Assembly: GCA_049596455.1 (NCBI GenBank) | Contig: JBMYLP010000004.1 | Span: forward strand, 56,644-120,643 | Origin: Flavobacteriaceae bacterium | GTDB taxonomy: Bacteria > Bacteroidota > Bacteroidia > Flavobacteriales > Flavobacteriaceae | Length of the DNA stretch: 64,000 bases | Direction: 5' to 3' | Shown here: piece after piece, positions 1-64,000 of the stretch | How the letters are laid out: the number at the start of each line of letters is the position of its first letter | How positions within the stretch are numbered: position 1 is the first letter of the stretch | The notes under the pieces: generated by a model | Seen by the model: the letters and a program-made list of their open reading frames with translations, nothing else | Databases searched by the model: none | What the model was told of the DNA's origin: nothing | Position numbers and translations under genes: made by a program

Positions 1-725
1 CCTGTACGGGCAATTCCTGTTTGAATTTCATCAGCGATAAAAAGCACTTCGTTGTCATTACATAACTGCTGCACAGTACGCAAATAGTCTTCATCAGGTG
101 TGAAAATTCCTGCCTCGCCTTGAATTGGCTCCACAAGAAATCCAACAATATTTTTGTTTGACGCAAAAGCCGCTTCAAGTGCTTTAATGTCGTTGTGCGG
201 AATAGAACTAAACCCAGGCGTGTAGGGACCAAAGTCTTTTTTGGCAACCTGATCATCTGAAAAAGAAATAATGGTAGTAGTTCTTCCGTGAAAATTGCCA
301 TGACAAACCACAATTTGGGCTTGCTCTTGAGGAATTCCCTTTTTTTGCACGCCCCATTTTCGGGCAATTTTGATGGCGGTTTCAACGGCTTCTGCCCCAG
401 AATTCATGGGTAGTATTTTGTCAAAACCAAAATACTCCGTTATAAATGCTGCAAAAGGCCCAAACGCACTGTTGTGAAATGCACGGGAAGTTAAACACAA
501 TTGCTGCGATTGGTCTTGTAGTGCTTGCACAATTCTTGGGTGACAATGCCCTTGATTTACCGCAGAATACGCGGATAAAAAATCAAAATACTTTTTGCCT
601 TCAACATCCCACAAATAAACGCCTTCACCTCGATCCAGGACAACCGGCAACGGATGATAATTATGTGCACCATGATCGTGTTCTAAATCAATGAATTGGT
701 CGGTAAGTGAAATTTTTGTTGACAT
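1..725 (-). CDS. rocD: ornithine aminotransferase (class-III PLP aminotransferase); 3' end cut by window edge
   Basis: Absent from the ORF track because it runs off the window. My translation from ATG (725-723, minus) gives MSTKISLTDQFIDLEHDHGAHNYHPLPVVLDRGEGVYLWDVEGKKYFDFLSAYSAVNQGHCHPRIV..., the hallmark N-terminus of ornithine-oxo-acid aminotransferases. Confidence 0.85.
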   Translation of the reverse strand, partial: MSTKISLTDQFIDLEHDHGAHNYHPLPVVLDRGEGVYLWDVEGKKYFDFLSAYSAVNQGHCHPRIVQALQDQSQQLCLTSRAFHNSAFGPFAAFITEYFGFDKILPMNSGAEAVETAIKIARKWGVQKKGIPQEQAQIVVCHGNFHGRTTTIISFSDDQVAKKDFGPYTPGFSSIPHNDIKALEAAFASNKNIVGFLVEPIQGEAGIFTPDEDYLRTVQQLCNDNEVLFIADEIQTGIART

Positions 726-732
726 ATGGTAA

Positions 733-740
733 CAAAAGTA
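733..740 (-). promoter_or_regulatory. Bacteroidetes -7 box TACTTTTG, 7 nt upstream of the rocD ATG
   Basis: Exact TAnnTTTG match on the minus strand. It lies inside the 3' end region of the upstream LytTR ORF. Confidence 0.4.
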
Positions 741-764
741 CTAAAGCCCATGTCAATATAAAAA

Positions 765-1160
765 CTAAACCTTGGTTTCGTAGGCTTTTTCAATAAAATC
801 AATAAGTGCTCTATATCCCTTTCTAGAGATAAATATTTTTTTTCCATTTGAAAGCACAATAGTGTATTGCGCATTTCGTAAAATGGATTTTATTGCAGAA
901 ATACACACTAAAGAGGTTCTACTTACACGAAAGAAAGATTTTGTGTGCTGCAGCTTTTTTTCAATCTCTTGTATAGACATATTCACAAGCTTAAAATCAT
1001 TTTTTTCATGGCTTTTGAGTATCATCTCGGCTTTATCTTTTCCTTTGTGTGTTTCCACGCAAATGATATCGTCAACAGAAACAAAATCAATTGAAAACCT
1101 GTCTGAAAATGTAAATCGCTGAGAGGGACCGCCTTTTACTGCGTTGAATTGTGTCAACAA
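765..1160 (-). CDS. LytTR DNA-binding domain ORF (C-terminal half of a split LytR/AlgR-type response regulator)
   Basis: The 131-aa ORF has LytTR-like features (FVSVDDIICVETHKGK..., FFRVSRTSLVCISAIKSI). It has no ATG near its start, only TTG at 1160. It is in the same frame as the REC ORF, separated from it by one TAA. Confidence 0.6.
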   Translation of the reverse strand: MLTQFNAVKGGPSQRFTFSDRFSIDFVSVDDIICVETHKGKDKAEMILKSHEKNDFKLVNMSIQEIEKKLQHTKSFFRVSRTSLVCISAIKSILRNAQYTIVLSNGKKIFISRKGYRALIDFIEKAYETKV

Positions 1161-1175
1161 ATCAGCATCAAAAAC

Positions 1176-1553
1176 TTATTTGTCGTTAGTGCTTTGCAGT
1201 TTTTTCTCGATTTTGTTTACGGTAGCAATTAAATCTTGAATTTCAAGTGGCTTTAGTAAATAGTCAACCACTTGGTATCGTATGGCTCGTAGCGCAAATT
1301 CGTCATGTGCCGTACACATTACCACTTGCATTTCGTGATAGCCAACTTCATCCAAAATATCGAATCCACTACCTTCATCAAGGACAATATCTAAAAATAA
1401 AATATCCGGTTTATTAGATATCAAATACTTAGTGGCGTTCTTTTTTTTTGAAAAAGAAGCCTCAAGCTTAATATTTGGGCAATACTTTTCTAAGTAATAA
1501 GAGAAAAGTGCGATATTGCGTGCCTCGTCATCAACAATTACTGCAGTTAACAA
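1176..1553 (-). CDS. response-regulator receiver (REC) domain ORF (N-terminal half of a split LytR/AlgR-type regulator)
   Basis: Contains the VIVDDE acidic pocket, the ILFLDIVLD phospho-acceptor Asp context, and VMCTAHDEFALRA. Starts at TTG and ends at TAA 1178-1176 in the interdomain linker. Confidence 0.7.
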   Translation of the reverse strand: MLTAVIVDDEARNIALFSYYLEKYCPNIKLEASFSKKKNATKYLISNKPDILFLDIVLDEGSGFDILDEVGYHEMQVVMCTAHDEFALRAIRYQVVDYLLKPLEIQDLIATVNKIEKKLQSTNDK

Positions 1554-1642
1554 TGCTGTGTTTAGTTTTAATTGATGCTAAAAATATAACATTTTTTTGA
1601 GTGTTGCTAACAATTGTTATTGTGTTAAAATTTGAATAATTA

Positions 1643-2458
1643 ATGTCATTTACTGTTTTGAAACATATTTCGAGTACACAAAATACCCGCATTAAAGAAC
1701 TCATTTCGTTGCAGTCGAAAGCCAAAACACGGACTGAAAAACAGCAATTCGTGGTAGAAGGAAGGCGAGAGTTGCATTTAGCAAGCGTGTCTGACTATGC
1801 CGTTAACGCCCTTTTTTGGTGTCCAGATATTTTTAAGGAATCTGATTTTTTAACTTGGGTTGAACAATTTGATAAAAGCATCGACATTACATCGGTTTCA
1901 TTAACAGTTTATCAAAAACTAGTTGTTCGCGAGAGTACCGAAGGAGTTGTTGGGATTTTAAGTCACAAAAATCATTCATTGGATTCATGGCAGCCAAAAA
2001 GCAAAAGCCCCTTAATTGTTGTTTTAGAATCTATTGAAAAACCAGGGAATCTTGGCGCAATTTTAAGAACTGCCGACGCTGCTGGTATTGACTCAATAGT
2101 CATTACCGAACAGCGCACAGACATATACAATCCAAATGTGATTCGATCTAGCGTTGGTGGTTTTTTTTCAGTGCCAATTTTTGTGTGTTCCAACAAGGAG
2201 GCACACGATTTTCTAATCAAAAACAACATAAACACCTATGCGGCATCACTTCAAAACAGCACAGACTATAGCCGTTTAGATTATACACAACCCACAGCTT
2301 TTGTCATGGGTAGCGAAGCAAAGGGGTTAAGTCCTTTTTGGTATCAGCAAGGAATTACTGCCGTTAAGATTCCTATGCTGGGCAATGTAGACTCGCTCAA
2401 CGTTTCTGTTGCAACAGCGATTTTGACTTATGAGGTAATTCGTCAGCGGAATAGTTAA
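1643..2458 (+). CDS. TrmH/SpoU-family RNA 2'-O-methyltransferase
   Basis: Carries the SpoU methylase motifs ESIEKPGNLGAILRTADAAG and LNVSVATAILTYE. Confidence 0.85.
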   Translation: MSFTVLKHISSTQNTRIKELISLQSKAKTRTEKQQFVVEGRRELHLASVSDYAVNALFWCPDIFKESDFLTWVEQFDKSIDITSVSLTVYQKLVVRESTEGVVGILSHKNHSLDSWQPKSKSPLIVVLESIEKPGNLGAILRTADAAGIDSIVITEQRTDIYNPNVIRSSVGGFFSVPIFVCSNKEAHDFLIKNNINTYAASLQNSTDYSRLDYTQPTAFVMGSEAKGLSPFWYQQGITAVKIPMLGNVDSLNVSVATAILTYEVIRQRNS

Positions 2459-2476
2459 TTTTTGTATCTTTAACAG

Positions 2477-4678
2477 ATGCAGACGAAAGAAGTTAATGAA
2501 AATGCACTTATAGCACAGGAGTATAAAAACTTGCTGCGCAACACGTATTTGTCATTGTCTGCAGCAGATAAAAAATTGATTCGGATGGCTTTTGAAACCG
2601 CTGTTGATGCGCATAAAGATCAACGGCGAAAAAGTGGTGAGCCGTACATTTTGCACCCTATTGCTGTGGCACAAATTGTAGCCGATCAAATTGGACTTGG
2701 CGCAACGTCTATTGCTGCGGCGCTTTTGCACGACGTGGTTGAAGACACTTCGTTAACCCTCGATGATATTGAACTCATGTTTGGCGAAACCGTCGCCAAG
2801 ATTGTTGATGGACTTACCAAAATTTCAAAACTAAGCAAAGACAAACGGGTTTCGGTACAGGCAGAAAACTTCAAAAAAATGCTACTAACCATGAACGACG
2901 ACGTTCGGGTTATTCTTATCAAAATTGCGGACAGGCTACACAACATGATGACACTTGCAGCCATGCCTGAAGAAAAGCAAGTGCGTATAGCCTCAGAAAC
3001 GCTTTATATCTATGCGCCATTGGCACACAGAATTGGTATGTACAACATCAAAACACAACTGGAAGATTTGGCACTCAAGTACACCGAGCCAGAAGTGTAT
3101 TCAGACATAGAGCAAAAAATCAAAGAAAGTGAGGAAGAACGATTAAATTACATCGAAAGTTTTACAGAGCAACTCCAAAGCCACCTGACCAAAGAACGCA
3201 TCAAGTTTAGAACAGAAGGAAGATTCAAAAGTATTTTTTCTATACGCAGAAAAATGCAGCTTAAAAACAGAAAGTTTGAAGAGGTTTTTGACCGATTTGC
3301 GGTGCGCATAATTTATAAATCTACGCCAAAACAGGAGAAGTTTTTGGCTTGGAAAATTTATTCAATCGTAACCGATCATTTCCAACCCAATCCCACGCGC
3401 CTTCGCGATTGGATTTCTTCGCCTAAATCTACAGGCTACGAAGCGCTTCATATTACAGTGGTGGGACCGGGTAGTAAGTGGGTAGAGGTGCAAATTCGTT
3501 CGGAACGCATGCACGAAATTGCTGAGAAAGGCTATGCTGCACATTTTAAATACAAGCACGGAAAACAAGACGAAGGCGGCATGGAACTTTGGTTGAATAG
3601 GTTACGTGAGGTGCTGGAATCACAAGACGCTGATGCCGTTGATTTTGTGAAAGAATTTAAGCTAAACTTATACGCCAGCGAGATTTTTGTTTTTACGCCA
3701 AAAGGCGATTTAAAATCACTTCCTAAAGGGGCTACACCCGTTGATTTTGCGTTTTCGATACATAGTGAAGTGGGTAAAAAGACACGAGGTGCGCGAGTAA
3801 ATGGCAAAATTGTTCCGTTAAATTTTGTACTCAACAGCGGCGATCAAGTTGAAATTATAACATCCGAAATCGCAAAACCCAACGCAAATTGGCTTGATTT
3901 TGTGATTACCTCAAAGGCGCGTTCTGCCATTAGAACCGCACTGAGATCTGAAGAGAAAGAAATTGCTACCGAAGGCAAAGAACTATTACGGCGAAAATTG
4001 CGTCAAATGAAATTTAAATTCAATGACCGTATCATTAACGCAATGGTTTCGTATTTCAAACTTAAAACCAGTTTAGACTTGTATTATCGTATCGGTATTG
4101 GAACGATTGACAACAAAATGCTAAAAAAGTTTGCCGCCGAAGAAAACAATCGTTTTTATCAATTGTTTAGACGCAGACCTTCAGACAAACCCAAGAAACA
4201 AGATGTGGAAAATGGAAAAATTTCATCTTTCTATGATATGCTGGTTTTTGGTAAAAATCAAGAAACCCTTGACTATACGCTTAGCCCTTGTTGTAATCCC
4301 ATAGCTGGGGATGAGGTATTTGGTTTTGTGTCTATCAATGACGGCATCAAAGTACACAAAAACGAGTGTCCAAATGCCATTAGCTTACATTCCAACTACG
4401 GCTACAGAATTGTAAGCGCCAAGTGGGTTGATTCATCAAAAGGTTTCTTTACGGGAAGTATCCGTCTTTCAGGTATAGACCGATTGGGGCTCGTCAATGA
4501 GGTGACCAATTTAATTTCAAATGCACACAATGTTGACATTACCCAAATTCATTTTGATACTGAAAACGGCACATTTACTGGCGATATCAAGCTTCACGTA
4601 CGCCATGCTTCAACACTGTATGTCCTCGTCAATAAACTTGAAAAAGTTCCGGGAATCGATAAAGTAGTACGGGATTAA
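2477..4678 (+). CDS. RelA/SpoT-family (RSH) bifunctional (p)ppGpp synthetase/hydrolase
   Basis: 733 aa. Has an HD hydrolase motif (HDVVEDT), a synthetase region (YEALHITV), and TGS and ACT-like C-terminal regions. Confidence 0.92.
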   Translation: MQTKEVNENALIAQEYKNLLRNTYLSLSAADKKLIRMAFETAVDAHKDQRRKSGEPYILHPIAVAQIVADQIGLGATSIAAALLHDVVEDTSLTLDDIELMFGETVAKIVDGLTKISKLSKDKRVSVQAENFKKMLLTMNDDVRVILIKIADRLHNMMTLAAMPEEKQVRIASETLYIYAPLAHRIGMYNIKTQLEDLALKYTEPEVYSDIEQKIKESEEERLNYIESFTEQLQSHLTKERIKFRTEGRFKSIFSIRRKMQLKNRKFEEVFDRFAVRIIYKSTPKQEKFLAWKIYSIVTDHFQPNPTRLRDWISSPKSTGYEALHITVVGPGSKWVEVQIRSERMHEIAEKGYAAHFKYKHGKQDEGGMELWLNRLREVLESQDADAVDFVKEFKLNLYASEIFVFTPKGDLKSLPKGATPVDFAFSIHSEVGKKTRGARVNGKIVPLNFVLNSGDQVEIITSEIAKPNANWLDFVITSKARSAIRTALRSEEKEIATEGKELLRRKLRQMKFKFNDRIINAMVSYFKLKTSLDLYYRIGIGTIDNKMLKKFAAEENNRFYQLFRRRPSDKPKKQDVENGKISSFYDMLVFGKNQETLDYTLSPCCNPIAGDEVFGFVSINDGIKVHKNECPNAISLHSNYGYRIVSAKWVDSSKGFFTGSIRLSGIDRLGLVNEVTNLISNAHNVDITQIHFDTENGTFTGDIKLHVRHASTLYVLVNKLEKVPGIDKVVRD

Positions 4679-4715
4679 AATCGGTTGCGTATCTTTGTTG
4701 TTTGGGTTTATCTAA

Positions 4716-5153
4716 ATGGAAAACGAATTTGAAATCGTCAAGAGTGTTTTTGTTCAATTTTTGGACAGCAACGGGCATCGAAAAACTCCCGAACGCTTTG
4801 CTATTTTAGAAGAAATTTACTTAAGCGATGAGCACTTTGATATAGAGTCGCTATACATTAAGATGAAAAACAAAAATTATCGTGTAAGCCGTGCTACATT
4901 GTATAACACCATTGAGCTTTTATTGGCTTGTGGGCTAGTTCGCAAACATCAATTTGGATTGCAGCATGCGCAATATGAGAAGTCATATTTTGACAAACAA
5001 CACGATCACGTAATTCTAACCGATAGCGGTGACGTAAAAGAGTTTTGCGACCCTCGTATTCAAGCAATAAAAAAAACAATTGAAGAAGTTTTTGATATTG
5101 ATATACACGCACATTCCTTGTATTTTTACGGCACCAAAAAAAACACTAAATAA
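4716..5153 (+). CDS. Fur-family transcriptional regulator
   Basis: 145 aa with a winged-helix N-terminus ([13 protein letters not shown]...[12 protein letters not shown]). TATCTTTG box lies 18 nt upstream. Confidence 0.75.
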
Positions 5154-5162
5154 CAACCATTC

Positions 5163-6446
5163 ATGGCCATTGACTTACTCTTGGGCTTACAGTGGGGCGA
5201 CGAAGGAAAAGGCAAAATTGTTGATGTACTCACTAAAAAGTACGATATCATTGCGCGTTTTCAAGGCGGACCCAATGCAGGACACACACTAGAATTTGAA
5301 GGAATAAAACACGTTTTACACACCATTCCCTCGGGAATTTTTCATCCAAAAGCCATCAATTTGGTTGGGAACGGCGTTGTGATTGACCCTGTAATTTTTA
5401 AGCAAGAATTGGAAAATTTAGCTCCTTTTGACATCAACGTGCGTGAGTCGTTGTTGGTGTCAAGAAAGGCGCACCTGATTTTACCGACACATCGCTTATT
5501 GGACGCAGCCTCTGAATTAGCGAAAGGAAAAGCCAAAATTGGTTCAACCCTTAAGGGAATTGGTCCAACCTATATGGACAAAACAGGCAGAAACGGAATT
5601 CGTATCGGCGATATTGAACTTTCAACATGGAAAGAAAAATATGCGCTTTTACGTGATAAGCACCTTGCTATGATTGACAACATGAAGGTTTCGCTAGAAT
5701 TTTCAATAGAAGATTTGGAAGCGGCTTTCTTTGATGCCGTAGCGTACTTAAAATCAGCTGTTTCTTTTGTAGACAGCGAAGAATACCTTCGCGTTGCGCA
5801 ACAAAACAAGCAACATATTTTGGCAGAAGGCGCGCAAGGGTCGCTGTTAGATATCGATTTTGGCACCTATCCGTTTGTAACTTCATCTAACACAACTGCT
5901 GCGGGTGCATGTACCGGATTAGGTATTGCTCCAAATAGAATTGGTGAGGTTTTTGGAATTTTTAAGGCATACACTACTCGTGTGGGAAGTGGCCCTTTCC
6001 CAACCGAGCTTTTTGATGAAGTCGGCGAAACCATGGGGCGTGTTGGGCATGAATTTGGTGCTACTACAGGTAGGGCAAGACGCTGTGGGTGGCTTGATTT
6101 AGTTGCCTTAAAATACGCTGTGGAAATCAATGGAGTCACCCAACTTATGATGATGAAAGGCGATGTGCTTTCTGGGTTTGACGAACTTAAAGTCTGTACT
6201 GCATACACATATCAAGGCGAAGCCATTGAGCATCTTCCCTATTCTTTAAATGCCGATGAAGTAACACCACAATACACCACTTTGCCGGGCTGGAAAGAAG
6301 ATTTGACGCGTATGCGTAACGCAAATGAGCTACCAAAAACGTTCAATGAATATGTGGCATTTGTTGAAGATTTTGTGCAAACACCCATTAGCATAGTATC
6401 CGTTGGGCCAGACAGAAGCCAAACCATTTTTCGCTCCACTGAATAA
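5163..6446 (+). CDS. purA: adenylosuccinate synthase
   Basis: Has the GLQWGDEGKGKIVD P-loop and GTTGRGIGP-like motifs. Length is 427 aa. Confidence 0.95.
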   Translation: MAIDLLLGLQWGDEGKGKIVDVLTKKYDIIARFQGGPNAGHTLEFEGIKHVLHTIPSGIFHPKAINLVGNGVVIDPVIFKQELENLAPFDINVRESLLVSRKAHLILPTHRLLDAASELAKGKAKIGSTLKGIGPTYMDKTGRNGIRIGDIELSTWKEKYALLRDKHLAMIDNMKVSLEFSIEDLEAAFFDAVAYLKSAVSFVDSEEYLRVAQQNKQHILAEGAQGSLLDIDFGTYPFVTSSNTTAAGACTGLGIAPNRIGEVFGIFKAYTTRVGSGPFPTELFDEVGETMGRVGHEFGATTGRARRCGWLDLVALKYAVEINGVTQLMMMKGDVLSGFDELKVCTAYTYQGEAIEHLPYSLNADEVTPQYTTLPGWKEDLTRMRNANELPKTFNEYVAFVEDFVQTPISIVSVGPDRSQTIFRSTE

Positions 6447-6452
6447 ACACAA

Positions 6453-8096
6453 ATGAAGCCTGTATTCTATTCTTGCTTGTTGTTGCTTTTGTCTTTTGGA
6501 TTGCGTGCACAAGAGCAAGAAATTGAGATACGAAAAGCTGGATCTTTTCAGTTGGATCAAGAAAATTTTCCAGGCGCAAATATTCTTACACGCAGCGAAA
6601 CACAACAAGTGCATTTGGTACATCAAGGCATGGATGTGTGGTCAGACAAAGCCTTTTTTTATAAAACTGAAAACAGGTTTAATGCCATTGGAAACGTGCG
6701 AATTCAGCAAGGAGATAGTTTAGTGCTTACCAGCAAATTAGTCAACTACGACGGCAACAGCAAACTTGCCGTTGCAAAAGAAAATGTAGTCCTTGATAAC
6801 AAGGAAATGCTACTCAAAACCGATACGCTTTATTTTGATCGGATTGCCGATAAGGCATATTACCCTTCAAACGGAACGGTGTATGATAGTCTTACCACCA
6901 TTAAAAGCAAGCAAGGAACATATATTTCGGAAAGCAAAAAGTATCAATTTGAAAAACAGGTTGTAATTACAAATCCCGACTTTAAGGTGACTTCTGCTCG
7001 CATGGACTTTTACACTGAAAGCAAGCACGCCTTTTTCTACGGAAAAACAACGATTATTGGAAATGATTATGTAGTGCGCTGCAAAAAAGGATTTTACGAC
7101 ACACAGCGCAAATTAGGGTACTTTAAAAAAGAAGCCTCGGTGGACTACGATAATCGAAATATTGTTGGTGATAGCATCTACTTTGACGATGCAAAACAGT
7201 ATGCTGCTGCTACACAAAACATTCGTATCACCGATACCATAAACAACACCTTTTTGACAGGAAATTACGGACAAGTTTTTAAGGCGCAGGATTCAGCGAT
7301 GGTAACCCACAGGGCGGTGGCTATCAATTTGGTAGAACAAGATTCTCTTTTTATTCATGCCGATACACTTATTGCTACTGGACCACCCGTTGAACGAGTG
7401 CTAAGGGGATTTCACGACGTACGAATATTTAAAGAAGACCTCAGCGGCAAAGCCGACTCCATTCATTTTAATCAAAAAAACGGACGTGCTAAACTTATAA
7501 GACGCCCCATGAGCGACAAAGAATTACAGTTTTTAACCCCTCAGGAAATTGCTGATAGAAATCCAATTTTGTGGTCAGATGAAAGTCAAATGACTGGTGA
7601 TGAAATTCATCTGACCATAGACATGGAAAAAGAAGTTTTGGATTCGCTTTTGATTTACAACAACGCATTTGTTGTTGAGCAAGATACTCTCGATGTTGCT
7701 AACTTCAATCAAATTAAAGGATTGCAGCTTAAAGGAAAGTTTAATGGGCAAAGCTTAGAAACAGTTGATGTCATTCAAAATACCGAGATGGTGTACTACC
7801 TCTACGACGACGAAACTCTTGACCTTGTAGGAATAGACAAAGCTATATGTAGTGCCTTACGCCTCACTTTTGAAGAAAGTGCCATCGATAAGGTCACGTT
7901 TTTTACCGATCCAGATGGCGTTGTATATCCGCCAGAAGAGCTACCCGCCAACGCACGTCAATTATTAGGGTTTTCATGGCGAGGGGATGAACGTATTTAT
8001 ACAAAAGAAGATCTTTTTCACGGAGTAGATTTGGAGCAATTTACCATGCAAGTGACACCTAAATTGCCAAAAATAACTTTAAAGCAAAAACAATAA
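6453..8096 (+). CDS. OstA/LptA-like (OstA_N repeat) periplasmic protein with signal peptide
   Basis: Has an N-terminal signal (LLLLLSFGLRAQ) and repeated beta-jellyroll-like OstA segments. Confidence 0.55.
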   Translation: MKPVFYSCLLLLLSFGLRAQEQEIEIRKAGSFQLDQENFPGANILTRSETQQVHLVHQGMDVWSDKAFFYKTENRFNAIGNVRIQQGDSLVLTSKLVNYDGNSKLAVAKENVVLDNKEMLLKTDTLYFDRIADKAYYPSNGTVYDSLTTIKSKQGTYISESKKYQFEKQVVITNPDFKVTSARMDFYTESKHAFFYGKTTIIGNDYVVRCKKGFYDTQRKLGYFKKEASVDYDNRNIVGDSIYFDDAKQYAAATQNIRITDTINNTFLTGNYGQVFKAQDSAMVTHRAVAINLVEQDSLFIHADTLIATGPPVERVLRGFHDVRIFKEDLSGKADSIHFNQKNGRAKLIRRPMSDKELQFLTPQEIADRNPILWSDESQMTGDEIHLTIDMEKEVLDSLLIYNNAFVVEQDTLDVANFNQIKGLQLKGKFNGQSLETVDVIQNTEMVYYLYDDETLDLVGIDKAICSALRLTFEESAIDKVTFFTDPDGVVYPPEELPANARQLLGFSWRGDERIYTKEDLFHGVDLEQFTMQVTPKLPKITLKQKQ

Positions 8097-8101
8097 TCGC
8101 C

Positions 8102-9292
8102 ATGCAAAAATTAGCGTCATTGTTTGAAAAACATCAAGCGCAAACAACCCCCCACCCTATGGGTTTGGAAATTGTTCGCGCCAAAGGTTGCTATTTGTAC
8201 GATCAAAACAACAAACGGTATTTAGATTTGGTTGCGGGTGTATCGGCTTGTAGTTTGGGGCATAGGCATCCAAAGGTAGTACGCGCCATAAAAAAGCAAT
8301 TGCGAAAATACTTGCACGTAATGGTATATGGCGAATTTGTACAAAAAGAGCCTGTATTGCTAGCTAAGTTATTAGCGGAACATCTACCCGAACCTCTAGA
8401 CACCACTTACCTTACCAACTCGGGCACAGAAGCCATAGAGGGAGCTCTTAAACTGGCAAAACGAGTGACAGGTCGTGCGGAAATCATTGCTGCTAACAAC
8501 GCCTACCACGGCAATACCATGGGTGCCATGAGCGTAATGGGCTACGAAGAAAGAAAAAGTGCATACCGTCCATTAATTCCGGGAACATCATTTATTGATT
8601 TTAATGATGTTAAAGCCATAGAGCGCATTACAACCAATACTGCTGCTATAATTTTAGAAACCATTCAGGGTGGAGCTGGATTCATAAAGCCACAAAAAGG
8701 CTATTTAGCAAAAATTAAAAAACGTTGCAAAGAGGTTGGCGCTTTGTTGATTTTAGATGAAATTCAGCCGGGTATGGGCAGAACGGGAAAGTTATTTGCC
8801 TTTATGGACCATAATATTGTGCCTGATATTTTGGTTACTGGAAAGGGACTGGGTGGCGGACTTCCAGTGGGTGCGTTTATTGCTGCCCAACATCACATGG
8901 CGCAATTAAAAGAGGCTCCCTCGCTAGGTCATATTACTACTTTTGGAGGAAATCCAGTAATAGCGGCAGCATGTAGAGCTACACTTTCTACTATTTTAAG
9001 CAGTAATTTGATGGCAAAAGCGCTAGTAAAAGAACAGCTTTTTCGTGAACTACTGGTCCATAAAAAAATTAAAGAAATCAGAGGAAAAGGCTTGATGTTA
9101 GCACTGATTATGGATTCACCTAAAAGTGCACAACAACTTGTTAAACAGTCACTTAAAAACGGTATCTTGTTGTTTTTCTTGTTGTTTGAGTCCAAAGCTG
9201 TTCGGATTTCTCCTCCGTTAACTATTACCACAAAACAAATACGACAGGCTTGTGAAAAAATTCTACAAACGCTTGATTCTTTAGACTGTTGA
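8102..9292 (+). CDS. class-III PLP-dependent aminotransferase (acetylornithine/GABA aminotransferase-like)
   Basis: Contains SGTEAIEGALKLAK and LILDEIQPGMGRTGKLFAF, with the Lys in VTGKGLGGG. Confidence 0.8.
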   Translation: MQKLASLFEKHQAQTTPHPMGLEIVRAKGCYLYDQNNKRYLDLVAGVSACSLGHRHPKVVRAIKKQLRKYLHVMVYGEFVQKEPVLLAKLLAEHLPEPLDTTYLTNSGTEAIEGALKLAKRVTGRAEIIAANNAYHGNTMGAMSVMGYEERKSAYRPLIPGTSFIDFNDVKAIERITTNTAAIILETIQGGAGFIKPQKGYLAKIKKRCKEVGALLILDEIQPGMGRTGKLFAFMDHNIVPDILVTGKGLGGGLPVGAFIAAQHHMAQLKEAPSLGHITTFGGNPVIAAACRATLSTILSSNLMAKALVKEQLFRELLVHKKIKEIRGKGLMLALIMDSPKSAQQLVKQSLKNGILLFFLLFESKAVRISPPLTITTKQIRQACEKILQTLDSLDC

Positions 9293-9370
9293 TTACTTTG
9301 TTGAAAATTATGGAGTTACAGTGACCTGTGCTTTAAATCTATATTCTAGATTTATATCATAACTCAACGT

Positions 9371-10756
9371 ATGGATTTTCCTTTTGGCGATTTTTCTGAC
9401 CTACCTGTTTCTCGATTCGAATCAATGCTAAAAACGAATGAAATCCAGTTTTTTGATGCTACTGAATTTGAGGAAATTGGTCAATATTATATTGACATTG
9501 CTAACTTGAGCATGGCAAAAAAAGCCATTGAAGTTGGGCTAAGCCAGCACCCAGACTCCACAGAACTCACCCTTCTACTTGTCGAATACTATATTCTCAC
9601 AAACACATTCGAGGAGGCTAGACTGTTGTTGGATAATTTGTTAACTCTTGAGCCTTTTAATGAATATGCCTATCAACACTTAGCTGTAATTCAATCAAAG
9701 TCTAACCAACATCAAGAGGCAATAGAAAGCTTAAAAAAAGGGTTGTCTTATAGTAGTTTCAAATACGAATTTCATTCGCTTTTAGCCATGGAATACTTAC
9801 ATCTTGATGAGTATTTTATGGCAAAAGAGTATTTCATCAAGTGTTTAGAGGCGGAAGTTACCGACAACCATTCTTTGTACAATATCATCTACTGCTTTGA
9901 ATCGTTAAAAGACACAGACGGAGCCATTGCCTACATGAACGAATTTTTGAACAAAGACCCTTACAACGAAGTAGCATGGCATCAGTTGGGACGCCAGTAT
10001 TTGGCAAAGAAAATGTATGAACAGGCCATCACAGCCTTTGATTTTGCTGTCATTTGCGATGAAAGTTTTATTGGCGCCTACCTAGAACTCGGTAAAGCCT
10101 TAGAGCATTTAGGAAGATTTAACGAAGCCATAAACCATTACGAAATTACGCTCTCCATTGACGATCCAACTGCGTTTGCACTGTTGCGCATAGGAGAATG
10201 TCATCTAAAACTAGGTAACGAAGTTTTGGGTGTAAAGTTCATTAAAAAAGCTATCCACGAAGACCCGTTATTGGACAAAGGGTGGCTATCACTCTGTGAA
10301 TTTTACATGCGGAAAAATGCGTACGCAAAAGTATTGCATTACATAAAAAAAGCAGTAAAAATCGACAATACGCATGTGCGTTATTGGCGGCTTTATGCAC
10401 AAGCAAACAAAGCTTTGGGCTTTTTGGAAGAAGCACATTTGGCTTATGAACGTTTAATCAATTTGGGGAATTACGAAGTAAAAACATGGTTAGACTGGTC
10501 TCACGTGCTATTACAACTTCAAGAATATGAAAGCGGCATCAAGGCATTGCGTCAAGGAATTGAGTTTCATCCCGAAAACAGCCAATTACACTATATGTTG
10601 GCAGGATTTTATATGATGCAAGCCAAAGCAAGTGAGGCATCTTTCTTCTTGAAAAATGCCTACTCCATAAGCCCGAAGGACTTGGATGTTTTTTACGAAA
10701 CTTTCCCTACTTCAAAAACTTCACCATTAGTAAAAGATACCTTAGCACAATCGTAG
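9371..10756 (+). CDS. tetratricopeptide (TPR) repeat protein
   Basis: 461 aa with repeated 34-aa TPR-like periodicity (AWHQLGRQYLAKKMYEQAITAFDFA...). Confidence 0.7.
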   Translation: MDFPFGDFSDLPVSRFESMLKTNEIQFFDATEFEEIGQYYIDIANLSMAKKAIEVGLSQHPDSTELTLLLVEYYILTNTFEEARLLLDNLLTLEPFNEYAYQHLAVIQSKSNQHQEAIESLKKGLSYSSFKYEFHSLLAMEYLHLDEYFMAKEYFIKCLEAEVTDNHSLYNIIYCFESLKDTDGAIAYMNEFLNKDPYNEVAWHQLGRQYLAKKMYEQAITAFDFAVICDESFIGAYLELGKALEHLGRFNEAINHYEITLSIDDPTAFALLRIGECHLKLGNEVLGVKFIKKAIHEDPLLDKGWLSLCEFYMRKNAYAKVLHYIKKAVKIDNTHVRYWRLYAQANKALGFLEEAHLAYERLINLGNYEVKTWLDWSHVLLQLQEYESGIKALRQGIEFHPENSQLHYMLAGFYMMQAKASEASFFLKNAYSISPKDLDVFYETFPTSKTSPLVKDTLAQS

Positions 10757-10808
10757 TTTGTTTGTGGCTATTGCGTAGTTTTACCATTCAATTTAAGCCA
10801 TTTGTGAA

Positions 10809-11753
10809 ATGAAAGAGGCGTACAAACAACACCTTGTTACTTACTTGAAGGGCATGACTATGGGTGCGGCTGATGTGGTGCCGGGAGTTTCTGGTGGTAC
10901 CATTGCGCTGATAACGCATATTTACGAACGTCTTATCAATGCTATTGACACCATTTCCATTACACTTGTTTTACAACTTTTCACCTCAAAACGTAAAGAA
11001 GCTTGGAATAAACTAGATGGAAGTTTTTTACTTGCGTTAACTCTCGGGATTGGTACAAGTATTTTGCTTGTCACAGGGGGTATTTCATGGCTTCTTGAGC
11101 ACTACCCTATTCCCCTTTGGGCATTCTTTTTTGGGCTGATTTTAGGCAGTGCTTTTGTGCTGAAAAACGCCATTAACCAATGGAATATTACTTCGGTCTT
11201 AATGTTGCTTTTGGGTGCATTTCTTGCCTTTGGCATTGGCTTGGTTACACCCTCCCAAGGATCAGAAAGCTTACTTTACCTATTTTTTTGTGGTATGCTA
11301 GTCGTAATTGCTATGATACTTCCAGGAATTTCGGGTGCTTTTATTCTTATTTTATTAGGGGCTTATGGCACAGCATTAGATACCGTTGACCAATTAAAGG
11401 CATTTGAACTCGAAGGATTTATAGTGTTTGCTGTTATGGCAAGCGGCGGCTTAGTAGGATTAAAAGTTTTTGCAAAGTTACTACGCTGGCTATTCTCCAA
11501 TTACAAAAACATGGTTTTGGCAACCATGACGGGCTTTCTATTGGGGTCTTTGTACAAGGTGTGGCCATGGAAGAAAGTAACCCAATACTACATCAATAGC
11601 AGTGGTGAACGCACGCCCTTAACTTCAGTTTCTGTAGTTCCAGATGTATTAAGCGCAGACGCGCAAGTACTCCTTGCTGCCAGCTCCTTTATATTTGGAT
11701 TGCTTCTGTTGTTTTTTCTAGAACGTTTAAGCAAAAACAAATCGCATGCATAA
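10809..11753 (+). CDS. DUF368 family membrane protein (PopT-like), paralog 1
   Basis: Polytopic membrane protein with GAADVVPGVSGGTIALI and a second LPGISGAFILILLG motif. Confidence 0.8.
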   Translation: MKEAYKQHLVTYLKGMTMGAADVVPGVSGGTIALITHIYERLINAIDTISITLVLQLFTSKRKEAWNKLDGSFLLALTLGIGTSILLVTGGISWLLEHYPIPLWAFFFGLILGSAFVLKNAINQWNITSVLMLLLGAFLAFGIGLVTPSQGSESLLYLFFCGMLVVIAMILPGISGAFILILLGAYGTALDTVDQLKAFELEGFIVFAVMASGGLVGLKVFAKLLRWLFSNYKNMVLATMTGFLLGSLYKVWPWKKVTQYYINSSGERTPLTSVSVVPDVLSADAQVLLAASSFIFGLLLLFFLERLSKNKSHA

Positions 11754-12672
11754 TCGTTCTTTTTCAGATTATGGATTGCTTATGCTTAAAGGCATTGCCA
11801 TGGGTATTGCCAATAAAATTCCAGGTGTATCGGGGGGTATTGTTGCAGTAGTAACAGGTTTTTACAAAGAGCTCATTTTTTCATTTCAACGCCTAAATTT
11901 TAAGGCGGTGTATTTACTTTTTAGAGGACGTTTTCGGACGTTTTGGCAATATATAAACGGTACATTTTTAAGCGTCTTACTGCTTGGAGTTGTTCTTAGT
12001 TATTTCACCCTATCGCTGCTATTGGACGTTGCGCTATCTACCTATCCACATCACGTTTGGGCAATTTTCTTTGGCTTGGTTTTGGCATCAGCACTATTAT
12101 TATTTCGAGACTACAACACATGGCACGCCAAAACCATTGTGTTTGCGGTCATTGGACTTGCCGTTGGTGTTGGGCTTAGCATTTTATCACCCTCAGAACA
12201 AAATGCATCTTTGTTTTATGTATTTTTATGTGGGATTGTCAGTATTGTAGGCATGACCTTGCCAGGGCTTTCTGGATCTTTTCTACTAATACTCATGGGG
12301 AATTATACCTTCCTTTTGGTGGATGCAGTAAATGGGTTTGGCAGATGGGTTATCTCCCCTTTTTCACATGCAGAATTGGCTTTGCAAGACGCACGCTATG
12401 CGCTAATTTTTGGTGTGTTTTTAACAGGCTCGTTAGTAGGCATAAGTGGTTTGTCCGCTCTTATTCATCGTATTCAACAAAAAGCTAATGACGAGTTACA
12501 AGCCACACTCATCGGCTTTGTATTTGGCTCATTATTCATACTTTGGCCTACAAACAGGACGGTTGCTACACAGGCATCTATTTCAGGGCAATCGCTTTTT
12601 TGGATTATTTTTTGGGGATTGATTGGATTGACAATCGTTTTTGTGTTGGATTATTATGAGCGAAGAAAATAA
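11746..12672 (+). CDS. DUF368 family membrane protein (PopT-like), paralog 2
   Basis: Contains IANKIPGVSGGIVAVV and LPGLSGSFLLILMG. Its ATG overlaps the paralog-1 stop (ATGCATAA). Confidence 0.8.
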   Translation: MHNRSFSDYGLLMLKGIAMGIANKIPGVSGGIVAVVTGFYKELIFSFQRLNFKAVYLLFRGRFRTFWQYINGTFLSVLLLGVVLSYFTLSLLLDVALSTYPHHVWAIFFGLVLASALLLFRDYNTWHAKTIVFAVIGLAVGVGLSILSPSEQNASLFYVFLCGIVSIVGMTLPGLSGSFLLILMGNYTFLLVDAVNGFGRWVISPFSHAELALQDARYALIFGVFLTGSLVGISGLSALIHRIQQKANDELQATLIGFVFGSLFILWPTNRTVATQASISGQSLFWIIFWGLIGLTIVFVLDYYERRK

Positions 12673-13402
12673 GCAGCTTTTTGGACTTTTGGGGCGGGGT
12701 ATTGATTACTCGTTTTCAAGAACCTATTTTTCGGAAAAATTTAAGAGGGAGAAGTTACTGCATTGCAGTTATGAGAATTTTGATTTGCCCAATCTTAATG
12801 ACTTTAAAGAAACACTTCAAAGACCACATTTGAGGGGTATGAACGTAACCATACCCTACAAGCAAGAAGTCATGCCGTTCTTGGACGATTTGGATGAGGT
12901 TTCAAAAGCTATTGGCGCGGTAAACACCATTGTTTTTGAGAAAAATGGCACAACCAAAGGCTACAACACAGACCACATTGGATTTAGTGAAAGTGTTACA
13001 ACTTTACTACACGAACAGGTCACTGATGCGCTTATTTTGGGTACTGGTGGCGCATCCAAAGCCATTGTATATGCGCTAAACAAAATGGGCATTCGTACGC
13101 AATATGTGTCTAGGAAGCGTTCAGAAATTGCTTTAGGGTATGATGAGATTTCAGCGGAATTGATTAAAAAACACAAACTTATTGTAAACTGCACACCACT
13201 GGGTACATTTCCAAACATTGAAGAAAAACCAGATATAGATTACGCCTCACTAACCCCTAAGCATGTGCTCTTTGATTTAATCTACAACCCTAACGAAACT
13301 GCTTTTATGAAAGAAGGAGCAAGATATGGGGCTATGGTTTCCAATGGTCAAGCCATGCTTGTAGGGCAAGCAGAGGCTTCATGGAAATTATGGAATCGTT
13401 AA
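12656..13402 (+). CDS. aroE: shikimate dehydrogenase
   Basis: Contains the NVTIPYK, GAVNT and GTGGASKA motifs. The first ATG is at 12656, whereas the ORF-track start at 12641 is TTG. Confidence 0.88.
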   Translation: MSEENKQLFGLLGRGIDYSFSRTYFSEKFKREKLLHCSYENFDLPNLNDFKETLQRPHLRGMNVTIPYKQEVMPFLDDLDEVSKAIGAVNTIVFEKNGTTKGYNTDHIGFSESVTTLLHEQVTDALILGTGGASKAIVYALNKMGIRTQYVSRKRSEIALGYDEISAELIKKHKLIVNCTPLGTFPNIEEKPDIDYASLTPKHVLFDLIYNPNETAFMKEGARYGAMVSNGQAMLVGQAEASWKLWNR

Positions 13403-13453
13403 TTTTTTTGACCCCTTTGTGATAAATTGTATATTCGACATGATTTTAAAATC

Positions 13454-15409
13454 ATGACTATGTTGGAACACACCGACAACGACTCGCTTAAAGCGAACGA
13501 AGAAACCGTAAGTGAACAAACTTCTAAACAGGCTCCAGAAAATGAAACAGCACCTTCTGAATCTGTTGAGGACACCCCTCATTTGGAGGAAGAAACTATT
13601 GATGTAACCGAGGATGATTCTGCTGATAAAACGGAAAGTGAGGAAATAGCAGCAGATGAGACAGTATCAGAAGAATCTGAAAAGGAGTCAAAAGAAGCTG
13701 AGGCGATAGAAAAGTTTGAAGCAATGGAGCCTAAAGAATTGCTTAGCTTTTTTGCAGATAAGCTTAAAACCGAATCTGTTCAACATTTAAAACCAACCAT
13801 TGAGCCGTTGGTAAAAGTGTTTAATCAAAAATTAGCAGCTGAAACAGCACAACAAAAAGAATCGTTTTTAGCAGAAGGTGGAAATCCAGATGCGTTTTAC
13901 TTCAATCCGCCCATAAAAAAAGAATTTAATGAGCTATTTCGACGCTACAAATCAGATCGCGGCACCTATTACCGAAGTCTTGAGGAAAAGCAGCAAAAAA
14001 ACTTAGCTTATCGTTTAGCACTAATCGAAGAACTTAAAGGACTTATAAACGTAGATCAAAATATCAATACAACTTATAATCAATTTAAGGATTTACAAAA
14101 AAGATGGAAAGAGTCTGGGCAGGTTCCCCGAATGGAGGCAAATAACATCTGGAAAACCTACCACCACCACGTAGGTCATTTTTACGATTTTTTACACCTA
14201 AATAGAGAGCTACGAGAATTGGATTTTAAATTCAATTTAGAAGAAAAACTCAAAATTTGTGAGCAGGCTGAAACATTGGCTGCAATGGATGATATCTCTA
14301 AAGCATTTCGTCACTTACAAACGCTTCACAAAAAATGGAAAGATGAGCTAGGACCTGTGGACAAAGAACACAGCGAACAAGTCTGGGAGCGCTTTAGTGC
14401 GGCTACCAAAATTATTCACGATAAGCGAAGGTATTTTCTTAAAAACCAAGAAGAAATCTTTGAAGAAAACTTGATGAAAAAACAGGCAATCATCACGCAA
14501 ATACAAGATTTATTAGCCACAGAAATCTCATCAAAAACCAATATACATCAGTTTACGAAAACATACGAAGGACTCAGGGAGTCATTCTTTGAAGTGGGTA
14601 AAATCCCAACAAAAAAACGTGATGCCATTTGGGATGAATTCAAAAAAACAGCAAAAGTATTTCGCAAAAAGCGAACACAGTATTACAAACAACTAAAGCG
14701 CATTTTTGCAGAGAATAATGAAAAGCGAAAAGCACTTATTGAACAAGTTCAAGCATTAAAAACAGAAACAAATTTTAAAGAAACTACCCCGAAAATTATC
14801 GCATTACAAAAAGAATGGAAAACAACATTCCCAGTAAGCAGAAAAGATGAAGGGGAATTATGGGCTGAATTTAGAGGTGCATGCAATGAATATTTTGATA
14901 AGCTTGACGCAACTCGGAACAAAGCGAGCAAAGAGGAACAGGAACATTTTGCTCAAAAATCTAAATTGCTTGATACGCTAAAAAAAGCGTTGGATAACAA
15001 CGATGAAAGTTTGGAAATTGACACAATTGTTAGCAATTGGAACAGCATTGGGCGTGTACCTAAAAACAAATCCAAAATTGAGCACGAGTTTAGTAGGCTA
15101 GCTGAAAAAGCGTATAAATCTGCAGGGCTATCCAAAGCTGAAATCACCCAGAAAAGCTATCAAAACAAATTGGATGGAATGCGCGGAAATGACGATACCA
15201 TCCGCAAAGAAACACATTCGCTTAAACGCAGAATTGATGAAATCAAACAGGAAATCATCCAACTTGAAACCAACCTACAGTTTTTTGGGAAAAATCAGGA
15301 GAAAAACCCAATTGTAGTTAAGGTTAGACAAGACATTGCAAAACAACAAGAACGTTTGGACGAACTAACAGAAAAAAAACGACTCATCAGGCAACTCCAA
15401 AAAGATTAG
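13454..15409 (+). CDS. DUF349 repeat protein with acidic N-terminal region
   Basis: Shows repeated about 75-aa modules of the type KRWKE.G.VP......W..F (KRWKESGQVPRMEANNIWKTY, KKWKDELGPVDKEHSEQVWERF, KEWKTTFPVSRKDEGELWAEF). The first ATG is at 13454. Confidence 0.7.
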   Translation: MTMLEHTDNDSLKANEETVSEQTSKQAPENETAPSESVEDTPHLEEETIDVTEDDSADKTESEEIAADETVSEESEKESKEAEAIEKFEAMEPKELLSFFADKLKTESVQHLKPTIEPLVKVFNQKLAAETAQQKESFLAEGGNPDAFYFNPPIKKEFNELFRRYKSDRGTYYRSLEEKQQKNLAYRLALIEELKGLINVDQNINTTYNQFKDLQKRWKESGQVPRMEANNIWKTYHHHVGHFYDFLHLNRELRELDFKFNLEEKLKICEQAETLAAMDDISKAFRHLQTLHKKWKDELGPVDKEHSEQVWERFSAATKIIHDKRRYFLKNQEEIFEENLMKKQAIITQIQDLLATEISSKTNIHQFTKTYEGLRESFFEVGKIPTKKRDAIWDEFKKTAKVFRKKRTQYYKQLKRIFAENNEKRKALIEQVQALKTETNFKETTPKIIALQKEWKTTFPVSRKDEGELWAEFRGACNEYFDKLDATRNKASKEEQEHFAQKSKLLDTLKKALDNNDESLEIDTIVSNWNSIGRVPKNKSKIEHEFSRLAEKAYKSAGLSKAEITQKSYQNKLDGMRGNDDTIRKETHSLKRRIDEIKQEIIQLETNLQFFGKNQEKNPIVVKVRQDIAKQQERLDELTEKKRLIRQLQKD

Positions 15410-16188
15410 CCCACTGCTTTTTTTGCGGTTTGCCAAAGCGACTCCCACTGAGCAGCTGTTAATGAATTTAATGTCAAGTGTTGCTCCTTAGCCGCTTCTT
15501 CCATCGCTGTAAAACGCATCCTAAATCGGTTGTTGGTAGACGCTAATGCATCATCAGAATTGATACCAAGAAAACGCGCATAATTTACCAGTGAAAAGAA
15601 CACATCGCCAAGTTCGGCGGCAATTTTTTCTTTGTTATCCTGTGTGATTTCGTGTTCCAACTCACGAAGTTCCTCTTTGATTTTTTCTTTTACTCCATCA
15701 ATGGAATCCCAGTCAAAACCAATGCCAGCAGCTTTGTCTTGCATACGGCTAGCCATAACCAAACTGGGTAAGCTTTTGGGCACTCCCGAGAGCACACTCT
15801 TGTTACCTTCTTTGAGTTTTAGCTGCTCCCAATTTTTTTTAACCTCTTCGTCATCAGCTACAGAAACGTCTCCATAAATATGTGGATGGCGTTGGATAAG
15901 TTTTTCTGAGATAGACTTTGCCACATCGCCTATATCAAACGCATCTTGCTCACTACCAATTTTGGCATAAAAAATAATGTGCAAAAGCACATCACCCAAC
16001 TCCTTTTTAATACCATCCAAATCCTCCTCTAATAGTGCTTCGCTAAGCTCATAAGTTTCCTCAATAGTCAAGTGCCTAAGCGACTGAAAGGTTTGTTTTT
16101 TGTCCCAAGGACAACCTTCGCGAAGTTCGTCCATTATAGTCAGCAAACGATCAAGTGCTTTAAGCTGTTGGGTGCGTTTGTTATCCAT
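15406..16188 (-). CDS. mazG: nucleoside triphosphate pyrophosphohydrolase MazG
   Basis: Has tandem MazG domains (EETYELSEAL, ELGDVLLHIIFYA, ELGDVFFSLVNYA). Confidence 0.9.
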   Translation of the reverse strand: MDNKRTQQLKALDRLLTIMDELREGCPWDKKQTFQSLRHLTIEETYELSEALLEEDLDGIKKELGDVLLHIIFYAKIGSEQDAFDIGDVAKSISEKLIQRHPHIYGDVSVADDEEVKKNWEQLKLKEGNKSVLSGVPKSLPSLVMASRMQDKAAGIGFDWDSIDGVKEKIKEELRELEHEITQDNKEKIAAELGDVFFSLVNYARFLGINSDDALASTNNRFRMRFTAMEEAAKEQHLTLNSLTAAQWESLWQTAKKAVG

Positions 16189-16778
16189 TAGCGGATATTG
16201 TTTTTATTTGGAAAACGCATGGCATAATCAGGATTAATTTTTCCTTTCGAAATTTGTGCCAGTTTTGTCTTAAGCAGTTTCTTTTTTAGGGGGCCTAACT
16301 TGTCAGTAAACAAAATTCCTTCGATGTGATCGTATTCGTGTTGGATAATTCTGGAAGCAATGCCGCTATATTCTGCGTTTACAAACTCAAAATCTTCGTT
16401 GTAATATTCAATCTCAATGGTAGTTAATCGAGTAACGTCTTCTCTAATATCTGGAATACTCAAACAGCCTTCGTTAAAGGTTTCTTGTGGTCCACTGTAG
16501 GATACAATTTCTGGATTGATAAACACCTTTTTAAAGTTTCGTAACTCACGTTGCTCGATATTGTCTATGCTATTATCATTTGCAAACGGACTGCCATCTA
16601 CCACAAATAACCTAAGAGATTCGCCAACTTGAGGTGCTGCCAAGCCCACGCCATGCGCAGCATACATGGTTTCCCACATGTCACTGATGAGTTTATTAAG
16701 GTAAGGGTGTTTTTTGGTAACAGGCGCCGCCTTCTTTTTTAGTACGGGATCGCCGTATGCAATAATAGGAAGTATCAT
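16188..16778 (-). CDS. def: peptide deformylase
   Basis: Carries the GVGLAAPQ, EGCLSIP and HEYDHIEG motifs. Confidence 0.95.
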   Translation of the reverse strand: MILPIIAYGDPVLKKKAAPVTKKHPYLNKLISDMWETMYAAHGVGLAAPQVGESLRLFVVDGSPFANDNSIDNIEQRELRNFKKVFINPEIVSYSGPQETFNEGCLSIPDIREDVTRLTTIEIEYYNEDFEFVNAEYSGIASRIIQHEYDHIEGILFTDKLGPLKKKLLKTKLAQISKGKINPDYAMRFPNKNNIR

Positions 16779-17194
16779 ATGCGTTGGTGTTGATCTAAAT
16801 ACCCCTGCAAGATAAGCGTTGCGCTTAATTTGTCAATGACTTCTTTTTTTTGGCGCATTTTTTTGGGTGCACCACTTTGAAAAAGTGCTTGTTGCGCCAT
16901 TTTAGAAGTATATCGTTCATCGTAACGTACGATGTCAAGCGAGGGAAGCTCACGTTTAATCTTAGGTAAAAAAACAGCAATTTTAGACTCTATTTCAGAG
17001 GGTGTGTTGTCGCGTTGCTTAGGTTCTCCAACAACCAAAGTCGTTACTTTTTCTGTGGAGGTGTAGGTTTTTATAAATGAAATTAATTTATCTGGCGAAA
17101 CCGTATCCAGTCCAAAAGCACAGGTCTGCAATGGGTCTGTAACCGCAATGCCGCAGCGTTTTGTTCCATAATCTATTGCCATAATACGTGCCAT
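16775..17194 (-). CDS. ruvX: Holliday junction resolvase-like RuvX (YqgF)
   Basis: Contains IMAIDYGTKRCGIAV and ERYTS. The start at 17194 is supported by a TACCTTTG box 4 nt upstream. Confidence 0.85.
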   Translation of the reverse strand: MARIMAIDYGTKRCGIAVTDPLQTCAFGLDTVSPDKLISFIKTYTSTEKVTTLVVGEPKQRDNTPSEIESKIAVFLPKIKRELPSLDIVRYDERYTSKMAQQALFQSGAPKKMRQKKEVIDKLSATLILQGYLDQHQRI

Positions 17195-17198
17195 ATGA

Positions 17199-17206
17199 CA
17201 AAGGTA
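17199..17206 (-). promoter_or_regulatory. -7 box TACCTTTG, 4 nt upstream of the ruvX ATG
   Basis: Exact TAnnTTTG match. Confidence 0.45.
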
Positions 17207-17253
17207 GGCAATGATTTTTTGAGAATGCATCAACGGGTTTGCTTTCAAGACTG

Positions 17254-17261
17254 TATCTTTG
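17254..17261 (+). promoter_or_regulatory. -7 box TATCTTTG, 12 nt upstream of the dapD ATG
   Basis: Exact TAnnTTTG match. Confidence 0.45.
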
Positions 17262-17273
17262 AAAAAAAATTAC

Positions 17274-18083
17274 ATGAGCAGAGCATTAATTGAAGCCGCT
17301 TGGGATAACCGCGCACTATTACAAGAAGAAGAAACACAGGCTGCTATTCGTTCCATTATTGAGCAATTAGATCAAGGAACATTACGAGTTGCCACACCAA
17401 CCGCAAACGGTTGGGAAGTAAATGAATGGGTAAAAAAAGCCGTAGTGCTATACTTTCCCATTCAACAAATGGAAACCGTTGAAGCAGGTCCATTAGAATT
17501 TCACGATAAAATTCCACTCAAAACTGGTTATAAAGAAAAAGGTATTCGCGTGGTGCCGCATGCCGTAGCACGAAAAGGCGCATACATTTCTGCAGGAACG
17601 ATTTTAATGCCTTCATATGTAAATATTGGTGCTTATGTAGACGAGGGCACTATGGTGGACACTTGGGCAACCGTAGGAAGCTGTGCTCAAATTGGCAAAA
17701 ACGTTCACCTTAGTGGTGGTGTGGGCATCGGCGGTGTTTTGGAGCCGCTACAAGCTGCACCCGTAATCATTGAGGACAATGCTTTTATTGGCTCGCGCTG
17801 TATTGTAGTTGAGGGCGTTCGTGTAGAGGAAGAAGCTGTTTTGGGCGCCAATGTGGTATTAACAGGTTCTACTAAAATTATTGATGTTACTAGTGAAACC
17901 CCTGTGGAGCTAAAAGGACGTGTGCCAGCACGCTCTGTAGTTATTCCGGGTAGTTATACCAAAGCATTTGCAGCAGGAGAGTATCAAGTGCCTTGTGCGC
18001 TAATCATTGGCAAACGCAAAGAAAGCACCAACAAAAAAACATCGCTAAACGATGCCCTCAGAGAGCATAACGTTGCGGTGTAA
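17274..18083 (+). CDS. dapD: 2,3,4,5-tetrahydropyridine-2,6-dicarboxylate N-succinyltransferase
   Basis: Has a left-handed beta-helix hexapeptide region and an N-terminal AAWDNR... segment. The first ATG is at 17274, whereas the track start at 17259 is TTG inside the promoter box. Confidence 0.88.
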   Translation: MSRALIEAAWDNRALLQEEETQAAIRSIIEQLDQGTLRVATPTANGWEVNEWVKKAVVLYFPIQQMETVEAGPLEFHDKIPLKTGYKEKGIRVVPHAVARKGAYISAGTILMPSYVNIGAYVDEGTMVDTWATVGSCAQIGKNVHLSGGVGIGGVLEPLQAAPVIIEDNAFIGSRCIVVEGVRVEEEAVLGANVVLTGSTKIIDVTSETPVELKGRVPARSVVIPGSYTKAFAAGEYQVPCALIIGKRKESTNKKTSLNDALREHNVAV

Positions 18084-18088
18084 TAGGT

Positions 18089-18862
18089 ATGGTCAGTGTT
18101 ATTATTTCACATTATAACAATGTTGCAAATCTTGCACTAATTCTCGATGCGCTAACAAAACAAAGTGCTACAGGTTTTGAGGTTATTGTGTCTGAAGATG
18201 GACAAGACCCAAAAACGGCTGCATTTTTAGATTCAAAGCGATATCCCTTCCCACTCCAACATACCACCCAAGAAGATATTGGGTTTCGCAAAAATCGCAT
18301 CCTTAATACCTCAATCCAAGCTGCAAAAGGTTCGTTTTTAGTTTTTATTGACGGCGATTGTATTCCGCACAAGCATTTTGTTAAGGCGTATCAGAAAGTA
18401 AAAGAAAGCAATAAAATTTGTTATGGAAGACGGGTAATGCTTTCTGAAAAAATAACTGCAACGCTCCAAAAGAAAATGCAGTTTGATGGATTGTCGCTAT
18501 TAGATTTGATTTTAGGAGGCGCAAAAAAGTGTAAGGAAGGTATTTATACAAACGTTCCACTAAGCACAAAAGAACGAGGGCTAAAAGGGTGCAATTGGGG
18601 AATTAAGAAGGATTTATTAGTTCAAATCAATGGATTTGACGAAGCTTACGTACATGCTGGTTTGGGTGAAGACTACGATATTGAGTGGCGTCTTGAGAGT
18701 GTTGGTATAAAAAAACACTCAATGAAAAATAAGGCAATAATTTATCACTTACATCATAAAAGGACATATAGTCAAGAAGGTATAAAAATTAATTTTAAAA
18801 TTTTTCGAAAACGAGTTGAGTTAAACGAGTTCGTGTGTAAAAATGGAATTATGAAAATCTAA
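18089..18862 (+). CDS. glycosyltransferase family 2
   Basis: Contains VSVIISHYNN and the DGDCIP DxD region. Confidence 0.8.
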   Translation: MVSVIISHYNNVANLALILDALTKQSATGFEVIVSEDGQDPKTAAFLDSKRYPFPLQHTTQEDIGFRKNRILNTSIQAAKGSFLVFIDGDCIPHKHFVKAYQKVKESNKICYGRRVMLSEKITATLQKKMQFDGLSLLDLILGGAKKCKEGIYTNVPLSTKERGLKGCNWGIKKDLLVQINGFDEAYVHAGLGEDYDIEWRLESVGIKKHSMKNKAIIYHLHHKRTYSQEGIKINFKIFRKRVELNEFVCKNGIMKI

Positions 18863-19734
18863 CGCATTAGAATATAGTTTTTATACCCTAAATCAATACC
18901 AAAGTATTTTCGCAAAATGTGTTTAATGCGTTTTTTTAAAGATGGATTATTCATCGAAACATCGTAATCAAATTCCCAGTTCAAGCGATCTATCCTTGGT
19001 TGAATCAGCTTAGGATGTTCAGAATTAAAACGCTTCAACTCACCCACGTGCTCTAAATAATCAAATGAATCACCAGGAAATGTTTTTTTTATCCATTCGT
19101 TATCGTGATAAAACTTACTTGAATTTTGAAATTTCTCCTGCATAACTTTTGGAGGTCTAACGTGTCCATAGTGATAAATTGTAGCATCTATTTGCTTTAC
19201 TTTTAGTTTTTGATAGTCACCTTTTCTAAAGCCTTGAGCGTCTTTGTAAGAGAATATAGTGGGATTATACTTTAAGATTCTAATTTCTTTAGGATACCAA
19301 ACATATGACTCAGCCACATAGTTGTATGAACCATAGAAATGGAGATAATTAAATAGAAGACCCTCAACTTTAGGGTTGTTGTGATGATTGTTCATAGCAG
19401 CACGAATAGTCGCATAATCCTTTTCATGAAACAACTCATCTCCTTGAATATAGATTGCCCAGTCCGTATCCGTAGGTAAAGCTTGCATGGCTTTGTTTGT
19501 TTCTAATGCCAACACATGCCCTCCTTCACGGTGTGATTCATCCCACTCTGTTTCTATAACAATAATTTTATCCTTATCAATACTGCGAATCAATTCTAGG
19601 GTATCATCCTCAGATTTCCCGACAGCTATGTAGAATTTATCACAAAGTGGCAGTGCAGACTTAATTGACTCCACAACAGGAAAATCATATTTTATTGCAT
19701 TTTTGATAAAAGAAAATCCTACAATATTCATCAT
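18859..19734 (-). CDS. glycosyltransferase (GT2-like fold)
   Basis: 291 aa with NIVGFSFIKNAIKYDFPVVESIKSALPLCDKFYIAVGKSEDDT. Overlaps the upstream gene by 4 nt. Confidence 0.6.
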   Translation of the reverse strand: MMNIVGFSFIKNAIKYDFPVVESIKSALPLCDKFYIAVGKSEDDTLELIRSIDKDKIIVIETEWDESHREGGHVLALETNKAMQALPTDTDWAIYIQGDELFHEKDYATIRAAMNNHHNNPKVEGLLFNYLHFYGSYNYVAESYVWYPKEIRILKYNPTIFSYKDAQGFRKGDYQKLKVKQIDATIYHYGHVRPPKVMQEKFQNSSKFYHDNEWIKKTFPGDSFDYLEHVGELKRFNSEHPKLIQPRIDRLNWEFDYDVSMNNPSLKKRIKHILRKYFGIDLGYKNYILMR

Positions 19735-20489
19735 TGTTTTTTTGCTTTTGATTGTAAATGACGGAGTTTAGCGTATTTCAATAGGGTATAATATGAAGAC
19801 ATCAAAGCGATTAAAAACCCATGATATCCATCTAAAAACCCAAGCTGAAAAACATATTTTTTTAAAAAATTAAATTTCATTGAGAACAGCATTTTCATCA
19901 AACTCACCCGCTTATTTCGTGAAAACATACGTTCTGCTGCGATATCCGTAAAATGATTTAATTTGGAAATGTGCCATTGCAAGGATGGAAATGAATAATG
20001 AAGTATGTCGCCTTTTAGATGCTTAAATTCTTGTGGTTTTGGCTGTAAAACCTCATGAACAGCACCTTGCCAACGTGCGTGTTCTTTTTGCCACAATCTA
20101 ATTTTTGTGTCGGGATACCAACCTGAATAACGGATCCACTTACCCAAATAATTTGTTTGTCTATTCACAGAATAAAATAAGCTATCAGAATTCGATTTAA
20201 CTGCCAAAATAGATTGCTTAAGTTTTTCAGACACCTCTTCGTCAGCATCAATCGAAAAAACCAATGCGTGCTTCGCCTTTGATAAAGCAATATTTTTTTG
20301 GGAGGCAAAATCTTTAAACTTATTTTGAACAAAAACAACATGGTAGCGCTTACAAATAGCAGGAGTTTGATCGGTTGAAAAGTCGTCTACTACAATAATC
20401 TCGTCAGAAAAGTCTACTACAGACAGCAAACACCTTTCAATATTTGTTTCCTCATTTTTAGTTATAATAACCGTACTAATTTTATGCAT
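19731..20489 (-). CDS. glycosyltransferase family 2 (WaaE/KdtX-like LPS-core type)
   Basis: Contains ISTVIITKNEETNIERCL, DDFSTDQT and DADEE. I take the ATG at 20489 as the start. The 359-aa track ORF is an N-terminal overextension running antisense into the divergent gene. Confidence 0.8.
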   Translation of the reverse strand: MHKISTVIITKNEETNIERCLLSVVDFSDEIIVVDDFSTDQTPAICKRYHVVFVQNKFKDFASQKNIALSKAKHALVFSIDADEEVSEKLKQSILAVKSNSDSLFYSVNRQTNYLGKWIRYSGWYPDTKIRLWQKEHARWQGAVHEVLQPKPQEFKHLKGDILHYSFPSLQWHISKLNHFTDIAAERMFSRNKRVSLMKMLFSMKFNFLKKYVFQLGFLDGYHGFLIALMSSYYTLLKYAKLRHLQSKAKKQ

Positions 20490-20558
20490 TAAAAAACGAA
20501 TAAGACATTTGCTAAGATAGGCTTTAATTAAAATCATCACAATCTGAACTAATTGGAT

Positions 20559-20566
20559 TAATTTTG
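20559..20566 (+). promoter_or_regulatory. -7 box TAATTTTG, 4 nt upstream of the GT4 ATG
   Basis: Exact TAnnTTTG match. Confidence 0.45.
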
Positions 20567-20570
20567 CTTT

Positions 20571-21677
20571 ATGCGTATAGGGTACGATGCCAAACGAATT
20601 TTTCATAACGCCAGTGGGTTGGGGAATTACAGCCGTGATTTGGTTCGCATTTTGGCTACCTATTATCCAAAAAACAGCTACCACCTCTACAACCCAAAAA
20701 AGGGGAAACTCAAACGCTGGAAAGCATTGCCTAACACCACAGAACACCAACCAAGAGGAATTTGGCGTGGGCTTCATGCGCTTTGGCGTCAAGGGCCGAT
20801 AGTGCGGCAATTAAAACAGGATAGCATTGATGTGTATCATGGGCTTAGTGGAGAACTACCCAAAGGGCTTGATATGCCATCTGTAGTTTCTGTACACGAC
20901 CTTATTTTTTATCGATACCCTGAACTGTATAAATCAATTGATGTAACAATCCATAAGAAAAAGGTAAATCATGCCTTAAAAACAGCTTCCAAAGTGGTCG
21001 CCATAAGCGAGCAAACAAAAGCAGACCTGATACAGTTTACAGGTATTTCGTCTGAAAAAATTGAGGTGATTTATCAGGGCTGTCACCCTGTTTTTAAAAC
21101 AACACTTTCCAAAAAACGCCTTACTGAAATTGCAAAAAAATATCAACTGCCTAAAAAATTTGTGTTGTATGTAGGTACACTTGAAGAGCGAAAAAATGCG
21201 ATGTCTATTGCAAAGGCTTTGAAAGAAACTAAACACAACATGGTATTTGTTGGAAAAGTAAAAGCGCACGGCGAAAAATTAAAATCCTTTGTAAAAGAAC
21301 GTAATATACAAGAACGTGTGCTGTTTATTAATCACATTGGTATTGAAGACTTGGCAGGAATTTATCAAAATGCTACCGTGTTTTGCTATCCTTCCTTTTT
21401 TGAGGGGTTTGGCATTCCTATCATTGAAGCCTTATACAGCAGTGTTCCCGTTATCACGACTGAGGGCGGATGTTTCTCGGAGGCAGGTGGCCCATCAAGC
21501 ATTTACATTAATCCAACAGATGAAAAAGCTCTGCGAAAAGCCGTTGAAACCTTGTATTCTGAGCCTGATGAATTAAGAAAAAAGCGGATTTCAGATGGGC
21601 TTGATTATGTACAAAAGTTTAATGACAAATCCTTAGCTAAACAATGGCACTCACTTTATAAATCGCTATTGTTATGA
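20571..21677 (+). CDS. glycosyltransferase family 4 (GT-B, Glycos_transf_1)
   Basis: Contains YVGTLEERKN and PSFFEGFGIPIIEA. Confidence 0.85.
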   Translation: MRIGYDAKRIFHNASGLGNYSRDLVRILATYYPKNSYHLYNPKKGKLKRWKALPNTTEHQPRGIWRGLHALWRQGPIVRQLKQDSIDVYHGLSGELPKGLDMPSVVSVHDLIFYRYPELYKSIDVTIHKKKVNHALKTASKVVAISEQTKADLIQFTGISSEKIEVIYQGCHPVFKTTLSKKRLTEIAKKYQLPKKFVLYVGTLEERKNAMSIAKALKETKHNMVFVGKVKAHGEKLKSFVKERNIQERVLFINHIGIEDLAGIYQNATVFCYPSFFEGFGIPIIEALYSSVPVITTEGGCFSEAGGPSSIYINPTDEKALRKAVETLYSEPDELRKKRISDGLDYVQKFNDKSLAKQWHSLYKSLLL

Positions 21678-23509
21678 GTAAAACCATCTGTTTTTTTAAT
21701 ACGGCAATTCCTTGGGGTGGCGGCGAAAAATGGCATTTTGAAATAGCAAAACACCTTCACGAATCTGGGTACTCAGTTTGGATTTATTGCCATAAAAAAA
21801 GTGCTCTTTCAGAAAAGGCAAAAAAGCACAATATCCCCCACAAAACCATCAGCAACAGCAACACCAGTTTTTTAAATCCACTTAAACTATTGTATTTTGC
21901 TAGAATGCTCAAAAAGCATCGAATTTCCACCTTAGTACTAAATCTTTCTCAAGATGTTAAATCGGGTGGAATTGCTGGAAAACTTGCTGGTGTTAAACGC
22001 ATTATTTATCGTAGAGGAAGTGCTATTCCTGTGCGGAATTCACCGCTCAATCGGTATTTATATAAAAGTATAATTGATGAAATTCTTGTCAATTCAAAGG
22101 CTACCATGCATTGTATTTTGGAAAATAACTCGACACTTTTCCCCAAAGAGTACATTACTGTAATTCCAAACGGAATTGATGGAAAAGACTTCATTAAAAA
22201 GAAATCCAAACCCTATTACAAACGAAAATCATCGGAGCTTATTTTGACAAACCTCGGGCGGCTAGAAGAACAAAAAAATCAACTTTTTTTGATAGATGTT
22301 GCCAACGAGCTTCGAACACGCGGAATCAATTTTCATATGATTATTGGTGGAAGCGGCAGGCTTAAAGATTCTATTGAAGCAAAAATTAGTACACATAAGC
22401 TTGAACCTTATGTTCAACTTGTTGGGTTTGTTGAAAATCCAAAGGATTTGTATATGAGTGGCGACATCTTTCTGTTGCCCTCACTATGGGAAGGTTTTGG
22501 ATATGTTATTGCCGAAGCTGGACTGTGTCAAAAACCTACAATTGCTTTTGATATAAGTTCAAATCCAGAAGTTATTGCGCAAGACAAATCTGGTGTTATG
22601 GTTCCCAAAAACGAAGTTGGCACATTTTGTGACGCTATTATTGCCTTTGATAAAAGCAGAGAAAATATTACCAACATGGGGGCTTTTGCGCAAAAACATG
22701 TTTTGGAGTCATTTGACAAATCAACCATTCATAAAAAATTGGCAGCTTTCCTTACAAAAAATAGCATTCCAAAAATCACAGCATTAATTACCACTTTTAA
22801 CGAAGAAAAAAACATTGAAAAATGCATAAAATCCATTGAATGGGCAGATGAAATTTTAGTGATTGACTCCTTCAGCACAGACAATACTATTGCTATTTGT
22901 GAAAGCTTAGGGGCGACAGTCTTACAGCACAAGTACAACTACGCTGCAGATCAAAAAAATTGGGCTATTCCTCAAGCAAAGTATCCCTGGATTGTGCTGC
23001 TTGATGCAGATGAAGAAGCCTCGCCAAATTTGGCTTCAGAGTTAAAAAACCTATTGTACACTAGACCCAAACACACTGCCTATTGGATGTGGAGAGAAAA
23101 CTATTTCTTAGGAAAAAAAGTGAGGTTTTGTGGTTGGCAAAACGATCGTGTAGTACGTTTTTTTCATCGAGATTTTCACAGGTATGAAAACAAAATGGTG
23201 CACGAAGAAATTGAACAGACCAAACCTTTTGGAAGATTAAAAAGTAAAATCATTCATTACACTACAACAGATTTAGAGCGGTATGCCAAAAAAATAGACC
23301 GTTACGCGAACTATGCTGCACAAGCGTATATAAAGCAAAACAAAAGAATTGGGTCTTTTAATTTGTACATAAAACCTGCGTTTAAGTTTTTGAACAGCTA
23401 TATTTTTCGGGGAGGATTTTTGGATGGAAAAACTGGATGGATAATTTGCAAACTGAGAACTAGGGAAACTTGGCTTAAGGCTAAAATTGCTTCAGAACAT
23501 AAAAAATGA
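21674..23509 (+). CDS. fused two-domain glycosyltransferase: N-terminal GT4 plus C-terminal GT2 (WaaE-like)
   Basis: The N-terminal part has GRLEEQKN...PSLWEGFGYVIAEA. The C-terminal part has ITALITTFNEEKNIEKCI...DSFSTDNT...DADEE and is paralogous to the 19731-20489 product. ATGA overlap with the upstream gene. Confidence 0.85.
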   Translation: MSKTICFFNTAIPWGGGEKWHFEIAKHLHESGYSVWIYCHKKSALSEKAKKHNIPHKTISNSNTSFLNPLKLLYFARMLKKHRISTLVLNLSQDVKSGGIAGKLAGVKRIIYRRGSAIPVRNSPLNRYLYKSIIDEILVNSKATMHCILENNSTLFPKEYITVIPNGIDGKDFIKKKSKPYYKRKSSELILTNLGRLEEQKNQLFLIDVANELRTRGINFHMIIGGSGRLKDSIEAKISTHKLEPYVQLVGFVENPKDLYMSGDIFLLPSLWEGFGYVIAEAGLCQKPTIAFDISSNPEVIAQDKSGVMVPKNEVGTFCDAIIAFDKSRENITNMGAFAQKHVLESFDKSTIHKKLAAFLTKNSIPKITALITTFNEEKNIEKCIKSIEWADEILVIDSFSTDNTIAICESLGATVLQHKYNYAADQKNWAIPQAKYPWIVLLDADEEASPNLASELKNLLYTRPKHTAYWMWRENYFLGKKVRFCGWQNDRVVRFFHRDFHRYENKMVHEEIEQTKPFGRLKSKIIHYTTTDLERYAKKIDRYANYAAQAYIKQNKRIGSFNLYIKPAFKFLNSYIFRGGFLDGKTGWIICKLRTRETWLKAKIASEHKK

Positions 23510-24060
23510 TAACTGAAATCAAAAAATATACAAAAGCTCTTCACGCAGGAAAAACACTCCTATACCCTGCCGACACCATATGGGGATTAGGTTGTGATGC
23601 TACAAATCAAGAAGCAGTGGATGCTATTTTTAATCTAAAAAACCGCCCAAAAAACAAGCCACTTATTGCGCTTGTTGCTAATATCGATATGCTAGCGCAG
23701 TATGTAGACACGGTTCCTGAAAACATCGAAGAATTGCTTCAAAATGACCGACCCACCACCCTCGTCTATCCATATGGGAAGGGGCTTGCAAAAGGCGTCA
23801 TTAGCGAAAATGGCAGCGTTGCCATCAGAATTCCGAAGCCCTGCTTTGCTCTTGATTTGATTACTGCTTTTGGAAAACCCATAGTAAGTACTTCCGCAAA
23901 TCTAAGTGGGGAACCCATTCCTGCAACATATCGCGAAATTGACCCATATATTTTGGCGCAAGTGGACGAAACAGTACCTTTGGATAAAGATAAAGTAGCG
24001 CGTGTTCCCTCTCAGGTTTTGCAAGTAATGCCCGACGGAGGCGTGCAACAATTGCGATGA
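23506..24060 (+). CDS. tsaC: L-threonylcarbamoyladenylate synthase (YrdC/TsaC family)
   Basis: Has a YrdC domain with PADTIWGLGCDATN and TSANLSGEP. Confidence 0.85.
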   Translation: MITEIKKYTKALHAGKTLLYPADTIWGLGCDATNQEAVDAIFNLKNRPKNKPLIALVANIDMLAQYVDTVPENIEELLQNDRPTTLVYPYGKGLAKGVISENGSVAIRIPKPCFALDLITAFGKPIVSTSANLSGEPIPATYREIDPYILAQVDETVPLDKDKVARVPSQVLQVMPDGGVQQLR

Positions 24061-25487
24061 AAACCAACAAACAGCACATCGAAAAGGCGCTTGAATTGCC
24101 TGCATTTGCTTACATCCAAAAAGCCGCAGATGCTTTGGGTGTGGAAGCCTATGTGATTGGCGGATTTGTCCGTGATACACTTTTGGAAAGAGAAACGGGT
24201 ACTGACATCGATATTGTTGCCGTGGGAAGCGGTATTGCACTTGCCAAAAAAGTAGCCGAATTACTTCCCGGTAAAAATCAAATTCAGGTATTTAAAACCT
24301 ATGGCACCGCCATGATTAAATTTGGAGATATTCAGCTTGAATTTGTTGGCGCACGAAAAGAAAGTTATTCGGCGGATAGTCGTAACCCTGTTGTTGAAAA
24401 TGGCACTTTAGCGGACGACCAAAACCGCCGTGATTTTACCATCAACGCCTTGGCACTTTGTTTAAATACGGAAAAATTTGGGGTACTACTGGACTCCTTT
24501 AATGGCATTCAAGATTTAAACGATGGTATCATACGCACCCCTTTAGACCCAGACATCACCTATTCCGATGATCCGTTACGGATGTTACGTGCCATTCGAT
24601 TTGCAAACCAATTAGACTTTACCATTACGCAAAAATCATTTGACTCCATTGCAAATAACAGCAAACGGATTGATATACTCTCTAAAGAGCGCATCGTTGA
24701 GGAATTGAATAAGATATTGGCTTGCCCAAAGCCTTCTAAAGGATTTTTATTGCTGGATAAATCAAAACTCTTAAAGCGCATTCTCCCCGAACTTATTGCC
24801 CTAAAAGGCATTGACGAGGTTGAGGGGCAACGCCACAAAGACAATTTTTATCATACCCTTGAAGTTGTAGACAATATCAGCGAATATTCTGAAAATGTTT
24901 GGTTACGCTGGGCAGCATTGTTACACGATATTGGCAAAGCACCCACTAAAAAATTTGATAAAAAAGTGGGATGGACATTTCACGCACACGAATTCGTTGG
25001 TGCCAAAATGGTATATAAGCTCTTTAAGCGGTTACGCTTGCCGTTAAATGAGAAAATGAAATATGTGCAAAAGCTCGTTTATATGAGTTCAAGACCCATT
25101 GTAATTGCGCAAGAAGAAGTCACCGATTCTGCGGTAAGACGACTTATTTTTGATGCTGGCGACCTACTAGACGATTTACTTTTACTATGTAAAGCAGACA
25201 TTACCACCAAAAACCCTAAGCGTTTTGCCCGCTATCATAAAAACTTTGAAATCGTAAAAGAAAAAGTAATCGAAGTCGAAGCTAGAGACCACATCCGAAA
25301 CTTTCAACCGCCTGTTTCAGGAGAGGAAATCATGCGTATTTTTGCACTAAAACCGTGCCGTCAAGTGGGAGAAATCAAAGATGCTATCAAAGAAGCTATT
25401 TTGGAAGGTGATATTCCAAACGAATACGATGCCGCACATGCATTTATGTTAACCAAAGCAAAATCTATGGGTTTGTCACCCGCCTAG
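24057..25487 (+). CDS. CCA-adding tRNA nucleotidyltransferase / poly(A) polymerase family protein with HD domain
   Basis: Contains VIGGFVRDTLL...DIDIV, RRDFTINA and HDIGK. Confidence 0.85.
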   Translation: MKTNKQHIEKALELPAFAYIQKAADALGVEAYVIGGFVRDTLLERETGTDIDIVAVGSGIALAKKVAELLPGKNQIQVFKTYGTAMIKFGDIQLEFVGARKESYSADSRNPVVENGTLADDQNRRDFTINALALCLNTEKFGVLLDSFNGIQDLNDGIIRTPLDPDITYSDDPLRMLRAIRFANQLDFTITQKSFDSIANNSKRIDILSKERIVEELNKILACPKPSKGFLLLDKSKLLKRILPELIALKGIDEVEGQRHKDNFYHTLEVVDNISEYSENVWLRWAALLHDIGKAPTKKFDKKVGWTFHAHEFVGAKMVYKLFKRLRLPLNEKMKYVQKLVYMSSRPIVIAQEEVTDSAVRRLIFDAGDLLDDLLLLCKADITTKNPKRFARYHKNFEIVKEKVIEVEARDHIRNFQPPVSGEEIMRIFALKPCRQVGEIKDAIKEAILEGDIPNEYDAAHAFMLTKAKSMGLSPA

Positions 25488-25489
25488 TT

Positions 25490-26521
25490 ATGTACAAAAA
25501 CCTTCAACGCTGGACACGCATTTCACTCATTGTAGTGTATCTTGTTATTGCTGCTGGTGCCACAGTGCGCATGACCGGTAGTGGTATGGGTTGCCCAGAT
25601 TGGCCCAAGTGTTTTGGCTATTACATTCCACCTACGCAAGCCGAACAATTGGCATGGAAACCGAATACAAAATTTAAAAAAGGCAATGTGATTATAGACA
25701 AGGAACGTCTTTTGGTTGCCTCAAAAACCTTTACCTCTTCAGAAAGCTTTGACGCATCGCTCTGGGAACCATATACCAAACACGATTATGCGCTATTTAA
25801 CGCCACACACACGTGGATAGAGTTTATCAACCGATTGCTGGGTGCACTCTCTGGTTTGGCAATTCTCATCCTTTTTGGATATAGTGTAAAGTGGTGGCGA
25901 AAAAAACCTATCATTTTCATTTTTGCTTTGCTCTCGCTTTTGGGGATTTTATTTCAAGCATGGCTTGGAAAAACTGTTGTAGATTCTAATTTGTTGCCGC
26001 TAAAAATTTCGTTACACATGCTAATGGCATTGTTACTTATTGGTTTTTTGTTAGTGGTACGCGTAGCTTCAAAGTCCTTTGGGTTAAGCAAGCTTCCGTC
26101 GCGAAAAATCCGTGTCTTGCTCTACGGAACTTTCGCACTCACATTGGTTCAAATTATTTTAGGGATTCAAGTGCGGCAGTTTGTAGACATGCAAATTGAC
26201 AAATGGGGATACGATTTACCACAATTTTGGTTGGCTGTACCAGAACTCAATTTTTACCTGCACAGAAGTCTTTCGCTGTTAGTAATTGGCAGTAATGTGG
26301 TGCTTTATTTTTGGGTAGTAAAAGCACAGATTGAACGGATTTTCATTCAGCGCATTTTATGGCTAATAGGCGGAGAAGTAGCCCTTGGCATTGCCATGTA
26401 CTATTTCGACTTCCCCTTTGCTACACAACCCTTACATTTAATGTTAGCAACACTGTTGTTTGGCGTGCAATTATATTGGATTTTACGTATTAACTTACAT
26501 CGTTATGATTTATCACTTTAG
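25490..26521 (+). CDS. ctaA: COX15/CtaA-family heme A synthase
   Basis: Polytopic membrane protein with TGSGMGCPDWPKCFG near the N-terminus. Confidence 0.8.
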   Translation: MYKNLQRWTRISLIVVYLVIAAGATVRMTGSGMGCPDWPKCFGYYIPPTQAEQLAWKPNTKFKKGNVIIDKERLLVASKTFTSSESFDASLWEPYTKHDYALFNATHTWIEFINRLLGALSGLAILILFGYSVKWWRKKPIIFIFALLSLLGILFQAWLGKTVVDSNLLPLKISLHMLMALLLIGFLLVVRVASKSFGLSKLPSRKIRVLLYGTFALTLVQIILGIQVRQFVDMQIDKWGYDLPQFWLAVPELNFYLHRSLSLLVIGSNVVLYFWVVKAQIERIFIQRILWLIGGEVALGIAMYYFDFPFATQPLHLMLATLLFGVQLYWILRINLHRYDLSL

Positions 26522-26999
26522 ACTTATTTTAGACACCAAAGAGGATGTTTTCCGAGATATTGCATTGGAGGAAAATGCCACTTTTGAAGATTTTCATAAC
26601 GCCATTACACAGGCTTTTGGCTTTGGTGGTTCCGAAATGGCAGTTTTTTATGAGAGTGATGACGAATGGCAGCAAGGCGATTCCATTTCGTTGTTTGATA
26701 TGGGAGAAGATGACGCGCGGCGTATGAGCGACACCTTACTTCAAGACGTATTCCCAGAAGTTTCCAAAATGCTGTATGTCTATGATTTTTTAAACCTGTG
26801 GACATTCTTTGTTGAATTGATAGAAACCGATGAACCCAAACCAGGAAATTCCTATCCATTGCTTCTTTTTTCGCATGGCGAAGTGCCAGAGGAAGCACCC
26901 GAAAAAACCTTTGAAGCCGAAAAAGATTCGTGGAGTGAAAACGACTTTGACGAAAACGGTTTGGATGATTTTGAGGAACCCTCAGACGATTGGTACTAG
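26505..26999 (+). CDS. pRiA4b ORF-3-like family protein with acidic C-terminal tail
   Basis: Reads MIYHFRLILDTKEDVFRDIALEENATFEDFHNAITQAFGF...YVYDF. ATG at 26505 overlaps the ctaA 3' end by 17 nt. Confidence 0.6.
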   Translation: MIYHFRLILDTKEDVFRDIALEENATFEDFHNAITQAFGFGGSEMAVFYESDDEWQQGDSISLFDMGEDDARRMSDTLLQDVFPEVSKMLYVYDFLNLWTFFVELIETDEPKPGNSYPLLLFSHGEVPEEAPEKTFEAEKDSWSENDFDENGLDDFEEPSDDWY

Positions 27000-28060
27000 C
27001 CGTTTACTCGAAGCATTTCGTGGTTCTCGTAGTTACGCTTAACAAAGTGAAACGCCGCACGCACAATCTCCCCCATAGAACGACTTTTCAAAAACGAAGA
27101 TTGCTTAATTAAGTCATATACTTCTTTGCCTAACTGTTCCACTTTTTCAGGTGTAGAAATATGGTCGTTTAACATGCACTTCAACAGTTGTGTCAAACGT
27201 GTTTCATTACCCAAAATACGTCGAGCGATAGTAGCGCGCTCTTCAATTTTGTATTGATCAATGGAGGTTTTGGTCAAATGATTTTTTACCAAATCAACCA
27301 TGGGTAGATTTTCTTTAAAAAATTGCGGACGATATACTTTCAAACTCCCTTCGTAGGATTGTTGATCAAAATCAATCGCACGAATTTTATACACCACCTT
27401 ATCAAAATCATGAATAGGCACGATAACATAATTATAGGCACGCATATCTCCCAATAAGCGAATCATGCATCGCTCATTGAATTTTACAAACGATTTGGCA
27501 ATTTGACTGCGTTCAGCATTTGTGCACTTGGGCAGTAACTCTTTTATAAACTCATCACCCGGAATACCTGCAATATGCTCCTCAATAAGCGTATTTTGAT
27601 ACACCAAAAAATTTAAATTATGAGGTGAAAGCATATGCTCTAATTCCAGTCCATATATTCGTGAAGCATCTGCTTTTTTAACATAAAAATAGATGAAGTT
27701 ATCATTGAGCGTATTGCGAATTTTAACCCGAAAAGGTTTGGAGTTTCCAAACGTACAGTAGTCAATGCAGTCTACATTGAGGTACGGAATGGTCATGGAA
27801 CTTCCATCTGAATGTAGCAATGCGTAAACGCGTTTAAGCTGTTCATCGATTTCTTTTCTGTCACTATCGGAATAGTACACGCGCACCCAAAGGCTATCGT
27901 TATCGTGCTTATCCATTACCGCCACCGAACCTGAAAAACGCAGCAAATCATCGTAAAAAATAGGAATTTTCAACGACCGCGAATACTCCTCCAAATAATC
28001 CGCCAAAAACGGACTAATAGGATAGGTGGGCTTTTTTTTCGAAATTAGCTTATCGAGCAT
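26996..28060 (-). CDS. conserved hypothetical protein with protein-kinase-like motif pattern
   Basis: 354 aa. Contains YFYVKK, LIEEHIAG, LLGDMRAYNYVIV and IRAIDFDQ, arranged like the beta3-Lys, hinge, catalytic-loop D..N and DFG-like elements. TAACTTTG box lies 4 nt upstream. Confidence 0.55.
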   Translation of the reverse strand: MLDKLISKKKPTYPISPFLADYLEEYSRSLKIPIFYDDLLRFSGSVAVMDKHDNDSLWVRVYYSDSDRKEIDEQLKRVYALLHSDGSSMTIPYLNVDCIDYCTFGNSKPFRVKIRNTLNDNFIYFYVKKADASRIYGLELEHMLSPHNLNFLVYQNTLIEEHIAGIPGDEFIKELLPKCTNAERSQIAKSFVKFNERCMIRLLGDMRAYNYVIVPIHDFDKVVYKIRAIDFDQQSYEGSLKVYRPQFFKENLPMVDLVKNHLTKTSIDQYKIEERATIARRILGNETRLTQLLKCMLNDHISTPEKVEQLGKEVYDLIKQSSFLKSRSMGEIVRAAFHFVKRNYENHEMLRVNG

Positions 28061-28064
28061 GCCT

Positions 28065-28072
28065 CAAAGTTA
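28065..28072 (-). promoter_or_regulatory. -7 box TAACTTTG, 4 nt upstream of the ATG at 28060
   Basis: Exact TAnnTTTG match. Confidence 0.45.
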
Positions 28073-28115
28073 GGGCTTTGTGTAACAAAATACAGCAATG
28101 TGCGTTAATAGAGCA

Positions 28116-29018
28116 ATGAGCACCATTTTAACCGTATCTGATTTAACCAAAAAATTTGGTCCCCTTACCGCTGTAAATTCGCTTTCTTTTTCCATAAAAA
28201 AAGGAAATGTATATGGCATTCTTGGTCCTAACGGCAGTGGAAAATCCACCACACTTGGCATGATTCTCAATGTAGTAAACCCAAGTTCGGGAACATTTTC
28301 ATGGTTTGATGGGGCACAAAATACCCATCAGGCGCTAAAGCGCGTCGGGGCAATTATCGAGCGACCCAATTTTTATCCGTACATGAGTGCTGCGCAAAAC
28401 TTGCGATTGGTATGTCGGATTAAAGAAGTGCCGCTTTCTAAAATTGAAGAAAAATTAGAACTGGTTGATTTATTAGATCGAAAAAACGATACCTTTAAAA
28501 CCTATTCGTTAGGGATGAAACAGCGTTTGGCAATTGCCTCCGCCCTACTGAACGACCCCGAAATTCTAATTCTGGACGAACCCACAAACGGTTTAGACCC
28601 ACAAGGCATTGCGCAAGTGAGGGGTATAATCCAAAAAATTGCAGCACAAGGCACCACCATTCTATTGGCGTCGCACTTATTAGACGAGGTAGAAAAAGTG
28701 TGCTCACACGTGTTGGTGTTGCAAAAAGGAAAACGAATTTACTTTGGTAAAGTAACCGCACTTACCACCGATCATGGCTATTTTGAACTCAATGCAACAG
28801 ATTTAAATGCATTACAAAAAGTTCTTGAATCTCATCAGGATATTGAAAAAATTGAAGTCCAAAACACGATTATTTTAGCATATCCAAACAAGTCCATTTC
28901 GGCTACAGAACTTAGCAAATCGTTAAGTGAGCAAGGCATCATCATCACGCATTTTGCGCAAAAGCACAAAAGCCTTGAAGAGCAGTTTTTAAATCTAACC
29001 CAAAACCAACAGCCATGA
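28116..29018 (+). CDS. ABC transporter ATP-binding protein
   Basis: Has Walker A GPNGSGKST, signature YSLGMKQRL and Walker B ILILDEP. I prefer the start MSTILTVSDLTKKFG at 28116 over the ATG at 28098. Confidence 0.88.
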   Translation: MSTILTVSDLTKKFGPLTAVNSLSFSIKKGNVYGILGPNGSGKSTTLGMILNVVNPSSGTFSWFDGAQNTHQALKRVGAIIERPNFYPYMSAAQNLRLVCRIKEVPLSKIEEKLELVDLLDRKNDTFKTYSLGMKQRLAIASALLNDPEILILDEPTNGLDPQGIAQVRGIIQKIAAQGTTILLASHLLDEVEKVCSHVLVLQKGKRIYFGKVTALTTDHGYFELNATDLNALQKVLESHQDIEKIEVQNTIILAYPNKSISATELSKSLSEQGIIITHFAQKHKSLEEQFLNLTQNQQP

Positions 29019-29848
29019 AGCGATTGTTTTTGATAGAGTTTGACAAACTGCGAACCAACCGCTCTAGCCGTATTTTGATTGGTGCATATTTTATTTTGCT
29101 AACCTCCATTGCGCTAATTGCTGCCATAAAGTTTGACATTGGTCCTATCAAGTTTCACTTGGCGGAACAAGGTATTTTTAATTTTCCCTACGTATGGCAT
29201 TTTAATGCGTTTATCGGGGCGTGGTTTAAAATCTTTTTGGCTGTGGTTATCGTTTCCATGACCGCCAACGAATACAGCAACAAAACCATCAAACAGAACC
29301 TCATTGACGGCCTTAGCAAACGCGAATTTTTACATTCCAAATGGATTATGATTTTTGCTTTTGCAGGTATTTCTACGCTGTTCATTTTTGTGGTATCGCT
29401 GATTTTGGGACTTATGTATTCCAATTATACCGAATTAGGCATCATTTTTAGTGATTTAGAATACCTGTTGGCGTACTTTCTAAAGCTAGTCGCTTTTTTT
29501 GGCTTTTGCTTGTTTTTGGGAACAGTTATCAAACGCTCTGCTTTTGCCCTGGGTTTTTTAGGTGTTTGGCAAATGTTTGAAGGGATTTGTTATGGTCTTC
29601 TCAAGTGGAAATCACCTTCTTGGATAGATGCCGATCAAGTGTTTAGGTTATTTCCTTTAAATGCCATGAGCAACCTAATTCCCGAGCCCTTTACGCGCCT
29701 TTCTGCGGTGCGCAATCTTGCAGAACAAGTAGGTGAAGTGATGCAAACCAATTCCGCTGTACGCTTTTGGGACATCGTGATTGTAGTGTTGTGGTCCTAT
29801 ATTTTTTATTTATTAACCTATAGACTTCTCAAACGCCGCGACCTCTAA
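29015..29848 (+). CDS. ABC-2 type transporter permease
   Basis: Multi-pass membrane protein. Overlaps the ATPase gene by 4 nt. Confidence 0.7.
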   Translation: MKRLFLIEFDKLRTNRSSRILIGAYFILLTSIALIAAIKFDIGPIKFHLAEQGIFNFPYVWHFNAFIGAWFKIFLAVVIVSMTANEYSNKTIKQNLIDGLSKREFLHSKWIMIFAFAGISTLFIFVVSLILGLMYSNYTELGIIFSDLEYLLAYFLKLVAFFGFCLFLGTVIKRSAFALGFLGVWQMFEGICYGLLKWKSPSWIDADQVFRLFPLNAMSNLIPEPFTRLSAVRNLAEQVGEVMQTNSAVRFWDIVIVVLWSYIFYLLTYRLLKRRDL

Positions 29849-29856
29849 GTTTTTGC

Positions 29857-29864
29857 TATTTTTG
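29857..29864 (+). promoter_or_regulatory. -7 box TATTTTTG, 7 nt upstream of the uvrB ATG
   Basis: Exact TAnnTTTG match. Confidence 0.45.
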
Positions 29865-29871
29865 GCATGCT

Positions 29872-31854
29872 ATGGAGTTCGAGCTTATTTCTGATTTTAA
29901 ACCCACTGGTGATCAGCCAGAAGCCATTCGCCAATTGGCGATAGGACTTGCCGAACAAGATAAGTTTCAAACGCTTTTGGGTGTTACAGGCTCTGGCAAA
30001 ACCTTTACAGTTGCCAATGTCATTGCCGAAACCAGACGCCCAACGTTAGTGCTTGCACACAACAAAACCCTAGCAGCGCAACTCTATGCCGAATTCAAAC
30101 AGTTTTTTCCCAATAATGCTGTGGAGTATTTTGTATCCTATTACGATTACTACCAACCGGAGGCGTATATTCCTACCACAGGGACATATATTGAAAAGGA
30201 TTTGTCCATAAACGATGAAATTGAGAAACTGCGATTAAGCACCACTTCGTCCTTGCTTTCGGGGCGACGCGACGTAATTGTAGTGGCATCCGTTTCATGT
30301 CTTTACGGCATCGGAAATCCTGTGGAGTTTAAAAAGAATGTGATTCATATTCGGGTTGATCAAGTTATTCCCCGAACAAAATTGCTGCATCAGTTGGTCC
30401 AAAGCCTATATGCGCGTACTACTGCTGATTTTTTACATGGGAATTTTCGTGTCAACGGAGATGTGATTGATGTTTTTCCGAGCTATGCCGATCATGCTTT
30501 TAAAATTCATTTTTTTGGCGATGAGATTGAAGCCATTGAGGTTTTTGACCCACTTACAGGAACCATTAAGGAAAATTTTGAGCAACTGACCATTTACCCA
30601 GCTAATATGTTTGCGACTTCCCCAGAAGTGCTGCAAAATGCGATTCATCAAATCCAGGATGACCTAATTGCACAGGTGGCATATTTTAAAGAAATAGGCA
30701 AACATTTGGAAGCCAAACGATTGGAGGAACGCACCAATTTTGATTTGGAAATGATTCGTGAGTTGGGCTATTGTTCAGGAATAGAAAATTACTCACGTTA
30801 CATTGATGGTCGCGCGCCTGGCACACGACCCTTTTGTTTGTTGGATTATTTCCCAGACGATTATTTGATGGTGGTGGACGAAAGCCACGTAACCCTCTCG
30901 CAAGTGCACGCCATGTATGGTGGAGATAGAAGCAGAAAAGAAAATTTAGTCGAATACGGATTTCGATTACCTGCCGCAATGGACAACCGTCCGTTAAAGT
31001 ACGAAGAGTTTGAGCAGTTACAACGTCAAGTTATTTACGTAAGTGCCACGCCATCTGATTACGAATTGGAGCAAACCGAAGGCGTTTATGTCGAGCAAGT
31101 TATTCGCCCCACGGGCTTACTTGACCCGCTCATTGAAGTGCGCCCCAGTCTAAATCAAATTGATGATTTGGTGGAGGAAATTCAGCTTCGCGCCGAAAAG
31201 GACGAACGTGTTTTGGTGACTACGCTTACCAAACGCATGGCAGAGGAATTGACCAAATACCTCTCACGCATTGCCATCAGGTGCCGATACATTCATAGCG
31301 ATATTGACACACTTGAACGGGTTGAAATCATGCACGACTTGCGCAAAGGATTGTTTGATGTGCTGATTGGCGTAAACCTGTTGCGTGAAGGTTTAGATTT
31401 ACCTGAAGTATCATTGGTTGCCATTTTAGATGCAGACAAAGAGGGCTTTTTGCGTTCGGCTCGTTCGCTGACGCAAACCGTTGGTAGGGCAGCTCGAAAC
31501 CTTAATGGGATGGCAATTATGTATGCAGATACCGTTACCAAAAGCATGCAAAAAACCATTGACGAAACTCAATATCGAAGAGCCAAACAAATGGCGTATA
31601 ACGAACGGCACAACATTACGCCTCAAGCACTAAACAAAGCCTTAGATGAAACGTTTGAGCGTGCCAACCCCTCGCCAGTTTTAGCACTAGAAAAGGAAGA
31701 TATTGCATATTTATCTAAAGATGCGCTGCAAGCCAAGGTGCGAAAGGCAAGAAAAGACATGGAAAAAGCCGCCATGGACATGGATTTTATCCAGGCGGCT
31801 CATTTTAGAGATGAAATTGAGCGTATGCAAAACCAACTTAAAACGTTGAGTTAG
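29872..31854 (+). CDS. uvrB: excinuclease ABC subunit B
   Basis: Contains GVTGSGKT, a DESH box and the C-terminal UVR domain (AAHFRDEI). Confidence 0.96.
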   Translation: MEFELISDFKPTGDQPEAIRQLAIGLAEQDKFQTLLGVTGSGKTFTVANVIAETRRPTLVLAHNKTLAAQLYAEFKQFFPNNAVEYFVSYYDYYQPEAYIPTTGTYIEKDLSINDEIEKLRLSTTSSLLSGRRDVIVVASVSCLYGIGNPVEFKKNVIHIRVDQVIPRTKLLHQLVQSLYARTTADFLHGNFRVNGDVIDVFPSYADHAFKIHFFGDEIEAIEVFDPLTGTIKENFEQLTIYPANMFATSPEVLQNAIHQIQDDLIAQVAYFKEIGKHLEAKRLEERTNFDLEMIRELGYCSGIENYSRYIDGRAPGTRPFCLLDYFPDDYLMVVDESHVTLSQVHAMYGGDRSRKENLVEYGFRLPAAMDNRPLKYEEFEQLQRQVIYVSATPSDYELEQTEGVYVEQVIRPTGLLDPLIEVRPSLNQIDDLVEEIQLRAEKDERVLVTTLTKRMAEELTKYLSRIAIRCRYIHSDIDTLERVEIMHDLRKGLFDVLIGVNLLREGLDLPEVSLVAILDADKEGFLRSARSLTQTVGRAARNLNGMAIMYADTVTKSMQKTIDETQYRRAKQMAYNERHNITPQALNKALDETFERANPSPVLALEKEDIAYLSKDALQAKVRKARKDMEKAAMDMDFIQAAHFRDEIERMQNQLKTLS

Positions 31855-31867
31855 CACACATTTATAC

Positions 31868-32296
31868 TTACTTAATTTCAATCTGCTTTTTGGGTTCAGG
31901 AATGGCTTCTTGAAGCTTGGGCAAACCAATGGTTAAAATACCATTGTCATACTTTGCCTTAATCCCCGAAGTGTCGATAGTGTCGGGCAGTCTAAAACTG
32001 CGTTGAAAGCTATCGTAAGCAAACTCTCGGCGTGTAAATTGTGCGGATTTACTTTCGTCTTCATGAGTTGACTCACTTGAAATGGTCAATACATGATCGT
32101 CTAGCTCCACATTGAAGTCCTTTCGGGTTTTTCCAGGAGCAGCAAGGGCTACTTCAAAAGCCGTATCTGTCTCCGAAATATTTACTGAAGGAACTTGTGC
32201 ACGCGTTGATGTTGTGGTTAACGGAAACGATGTTCCAAAAAATTCATCCAATAAAGATGGGAATAATGTATTTGTATTTCTACGAACTAAATTCAT
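31868..32296 (-). CDS. Hsp20/alpha-crystallin family small heat-shock protein
   Basis: Has an alpha-crystallin domain (FEVALAAPGKTRKDFNVELDDHVLTIS...GILTIGLPK). I take the ATG at 32296 (MNLVRRN) as the start. Confidence 0.88.
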   Translation of the reverse strand: MNLVRRNTNTLFPSLLDEFFGTSFPLTTTSTRAQVPSVNISETDTAFEVALAAPGKTRKDFNVELDDHVLTISSESTHEDESKSAQFTRREFAYDSFQRSFRLPDTIDTSGIKAKYDNGILTIGLPKLQEAIPEPKKQIEIK

Positions 32297-32299
32297 GAT

Positions 32300-32326
32300 G
32301 TTAGGTTTTAATGTTATACACCTAAC
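32300..32326 (-). promoter_or_regulatory. 5'-UTR hairpin GUUAGGU-N13-ACCUAAC ending 3 nt before the hsp20 AUG (candidate RNA thermometer)
   Basis: Perfect 7-bp inverted repeat seen directly in the sequence. The functional assignment is inference. Confidence 0.3.
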
Positions 32327-32353
32327 CCATGGCAATTTGTGTACCTTTTGATT

Positions 32354-32403
32354 TTAACTGACATTTTGTCTGTTAAGTCGTTATTTTTAGTGACACTTTG
32401 TCA
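32354..32403 (-). promoter_or_regulatory. two palindromes sharing a GACA-N3-TGTC core upstream of hsp20 (candidate operator pair)
   Basis: 32391-32403 is TGACA-AAG-TGTCA. 32354-32376 is TTAACAGACA-AAA-TGTCAGTTAA with 1 mismatch. The cores are spaced 32 bp apart. Confidence 0.3.
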
Positions 32404-32404
32404 A

Positions 32405-33598
32405 TTATTGGAGAACCGCCTGTACTTTATCAGCAGCTTCTTGGAACAAAATGGCACTTTCTACTTCCAGTCCTGAATCATCAATAAGCTTTTTGGCAAT
32501 GTCGGCATTAGTGCCTTGAAGACGAACAATAATGGGAACTTTTATAGCATCTCCCATATTTTTATATGCATCTACAATTCCTTGCGCTACACGGTCGCAA
32601 CGTACGATTCCACCAAAAATATTAATCAAAATCGCCTTTACTTTTGGGTCTTGAAGAATAATACGGAAGGCAGCCTCAACACGCGCTGCATCTGCCGTTC
32701 CACCCACATCTAAAAAGTTAGCAGGGTCGCCACCAGCTTGCTTAATCAAATCCATAGTAGCCATGGCAAGTCCAGCACCGTTTACCATACAACCCACATT
32801 TCCATCAAGCGCCACGTAGTTTAATCCTACTTCGCGCGCTGCCACGTCTGTTGGGTTTTCCTCACGAATATCACGCATAGCCTCAAAATCGGGATGACGA
32901 AACAATGCGTTATCATCAAGGGTAACCTTTGCGTCCACCGCAATAATTTTATCATCGGAGGTTTTTAGCACAGGATTGATTTCAAACAGCGCCGCATCGG
33001 CACCCACATAAGCTTTGTATAGCGCAGTAACAAATTTGGTCATTCCTTTGAACGCAGCACCTGAAAGCCCAAGATTAAAAGCCACTTTTCGTGCTTGAAA
33101 AGGCAACAAGCCAACGGTTGGATCAACTTCTTCCGTGAAAATAAGCTCGGGGGTTTGCTCTGCAACCGTTTCAATATCCATACCCCCCTCAGTAGAATAC
33201 ATAATCATATTGCGTCCCGTAGCACGGTTTAGCAACACGGAAATGTAAAATTCTTTAGGCTCGGAGTCACCTGGGTAATACACGTCCTCGGCAACCAACA
33301 CTTGATGCACTTTTTTCCCTTCGGCAGTGGTTTGCGGAGTTACCAATTGCATTCCAATGATATCATCTGCAATTTGCGCTACCTCATCTAACGATTTGGC
33401 AAGTTTTACGCCGCCGCCTTTTCCACGACCGCCAGCATGCACTTGTGCCTTAATTACATGCCAACCTGTTCCAGTTTCTTCTGTAAGTTGCTTTGCTGCA
33501 GTCACTGCTTCCGCTGGGGTTGTGGCTACAACGCCACGCTGAATGCCTACACCAAATTGAGCTAAAATCTCTTTTCCTTGATATTCGTGTACGTTCAT
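32405..33598 (-). CDS. sucC: succinate-CoA ligase (ADP-forming) beta subunit
   Basis: Starts MNVHEYQGKEIL, has an ATP-grasp region and GGIVRCD. TATTTTTG box lies 20 nt upstream. Confidence 0.96.
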   Translation of the reverse strand: MNVHEYQGKEILAQFGVGIQRGVVATTPAEAVTAAKQLTEETGTGWHVIKAQVHAGGRGKGGGVKLAKSLDEVAQIADDIIGMQLVTPQTTAEGKKVHQVLVAEDVYYPGDSEPKEFYISVLLNRATGRNMIMYSTEGGMDIETVAEQTPELIFTEEVDPTVGLLPFQARKVAFNLGLSGAAFKGMTKFVTALYKAYVGADAALFEINPVLKTSDDKIIAVDAKVTLDDNALFRHPDFEAMRDIREENPTDVAAREVGLNYVALDGNVGCMVNGAGLAMATMDLIKQAGGDPANFLDVGGTADAARVEAAFRIILQDPKVKAILINIFGGIVRCDRVAQGIVDAYKNMGDAIKVPIIVRLQGTNADIAKKLIDDSGLEVESAILFQEAADKVQAVLQ

Positions 33599-33763
33599 CG
33601 ATTAAGTTTAAGTTGCAAAAATAGAGAATCAAAAGGGCATCTGCATATAAAACCAAAAAAGATGTTTGTTGTATTTATAACATTATGTTTTATTTTTAAT
33701 ATATTTTGAAGTTCATGCCAGTATTAAATATTCAAAAACCTACATTTGCGCAAAATATTTGCG

Positions 33764-34987
33764 ATGCAACATCAAGATTTAGTTCAGATAAGTCAAGAAT
33801 ATGGAAGTCCTCTATATGTGTATGACGCACATGTTATGGAGCAGCAATACACGCGATTGACACGTGCATTTAGTGCCGTACCACATCTTCGCATCAACTA
33901 CGCAGTGAAGGCACTTTCAAACCTCAGCGTATTGAAATGGATGCACCAATTAGGCGCAGGGTTAGATACGGTTTCCATTCAGGAGGTACAATTAGGGCTT
34001 GCTGCAGGCGTGGCACCACACGAAATTATTTATACCCCTAACGGCGTTTCCCTTTCTGAAATTGAGGAAGTGGCGCAATTGGGCGTTCAAATCAATATTG
34101 ACAACTTAGATGTATTGGAACAATTTGGTACAGCGCACCCAAATGTTCCTGTGTGTATTCGAATTAATCCGCACATTATGGCTGGTGGAAACGCAAATAT
34201 CTCCGTGGGGCATATCGATTCAAAATTTGGTATTAGTATTCATCAAATGCCACATCTGTTACGCATCGTAGAAAACACAGGGATGCGCATCAATGGTGTG
34301 CATATGCATACGGGAAGTGATATTTTGGATATTGATGTGTTTTTACATGCTGCTGAAATTCTTTTTGATACGGCAAGGTCGTTTAGCGATTTAGAATTTT
34401 TGGATTTTGGAAGCGGATTTAAAGTCCCTTACAAGCCCGGCGATAATGAAACCAACATTGAGGAATTGGGCGAAAAATTAAGCGAACGCTTCAATGCATT
34501 TTGTACTGAATATGGCAAAGAATTGGTGCTGGCATTTGAGCCTGGGAAATTTTTAGTAAGCCAAGCAGGATATTTTTTAGCGCAAGTGAACTCGGTAAAG
34601 CAAACCACCTCTACGGTGTTTGCACAAGTAAATAGCGGATTCAATCACCTTATTCGCCCGATGCTATACGGAGCTCAACACCGCATTGAAAATATTTCAA
34701 ATCCCAATGGGCGTGAACGTTTTTACTCTGTTGTAGGCTATATCTGCGAAACCGACACCTTTGCCAATAACCGCAAAATTGCGGAAATCAGCGATGGCGA
34801 TGTGTTGTGCTTTCACAATGCCGGTGCATACTGCTTTACTATGGCAAGCAACTACAACTCCCGCTTTAGACCTGCTGAAGTGCTTTGGCACGATGGAGAA
34901 GCAAAGCTTATTCGTAAAGCCGAAAGCTTTAACGACCTGATACAAAACCAAGTGGTATTGGATTTTAAAGAAAAAGCATTGGCTTAA
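33764..34987 (+). CDS. lysA: diaminopimelate decarboxylase
   Basis: Contains the YAVKA PLP-Lys, HMHTGS and EPGKFL motifs. The first ATG is at 33764 and a TACATTTG box lies 15 nt upstream. Confidence 0.9.
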
Positions 34988-36222
34988 CCAATCACTCCGG
35001 AGCCAATACATTCATTTTCCAAGTACCATGCGGCAAATTGTCCTGCTGCAATAGCAGACTGTGGCGCATCAAAAACCAAAAAAACACCTTCTGGTACGGG
35101 ATGTAAGGTAGCCGCTGCCAAAGGTTGGCGGTAACGAATACGCGCTTGTACTCGCGTGGGCTGCTCAGTTGCCAAATCGGGGCGTATCCAATGAACATCT
35201 TCTTGCGCAATCCAAAGCGCACGGCGGTATAGCCCTTGATGATTTTTTCCCTCACCTACATAGATTGTATTTGTTTCCACATCGGTAGCCAACACAAAAA
35301 GTGGCTCAACCGTACCCCCAATCGCCAAGCCTTTTCGTTGCCCTATCGTAAAAAAATGTGCGCCGTTATGCGTTCCAACTTTGTTACCATCGGTTGGGGA
35401 ATAGGTGTATTTTTTAGCCAATCCTTCAGGAGAAGTCTCGCGAGATTCGGCGTACATCGGGTGCGAATTGGGAACTTGAATGATATCTCCTTTTTTGACC
35501 GCAAGTTTTTGTTGTAAAAAGTCGGGAAGGCTTACTTTTCCAATAAAACACAACCCCTGTGAATCTCGTTTTTCAGCGGTAATGAGCCCTTGCTCAGCGG
35601 CAATTTTACGCACCTCGCTTTTTTGTAATCCTCCAATAGGAAACAAGGTTTTTGCCAATTGCGCCTGATTAAGTTGACACAAAAAATAGGATTGGTCTTT
35701 GTTGACATCGGCTCCAGCAAGTAATCTGTAAGTGGGTGCTTCGGCAGGCTCAGCATCCACGGCAGGCTCAGTGTTCGCATTAGTACTTTTTAATGACTGG
35801 GTTGCTGAGCCTGTCGAAGCAACCATTCCCTTTTGACAATAGTGCCCCGTTGCAACAAAATCAGCACCCAACGAAATAGCAATATCTAAAAACACGTCGA
35901 ATTTGATTTCACGATTGCACAACACATCTGGATTTGGAGTGCGCCCACGTTGATATTCAGCAAACATATAATCTACAATGCGCGCTTTATACTGCTCACT
36001 CAAATCCACTGTTTGAAAAGGAATTCCCAGTTTGTCGGCTACAAGCATCGCATCATTACTATCTTCTAACCATGGACATTCATCGGAGAGTGTAACGGAG
36101 TCGTCATGCCAGTTTTTCATAAACAAGCCAATAACCTCATAGCCCTGCTGCAACAACAAATAAGCCGCAACGCTAGAGTCTACGCCTCCCGAAAGTCCAA
36201 CAATGACACGTTTTCCTTGCAT
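34984..36222 (-). CDS. mnmA: tRNA 2-thiouridine(34) synthase MnmA, carrying a 28-aa in-frame insertion
   Basis: Contains the PP-loop [16 protein letters not shown] and NKDQSYFL. The start at 36222 is supported by a TACCTTTG box 4 nt upstream. Confidence 0.92.
35737..35820. repeat. 84-bp palindromic repeat element (17-nt terminal inverted repeats, one arm partly duplicated) embedded in frame in mnmA
   Basis: GCTTCGGCAGGCTCAGC (35738-35754) is 16/17 complementary to GCTGAGCCTGTCGAAGC (35804-35820). CGGCAGGCTCAG is repeated at 35742-35753 and 35760-35771. Confidence 0.7.
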
Positions 36223-36226
36223 GGCA

Positions 36227-36234
36227 CAAAGGTA
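36227..36234 (-). promoter_or_regulatory. -7 box TACCTTTG, 4 nt upstream of the mnmA ATG
   Basis: Exact TAnnTTTG match. Confidence 0.45.
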
Positions 36235-36281
36235 AGTATGTTGATACCGCCCCACCAAACGTGTGGGAATTAACGATTAAT

Positions 36282-38081
36282 TTACTTGCGAAGTTTTTTC
36301 TGACGTTCAGCCTCTTCCATCATTTCAGCCATTTTACGCTGAAAGCGGTTTTGCTTTTTCGGCTTCTTTTTGTTTTCCTCAATTTGGGCATGGATTTTAT
36401 CTTGATCAATAATCACGTTTTTAACCACCACCATAATAGCAATCATCAACAGGTTAGAAACCACGTAGTACAAGCTAAATCCACTTGCATAATTATTAAA
36501 GAAAAACAACATCATAACAGGCATCAAGTACATGATAAATTTCATGTTGGGCATCCCTGGCTGTGCCGGCTGCATTTGCTGTCCTGTGGTCATTCGGGTA
36601 TAGAAAAATATCGCTACCGAAGCCAATAATGGGAATAAACTGATATGGTCACCGTAGAACGGAATGCTAAACGGCAGTTCCGCAATAACATCGTAAGAGG
36701 ATAGGTCATCTGCCCATAAAAACGATTTTCCACGTAACTCATACGCAATAGGGAAAAAGTAAAATAACGCAAAGAATACAGGCATTTGCAACAGCATAGG
36801 AATACAGCCCGCAAGCGGACTTGCTCCGGCTTTGGTGTAGAGCTTCATGGTTTCCTGCTGACGCTTGGTTGCATCTTTTTTATACTTTTCATTTATCGCA
36901 GTAATTTCCGGTCTAAGCACACGCATTTTTGCTTGCGACACATAGGACTTATACAACACCGGCGACAACACCAAACGCACAATTATAGTAAGCAAAATAA
37001 TGGCAATACCATGAGGCACTAAACCTGTAAGAAATCCAAAAAGTGGATAAAAAACCGATCGGTTTATCCAACCAATAATTCCCCATCCAAACGAAATACT
37101 CTCAAATAAATTCTCATCGTAATTTTTGAGCATGGTATAATCTGTTGGCCCCATATACCAATCAAAATTGGCTTCAAAACGATTACGTTGATACGCAAGT
37201 GTGGTTTCGGTAGCAAATCCTTTAAGGTATGCAGAGGCTTCGACCTCCTCATCAGTCATGTCTGCTGACGTTAGTGTCACCTGCTCAAAAGGGTCCTCTG
37301 GAATAAGAATGCTGCTGAAAAAGTGTTGGCGGTACGATATCCACTCTACATTTTTCTCTTTGTCGTCATCGTCGCCTGATGCCGAAAGCGTGCTATACTT
37401 ATCGTTTTCGTGACGGTATGCCAACTGCGTATATCGGTTTTCGTACTGAGCGCTTTTCGCATGACGAAACCCGTCCATGCTCCAAGAAAATGCAGCCGGA
37501 ATTGACGTATCCAATGCATTTTCAATGCCTTCGGCAACCACCTCAAAACCAAAGCGATATCCCTCTTTTGGAAGTGTATACACAAATTCGATGTAGCCGT
37601 TTCCATCAACAGCAGCACGAAGGCGTAATTCTTCGCCCTTTTCATCTTTGGTAACCGTTGGTGAAAACATCAAAAATTTGGTTTGTAACAATTGCCCTGT
37701 GGCAGTGGTGAAAGCAATGTTTAGGGCGTTGTTATCTTTATCAATAAGGTACAATGGAGTGCCTTGGTAATTCACTTCTCCGTTCAACAGCACTTGCTCC
37801 ATTACACCTCCTTTGGTAGAAATGCCGAGAGTAAGTGCACTATTTTGTAGGGTAATCGTTTCTTTAGCAATTGATGTTGTAGAAACTACTTCTGTGGGAG
37901 TAGCTACAACCTGTTCAGGAGCTTGGGGTTTAGTTTCCGCAACTGCTTCCGTGGTTTGCTCTTGTTGGGTGTTGGCTTGTGCTATGTCCTCAGCAGACTG
38001 GGTGTACATCATCCATGTGAAAATGACAAAGATGAGCACCATACCAATAATTTGTAACGGGTCTATCCGACGTTCTTCCAT
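36282..38081 (-). CDS. yidC: membrane protein insertase YidC
   Basis: 599 aa with a large periplasmic domain followed by the YidC/Oxa1 core (MRVLRPEI...GCIPMLLQMPVFFALF). Confidence 0.93.
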   Translation of the reverse strand: MEERRIDPLQIIGMVLIFVIFTWMMYTQSAEDIAQANTQQEQTTEAVAETKPQAPEQVVATPTEVVSTTSIAKETITLQNSALTLGISTKGGVMEQVLLNGEVNYQGTPLYLIDKDNNALNIAFTTATGQLLQTKFLMFSPTVTKDEKGEELRLRAAVDGNGYIEFVYTLPKEGYRFGFEVVAEGIENALDTSIPAAFSWSMDGFRHAKSAQYENRYTQLAYRHENDKYSTLSASGDDDDKEKNVEWISYRQHFFSSILIPEDPFEQVTLTSADMTDEEVEASAYLKGFATETTLAYQRNRFEANFDWYMGPTDYTMLKNYDENLFESISFGWGIIGWINRSVFYPLFGFLTGLVPHGIAIILLTIIVRLVLSPVLYKSYVSQAKMRVLRPEITAINEKYKKDATKRQQETMKLYTKAGASPLAGCIPMLLQMPVFFALFYFFPIAYELRGKSFLWADDLSSYDVIAELPFSIPFYGDHISLFPLLASVAIFFYTRMTTGQQMQPAQPGMPNMKFIMYLMPVMMLFFFNNYASGFSLYYVVSNLLMIAIMVVVKNVIIDQDKIHAQIEENKKKPKKQNRFQRKMAEMMEEAERQKKLRK

Positions 38082-38084
38082 TCG

Positions 38085-39716
<1,632 letters not shown>

Positions 39717-39744
39717 TTAAAGGTGCAAAAATACAAAGAATAAA

Positions 39745-41535
39745 CTACCTATCCTCTAACGAATCTAAGACGATGTTAGCGGGTTTTACTTCGATCATTT
39801 CAAAACCCTGATGCTGAATGGTGTATGTGGCATTATTTTCATAACCGCCAGTTGGCGTGAATTTGTATTCAAATCGGTGCTGAAGTTGCTCGCCTAAACC
39901 TAAAGAAACACCTTCTGGAAGGGTGCGTTTTATGGCTATACGCAAGGCCACATCAATCATCACATCAAAACCTTTTACAGCAGTACGATTAGGGATTTTT
40001 CCAAACCTTTTTTTGTAGTTTTCATCAAACTTTATACGAATGCTATCTCGCTTTTCATGAAAATAGCTTGGATACGTAAAACGTAAATTTCCCAAATGTG
40101 CTTGAGAAACATTGGAGTCGTCATAAGTTGCTGAGCGGTAATGTGTAAACAGTTGCACTTGCCTATCGTCTCTTTGTTGGGCATTAAGCATGGAGGTCAT
40201 CCCTGTAACAAGATTTAAATCTTCGGTTTCTAAAAACACCCAATTTGGTCGGGTGGGTGTTAGGAGAGAGTCCACAATGTCTGGTTTAACATAGCCAAAT
40301 TTCTCATCTGGTCGAATAATTTCTGCTAACGGAAACTGCTCTTTTAGTTTAAACTCCGTTTTTCTATTCTTATCATCTGAAATAATCAAAATACATGGAT
40401 TATCAGTGTTGGCATACAACGAATCAATGTAAGTTGATAGCCTTTTACTTAAAGTTCTCCTACTTGGTATCGTATTAAACGTAGCTTGGGAAGGTTTAAT
40501 ATCGCGTGTTGTCAGTGGTGATACAACGGGGACATTAAAAAAAGCCATCGCTTGTGCCACACGACTCACATTGCCTGGTGTAAAAGGCCCAATTACCGCA
40601 TCAAATTGAGAAAAATTATTTTGATTAAGGATCTGCTCAACAATGTAGCGTTGATTCTCAGTATCAAAAACCGTAAGCTCAACACTCAACCCCGCTTTGT
40701 TAAGACTGTCTGCAGCGTGAAGCATACCCGCATAAAAATCTAGCGCAACCGTAGTAAGATTACGTTCCGATAATGTTTTCTTGGTTTGCATTACAGAATC
40801 CAATTCAATACGTGAAAGACGAAATGGCGCCATAAGTGCAATGCGCACTACAGGAGTTACAAAAGTACTGTCCCAAAAACTTGGTTTTGCTCCAAATTGA
40901 AGCTTTTGTTGCACCAATGTATCCGCTTGTATTTTAGGGATTTTAAGCACCATTCCCTGCTGCAAGTTAATTTCAAGAAGCTCTGGGTTCAGAGTTTCTA
41001 ATTGTGCTCTGGTCAATCCTAGTTTTTGCTCTAATCGATAATAGCCTTCTCTGGGCTGCACAGTGTAATAGCTAAATTGAGCCGCTTTTTCTTCGGCAGT
41101 TTTATGAGGGACATACAGCACAGCACCAATAGAAAGTGTATCACCCAATTGCGGATTTAGCACGCGAAGCGAATCAATCGGAATGCCGTAGGTGTATGCA
41201 ATACGCCAAAGCGTTTCTTTGGGTTTCACAACGTGTTGTCCCAATTTGGGTTCAGTCTTAATTTGAACTACTTTTTTATAACGTGGGATTTGAAGTTTAT
41301 CACGCTTGCGAATTCCTTTTTTAGCAAACGGATTGTGCGCAATAATTTGCTCGGTAGTAACATCGTACCTGTTTGCAATTGCCTCAAGGGTTTCTTTCTT
41401 TTTTACTTTATGTACAATAAAATGCGATACCTCTGCCTGCTGAGCTACGCCAACAAAACAAAAGAGTGCAAACACAAAAACGATAAAACGTTTACTCCCA
41501 CTCAATAGTTGCGGGAGGTTTAGAACTGATGTCAT
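39745..41535 (-). CDS. LysM-repeat protein with periplasmic-binding-protein-like C-terminal domain
   Basis: Has a signal peptide ([14 protein letters not shown]), three LysM-like repeats ([54 protein letters not shown]) and a PBP-like region. The start is uncertain (ATG at 41535 or TTG at 41505). Either choice overlaps the guaA 3' end. Confidence 0.65.
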
Positions 41536-43018
41536 AGACCACACGGTTAATTCCTGGAACACGATTAATGATTTGGTTTGAAATTTCTTGTAAAAATTCA
41601 TAGGGCAAATGTACCCAATCTGCCGTCATTCCGTCTGTTGATGTTACTGCACGAAGCGCAACACACTTCTCATAAGTGCGTTCATCGCCCATAACCCCAA
41701 CTGATTGCACCGGCAATAGCATTACGCCAGCTTGCCACACATCGTCATACAGGCCATGATCGCGTAATCCTTGTATAAAAATGGCATCCGCCTCTTGAAG
41801 CATTGCCACTTTTTCTTTTGTGATATCGCCCAAAATACGAATAGCAAGACCTGGTCCTGGGAAGGGATGACGGCCTAAAATCCCAGCAGACATGTTTAGG
41901 CTTGCGCCTACCCTGCGCACCTCATCTTTGAACAGCATATTTAGAGGTTCTACCACTTTTAATTTCATAAAATCGGGAAGTCCACCCACATTATGATGTG
42001 ACTTAATCGTTGCCGAAGGACCATTCACCGAAACCGATTCAATTACATCGGGGTAAATCGTTCCTTGTGCAAGCCATTTGGCGCCTTCTACTTTGTGTGC
42101 TTCCTCATCAAACACTTCTACAAAAACCCGACCAATAATTTTGCGCTTTGTTTCGGGATCACTTACCCCCGTCAATTCACTCAAAAATTGCTCGGTAGCA
42201 TCTACGCCCTTTACATTAAGTCCCATGTGCTCGTATTGCGCAAGTACATCGGAATATTCATTTTTGCGCAACAGTCCATTATTCACAAAAATGCAGTGCA
42301 AGTTTGGACCAATAGCTTTATGCAATAAAATGGCAGCTACAGAAGAATCAACACCGCCGCTAAGTCCTAAAATCACTTTGTCGTTGCCCAACTGCGCTTT
42401 AAGTCGTGCAACGGTAGTATCCACAAAAGCATCCGATGTCCAATCAGGGGTAATTCCTGCGATATCTACTAAAAAGTTTTGTAGCAACTGTTTCCCATCA
42501 GTGGAATGATATACTTCGGGGTGAAACTGAATGCCATAAGTCATGCTATCATCCATCACATAAGCAGCATTGGCAACGTCTTTAGTTGATGCCAATTGTG
42601 TTGCATTTTCTGGCAATTTTTTAATGGTATCGCTATGACTCATCCACACTTGCGATTGCAGTGGAATATCTTTTAAAAACGGATGCTTTTCGACTTTTGC
42701 CAAGCGTGCGCGTCCATATTCTCTAGTATTGGAAGGGGCAACTTCACCCCCATTAAAATGCGCTAAATACTGTGCACCATAGCAAACCCCAAGCAAGGGC
42801 ACTTTGTTCCGAATGGCACTTAAATCTGGGTGTGGGGCGTCGTTGGAGCGTACCGAAAACGGAGACCCCGAAAGGATAACTGCCTTAAAGGTTGAAACAT
42901 CATCTGGAATATTGTGAAAAGGGTGTATTTCACAAAAAATGGAGAGCTCTCGAACACGGCGCGCAATGAGTTGTGTGTATTGCGAACCAAAATCAAGAAT
43001 AAGTACTTTGTTATGCAT
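41492..43018 (-). CDS. guaA: glutamine-hydrolysing GMP synthase
   Basis: Has a GATase domain, the [12 protein letters not shown]-loop and the C-terminal PPATIEWE. The first ATG is at 43018. Confidence 0.96.
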
Positions 43019-43021
43019 ATG

Positions 43022-43029
43022 CAAAAATA
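43022..43029 (-). promoter_or_regulatory. -7 box TATTTTTG, 3 nt upstream of the guaA ATG
   Basis: Exact TAnnTTTG match. Confidence 0.4.
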
Positions 43030-43146
43030 CAATTAAACTTTATTGGTGATTATTGCTTTAGCATTAGTTTTTAACAGTAAATATGTTAAAAATTGTAGCG
43101 CGAATCCATTTTTTTAAACCGTTAAAACTACTGTGAAATAACAGCT

Positions 43147-44751
43147 TTAATACTGCACAACATGCAACCCATTAGCAGTTGTCTTAAGCACGTTTTTTAA
43201 GTCATCCGTAAACTTCTCAACGGCTTTATCTGTCAAAACGGAAGAAAAATGCGCTATCCGTTCTTGCAATTTATCGTTAGGGAACAGTGCATTTCGGATA
43301 TCAGTAACTCGGATGATTTCATCTTGAAGTTTGATACGCTGCGCCTTAAGCAAGCGTTTTTCCAGTTTGTCTAATCCTTTGAGTTGCTTTTTTTCTTGCG
43401 CATTAACAGCACCTAAAAAAGAAGCGTCGGTTTGTTTGGCCAGTGCTTTTAAATCTTCAAATTGGCGCAGCAACTCATTTCGTTGTGTAGAAAAATCAAT
43501 ATCGATATCACTAATTTGGCGCACTCGTTTGTTAATAAATGACGCTTTTGGCAAAAACAAATCTTGAAGTGGAAGCTTTAGTTTCGTGCATTTTTTCACT
43601 TGCTTTTCGGACATCAACAGCAAACTAGATCGGAGTTGCAAAAGCGGATACGGCACATCAAAAGCCTCAAAAGCAGCTTTTAACTGCAACCAATACGCCA
43701 ATTCGCCTCCACCGCCAACATAAGCTATGTTTGGCAAAACACATTCTTGATACAACGGACGCATTAGCGCATTGGGCGAAAAACGTTCAGGATGGTTGTG
43801 TATTTCAGCTTCTAAAGCAGATATATCCCAATTGTATTCCTCCTCTGCTGTCGTGTAGTTTTTACCCTTTTTTACGATGCGTGTTCGTTTATCATCAAGG
43901 AGATAGAATAAATTGATTTCTCTGGGGTTTACCTGTGGCTTGTAGTTAGGTATTGCTTTTGACAAAGCTGTATCGGTTTTCACAACCGATTTATGTATTG
44001 ATTGTTCCCAGAGTTCTTTAGTTATAATGGGCGAAAAAAGTGATTTTAGTGCATGATCATCTCCGTCAACAACAATCAATCCATATTTTCCAAAAAGCTG
44101 ATGCACCAGCTTTCGAGTGGCATTGGCCAAATTATCTTCTTGTAAATAACAATCGGCAAATAATTTTAACAGCTCTTTTCCATGCGGATTTTTGCTCCAA
44201 TACGGCTCCAATTGACTGTATAATTCATGTAAATTTTCGGTGCGCATTCGTCCCACAGGACCTCCCGATTGGGTATCCCAGCGTACTTTTTGCTCACCCA
44301 AAAAGAAGTGATTGATTTCCTCAAAATCATGATCTTCAGATGCCATCCAAAAAACTGGAACATAATGATGCGAACTGTCTGCCTTTTGCAACCGTTCAGC
44401 GGTATTTATAACATCCAAAATCTTATACCAAAAAAACAAAGGTCCGGTGAAGATATTCAATTGATGCCCGGTGGTTATCGTAACCGTATTGGGCTTTTTT
44501 AAGAGGTTTAAGTTAGTTGTAACTTTCTCTTTTTGTGCAAGATACTGATATTGGTTTTGTATAGCATCAACCAATATTTTTCGGTTTTCTTTAGGAAAAG
44601 AAACTACTCTGTTTTGCGCTATTTGTTGGACTTCCGAAGTGGATACCAGTCCGTTGTGAAAAGGCAGCAATGCCTTATCTGATTGCAACAAACGTTGCAT
44701 TAAGGGCGAATAAACGCCCGACGGATATCCTGAAGATGTTATTGACTTCAC
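43147..44751 (-). CDS. bshC: bacillithiol biosynthesis cysteine-adding enzyme BshC
   Basis: 534 aa with the FWMASEDHDFEEINHF motif and a coiled-coil C-terminus. GTG start with a TACTTTTG box 4 nt upstream. Confidence 0.8.
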   Translation of the reverse strand: MKSITSSGYPSGVYSPLMQRLLQSDKALLPFHNGLVSTSEVQQIAQNRVVSFPKENRKILVDAIQNQYQYLAQKEKVTTNLNLLKKPNTVTITTGHQLNIFTGPLFFWYKILDVINTAERLQKADSSHHYVPVFWMASEDHDFEEINHFFLGEQKVRWDTQSGGPVGRMRTENLHELYSQLEPYWSKNPHGKELLKLFADCYLQEDNLANATRKLVHQLFGKYGLIVVDGDDHALKSLFSPIITKELWEQSIHKSVVKTDTALSKAIPNYKPQVNPREINLFYLLDDKRTRIVKKGKNYTTAEEEYNWDISALEAEIHNHPERFSPNALMRPLYQECVLPNIAYVGGGGELAYWLQLKAAFEAFDVPYPLLQLRSSLLLMSEKQVKKCTKLKLPLQDLFLPKASFINKRVRQISDIDIDFSTQRNELLRQFEDLKALAKQTDASFLGAVNAQEKKQLKGLDKLEKRLLKAQRIKLQDEIIRVTDIRNALFPNDKLQERIAHFSSVLTDKAVEKFTDDLKNVLKTTANGLHVVQY

Positions 44752-44755
44752 GAGA

Positions 44756-44763
44756 CAAAAGTA
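44756..44763 (-). promoter_or_regulatory. -7 box TACTTTTG, 4 nt upstream of the bshC GTG
   Basis: Exact TAnnTTTG match. Confidence 0.4.
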
Positions 44764-44787
44764 ATTAAAGTATGAAATTGACGCATT

Positions 44788-46104
44788 TTAGGTCAATCCT
44801 ACGCTAGCAGGAACCGCCTGTAAATCAAAATCCTGAGCAGCGGTAATCGTTAAATTGGCAAAATCGCCAACCTTAAGGTAGTGCTGTTGTGCATCTACCC
44901 AAACTTCGTTATCCACATCTGGGGAATCAAATTCGGTGCGTCCAACAAAAAAGTTCCCTTCTTTTCTATCGATAACGCATTTTAACGTTTTTCCTATCAA
45001 TGCTTGATTTTTTTCCCAAGAAATTTGGGCTTGTAGCTCCATGAGTTCATTTACTCTAGCCTGTTTTACTTCGGCGGGAACATTGTCTTCTAGAGCATGT
45101 GCGTGTGTATTTTCCTCGTGGCTATACTGAAAGCACCCTAATCGCTCAAAACGCATTTCTTTTACCCAAGATTTTAGCAATTCGAAGTCCGCTTCAGTCT
45201 CACCGGGATACCCCAAAATAAGGGATGTTCGAATTGCCATTTCTGGAACAGCATTTCTAAATTTTTTGAGCAAGGTCGTGGTTTTTTCTTGCGTAGTTCC
45301 ACGCCGCATAGAGCGTAAAATAGGGTCTGAAATATGTTGTAGAGGAATATCGATATACGAACACACTTTTGGTTCCGATGCAATTACTTCCAATACATCT
45401 TCTGGAAAGCCGGTTGGAAAGGCGTAATGCAAACGAATCCAAACAATACCCTCCACCTGCGCAAGTGCTTTGAGCAAATCTGCTAATCGTCGTTTTTTGT
45501 ACAAGTCCAAGCCGTAATATGTAGAGTCTTGTGCAATGATAATCAGTTCTTTTACGCCGTTTTTGGCAAGCCCGTTGGCTTCCTCAACCAAGTCCTCGAT
45601 GGGTTTTGAGCGATGTGCCCCGCGCATAAGCGGAATGGCGCAAAATGAACACGGTCGGTCGCATCCTTCCGAAATTTTTAGATATGCATAGTTTTTGGGT
45701 GTAGTCGTAAGGCGTTCGCCAAGTAGCTCATGACGGTAGTCTGCGCCTAAGGCTTTGAGTAAGAGCGGTAAATCTGTTGTGCCAAAATAATCGTCCACAT
45801 TTGGGATTTCGGCTTCTAACTCGGGTTTATAGCGCTCACTTAAACAACCGGTTACAAATAATTTATCGATGAGTCCCTGTTCTTTTTGTTCTGCAAAATT
45901 TAATATCGTATTTACCGATTCCTCCTTGGCATTATCAATAAAACCACAGGTATTCACCACGACGATATTGCCTTGCTGTTCATGAACCACCTCTTTGTTA
46001 CTGGCTTTCAACTGCCCCATCAGCACTTCAGAGTCGTAAATGTTTTTGGAACACCCAAGTGTAACTACGTTGATTTTATTCTTTTTCGCGGACTTTGTTC
46101 GCAT
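44788..46104 (-). CDS. rimO: ribosomal protein S12 methylthiotransferase RimO
   Basis: Has a UPF0004 N-terminal domain (VVTLGCSKN), the radical-SAM motif CDRPCSFCAIP and a TRAM C-terminus. Confidence 0.92.
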   Translation of the reverse strand: MRTKSAKKNKINVVTLGCSKNIYDSEVLMGQLKASNKEVVHEQQGNIVVVNTCGFIDNAKEESVNTILNFAEQKEQGLIDKLFVTGCLSERYKPELEAEIPNVDDYFGTTDLPLLLKALGADYRHELLGERLTTTPKNYAYLKISEGCDRPCSFCAIPLMRGAHRSKPIEDLVEEANGLAKNGVKELIIIAQDSTYYGLDLYKKRRLADLLKALAQVEGIVWIRLHYAFPTGFPEDVLEVIASEPKVCSYIDIPLQHISDPILRSMRRGTTQEKTTTLLKKFRNAVPEMAIRTSLILGYPGETEADFELLKSWVKEMRFERLGCFQYSHEENTHAHALEDNVPAEVKQARVNELMELQAQISWEKNQALIGKTLKCVIDRKEGNFFVGRTEFDSPDVDNEVWVDAQQHYLKVGDFANLTITAAQDFDLQAVPASVGLT

Positions 46105-46106
46105 AG

Positions 46107-47747
46107 TTAATTGTACCCTTTTGGAGGTTTACGATGTTTGGTAATTTGCTCATAAGCCGCAGCCATAGACAATAGTTTTGCTTCGTTAAAGCTAGGCGCA
46201 ATAAACGTTAATCCCGCAGGCTCTCCTGACGTGTAGCCCATCGGAACCGCTAGGCAGGGATAGAAAGCAATAGCAGCATATGGTGCATGATTGTAATTTA
46301 TGGATAAGACTGCATCTAATTTATGTGCTTTAATGGGCGCTTCAAAAAAGTTAGAGGCGCTTTTATTTAAGCGGTTTTTAACTTGATTTAAAGCCTCTTT
46401 GGACTGGGTATCTGATTGAACTCCATCTAATCTTTCTTGACTGTAGGGCATATACAAAAGGCTGTCCGATGAATTAAAATCAATGATTTGCTTTACATCC
46501 AAATTTGCATGCTTAGTATTCGAATTGGATGTAAAATACGCTGGTATATCACGTTTCATGTCCCCATCTAGAATTTTCATAAATCCTGAAAGACTAACGT
46601 TCTCTGCATTTATTTTAACAATTACAGCGCCTGCTTTTTCAAGGTCAGCAATAGCATTGCTATACAACGAATCTGAATTGACTAAAGATTCAAATGCGCC
46701 CAATCGAATACCTTTTAATGCTGTTTGTGTTGTGGCTCCCATAAATGCATCTAGCCTTGAAACTGAAAGCGTAATGGAATCTTTTTCATCTGGTCCTGCT
46801 ATAGCGTCTAATAATATCGCGTTGTCCGTTACGTTTTTTGTCATGGGACCGGAGGTATCTAAGGTACTAGAAATAGGAACAATACCTGTTCGGCTAACCA
46901 ACCCAATGGTTGGCTTAAGCCCAACCACAGCATTTTTACCCGACGGAGATAATATTGAACCCGAAGTTTCAGAGCCCAAGGCGGCTACGGCATAATTTGC
47001 AGCAACTGCTACCCCACTGCCTGAACTAGAACCACCTGACTCAAAAATTTTTCTTCCATAAGGATTTAGCGTTTGCCCGCCAATAGCACTATATCCCAAC
47101 GGACAGCCTTCGCAAAAATAATACGCCCATTCGCTTAAGTTTACTTTTCCAAGGATTAAAGCTCCTTTTTCCTTGAGTTGACCTACCACAAAAGCGTCTT
47201 TTTCAGGGGTATGGTTTTCCAAAATTGCAGCACCTGCCGTAGTAGGCATATTGGAGGTATTAATATTGTCTTTCAAAAGTATGGGCATACCATAAATAGG
47301 GTGTGTTGCACTATCCCTTTCTTTATCTTTAATTCTTGCCTCTTCAATAATATCAGGGTTTAAGGCGAGAATAGCATGAAGTGTCGTTTCAGGGTTAGAT
47401 TCAAAAAGACGGATCCTATACAAATAAAAAGTAACCAATTCTTCATAAGACAACTTTCCAGTAGAAACATGGCTTTGAATAGTGGGTATATCTTGTTCAA
47501 GAATAAAGGGTTTTAACGCTTCGTATTTTTGTTCTCCAAACCTATCCAGTTCTTTCTCGAAAGGAGACCAAAGAGCGTTTTTATCTAAAAATTTAGACTG
47601 AATCAACTTATAGCGCATTCTAGGATTTTCGTGGTCTGCGTTTTGATTGATTTCCTCAGTTTCATCATAGGACTGCCAATACAGTTTAGAGGGCTGTGAA
47701 CATGATGCCAACATAAATAATGAAAGTAATAATGCTAATCTTTTCAT
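46107..47747 (-). CDS. amidase-signature family lipoprotein
   Basis: Has the lipobox LFMLASCSQ and the amidase-signature Gly/Ser-rich region GGSSSGSGVAVAA. Confidence 0.8.
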   Translation of the reverse strand: MKRLALLLSLFMLASCSQPSKLYWQSYDETEEINQNADHENPRMRYKLIQSKFLDKNALWSPFEKELDRFGEQKYEALKPFILEQDIPTIQSHVSTGKLSYEELVTFYLYRIRLFESNPETTLHAILALNPDIIEEARIKDKERDSATHPIYGMPILLKDNINTSNMPTTAGAAILENHTPEKDAFVVGQLKEKGALILGKVNLSEWAYYFCEGCPLGYSAIGGQTLNPYGRKIFESGGSSSGSGVAVAANYAVAALGSETSGSILSPSGKNAVVGLKPTIGLVSRTGIVPISSTLDTSGPMTKNVTDNAILLDAIAGPDEKDSITLSVSRLDAFMGATTQTALKGIRLGAFESLVNSDSLYSNAIADLEKAGAVIVKINAENVSLSGFMKILDGDMKRDIPAYFTSNSNTKHANLDVKQIIDFNSSDSLLYMPYSQERLDGVQSDTQSKEALNQVKNRLNKSASNFFEAPIKAHKLDAVLSINYNHAPYAAIAFYPCLAVPMGYTSGEPAGLTFIAPSFNEAKLLSMAAAYEQITKHRKPPKGYN

Positions 47748-47749
47748 AA

Positions 47750-48679
47750 TTAATCGTTTACGAACAACGAATCTAAGAATTCTTTTGCATCAAAAGGCAA
47801 TAAATCCTCAACACCTTCTCCTACACCAATATATTGTATAGGAACTTCTAACTCGTCTGAAATTCCAATGACCACTCCTCCTTTGGCGGTGCCGTCAAGT
47901 TTGGTCAAAATAAGTCCAGAAACAGCAGTTGCTTCAGCAAATTGCTTTGCCTGAGCAAAGGCGTTTTGTCCTGTTCCTCCATCTAAAACAAGTAGTACTT
48001 CATGAGGTGCTTCGGGAATTATTTTTTGCACAACACGTTGAATTTTCGCCAATTCCTGCATAAGGTTGGTGTTGTTATGTAAACGCCCTGCGGTGTCTAT
48101 TAGTAGCACATCCATTTGTTCTTTTTTAGCACGCTCTACTGCAGTATAGGCTACCGATGCGGGGTCGCTGCCTTCTTGGAGCTCTACAAGTGGCACATCT
48201 ACACGTTCAGACCACAAGCGCAATTGCGCTACGGCACCTGCTCTAAAAGTGTCAGCAGCAGCCAACATGACGCTTTTTCCTTCACTTTTGTATCGATGCG
48301 CCAGTTTGCCAATGGAAGTCGTTTTTCCTGCGCCATTTACGCCTACCACCAATATGACTTGAAGTTCGTCAGTACTTATATTTTGTGAAGATTGAGTTGC
48401 TGTTAATAGCGTTACCATCTCATCATACAAGAGCTTGTCTAATTCGGATACATTGAGGTATTTTTCTTTTGAGACACGTTTCTCAAGTTGATCCATGATT
48501 TTTTGGGTGGTAGATACGCCTACATCCGACATCAACAGCACCTCTTCTAATTCCTCCAAAAGGTCTGCATCAACGCTACTGCGTCCAAGCACCGCCTTTT
48601 TTAAGCGTTGCGTCCAAGCGCGCTTCGTGGCAGCTAACCCTGTCTGTAGTTGGTCCGAAGATTTACTAAAGAATCCCAT
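47750..48679 (-). CDS. ftsY: signal recognition particle-docking protein FtsY
   Basis: Contains GVNGAGKTTSIGK, DTAGR and TKLDG. Confidence 0.95.
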   Translation of the reverse strand: MGFFSKSSDQLQTGLAATKRAWTQRLKKAVLGRSSVDADLLEELEEVLLMSDVGVSTTQKIMDQLEKRVSKEKYLNVSELDKLLYDEMVTLLTATQSSQNISTDELQVILVVGVNGAGKTTSIGKLAHRYKSEGKSVMLAAADTFRAGAVAQLRLWSERVDVPLVELQEGSDPASVAYTAVERAKKEQMDVLLIDTAGRLHNNTNLMQELAKIQRVVQKIIPEAPHEVLLVLDGGTGQNAFAQAKQFAEATAVSGLILTKLDGTAKGGVVIGISDELEVPIQYIGVGEGVEDLLPFDAKEFLDSLFVND

Positions 48680-48701
48680 GTGCTAAAGGTACGTTTTGGA
48701 T

Positions 48702-48729
48702 ATAAAAAAAGCCACAAAAAGTGGCTTTT
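48702..48729 (-). terminator. rho-independent terminator after the rpmB-rpmG-DUF4295 unit
   Basis: On the minus strand: AAAAGCCAC-UUUUU-GUGGCUUUU, a 9-bp stem followed by further U residues. Confidence 0.7.
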
Positions 48730-48751
48730 ATGTCGTTAAATATGGATTGAA

Positions 48752-48904
48752 TTACTTTTTCGCTAACCAATCGTTCACCAATTCTGGTGCTAAAATGGTT
48801 TCCACAAAAGTATATGCGCCCGACTTGTCGCTACGCACCATCTTGATGGCTTTGGTAAGACGCTTTGATTTCGTTTGTAAGGTTGCTACGGTTTTCTTTG
48901 CCAT
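48752..48904 (-). CDS. DUF4295 family small protein (50 aa)
   Basis: Below the ORF-track cutoff. My translation gives MAKKTVATLQTKSKRLTKAIKMVRSDKSGAYTFVETILAPELVNDWLAKK. It sits in the position typical for Flavobacteriia, after rpmG. Confidence 0.8.
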   Translation of the reverse strand: MAKKTVATLQTKSKRLTKAIKMVRSDKSGAYTFVETILAPELVNDWLAKK

Positions 48905-48906
48905 AA

Positions 48907-49089
48907 TTACTTAATTTCTTTGTGAACCGTCATTCGCTTAAGAATCGGGTTAAATTTTTTGATTTCAATACGATCTGGCGTATTCTTTTTGTTTTTCGTC
49001 GTGATATAGCGCGACGTTCCTGCAAGACCAGAGTCTTTATGCTCGGTGCATTCCAAAATAACCTGAACGCGATTTCCTTTTTTAGCCAT
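48907..49089 (-). CDS. rpmG: 50S ribosomal protein L33
   Basis: 60 aa, [18 protein letters not shown]... Confidence 0.95.
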
Positions 49090-49097
49090 GACGTGCC

Positions 49098-49334
49098 TTA
49101 TTTAATTAGGCCTTGCGCGCGTGCTTCTTTAAGCACCGCTGAAAGCCCTTTTTTGTTAATCGTTTTTAACGCCGAAGTCGATAGTTTTAGGGTAATCCAT
49201 TTGTCTTCCTCTACAAGATAGAAACGCTTCTTGATAAGGTTTGCGCCAAACTTGCGCTTTGTTTTGTTCATGGCATGCGATACGTTGTTCCCAACCATCG
49301 CTTTTTTGCCCGTTAATTCACATACTTTCGACAT
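49098..49334 (-). CDS. rpmB: 50S ribosomal protein L28
   Basis: Reads [29 protein letters not shown]... The ATG at 49334 is preceded by AAGGAG. The longer track ORF is an overextension. Confidence 0.93.
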
Positions 49335-49355
49335 GACTCCTTTTTTAACAGGCTG

Positions 49356-49385
49356 CAAATTTAATCTTTTTAAGGGAGTTACAAA
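49356..49385 (-). promoter_or_regulatory. Bacteroidetes sigmaA-type promoter of rpmB (TTTG-N18-TAAATTTG)
   Basis: The -7 box TAAATTTG is at 49363-49356 and the -33 TTTG at 49385-49382. A 21-nt leader with AAGGAG precedes the ATG. Confidence 0.55.
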
Positions 49386-49524
49386 GAATATTTGTAAATT
49401 TATTGTATCAAATCTTAACCTGCTATCAAGTTTCAACCAAAAACTCGAAAAAGAATGCTAATGGATGTTAGTTAAAAGGGAAATGGAGGTAAAACTATTA
49501 ACTATTAACTTCTTTACTAATAAC

Positions 49525-50766
49525 TTAATCAAGCGTCTTAAGCAACATCTCCAATGCTTTATTCAATGTTTTTTGGAGGTTTCGCTCACGGTGTTTGCCA
49601 AAACAAAAGGTTTCTGCAAATTCCTGTTCTGGGGTAATAATCGCAATACAAACGGTGCCAATTTCGGCATCGGCATCGCCTTTGGTTGGTCCAAAATTTC
49701 CTGTAGTAGCTACGGCAACATCTGCCCCTGTTTTGAGCAAAACTCCCCTCGCCATGGCTAACGCAACAGGCTCGCTTACAACAGTATGCTGTGCAATAGT
49801 TTCTGCTGAAACACCCAAAATGGACTGTTTTAAATCCGTAGCATAACTTACCACCGAGCCCTTAAAATAAGCGGACGCACCTGCGTTTTTGGTAAACAAG
49901 GCTGCCAAAGCGCCACCTGTGCAGCTTTCAGCGGTAGCAAGCGTCCAATTTTTTGTTTTTAGGGCATTGCCAATTTGTAGTTCTATGGATTCTTCAGACT
50001 CAAATCCCGTAATATGATCACCGATAAGTGGGTAAAGCGCATCAAAAAAAGTATCTATTTCGTTGAGCAATTTGATTTCATCCGTTCCTTTAGCGGACAA
50101 GCGTAAGCGAACACGCCCTAAATTGGGCAAATACGCCAATTTGATATGCGGTGGAAGTGACTGCTCCCAATCGGCAATTTTTTCAGCAATAATACTTTCC
50201 CCCAATCCGTAAGTCATCATGGTTTTATGCGCCAACGCAGGGAGCGAAAAGGTTTCTTTTATGCGTGGAATAAGCTGTTCACGCACCAAATATCTCATTT
50301 CAAAGGGCACTCCTGGAAGCGATACAAAAACGGTGTTTTCCTTTTGCATCCACATGCCCATGGCAGTGCCATGGGGGTTGAATAGTTGCGTACATTTAGA
50401 GGGCAACATGGCTTGTGCTCTGTTTAAATCATTGACAGGTGCCTTCACATACTTTTGAAATAATTCTTCAATATGCGCCATCACTTCGGGATAAAAAATC
50501 AAAGTGTCATTAAAATATTCGCATAATGTATGTTTGGTGATATCGTCTTTGGTAGGTCCTAAACCACCTGTCATGACCACCAAGTCCACATTGTTTTGCG
50601 CTTCAGTAAACGCCTCAATTATAGCCGTTTTATTATCAGAGATAGAACGAATTTGGCGTACTTCAACGCCAATTTTGTTAAGCGCTTTGCCAAGAAAAGC
50701 AGCATTAGTGTCCACAATTTGCCCAATAAGTATCTCATCGCCAATAGTTATGATATCTGCTCGCAT
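49525..50766 (-). CDS. cinA: competence/damage-inducible protein CinA (MoCF-type domain plus NMN amidohydrolase PncC domain)
   Basis: Contains IITIGDEILIGQIVDTN, the TGGLGPT.DD motif and a C-terminal ESCTGG. Confidence 0.9.
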   Translation of the reverse strand: MRADIITIGDEILIGQIVDTNAAFLGKALNKIGVEVRQIRSISDNKTAIIEAFTEAQNNVDLVVMTGGLGPTKDDITKHTLCEYFNDTLIFYPEVMAHIEELFQKYVKAPVNDLNRAQAMLPSKCTQLFNPHGTAMGMWMQKENTVFVSLPGVPFEMRYLVREQLIPRIKETFSLPALAHKTMMTYGLGESIIAEKIADWEQSLPPHIKLAYLPNLGRVRLRLSAKGTDEIKLLNEIDTFFDALYPLIGDHITGFESEESIELQIGNALKTKNWTLATAESCTGGALAALFTKNAGASAYFKGSVVSYATDLKQSILGVSAETIAQHTVVSEPVALAMARGVLLKTGADVAVATTGNFGPTKGDADAEIGTVCIAIITPEQEFAETFCFGKHRERNLQKTLNKALEMLLKTLD

Positions 50767-51378
50767 CTATTTCACAGTTACTGAAAAGGCTTTGTGACCA
50801 TCTAAAAACCCTTCCAAAGAATCATTTTTTGCTACTGAACCTACGCCAGCAGGTGTCCCCGTAAACAAAATGTCACCAATTTTTAAAGTAAAATATTGAG
50901 ACACATGCGCAATAATTTCGTCTATACTCCAAAGCATTAAACTTGTGTTGGCTTCTTGCACAACGGAGCCGTTTTTGCGAAGCGAAAAAGGAATGCTTGT
51001 CAAATCGCCAAAGGCTGATTTATCAAACCATTTTCCCACCACCGCCGAGCCGTCAAATGCCTTTGCTTTTTCCCAAGGCAGCCCGCTAGTCTTAAGTTTT
51101 TGTTGCAGGTCTCGAGCAGTAAAATCAATACCTAAACCAATTTCGTTATAGTATTTATGTGCAAATTTGGATTGGATATGCTTCCCAATGCGGTTGATTT
51201 TAACCAATACCTCCACTTCGTGGTGCACTTCGTTGGAAAATTCAGGAATAAAAAACGGAAGGTTAGATTGCGCAATGGCGGTATCGGGTTTTATAAAAAT
51301 CACAGGCTCATCTGGATGGGCGTTATCTAGCTCATCTATGTGTGCCGCATAATTTCTCCCAATGCAAATAATTTTCAT
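50767..51378 (-). CDS. fumarylacetoacetate hydrolase (FAH) family protein
   Basis: Contains MKIICIGRNYAAHIDEL and GDILFTGTPAGVG. ATG at 51378 overlaps the upstream stop (ATGA). Confidence 0.85.
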   Translation of the reverse strand: MKIICIGRNYAAHIDELDNAHPDEPVIFIKPDTAIAQSNLPFFIPEFSNEVHHEVEVLVKINRIGKHIQSKFAHKYYNEIGLGIDFTARDLQQKLKTSGLPWEKAKAFDGSAVVGKWFDKSAFGDLTSIPFSLRKNGSVVQEANTSLMLWSIDEIIAHVSQYFTLKIGDILFTGTPAGVGSVAKNDSLEGFLDGHKAFSVTVK

Positions 51379-52148
51379 GAATTGGTATTCAAAGTTTCCA
51401 ATTTTATTGCAGTGAGTACTTTTTTGGTATATAACGGAAAATCTGCATCTAACAACCAACTAAAATACCCTGGTTCGCGCTGCAATACATCCACTACTTT
51501 TTTGCCTTTGTGCTTTCCAAAACCAAACGATGGATCGCCGTCATCATCAACAAGAATAAATCCTGCAAAATCAACACTTTTACGCCTTGTTGAGAAAGCA
51601 CTTAGCTTAGCGATATCGTTTTCAAGCATGTCATATTTTTCAATTTGTGCTTTCAACACCTCGTATGTTGCCGTGGTATCGGCCTCTGCGCTGTGCGCAT
51701 TTTCCAAGTTTTTACCACAATAAAATGCATAGGCTGCGCTTAAATTTCGCTTTTCCATTTTGTGAAAAATAGTTTGCACGTCAACAGTCAAATGCTTTTT
51801 AAAATCCACATCAATTCCCGCGCGAAGCATTTCCTCCGCCAATAGTGGAATATCAAATCGGTCAGAATTAAATCCTGCCAAATCGGAGCCTTTAATCATG
51901 TCATACACCTGCTTGCTCAATTGCTTAAACGTAGGTTCATTAGCAACTTTTTCGTCAGTAATGCCGTGTACGGCTGTGGTTTGTGGTGGAATGGGCATTT
52001 CGGGGTTTACCAACCATGTTTTTCCTTCTTTATTTCCGTTTGGAAAAACCTTTAAAATGGATATTTCCACAATGCGATCTTTTGCCACATTCACTCCTGT
52101 GGTTTCTAAATCGAAAAAACAAATCGGGCGAGTCAACGAAAGTTCCAT
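51375..52148 (-). CDS. DnaQ-like 3'-5' exonuclease domain protein
   Basis: Has the ExoI motif FFDLETTG, the ExoII motif AGFNSDRFD and the ExoIII motif HSAEADT. Confidence 0.85.
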   Translation of the reverse strand: MELSLTRPICFFDLETTGVNVAKDRIVEISILKVFPNGNKEGKTWLVNPEMPIPPQTTAVHGITDEKVANEPTFKQLSKQVYDMIKGSDLAGFNSDRFDIPLLAEEMLRAGIDVDFKKHLTVDVQTIFHKMEKRNLSAAYAFYCGKNLENAHSAEADTTATYEVLKAQIEKYDMLENDIAKLSAFSTRRKSVDFAGFILVDDDGDPSFGFGKHKGKKVVDVLQREPGYFSWLLDADFPLYTKKVLTAIKLETLNTNS

Positions 52149-52150
52149 AG

Positions 52151-53452
52151 TTATAGCGTTTGTGTGTCGTCCCAATTTTCGATGCGTTCTTTGAGGCGAA
52201 GCAAGAACATCCCGCCCATGGCACCATTTATAATGCGGTGGTCGTAGCTATGTGATACTACCATTTGTTGGCGCACGGCAATCACATCGCCATGTTCGGT
52301 TTCCAAAACAGCTGGTACTTTTCGAATGGCACCAAGGGCAAGAATTGCCACTTGCGGTTGATTGATAATGGGTGTCCCGGTCAAACTACCAAACATTCCA
52401 ACGTTGGTTATGGTATATGTCCCTCCTTGTACATCGTCGGGGTTTAGTGCATTGTTTCTGGCATTCGAAGCCAATTCATGTACTTTTTTTGTAAGACCAA
52501 CAAGATTGAGTGAATCGGCTTGCTTGATTACGGGAACAATTAGATTTCCATCAGGTAACGCTGTAGCCATTCCCAAATTGATATCTTTTTTCTTGATGAT
52601 GTCTGTTCCGTCTAAGGAGCTATTTAGCAGCGGAAATTCAGGTAAAATTTGTGCGACTAACTGAAAAAATATGGGAGTAAAGGTGAGTTTCACTCCGTGA
52701 TGCTGCACAAAATCTTGCTTTACTTTTTCACGCCATTTCCACAGTTTGGTCACATCGATTTCAATAAAAGACTGTACATGAGCCGATGTTTGCAGGCTTC
52801 GCGTCATATGTTCTGAAATCATCTGCTCCATGCGTGTCATGGGAATTATGGCATCCTCTATGCCTCTAGAAATTGGCGGTGTGGCAGTTGGTGTTTTAGC
52901 CACAGGTGGCGTTTGTGCTTGGGGGGCTTTTCTGCTTTGCACATATGCCAAAATATCCCTTTTGGTTACACGGCCATCTTTTCCTGTACCAGGAACAGTT
53001 GCCAATTCTGCTTCTGAGATATTTTCTTGCTTGGCGATATTTTTTACAAGCGGCGAGTAAAAACGAGCATCATCCGTTGTGGATTGCGGCACAGGAGTTA
53101 CCAATTCTTGGGCTTGCTGCATATAGCTTTCGGCGGTTTGTGTTGCCACCTCGGGGGTTGGAGTTTCTACGGGAGCCGTTGTTTCGGTAACGGTTTCTTG
53201 TGAAATGACTTCATCTGTTTCGATAAGTGCCAGGGGCGCATCAACGGCAACAACAGCATTTACAGGGTGTAAAATTTCTTTGATTACGCCGTTATACTCA
53301 CTCGCTACTTCGGAATCTACCTTATCTGTAGCAACCTCAACAACGGCTTCGTCAGCAGCGACAGTATCGCCTTCTTTTTTCAACCATTGCGTAACGGTTG
53401 CTTCTGAAACACTCTCACCCATGGCGGGTAATACAAGCTGATAAATGGGCAT
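52151..53452 (-). CDS. 2-oxoacid dehydrogenase E2 component (dihydrolipoamide acyltransferase)
   Basis: Has a lipoyl domain (EVATDKVDSEV), an E3-binding domain and a catalytic domain (SHSYDHRIINGA). TACTTTTG box lies 14 nt upstream. Confidence 0.9.
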   Translation of the reverse strand: MPIYQLVLPAMGESVSEATVTQWLKKEGDTVAADEAVVEVATDKVDSEVASEYNGVIKEILHPVNAVVAVDAPLALIETDEVISQETVTETTAPVETPTPEVATQTAESYMQQAQELVTPVPQSTTDDARFYSPLVKNIAKQENISEAELATVPGTGKDGRVTKRDILAYVQSRKAPQAQTPPVAKTPTATPPISRGIEDAIIPMTRMEQMISEHMTRSLQTSAHVQSFIEIDVTKLWKWREKVKQDFVQHHGVKLTFTPIFFQLVAQILPEFPLLNSSLDGTDIIKKKDINLGMATALPDGNLIVPVIKQADSLNLVGLTKKVHELASNARNNALNPDDVQGGTYTITNVGMFGSLTGTPIINQPQVAILALGAIRKVPAVLETEHGDVIAVRQQMVVSHSYDHRIINGAMGGMFLLRLKERIENWDDTQTL

Positions 53453-53493
53453 TCCAATTTTTTTTCAAAAGTACGAATAAATCACGGCTTGCG

Positions 53494-54633
53494 CTACGAC
53501 ATCACAAGCACTTCGCCCTTGGCATTACTAGAATTACTTCCCACGGCGTGACTTTTATCTGAGCTTAAAAATTTATACGAAAACGCATTGCCGTATCTAT
53601 TCATAAAAGAAATACTTTGCTTAAACGAAATAGTGCCTGGGTCAAAAATGAGTTCAGTACCCGTGCTTTTGAATGTTTCTAAATCATCGCAATGATTGGT
53701 ATGCATAAAAGGAATATTCTTATTAACCCCGATTTCAATATTCAATTCGTTGGAAATTAGCCAATAGCAACTGGGCTGCCTTTTCTTTTTTACTGAACGA
53801 GTACCTCTTAAACGCTTAAGGAAACTGAAGGCATTTGTGGCGAGTTTGATCCAAATTTTTACCAATTTGGAAACCTTAAAATGTTTGGTGTAAAAGTAGT
53901 ATAATGCCTCTCTAAACCTTTTTTGATAAGCAAAATCTTTAGGGGTGCTTTCCCCTTTAAAGTGAATTATAGTAATAGTAGGATTGTAATAATTTGATCT
54001 TCCCAATTGTAACGAACGAAAGCTCAAGTCGTCATCCTCACAGTACATAAAACATTCTTCATCAAAGCCTTTAAGCGCACGATAGTGCGTTGTTTTCATC
54101 ATCATAAAAGCGCCTACCAAAACATCTGTTTCTCCTGCTTGATTTGTAGGTAATTTTAAGTTGTAATAGGTTCCAAAGAGCTTAGGAAAGACTTTATATA
54201 ATCCTGATACTTTGGTAAACGCCACCCAAGGAGTAGGCACACCTCGTTTGGATTCTTTTAAAAAACGTCCAGAGCCATCGATGAGTTTTGGTCCCATGAT
54301 GGCAAATTGTTGGTTTTTATCCATAAAATCCAACGCTTTACTAAACGTATCTTCCGCAACAACCGTATCTGGATTCAGAATACATACATACTCTCCTTTA
54401 GCCTTAGAAACTCCTATGTTGTTTCCTTTTGGAAATCCTAAATTCTCATTGTTCACAACAAGTTTTACCTGTGGAAATTGAGCCTTAATCCAAGGCACAC
54501 TACCGTCAACTGAAGCGTTATCAACTACAATTATTTCTGCGTCAATATTTTTGGTTGCTGCCAAAACACTTTGTAAGCATAAATCAATAAAATACTTTAC
54601 ATTATAGTTGAGGATAACTACGGATAACTTCAT
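53494..54633 (-). CDS. glycosyltransferase family 2
   Basis: Contains LSVVILNYN, VDNASVDGS and YCEDDDL. Confidence 0.8.
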   Translation of the reverse strand: MKLSVVILNYNVKYFIDLCLQSVLAATKNIDAEIIVVDNASVDGSVPWIKAQFPQVKLVVNNENLGFPKGNNIGVSKAKGEYVCILNPDTVVAEDTFSKALDFMDKNQQFAIMGPKLIDGSGRFLKESKRGVPTPWVAFTKVSGLYKVFPKLFGTYYNLKLPTNQAGETDVLVGAFMMMKTTHYRALKGFDEECFMYCEDDDLSFRSLQLGRSNYYNPTITIIHFKGESTPKDFAYQKRFREALYYFYTKHFKVSKLVKIWIKLATNAFSFLKRLRGTRSVKKKRQPSCYWLISNELNIEIGVNKNIPFMHTNHCDDLETFKSTGTELIFDPGTISFKQSISFMNRYGNAFSYKFLSSDKSHAVGSNSSNAKGEVLVMS

Positions 54634-54636
54634 GTA

Positions 54637-55254
54637 CTAATTCTTCATAGATGTTTCAAAGGGAATGCGTTGGCTGATGCTGCGTCCCAGTGTAAGTTCA
54701 TCGGCATATTCCAATTCATCTCCCACGCCAATGCCTCTTGAAATGGCAGAAAATGTTAACGGAAAAGGACTTAATTTTTTGAAGATGTAGTAGTTTGTAG
54801 TATCACCTTCCATAGTGCTCCCAAGGGCAAAGATGATTTCTTTTATGCTTCCCTCTTTGACGCGATTGACCAGCGCATCAATGGTAAGCTGATCTGGTCC
54901 AATTCCTTCCATAGGAGAAATCTTACCCCCCAACACATGGTAACGTCCTTTAAACTGTCCTGTTGCCTCTATTGCCATCACGTCTCGCACATCTTCCACC
55001 ACACAAATGATACTTTCGTCACGAAGGGGATTGACGCAAATACTGCATATTTCAGCATCTGAAATATTGTGGCATGTAGAACAATAACGTATTTCTTGGC
55101 GTAATGTTGCAATGGCTGCAGAAAGTCTTTCGCTAAAGTCTTTGGGTTGACGTAACAAATGAAGTACAAGCCGAAGAGCAGACCGCCGACCAATGCCTGG
55201 GAGTTGCGCAATTTCATCTACCGCTTTTTGCACTAAAGACGACGGAAAATCCAT
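54637..55254 (-). CDS. recR: recombination protein RecR
   Basis: Has a helix-hairpin-helix ([12 protein letters not shown]), a C4 zinc finger (CSTCHN...CSIC) and a Toprim domain. The first ATG is at 55254. Confidence 0.93.
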
Positions 55255-55257
55255 GCT

Positions 55258-55265
55258 CAAAAATA
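55258..55265 (-). promoter_or_regulatory. -7 box TATTTTTG, 3 nt upstream of the recR ATG
   Basis: Exact TAnnTTTG match. Confidence 0.4.
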
Positions 55266-55313
55266 CACTATTTCACCAAAAGCCACACTACCACTATATT
55301 TACCAAAAAATAC

Positions 55314-56795
55314 ATGGCTGCCCAAACATTAGTGCTTTGCCTTTTAATCTATTTTAGCGTATTGTATGGCATATCTCGCCTAGTTGGAAAAAACAATACC
55401 AACACTACTTTTTTTTCAGCCAACAAAAATGCGCCATGGTATTTGGTTGCCTTTGGCATGATTGGCGCCTCACTTTCTGGGCTCACGTTTGTATCGGTTC
55501 CTGGATGGGTGGCAAATACCCAACTTGGATATGTACAAATGGTACTGGGCTACGCACTTGGCTATTTGTTTATTGGAACGATTTTATTACCGCTATACTA
55601 CAAATGGAATGTGGTTAGTATTTACAGTTATTTACGGCATCGATTTGGGGTAAAGACTCATAAAACAGGAGCTTCTTTTTTTATTTTGTCAAGGCTCACG
55701 GGAACAAGTTTTAGATTGTTTCTCGTGCTAAAAGTGCTGCATTGGATAGCTTTAGATGCGCTACACATTCCGTTTTGGGCAAGTGCTGCTGTAGCCATTT
55801 TTGGTATTTGGCTCTACACCCAAAAAACAGGTATCAAAACCATTATTTACACTGATATAGCACAGACTATTTTTATGCTAATCGCACTATGTGTTGGCAT
55901 TTATGTATTGGTTGAGGCATTGCAATTGGACGCAGCATCGTGGTGGACGTGGTGGCAGGCACAGCCTACCACTCAGGTATTTTTTTGGGACGACTGGAAT
56001 AGCGGACAACACTTTATAAAGCAATTTTTGGCAGGAGCGCTTATCTCGTTTACCATGACAGGGCTAGACCAAGAAATGATGCAAAAAAACTTGAGTTGTC
56101 GTTCACTGCGTGACTCGCAAAAAAACATGTTTTGGTTTACCATTACTATGTGCTTAATCACAATATTTTTTTTGGTACTCGGGGTGTTGCTTACCGCCTA
56201 TGCACAAGCCAACGGAATTGCGGCATCTGGTGACAGTCTATTTCCTATGGTTGCCACACAATCGGGTTTGGGAAAACTGTTTGCATATACTTTTGTGTTT
56301 GGGCTTACAGCAGCAGCATTTAGTAGCGCAGATGGTTCCATGACATCATTGGCAACAAGTGCTAGCATTGATTTATGGGAAATTCAACAAGGTGAGAAAG
56401 GTATTCGGCAACGCAAAGTTATGCATCGTATCATGGCAGTGGCACTTTGGTGTTGTATGGTGGTTTTCTATTATTTGATAAAGGATGAAAGTGTTATTGC
56501 ACAATTGCTGCTTTTTGCAGGTTATACCTACGGACCGTTGCTGGGGCTTTTTCTTTTGGGTATTTTTTCAAAACATGCAATCCGCGATCGCTTTGCGCCT
56601 TTGATTTGTATTGCAACGCCAATACTAACGTATGGTATAGCAACGTTGTGCAAATCACATTTTGGATTTGAGTTTGGCTTTTTTGTATTAGCACTTAATG
56701 GTGCCCTTTCGGCACTATTTCTTTGGCTTTCAGGAGTTGGACTACCAATGTATCAAGGCACTTCCCCAAGTGAATCCGCTCCCAAAGGCAGCTAA
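55314..56795 (+). CDS. sodium:solute symporter (SSS) family transporter
   Basis: 493 aa with about 13 hydrophobic segments and an SSF-like N-terminal region. Confidence 0.75.
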   Translation: MAAQTLVLCLLIYFSVLYGISRLVGKNNTNTTFFSANKNAPWYLVAFGMIGASLSGLTFVSVPGWVANTQLGYVQMVLGYALGYLFIGTILLPLYYKWNVVSIYSYLRHRFGVKTHKTGASFFILSRLTGTSFRLFLVLKVLHWIALDALHIPFWASAAVAIFGIWLYTQKTGIKTIIYTDIAQTIFMLIALCVGIYVLVEALQLDAASWWTWWQAQPTTQVFFWDDWNSGQHFIKQFLAGALISFTMTGLDQEMMQKNLSCRSLRDSQKNMFWFTITMCLITIFFLVLGVLLTAYAQANGIAASGDSLFPMVATQSGLGKLFAYTFVFGLTAAAFSSADGSMTSLATSASIDLWEIQQGEKGIRQRKVMHRIMAVALWCCMVVFYYLIKDESVIAQLLLFAGYTYGPLLGLFLLGIFSKHAIRDRFAPLICIATPILTYGIATLCKSHFGFEFGFFVLALNGALSALFLWLSGVGLPMYQGTSPSESAPKGS

Positions 56796-57749
56796 TAAAA
56801 CTGTATCGCCTTGCTTGATTTTACCCTCTCCCCACGCCTCAGATAGCGCAATGGGAATAGAAGCAGCCGTGGTATTTCCATACCGCATGATATTGTTATA
56901 CACCTGGTCATCGCGAAGGCGAAACTTTTTTTGCACGAATTGTGCGATGCGCAAATTAGCTTGGTGTGGTATAAACAAATCAATATCAGATGTGGTTTTT
57001 CCATTTTTCTGTAAGGCTTCCTGAATAACTTCACTAAAGCGCACCACGGCATTTTTAAATACAAGTTGTCCATTCATATAGGGGTGATAGCGCATATCAT
57101 CTTCGTCATAATCAGAAACAATTTCAGGAATCCAACGTTTGGTACTGGGACCAATAATGGCGAGTTCCTCAGCATACTTGCCTTCCGAATATAAATGTGT
57201 GGACTGAATGCCCTTAGTGGTATCTTCTTCACGAGTGAGCACAGCCGCCCCAGCACCATCGCCAAAAATAACAGAAACGGTACGCCCACGTGTGGTGAAA
57301 TCCATGCCGCCAGAATGGTACTCTGAACCTACCAACAGCACATTTTTGTACATCCCTGTTTTAATAAATTGGTCAGCAACTGATAGTCCGTAAACAAAAC
57401 CCGAACACTGATTTCGAATATCTAGTGCAGGACAAGTTCCCATACCCATAAGGTCTTGCAGTAGTACGCCAGAGCCCGGAAAGTACAAATCGGGGCTAAG
57501 CGTTGCAAAGATGACAAGATCAATATCATCCTTACTAATCTCTGTGCGTTTTAGCGCCATTTCGGCAGCTTTGACACCCATAGTTGCTGTGCCCTCGCCC
57601 GAGTCCTTTTGTATCAGCCGACGTTCTTTGATTCCGGTGCGTTCCGTAATCCATTCATCGTTAGTATCCATAAGTTTAGACAAATCGTCATTTGTGACAA
57701 CACTTTCTGGCACATAGTGTCCAAGACCTGCAATTCGAGAACTGTACAT
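56742..57749 (-). CDS. fabH: 3-oxoacyl-ACP synthase III
   Basis: Starts MYSSRIAGLGHYVPESVVTNDDL, has the active-site motif NQCSGFVYGL, and ends GSGFTWGSALIHW. Confidence 0.92.
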   Translation of the reverse strand: MYSSRIAGLGHYVPESVVTNDDLSKLMDTNDEWITERTGIKERRLIQKDSGEGTATMGVKAAEMALKRTEISKDDIDLVIFATLSPDLYFPGSGVLLQDLMGMGTCPALDIRNQCSGFVYGLSVADQFIKTGMYKNVLLVGSEYHSGGMDFTTRGRTVSVIFGDGAGAAVLTREEDTTKGIQSTHLYSEGKYAEELAIIGPSTKRWIPEIVSDYDEDDMRYHPYMNGQLVFKNAVVRFSEVIQEALQKNGKTTSDIDLFIPHQANLRIAQFVQKKFRLRDDQVYNNIMRYGNTTAASIPIALSEAWGEGKIKQGDTVLLAAFGSGFTWGSALIHW

Positions 57750-57794
57750 ATTTAATGAAATTAGAAATACAATAAACGAAATATATTTGGGAGT

Positions 57795-57829
57795 AAAAAA
57801 AGAAGGTGCAACAACCACGATGCACCTTC
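57795..57829 (-). terminator. intrinsic terminator/attenuator hairpin inside the fabH 5' leader
   Basis: On the minus strand: GAAGGUGCA-UCGUGGUUGU-UGCACCUUC followed by U7. It ends 46 nt upstream of the fabH AUG. Confidence 0.6.
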
Positions 57830-57930
57830 AAACAACTTAACCAAAATTAAACAAACCAATATAAGGAGTGTCTGTAATCAATAGAGTCTCATAGCAATTT
57901 TCTCCGCAACAATTCTGTTGACTGATTACT
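57830..57930 (-). ncRNA. candidate structured leader RNA or small RNA between the promoter and the terminator upstream of fabH
   Basis: By-eye helices are GGAGU...ACUCC, GUAAUC...GAUUAC, AGUC...GACU and CAACA-GAAU-UGUUG. No ORF longer than 15 codons is present. Confidence 0.3.
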
Positions 57931-57933
57931 CCA

Positions 57934-57964
57934 CAAATATAAAAATGTTTAACAATAAAACAAA
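57934..57964 (-). promoter_or_regulatory. Bacteroidetes sigmaA-type promoter (TTTG-N19-TATATTTG) facing fabH
   Basis: The -7 box TATATTTG is at 57941-57934 and the -33 TTTG at 57964-57961. Confidence 0.5.
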
Positions 57965-58048
57965 AAATTTAAACAAAATAATTACGCCATCATGTCAGCC
58001 CGTTGATTTTGGTACTTTTTTTGGGTTAAATAGAAAAAATAAAAACTT

Positions 58049-59926
58049 ATGGCTTCAGGTAAAATTAATGTTGCAGTTGAAAATATTTTTCCACTAATTA
58101 AAAAATTTCTTTACAGCGATCATGAAATTTTCTTACGCGAATTGGTTTCAAATGCCACAGACGCTACACTTAAACTAAAACACCTTACCAATATTGGTGA
58201 GGCAAACGTGGAATACGGCAATCCACAAATAGAAATCAAGATTGATAAAGACAAACGCACGCTTCACGTTATTGATCAAGGCTTAGGAATGACCGCCGAA
58301 GAGGTGAATAAATACATCAATGAGGTGGCTTTCTCAGGAGCTGAGGAATTTATAAATCAATACAAAGACAGCGCAAAAGACAGTGGCATTATTGGGCACT
58401 TTGGGCTTGGGTTTTACTCTGCGTTTATGGTTTCAGAGAAAGTTGAAATCATAACCAAATCGCACAAAGATGAACCCGCAGCACATTGGACGTGCGACGG
58501 CTCACCTGAATACACCCTTGTGGAACACGACAAAGCAGCGCGTGGCACAGAAATCATTTTGCATATAGACAGTGAGTCGGACGAATTTTTGGAAGAAGCT
58601 CGTATTCGTGAACTCCTTACCAAATACAACAAGTTTATGCCCATTCCCATCAAGTTTGGCACACGTGAAGAAACTCACGAAGAGGGTGAAGGGGACGACA
58701 AAAAAGAGGTTAAGGAAACGGTGGATAACATCATCAATAATCCAACGCCAGCATGGACTAAAAAGCCAAACGAGTTAAAAGACGAGGACTACACGTCTTT
58801 TTATCGTGAGTTGTATCCCATGCAGTTTGAAGAGCCTTTGTTTCACATTCACCTCAATGTGGACTATCCGTTTGCGCTGACTGGAATTTTGTATTTCCCT
58901 AAGCTCAATAACGACCTCAACATACAAAAAGACCGCATTCAACTGTATCAAAATCAAGTATTTGTAACAGATAACGTGGAAGGCATTGTACCTGAGTTTT
59001 TGACCATGTTACGAGGCGTGATTGACTCGCCAGATATTCCACTAAATGTATCTAGGAGTTACCTCCAAGCAGACGGTGCCGTGAAAAAAATTAGCAATTA
59101 CATCACCAAAAAAGTAGCCGATAAATTGCAATCCATCTTTAAAAACGAGCGTGAAAACTTGGAACAAAAGTGGAACGATATTAAGGTAGTAATTGAATAC
59201 GGTATGCTTTCCGAAGAAAAGTTCTACGATAAGGCAAAAAAGTTCAACCTCTTCCCAACTACCGATGAAACATACCTGACATTGGACGAGCTAAAAGAGC
59301 AAACCAAAGAGGCGCAAACCGACAAAGACGGAAAACTGATTCAGCTCTATGCTGCTAATGTAGAAGAACAACACGCTTATATTCAGGCAGCAAAAGACAA
59401 AGGCTACACGGTGTTGTTGCTCGATTCGCCTATTGTGGGGCACTTGTTACAAAAATTAGAGCAAGAAGACGACAAATTAGGTTTTGTTCGCGTAGATGCC
59501 GACCATATAGATAAGCTTATTGCCAAGGACGAACCGCAACTTTCTAAACTTAGCGATGAGCAAAAAGAAACACTCAAACCGCTTATTGAAGACGTTGTTC
59601 CAAAAGAGCAATACACGGTGCAATTGGAAGCCATGGACAGCGAAGCCGCACCGTTTATGATTACGCAACCCGAGTTTATGCGTCGTATGAAAGAGATGCA
59701 GCAAACGGGCGGTGGCGGTATGTTTGGCGGTGGTTTTCCAGATATGTATCAATTGGTAGTCAATGTAAATCACCCATTGGTATCGCAAATTTTGGAAACC
59801 AAAACCAAAAAGAAACAAGAGCGTCTGATAAAGCAATCGCTAGATTTGGCGCGTTTGTCGCAGTCGCTTCTAAAAGGCGAAGAGCTTACTGCCTTTATCA
59901 AGCGGAGTTTTGATATGATAAAATAA
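58049..59926 (+). CDS. htpG: molecular chaperone HtpG (Hsp90)
   Basis: Contains the ELVSNATDA HATPase motif and GHFGLGFYSAF. Length is 625 aa. Confidence 0.96.
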   Translation: MASGKINVAVENIFPLIKKFLYSDHEIFLRELVSNATDATLKLKHLTNIGEANVEYGNPQIEIKIDKDKRTLHVIDQGLGMTAEEVNKYINEVAFSGAEEFINQYKDSAKDSGIIGHFGLGFYSAFMVSEKVEIITKSHKDEPAAHWTCDGSPEYTLVEHDKAARGTEIILHIDSESDEFLEEARIRELLTKYNKFMPIPIKFGTREETHEEGEGDDKKEVKETVDNIINNPTPAWTKKPNELKDEDYTSFYRELYPMQFEEPLFHIHLNVDYPFALTGILYFPKLNNDLNIQKDRIQLYQNQVFVTDNVEGIVPEFLTMLRGVIDSPDIPLNVSRSYLQADGAVKKISNYITKKVADKLQSIFKNERENLEQKWNDIKVVIEYGMLSEEKFYDKAKKFNLFPTTDETYLTLDELKEQTKEAQTDKDGKLIQLYAANVEEQHAYIQAAKDKGYTVLLLDSPIVGHLLQKLEQEDDKLGFVRVDADHIDKLIAKDEPQLSKLSDEQKETLKPLIEDVVPKEQYTVQLEAMDSEAAPFMITQPEFMRRMKEMQQTGGGGMFGGGFPDMYQLVVNVNHPLVSQILETKTKKKQERLIKQSLDLARLSQSLLKGEELTAFIKRSFDMIK

Positions 59927-59933
59927 AACCTTT

Positions 59934-60041
59934 GGGCACTGAGTTTATCGAAGTGCCCTTCGGCTTTGCTCAGGGGAACTTCGGCTTTGCTCAGGGGAAC
60001 TTCGGCTTTGCTCAGGGGAACTTCGACTTTGCTCAGGGCAC
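59934..60041. repeat. composite repeat: one inverted arm (GGGCACTGAGTTTATCGAAGTGCCC) followed by 4 tandem 21-bp units CTTCGGCTTTGCTCAGGGGAA
   Basis: Units lie at 59958-59978, 59979-59999 and 60000-60020 (identical), and 60021-60040 (degenerate). GGGCAC flanks both ends of the array. Confidence 0.85.
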
Positions 60042-60047
60042 GGAATT

Positions 60048-60081
60048 AAAATCCCTTCACTGTTACAGTTGAGGGATTTTT
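60048..60081 (+). terminator. rho-independent terminator of htpG
   Basis: AAAATCCCT pairs with AGGGATTTT, with an inner ACTG/CAGT helix, and is followed by a T run. Confidence 0.7.
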
Positions 60082-60101
60082 AATACTTTAGGGGTAACCA
60101 A

Positions 60102-60770
60102 ATGATATCCATGAAATTTGAAAAAACCCCTATCAATACATTAAAACGAGGCGCAAAAAAAGCTTCGTATGACAAAGAGGTAGTGTATGGCATTTTGGAC
60201 GCTACCGAAATCTGTCATATTGCATTTACACACAACGGAAAAGCCTTTGTTCAGCCCATAAATTTTGGGCGTTTTGAGAACAAAATCTACCTGCACGGCG
60301 CATATTCAAACCGCATGACAACTGCACTTATTGCAGTAAAAGAAGTGTGCTTAAATGTTACGATTTTAGATGCAATGAAGCTGACGCGTTCTGCGTTTCA
60401 TCATTCGGTAAATTACCGTTCTGTAGTAGTTTTTGGTCGAGTAAAAGAACTTATTTCAGATGAGGACAAACTGCATGGATTGAAATGTATTATCAATCAT
60501 TTTGTGCCCAACAGATGGGAGCATTGCAGACTGCCAAATCAAGGTGAACTAAAAGCAACGCGTGTGTTGGAAATTAGTATAGAAACGGCTTCTGCTAAAA
60601 TTGCCGATACGCCGCCCACGGATAACAAGGCCGATTTGGAATTGGACTATTGGGCTGGAATCATTCCCGTAAAAACCATTTGTGAATACCCCAAGCCTGA
60701 TATGTTTATGAAAAAAGATGTTAAAATTCCCAAACATATTCTGGATTTTTATGCCAACAAAAAGGGATAA
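60102..60770 (+). CDS. pyridoxamine 5'-phosphate oxidase-like (split-barrel flavin-binding) family protein
   Basis: 222 aa with a PNPOx-like pattern (CHIAF...PINFGR...IYLHGA). The start could alternatively be the ATG at 60111. Confidence 0.65.
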   Translation: MISMKFEKTPINTLKRGAKKASYDKEVVYGILDATEICHIAFTHNGKAFVQPINFGRFENKIYLHGAYSNRMTTALIAVKEVCLNVTILDAMKLTRSAFHHSVNYRSVVVFGRVKELISDEDKLHGLKCIINHFVPNRWEHCRLPNQGELKATRVLEISIETASAKIADTPPTDNKADLELDYWAGIIPVKTICEYPKPDMFMKKDVKIPKHILDFYANKKG

Positions 60771-60815
60771 ACTATTATTCTCTAAAATTCCCTAATTTTA
60801 TAAAAACCTTACACC

Positions 60816-61148
60816 ATGCTATTTTTCTGGCGCACCCTGCTTTCGTTTTGGCGTGATCCTGCCTATCGCGCATTGCTTTTTGCAACCAACTTTTTTTTGG
60901 CAATCGGCACAGTTGCCTACCGCCTTATTGAGGGTTGGTCGTGGTTAGATTCGCTTTATTTTTCCGTCATTACCCTTACCACCATTGGTTATGGCGATTT
61001 TTCACCCCAAACCGATTTGGGCAAACTTTTCACCATGGAGTATATCATTGTGGGCGTGGCGTTGATTTTGGGGTTTGTAAATACCTTGTTTTTACATTAT
61101 AAAGAGGAAACCATCAAAAAGCGAAACAATAAAAAGCAATCTGAATAA
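60816..61148 (+). CDS. minimal two-TM potassium channel (Ion_trans_2)
   Basis: 110 aa with two TM helices flanking a pore helix and the selectivity filter TTIGYGD. Confidence 0.8.
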   Translation: MLFFWRTLLSFWRDPAYRALLFATNFFLAIGTVAYRLIEGWSWLDSLYFSVITLTTIGYGDFSPQTDLGKLFTMEYIIVGVALILGFVNTLFLHYKEETIKKRNNKKQSE

Positions 61149-61753
61149 TGTCCTTGCTTTTTGATGTTTTTGAGCCCAAACTGCCCGACGCATCAATACG
61201 GTATTATCCAAATTTTTTATCAAAAGATATTGCAGATGCCTATTTTTTAGAGTTGCAGGATACTGTCCCATGGCAAAACGATCCGATTACCCTTTTTGGT
61301 AAAACCTACCCACAACCACGCATGACTTCTTTGCATGGACACACCACTGCCCCTTACGGCTACTCAGGAATTGTGATGCAACCAAAACCGATGACCCAAT
61401 CGCTGTTAGAAATCGAAGCAAAAATTAAATCCTATTGCGCTGAAAATTTTACCACCGTTCTGCTCAATTTATACCGAACAGGAAAAGACAGCAACGGTTG
61501 GCACGCCGACGATGAGCCAGAATTAGGCACAAATCCTGTGATTGCATCGGTGAGTTTAGGCGCAGAACGCTACTTTCATCTTAAGCACAAACACGATAAA
61601 ACCCAACGCTTAAAATTTGCTCTCGCCCATGGGAGTTTACTGCTTATGGAAGGGACTACACAACACTTTTGGAAGCATCAAATTGCCAAAACTGCCAGGG
61701 CAGTTGACCCACGCATTAACCTAACATTCAGAAAAGTGCTTACAGCGCATTGA
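61148..61753 (+). CDS. alkB: Fe(II)/2-oxoglutarate-dependent dioxygenase AlkB
   Basis: Contains YRTGKDSNGWHADDE (HxD) and INLTFR. Its ATG overlaps the channel gene stop (TAATG). Confidence 0.85.
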   Translation: MSLLFDVFEPKLPDASIRYYPNFLSKDIADAYFLELQDTVPWQNDPITLFGKTYPQPRMTSLHGHTTAPYGYSGIVMQPKPMTQSLLEIEAKIKSYCAENFTTVLLNLYRTGKDSNGWHADDEPELGTNPVIASVSLGAERYFHLKHKHDKTQRLKFALAHGSLLLMEGTTQHFWKHQIAKTARAVDPRINLTFRKVLTAH

Positions 61754-62006
61754 GCTTTTCAATCAACGCATTGCCTTTTTCGGCAAGCTCATCTTGAATC
61801 GCGCGAAAGTGCGCCTTTTTGTTCTCAGTGTCTTTTTGGTAAATTTTTGCACTGAAGGTGTCATAGGCGCTTATAGCTTCGTCAACAATAGCCGCCGAGG
61901 GTTTTTTATCGGCGTCGGGATTGGCTTTTTCCCAATCCAACGTCATTTCAATAATTTCTCCCAACACATGGTTGATGTCTTTTTTTAAATCGCGAATCGT
62001 TGCCAT
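61740..62006 (-). CDS. hypothetical small protein (88 aa)
   Basis: ORF from the ATG at 62006 (MATIRDLKKDINHVL...). Predicted to be helical and charged. I recognise no family. Confidence 0.45.
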   Translation of the reverse strand: MATIRDLKKDINHVLGEIIEMTLDWEKANPDADKKPSAAIVDEAISAYDTFSAKIYQKDTENKKAHFRAIQDELAEKGNALIEKLNAL

Positions 62007-62013
62007 AGGATTT

Positions 62014-62430
62014 TTAGTTAGGTCCCGAAAACTGCACATAGTTTCTGGGGGTTTCATACAAAGTTATGGATAAATCGTTTTTCTTGTCAATATGTGGTCT
62101 TAACTTCTCCCAAATTACCACCGAAATATTTTCTGCAGTAGGAATAAGCGATGCAAATTCAGGCACTTGCTCGTTTAGGTTTTTATGGTCAAATGCATCT
62201 TCTATGTGGGTTTTAATCAAGTCTTTTAGCACTTTCATATCCATCACATAACCTGTTTCTGGGTCAATTTCTCCTGTAACTGACACGATGAGTTCGTAGT
62301 TGTGCCCGTGAAAATACGGGTTGCTGCATTTGTCAAAAACAGCTTCGTTTTGGGCATCGCTCCAGTCTTTTCTGTATAGCCGATGCGCTGCGTTAAAGTG
62401 CGCCTTACGGCTCACGGTTACTTTGTTCAT
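62014..62430 (-). CDS. queD: 6-carboxytetrahydropterin synthase / 6-pyruvoyl-tetrahydropterin synthase family
   Basis: Contains FNAAHRL and CSNPYFHGHNYEL. Confidence 0.85.
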   Translation of the reverse strand: MNKVTVSRKAHFNAAHRLYRKDWSDAQNEAVFDKCSNPYFHGHNYELIVSVTGEIDPETGYVMDMKVLKDLIKTHIEDAFDHKNLNEQVPEFASLIPTAENISVVIWEKLRPHIDKKNDLSITLYETPRNYVQFSGPN

Positions 62431-62945
62431 AGCAATTTTATTTTTTCATAGAATTGCTCAAAGATAATGATAAACCACGCGGTATACTTTTCAGGGTGTA
62501 TGTTAATATCGTTACGAACGGCATCAACAGACATCCATTTCCAATCGGCTACTTCTTCAGGGTTGATGTTGGGTTCGTCGTTATATTGCCCAATCATGAT
62601 GTGGTCTAACTCGTGTTCAGTAAGTCCGTTGTCAAATGGGGCTTTGTAAATAAAAGAGGTTACTTCACGTAGTTCAGCAACAAATCCCATTTCCTCTCGC
62701 AATCTGCGCTGACCAGCAGCGATATTACTTTCGCCGTTGCGCTGATGACTGCAGCAGGTATTGGTCCACAAACCCGGCGAATGGTATTTGTGCAGCGCAC
62801 GTTGTTGCAACATAAGTTCACCTTTGTTGTTAAGGATAAAAACCGAGAATGCGCGATGCAATACCCCCTTTTCATGAGCCTCCATTTTGGGCATCAGCCC
62901 TATAGGATTGTCCTGCTTGTCAACTAGAATAACCTGCTCTTCCAT
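62427..62945 (-). CDS. idi: isopentenyl-diphosphate delta-isomerase, type 1 (Nudix fold)
   Basis: Contains [16 protein letters not shown] and EHE motifs. Confidence 0.88.
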
Positions 62946-63002
62946 ATTGGATCTAAAAATACAAAAAATGGCGTGGTACGGCGTCTTTTTACGAAATCAG
63001 CG

Positions 63003-63010
63003 TATTTTTG
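63003..63010 (+). promoter_or_regulatory. -7 box TATTTTTG, 5 nt upstream of the prfC ATG
   Basis: Exact TAnnTTTG match. Confidence 0.45.
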
Positions 63011-63015
63011 CGCAC

Positions 63016-64000
63016 ATGAGTTTTCTCGAAGAAATTTCCCGGCGCCGCACCTTTGGCATTATCTCGCACCCCGATGCTGGTAAAACAACGCTAACCGAAA
63101 AACTATTGCTCTTTGGTGGTGCTATTCAAGAGGCAGGTGCCGTAAAGTCAAACAAAATTAAAAAGTCAGCAACAAGTGACTTTATGGAAATTGAGCGTCA
63201 GCGTGGAATTTCGGTAGCTACGTCTGTGCTTGCATTTTTATATAAAAACAAAAAAATCAATATCCTAGATACGCCCGGCCACAAAGATTTTGCCGAAGAC
63301 ACCTACCGCACACTTACTGCCGTAGATAGTGTAATTGTAGTTATTGATGTTGCCAAAGGCGTAGAGGAACAAACCGAAAAATTGGTATCGGTGTGCCGTA
63401 TGCGAAACATTCCTATTATTGTGTTTATCAACAAATTAGATCGTGAAGGGAAAGATGCTTTTGACCTGTTAGACGAGGTAGAACAAAAATTAGGGCTTAC
63501 CACCGTGCCCATGAGTTTTCCCATAGGCATGGGCTACGATTTTCAGGGTATTTACAATTTATGGAATAACAACATTCGTCTTTTTGATAGTGAAAGTAAA
63601 ACCACCATCAGCGATAGCAGTATCATTGACAACTTAGAGGATAATGCTCTTGAAAATGCCATAGGTAGTACTGCAAAAGCCACACTTGAAGAGGAATTGG
63701 AATTGGTGCGTGAAGTATATCCTAGCTTTGAAAGAGATGCTTATTTGAACGGGCAGCAACATCCCGTATTTTTTGGTTCTGCGTTAAACAATTTTGGGGT
63801 GCAAGAATTGTTAGATTGCTTTGTGGACATTGCACCACCACCCCAACCCAAAAACAGTGAGGAACGCACCATAGCACCCAACGAAGAAGCTTTTTCGGGT
63901 TTTGTGTTTAAAATCCATGCCAATATGGATCCCAAACACCGAGACCGATTGGCGTTTGTGAAAATTGTTTCGGGAACCTTTGCTCGAAATGTGCCTTACC
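63016..64000 (+). CDS. prfC: peptide chain release factor 3; 3' end cut by window edge
   Basis: Absent from the ORF track because it runs off the window. My translation gives [41 protein letters not shown]..., with the DTPGHKDF and NKLDR GTPase motifs. Confidence 0.92.

Follow-up and report, generated by a model that had tools for sequence, protein, structure and literature searches.

The gene for the tRNA 2-thiouridine synthase MnmA in a Flavobacteriaceae bacterium contains an inverted repeat that leaves its reading frame open, and this raises the questions of where the repeat comes from and how it is accommodated in a conserved enzyme. The evidence, drawn from the 64,000 nt stretch of DNA that contains the gene (here called the window) and from related loci elsewhere, supports the identification of the mnmA insert as a copy of a dispersed palindromic repeat. 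We think it probable that the block is an in-frame, head-to-head (REPIN-like) doublet of a small hairpin repeat, which was later remodelled.

The mnmA gene and its variable connector

The gene and the components of the insert are as follows, with coordinates of the window.

34984–36222, minus strand: mnmA coding sequence (tRNA 2-thiouridine synthase), intact and insert-bearing (from the open reading frame, Pfam and PDB)
35731–35829, minus strand: variable connector of 99 nt, 33 codons; 30 nt in insert-free relatives (from ortholog and PDB alignment)
35733–35758, minus strand: hairpin unit 2, stem GGATGC / GCACCC (5/6 paired) around CTGAGCCTGCCGAAG at 35739–35753 (from a core scan)
35757–35774, minus strand: degenerate 18-nt tandem copy of the forward unit, ACT GAG CCT GCC GTG GAT (from repeat comparison)
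35775–35799, no strand assigned: spacer between the units, forming the loop of the long hairpin (from folding and comparison with the L006 allele)
35800–35825, plus strand: hairpin unit 1, stem GGTTGC / GCAACC around the core CTGAGCCTGTCGAAG at 35805–35819 (from an exact cross-phylum core match)

The mnmA open reading frame is listed as 34984–36258 from a TTG at 36258, and the probable start is the ATG at 36222, as in orthologs. Matches to Pfam tRNA_Me_trans, tRNA_Me_trans_M and tRNA_Me_trans_C span the entire protein, and MnmA structures in the PDB are matched at E 4e-91. The connector lies in the catalytic domain between the ATGHYC and YRLLAG segments, where residues 131–162 of the window protein align opposite six residues of 2hma and 9hlv, in agreement with an earlier sequence-only reading of this DNA that known MnmA proteins have only a short connector here. 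That reading also proposed an inserted block of 84 bp; the in-frame insert stands, but the boundaries do not, as the segment that differs is the whole 99-nt connector and the net gain over the 30-nt insert-free form is 69 nt (23 codons). Sequence alignment suggests that the insert occupies a loop and is tolerated as a surface insertion; a structure prediction using 26 close homologs had a mean pLDDT of 56, too poor for loop placement.

Architecture of the inverted repeat

The 17-nt arms described previously, GCTTCGGCAGGCTCAGC (35738–35754) and GCTGAGCCTGTCGAAGC (35804–35820), are inverted repeats, and their extent had been understated: a repeat finder lengthens them to 26 nt (35733–35758 and 35800–35825; 88% complementary with 41 nt between them). 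The reported 18-bp internal tandem is likewise present, with CGGCAGGCTCAG at 35742 and again at 35760, a spacing of 18 nt, and the second occurrence (35760–35771) falls within the degenerate copy. As claimed, the reading frame survives, the mnmA frame being intact on the minus strand. On the coding strand unit 1 is the flipped core and encodes V-A-S-T-G-S-A-T, and the unit 2 core, CTGAGCCTGCCGAAG, is one change from CTGAGCCTGTCGAAG and encodes D-A-E-P-A-E-A-P. Allowing up to two mismatches, the core CTGAGCCTGTCGAAG has three matches in the window against 0.14 expected.

The mRNA was predicted to carry a stable hairpin, and the fold of the coding strand as RNA agrees with this (-41.7 kcal/mol, z -5.0; 0/200 shuffles as good). 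Folding of the plus strand as DNA gives -28.7 kcal/mol (z -6.7), and the hairpin of the L006 allele, from a related lineage, has a folding energy of -41.1 kcal/mol, against -41.7 in the window.

A repeat family in many bacterial phyla

The exact core CTGAGCCTGTCGAAG recurs at hundreds of unrelated loci in many phyla. The family core can be written as CTGAGC[CT]TGTCGAAG, within a unit of about 25 nt that has a short variable stem. Among 135 distinct core matches in viral contigs, at least four of the six flanking positions form Watson-Crick pairs in 46, versus nine in a slid control, and a partner lies within 100 nt in inverted orientation in 23 and in direct orientation in two. A genome scan with a 30-position pattern, for which the calculated chance expectation is ~5e-4 in 596 Gb, finds inverted doublets at at least 120 loci, in hosts that include Bacteroidota, Alpha-, Beta- and Gammaproteobacteria, Actinomycetota, Acidobacteriota, Chloroflexota, Cyanobacteria, Nitrospirota, Spirochaetota, Verrucomicrobia and others. 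It is because the exact core is present at hundreds of loci, and has flanking stems and inverted partners much more often than in controls, that we identify the mnmA insert as a dispersed repeat.

Across 344 family units, 66% have NNTC at positions -7 to -4 (CCTC in 93, GTTC in 53, GCTC in 40, TGTC in 16 and CGTC in 6), and ATC or ATG directly precedes the core in 92; most tails can pair with the tag region (GACGAGG, GATGAGG, GGCGAGG). At -7 to -4 the two window units carry TGGG and GTGG, and are thus without the NNTC tag. Doublets are also present in frame in UvrA, in an alpha-2-macroglobulin and in a cyclase-TPR protein, each with domain matches on both sides. The suggestion that copy lengths might favour multiples of three was not borne out, with residue classes of 54, 33 and 42 among the doublets listed, a difference that is not significant.

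In a nearest-neighbour model the core forms an 11-nt loop, and a strand asymmetry arising from tandem G.A pairs was set aside, the calculated energies (-13.7 vs -12.8 kcal/mol) being unsupportive. No Rfam family reaches its gathering score in the window; lax E-values bring up only plant and animal miRNA hairpin models, far below threshold, and these were rejected. Hammerhead, K-turn and box C/D motifs, considered for the CUGA...GAA pattern, were also rejected, as the core has neither CUGANGA nor a 3-nt bulge. Literature text returned nothing relevant for the core DNA strings or for the peptides LSLSKG, PELVEG and FDKLRANG.

A related locus downstream of htpG

Two further features of the window lie close to htpG.

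59934–59958, plus strand: hairpin unit GGGCAC-TGAGTTTATCGAA-GTGCCC, its core with two changes, 3' of the htpG stop codon (from motif and core scans)
59958–60038, plus strand: tandem array, 3.9 copies of the 21-nt CTTCGGCTTTGCTCAGGGGAA (TRF score 155, 98% matches)

The recurrence of the same arm grammar after htpG, noted in the sequence-only reading, is confirmed by motif counts. CTGAG-N5/6-CGAAG occurs seven times in the 64-kb window versus 0.02 expected, at two loci only (mnmA and 59939–60036), and TGAG-N4-7-CGAA with at least three flanking pairs occurs four times versus 0.07 expected. The hairpin unit is near-identical to the one present in the mnmA genes of relatives, GGCAC-TGAGCTTGTCGAA-GTGCC. 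The array units have the flipped orientation and a 6-nt centre, and the array lies between htpG and a likely terminator; GGGCAC brackets the array, yet it belongs to the stem of the first unit. This unit is 24 kb from the mnmA insert and is the one other related locus within the 64 kb, and none was found in ~130 kb of the relatives' flanks. The 21-mer itself was rejected as a dispersed unit, with exact copies at three distinct loci only, about chance level. One of these three loci corresponds to helix P12 of an RNase P RNA.

Variation among relatives

Related MnmA proteins are 387–448 aa long and all of the length variation is at the connector site, where alleles of 30, 39, 63, 72, 75, 99, 117 and 207 nt are found. 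The relatives' connector DNA contains tandem units of 18 and 36 nt as well as cores that have decayed, the latter in lineages L280 and L281, and the 18-nt period is expanded as TELVEG and AVDAEP units. The insert is lineage-specific: outside the connector, mnmA of the closest relative, L009, is 95.5% identical in nucleotide sequence to that of the window, and its connector is a plain 30 nt. A plain connector of this length is also found in a large clade of 389-aa orthologs, and the window allele is nested inside an insert-free clade in a tree. About 35 of the ~50 differences between the window and L009 flanks are at third codon positions, indicating that mnmA is under purifying selection.

The insert (37/42 identical to that of L007) is not significantly more conserved than its flanks (80% identity; P=0.13), and the comparison of insert with gene conservation gives no indication that a common master copy has recently inserted independently; a search for such a copy in JGI metagenomes with the window-specific spacer found no match. 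The arms are identical at 22/24 positions, versus 10/27 for the spacer when it is compared with that of the L006 allele, and the arms are marginally above the gene average (P=0.04). The spacers of the window and L006 alleles are unrelated in sequence, a divergence that is consistent with either an old shared insertion or independent insertions. The mnmA connector has no target-site duplication, clean insertion boundary or flanking direct repeat. Relative to the insert-free allele the connectors are unalignable and five mismatches are clustered in the first 18 nt downstream, a pattern that fits a replaced tract.

Origin of the insert

We propose that the doublet was tolerated in the codons of the short MnmA connector because it is in frame and free of stop codons, and because the residues that it specifies are small or acidic (S-T-G-S-A-T and A-E-P-A-E-A). 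The repeats would then destabilise the site, with slippage between the 18- and 36-nt direct repeats and hairpin-promoted deletion generating alleles from 39 to 207 nt. The lack of a target-site duplication and the remodelled borders suggest allelic recombination, and the insert-bearing allele most likely moved into the window lineage by homologous recombination between related lineages. The original insertion probably occurred by single-strand hairpin transposition or by template switching. The insert may be neutral for the enzyme, and the element could behave as a selfish or mobile one. The earlier description of a REP/MITE-like selfish element is upheld as regards a dispersed palindromic repeat, its core being present in many phyla, but the hallmarks of a MITE are missing, there being no target-site duplication.

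A more far-reaching version of this proposal has two parts: that the core hairpin is an uncatalogued, near pan-bacterial tagged REP whose 15-nt centre is fixed by a widely conserved host or mobile enzyme, and that the MnmA connector in this Bacteroidota clade is a preferred site, recurrently hit or recombined, that makes the enzyme length-hypervariable. We consider this combination unlikely. Retention of the insert for a function is also improbable, either as a hairpin in the mRNA through which the translation or decay of mnmA is tuned, or as a variable loop under diversifying selection (contingency-type variation, for example). A very stable hairpin is kept in the two diverged window and L006 alleles, the arms are conserved above the spacer, the length variation among close relatives is striking, and Di Nocera et al. 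make the case that many REPs act as RNA elements (PMC3733652). However, many related lineages, including the 389-aa clade, are without the insert, the cores have decayed in L280 and L281, and arm conservation exceeds the gene average only marginally.

A purely local origin, in which slippage and fold-back (template-switch) duplication yielded the inverted repeat as a by-product and no dispersed element was involved, is largely refuted by the family match and has little probability left. Tandem expansion in 18- and 36-nt units is evident at the site, there is no target-site duplication, and the insert-free ACT TCA TCT CAC ACC bears a faint resemblance to the left unit, ACT TCG GCA GGC TCA GCA ACC; however, the exact 15-nt core is common to hundreds of unrelated loci (calculated chance in 64 kb ~2e-4), doublets with the same core are in frame in UvrA and alpha-2-macroglobulin, and a related unit lies after htpG. 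Finally, although fold-back can yield palindromes and the source is a metagenome assembly, a chimeric join or library-made palindrome is refuted by the identity of the 424-aa MnmA product in three assemblies that are independent of one another (one from ENA and two from Logan runs), by homologous inserts of the same architecture in many other samples from JGI, ENA, NCBI and Logan, and by the intact reading frame.

Implications

The dispersed-repeat doublet in mnmA is a clear new example of an intragenic REP/RPE-type insertion, a kind of event that has already been described. It provides a clean and well-sampled natural series of alleles that documents the entry of a palindromic repeat into a conserved enzyme and its subsequent expansion, decay and probable exchange between lineages. 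It also backs an earlier proposal, made for Rickettsia, that new protein loops can arise from such repeats, and extends the proposal to free-living, uncultured Bacteroidota. One 15-nt hairpin core is common to the repeats of very many phyla, and repair genes, uvrA among them, contain it in frame; the questions as to what holds the core constant and what moves it are of interest given that CGTC-type REPs are without a known transposase. Such inserts also give rise to length differences and spurious open reading frames, and annotation and ortholog-clustering pipelines should recognise them.

Comparison with known repeat systems

MITEs such as Correia, Nezha, ERIC and others are short non-autonomous inverted-repeat elements that can give in-frame fusions. 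The mnmA insert is likewise a short inverted-repeat element in frame, but it has neither IS-derived terminal inverted repeats nor a target-site duplication. REPINs and GTAG-type REPs are reportedly mobilised by RAYT transposases (Bertels & Rainey 2011; Nunvar 2010). The insert shares with REPINs the arrangement of two inverted short palindromes and a spacer that form one long hairpin, the presence of dispersed copies and, after htpG, BIME-like tandem or alternating clusters; it differs in that there is no GTAG next to the window units or in the family profile, and in that the family here occurs in many phyla, while any one REPIN-RAYT pair is specific to a lineage.

The closest known system is that of the CGTC-tagged REPs, especially CGTC-2 (Di Nocera, De Gregorio & Rocco 2013, BMC Genomics 14:522; PMC3733652); Neisseria dRS3 and the Rickettsia elements RPE-4 and RPE-6 are members of this superfamily. 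Shared features are a predominance of head-to-head dimers, with the mnmA copy an inverted doublet, a distribution over several phyla with an alphaproteobacterial bias, and intragenic dimers encoding 20–30 residues in repair and tRNA-related genes; in neither case is a dedicated transposase known. CGTC REPs carry a CGTC/TGTC/CCTC-type tag a few bases before the stem, where 66% of the family units here have NNTC. CGTC REPs have a stem of 8–9 bp starting with A.T and a loop of 4–5 nt, and the family here, AT-CCTGAG / CGAAGG-AT around CYTGT, shares the 8-position stem and 5-nt loop only if two G.A mismatches count as stem. The Sulfurovum CGTC-2 peptide RHSELVSGS would back-translate to CGTC-AT-TCTGAA-CTTGT-TTCAGGAT, compared with a typical unit here of CGTC-AT-CCTGAG-CYTGT-CGAAGGAT. 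Among the differences, the tag here usually pairs with a complementary tail whereas theirs is unpaired, their short unpaired tail, mostly CCA, is missing here, and the two window units are without the tag; the core DNA motifs are absent from both the text and the supplements of PMC3733652, and the translations LSLSK, ELVEG, EPVEG and RQAQ from the supplements. The same paper catalogued REP dimers in uvrA, dnaE2, truB and tRNA synthetase genes in 2013 and names Bacteroidetes as one of the phyla in which CGTC repeats occur, so the sequence-only reading overstated the novelty of the insert.

Its parallel with the Rickettsia palindromic elements is apt, as RPE-4 (CGTC-4) and RPE-6 (CGTC-1) have a similar layout within the CGTC superfamily, although their peptides (VIPWLDHGI, VIPAKAGI and SFPRKRES in PMC3733652) are unrelated to the STGSAT and AEPAEA of the mnmA element. 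Elements of the RPE-1 type preserve the reading frame of the conserved housekeeping genes that they occupy (Ogata et al. 2000, summarised in PMC10969869). They are ~100–150 bp long and AT-rich, are found only in Rickettsia and are probably unrelated in sequence to the present repeat, whereas the unit here is ~25 nt and the doublet adds ~70 nt; the copy-number variation at the mnmA site is a further difference. In both systems a palindromic repeat, absent from close orthologs, lies in frame in a conserved gene and encodes an extra peptide segment, presumably at the surface of the protein.

Structure of the mnmA insert

The longest short-range inverted repeat recovered by a repeat finder anywhere in the 64 kb window lies within mnmA, here the minus-strand ORF 34984-36258, as shown by three Pfam MnmA domains that span its product and by solved MnmA structures that match it at E 4e-91. 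The arms, each 26 nt (35733-35758 and 35800-35825), are 88% complementary across a 41-nt gap, a stronger repeat than the sequence-only reading had claimed, and the reported duplication of CGGCAGGCTCAG (12 nt, two occurrences at 18-nt spacing) is borne out. That reading was also right that the block is in frame, but its 84-bp size does not stand: the connector, which lies between ATGHYC and [YH][QR]LLAG, occupies 35731-35829 and exceeds its insert-free counterpart by a net 69 nt. RNA of the coding strand of this block folds at -41.7 kcal/mol (shuffle mean -26; z -5.0), and DNA of the plus strand at -28.7 kcal/mol (z -6.7). Because three independent assemblies give the same protein, residue for residue, an assembly artefact is ruled out. 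The mechanical ORF begins at TTG 36258, although the closest orthologs and the alignment favour ATG 36222; the 12-residue N-terminal extension (36222-36258) is present in some database MnmA proteins (424 and 401 aa).

Each arm is a small hairpin in its own right, a unit of about 25 nt with a 15-nt core and a short stem, and the two inverted units form a doublet. Four hairpins of this form were observed in the window (0.07 expected).

Hairpin units of the window and of related mnmA genes (stem / core / stem)
35800-35825, plus strand: mnmA arm 1, GGTTGC / TGAGCCTGTCGAA / GCAACC
35733-35758, coding strand (minus): mnmA arm 2, GGATGC / TGAGCCTGCCGAA / GCACCC
59934-59958: unit 3' of htpG, GGGCAC / TGAGTTTATCGAA / GTGCCC
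mnmA unit of relatives: GGCAC / TGAGCTTGTCGAA / GTGCC

The plus-strand mnmA arm is an exact match to the core (35805-35819); one position differs in the second arm and two in the htpG unit, in agreement with the earlier proposal that the htpG array is built from the same kind of unit. The array (59934-60043) is bracketed by GGGCAC (59934-59939 and 60036-60041) and lies 3' of the htpG stop codon (59926); beyond it, near 60045-60085, is a distinct T-rich hairpin, apparently the true htpG terminator. An exact 21-nt array unit, CTTCGGCTTTGCTCAGGGGAA, is also the tip of helix P12 in a class-A RNase P RNA (loci L277, 1726-2119, minus strand, and L275) carried on a metagenome contig of 44-45% GC; since this 21-mer is found at only three distinct loci, about the chance level, its occurrence there may be coincidence.

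MnmA residues 131-162 align to just six residues (134-139) of Streptococcus pneumoniae MnmA (2hma, 9hlv), so that, as had been supposed, MnmA normally has a short connector here, which the insert lengthens within the N-terminal catalytic domain. An AlphaFold model from close homologs (mean pLDDT 56; below 50 for residues 126-163) is too poor to show whether the loop faces solvent or lies away from the tRNA. A second segment of ~29 residues (248-276; ~35395-35481) also lacks a counterpart in the solved structures; every close relative has this segment, which carries no repeat signature.

Connector alleles and history of the insert

A protein search identified 120 close MnmA orthologs (75-100% identity, 387-448 aa), and all of their length variation falls between ATGHYC and [YH][QR]LLAG. 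Alignment, proposed earlier as a check of lineage specificity, reveals a large insert-free clade, and the commonest connector has 10 residues from QK to the Y/H of [YH][QR]LLAG (e.g. GEIITSSNTT in 389-aa proteins). Inserts in other orthologs are composed of two kinds of unit in variable copy number, one being S-A-G-S-A-T followed by LLAKN-like residues and the other T-E-L-V-E-G, A-E-P-A-E-A or A-V-D-A-E-P. Connector lengths in the DNA of nine alleles are 30, 30, 39, 63, 72, 75, 99, 99, 117 and 207 nt, that of the window being 99. In the 207-nt allele (L004) a 36-nt tandem unit occurs four times and an 18-nt unit twice, and the alleles of 117 nt (L280) and 63 nt (L281) contain decayed cores. 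L004 and L005 (1537-3152, 4695-6489) are JGI contigs that share one mnmA allele and have unlike neighbouring genes, with bshC products of 483 and 537 aa and a LysM gene that is split (223+367 aa) in one and undivided (597 aa) in the other; frameshifts, misassembly or additional sites prone to indels may account for these differences.

In a neighbour-joining tree with the connector masked, the window MnmA groups with two insert-free orthologs (P0002 and P0003), nested in the large insert-free clade, and the insert-bearing alleles make up three or more further groups. The closest relative, L009, has a plain 30-nt connector that cannot be aligned with that of the window, and the difference is no simple insertion; there is no target-site duplication at the connector in this comparison, and five mismatches fall in the first 18 nt downstream of it, against about one per 30 nt elsewhere. 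The mnmA flanks of the two are 95.5% identical, ~35 of the ~50 differences are at third codon positions, and the gene is under purifying selection. L006 shares the window's architecture and 99-nt length (genes 75% identical overall), with identities of 22/24 in the left unit, 10/27 in the spacer and 28/42 in the right units. The right 42 nt match L007 at 37/42 positions, and the excess over the 80% flank identity is not significant. An old insertion into the connector within this clade is the most economical explanation; it would have been followed by decay, deletion and slippage, with alleles passed on by homologous recombination. Recurrent insertion at one mnmA codon may also have occurred.

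Distribution of the core hairpin

The pattern GCAC-TGAG-N5-CGAA-GTGC is found in 23 stretches of viral contigs, six of which share the free bases C[CT]TGT with mnmA; an inverted partner lies ~20 nt upstream in two of the six. The 15-mer CTGAGC[CT]TGTCGAAG has at least 120 matches in viral contigs; among the matches listed, 46 of 135 distinct ones have at least four of six flanking base pairs (9 in a slid control), partners within 100 nt are inverted for 23 of the 135 and direct for two, and host GC content is 32-71%.

A scan for mnmA-type doublets (the core in flipped orientation, 25-55 nt, then the core) in one genome each from 185,579 bacterial and archaeal species gave at least 120 loci, where ~5e-4 are calculated by chance, and copies exist in other genomes across many bacterial phyla. 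Hosts among the matches listed include Bacteroidota (Tannerellaceae, Bacteroidales, Cytophagales, Chryseobacterium, Fibrella, Leadbetterella, Aquimarina), many Alphaproteobacteria (including Caulobacter, Novosphingobium and Sphingomonas), Beta- and Gammaproteobacteria, Actinomycetota (Plantibacter, Rathayibacter, Gordonia), Acidobacteriota, Chloroflexota, Cyanobacteria, Nitrospirota, Spirochaetota, Verrucomicrobia, Calditrichota, Myxococcota and others. The doublets listed are 56-85 nt long (mode 70-72), and 66% of 344 units listed have NNTC (CCTC, GTTC, GCTC, TGTC, CGTC) at -7 to -4 of the core. The core hairpin repeat, found in both the genome-collection loci (L153-L272) and the viral contigs (L033-L152), generally carries an NNTC tag 3 nt upstream and frequently has an inverted partner. 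No Rfam family matches it, and the core strings were not found in the searchable literature.

Among the doublets listed, 21 of 129 lie in a reading frame that is uninterrupted for 60 or more codons to either side; several of these only precede gene starts in GC-rich DNA, and three are inside real proteins with Pfam domains matched on either side.

Doublets within proteins
L193, 3888-3971: UvrA, Novosphingobium; 84 nt, between UvrA_inter and UvrA_DNA-bind
L174, 5172-5232: alpha-2-macroglobulin, Bacteroidales MAG; in the bMG10 domain
L219, 5365-5421: cyclase-TPR protein; in a linker

The forward core reads LSLSK, a TGA stop or E[PL]VE, and the flipped core LRQAQ, FD[RK]L or ST[GS]S; because one of the three forward frames holds TGA, only some insertions can be coding. 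In GC-rich genomes, such short peptides probably give rise to many ORF predictions that are spurious or extended.

Relationship to known REPs

Di Nocera, De Gregorio and Rocco (2013, PMC3733652) divide REPs into two superfamilies by their tag, GTAG or CGTC, and the CGTC-tagged superfamily is the closest description of the core family. The tag of CGTC REPs is CGTC, TGTC or CCTC, their stems are 8-9 bp and their loops 4-5 nt, and they predominantly form head-to-head dimers; they are biased to Alphaproteobacteria, also occur in Bacteroidetes and other phyla, and have no dedicated transposase. Intragenic copies, often dimers contributing 20-30 residues, are described in uvrA, uvrB, dnaE2, polA, recB, truB and tRNA synthetase genes. 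The parallel with Rickettsia palindromic elements drawn in the sequence-only reading holds, as RPE-4 and RPE-6 are equated with CGTC-4 and CGTC-1 (PMC3733652).

The core strings do not occur in the text or supplements of that paper, and supplement peptides such as VIPAKAGI and DGRVKPGHD belong to other sequence families. The back-translated Sulfurovum CGTC-2 peptide RHSELVSGS appears to have the same layout and CTTGT loop as a typical core unit, and the core family would therefore, on this comparison through the peptide, be either CGTC-2 or a near relative. Unlike CGTC REPs, the window mnmA copy has no tag and the core family no CCA tail. The mnmA doublet has a functional analogue in REPINs with RAYT transposases; the GTAG tag is absent from the core family, and we know of no enzyme that moves the core hairpin.

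The interpretation of a REP-like palindromic doublet tolerated in frame in mnmA is supported, and the insert is a new example of an already known kind of event. Its interest lies in the fine-grained allelic series within a housekeeping enzyme, in how widely a single 15-nt hairpin core is distributed, and in the lack of any known enzyme that moves it.
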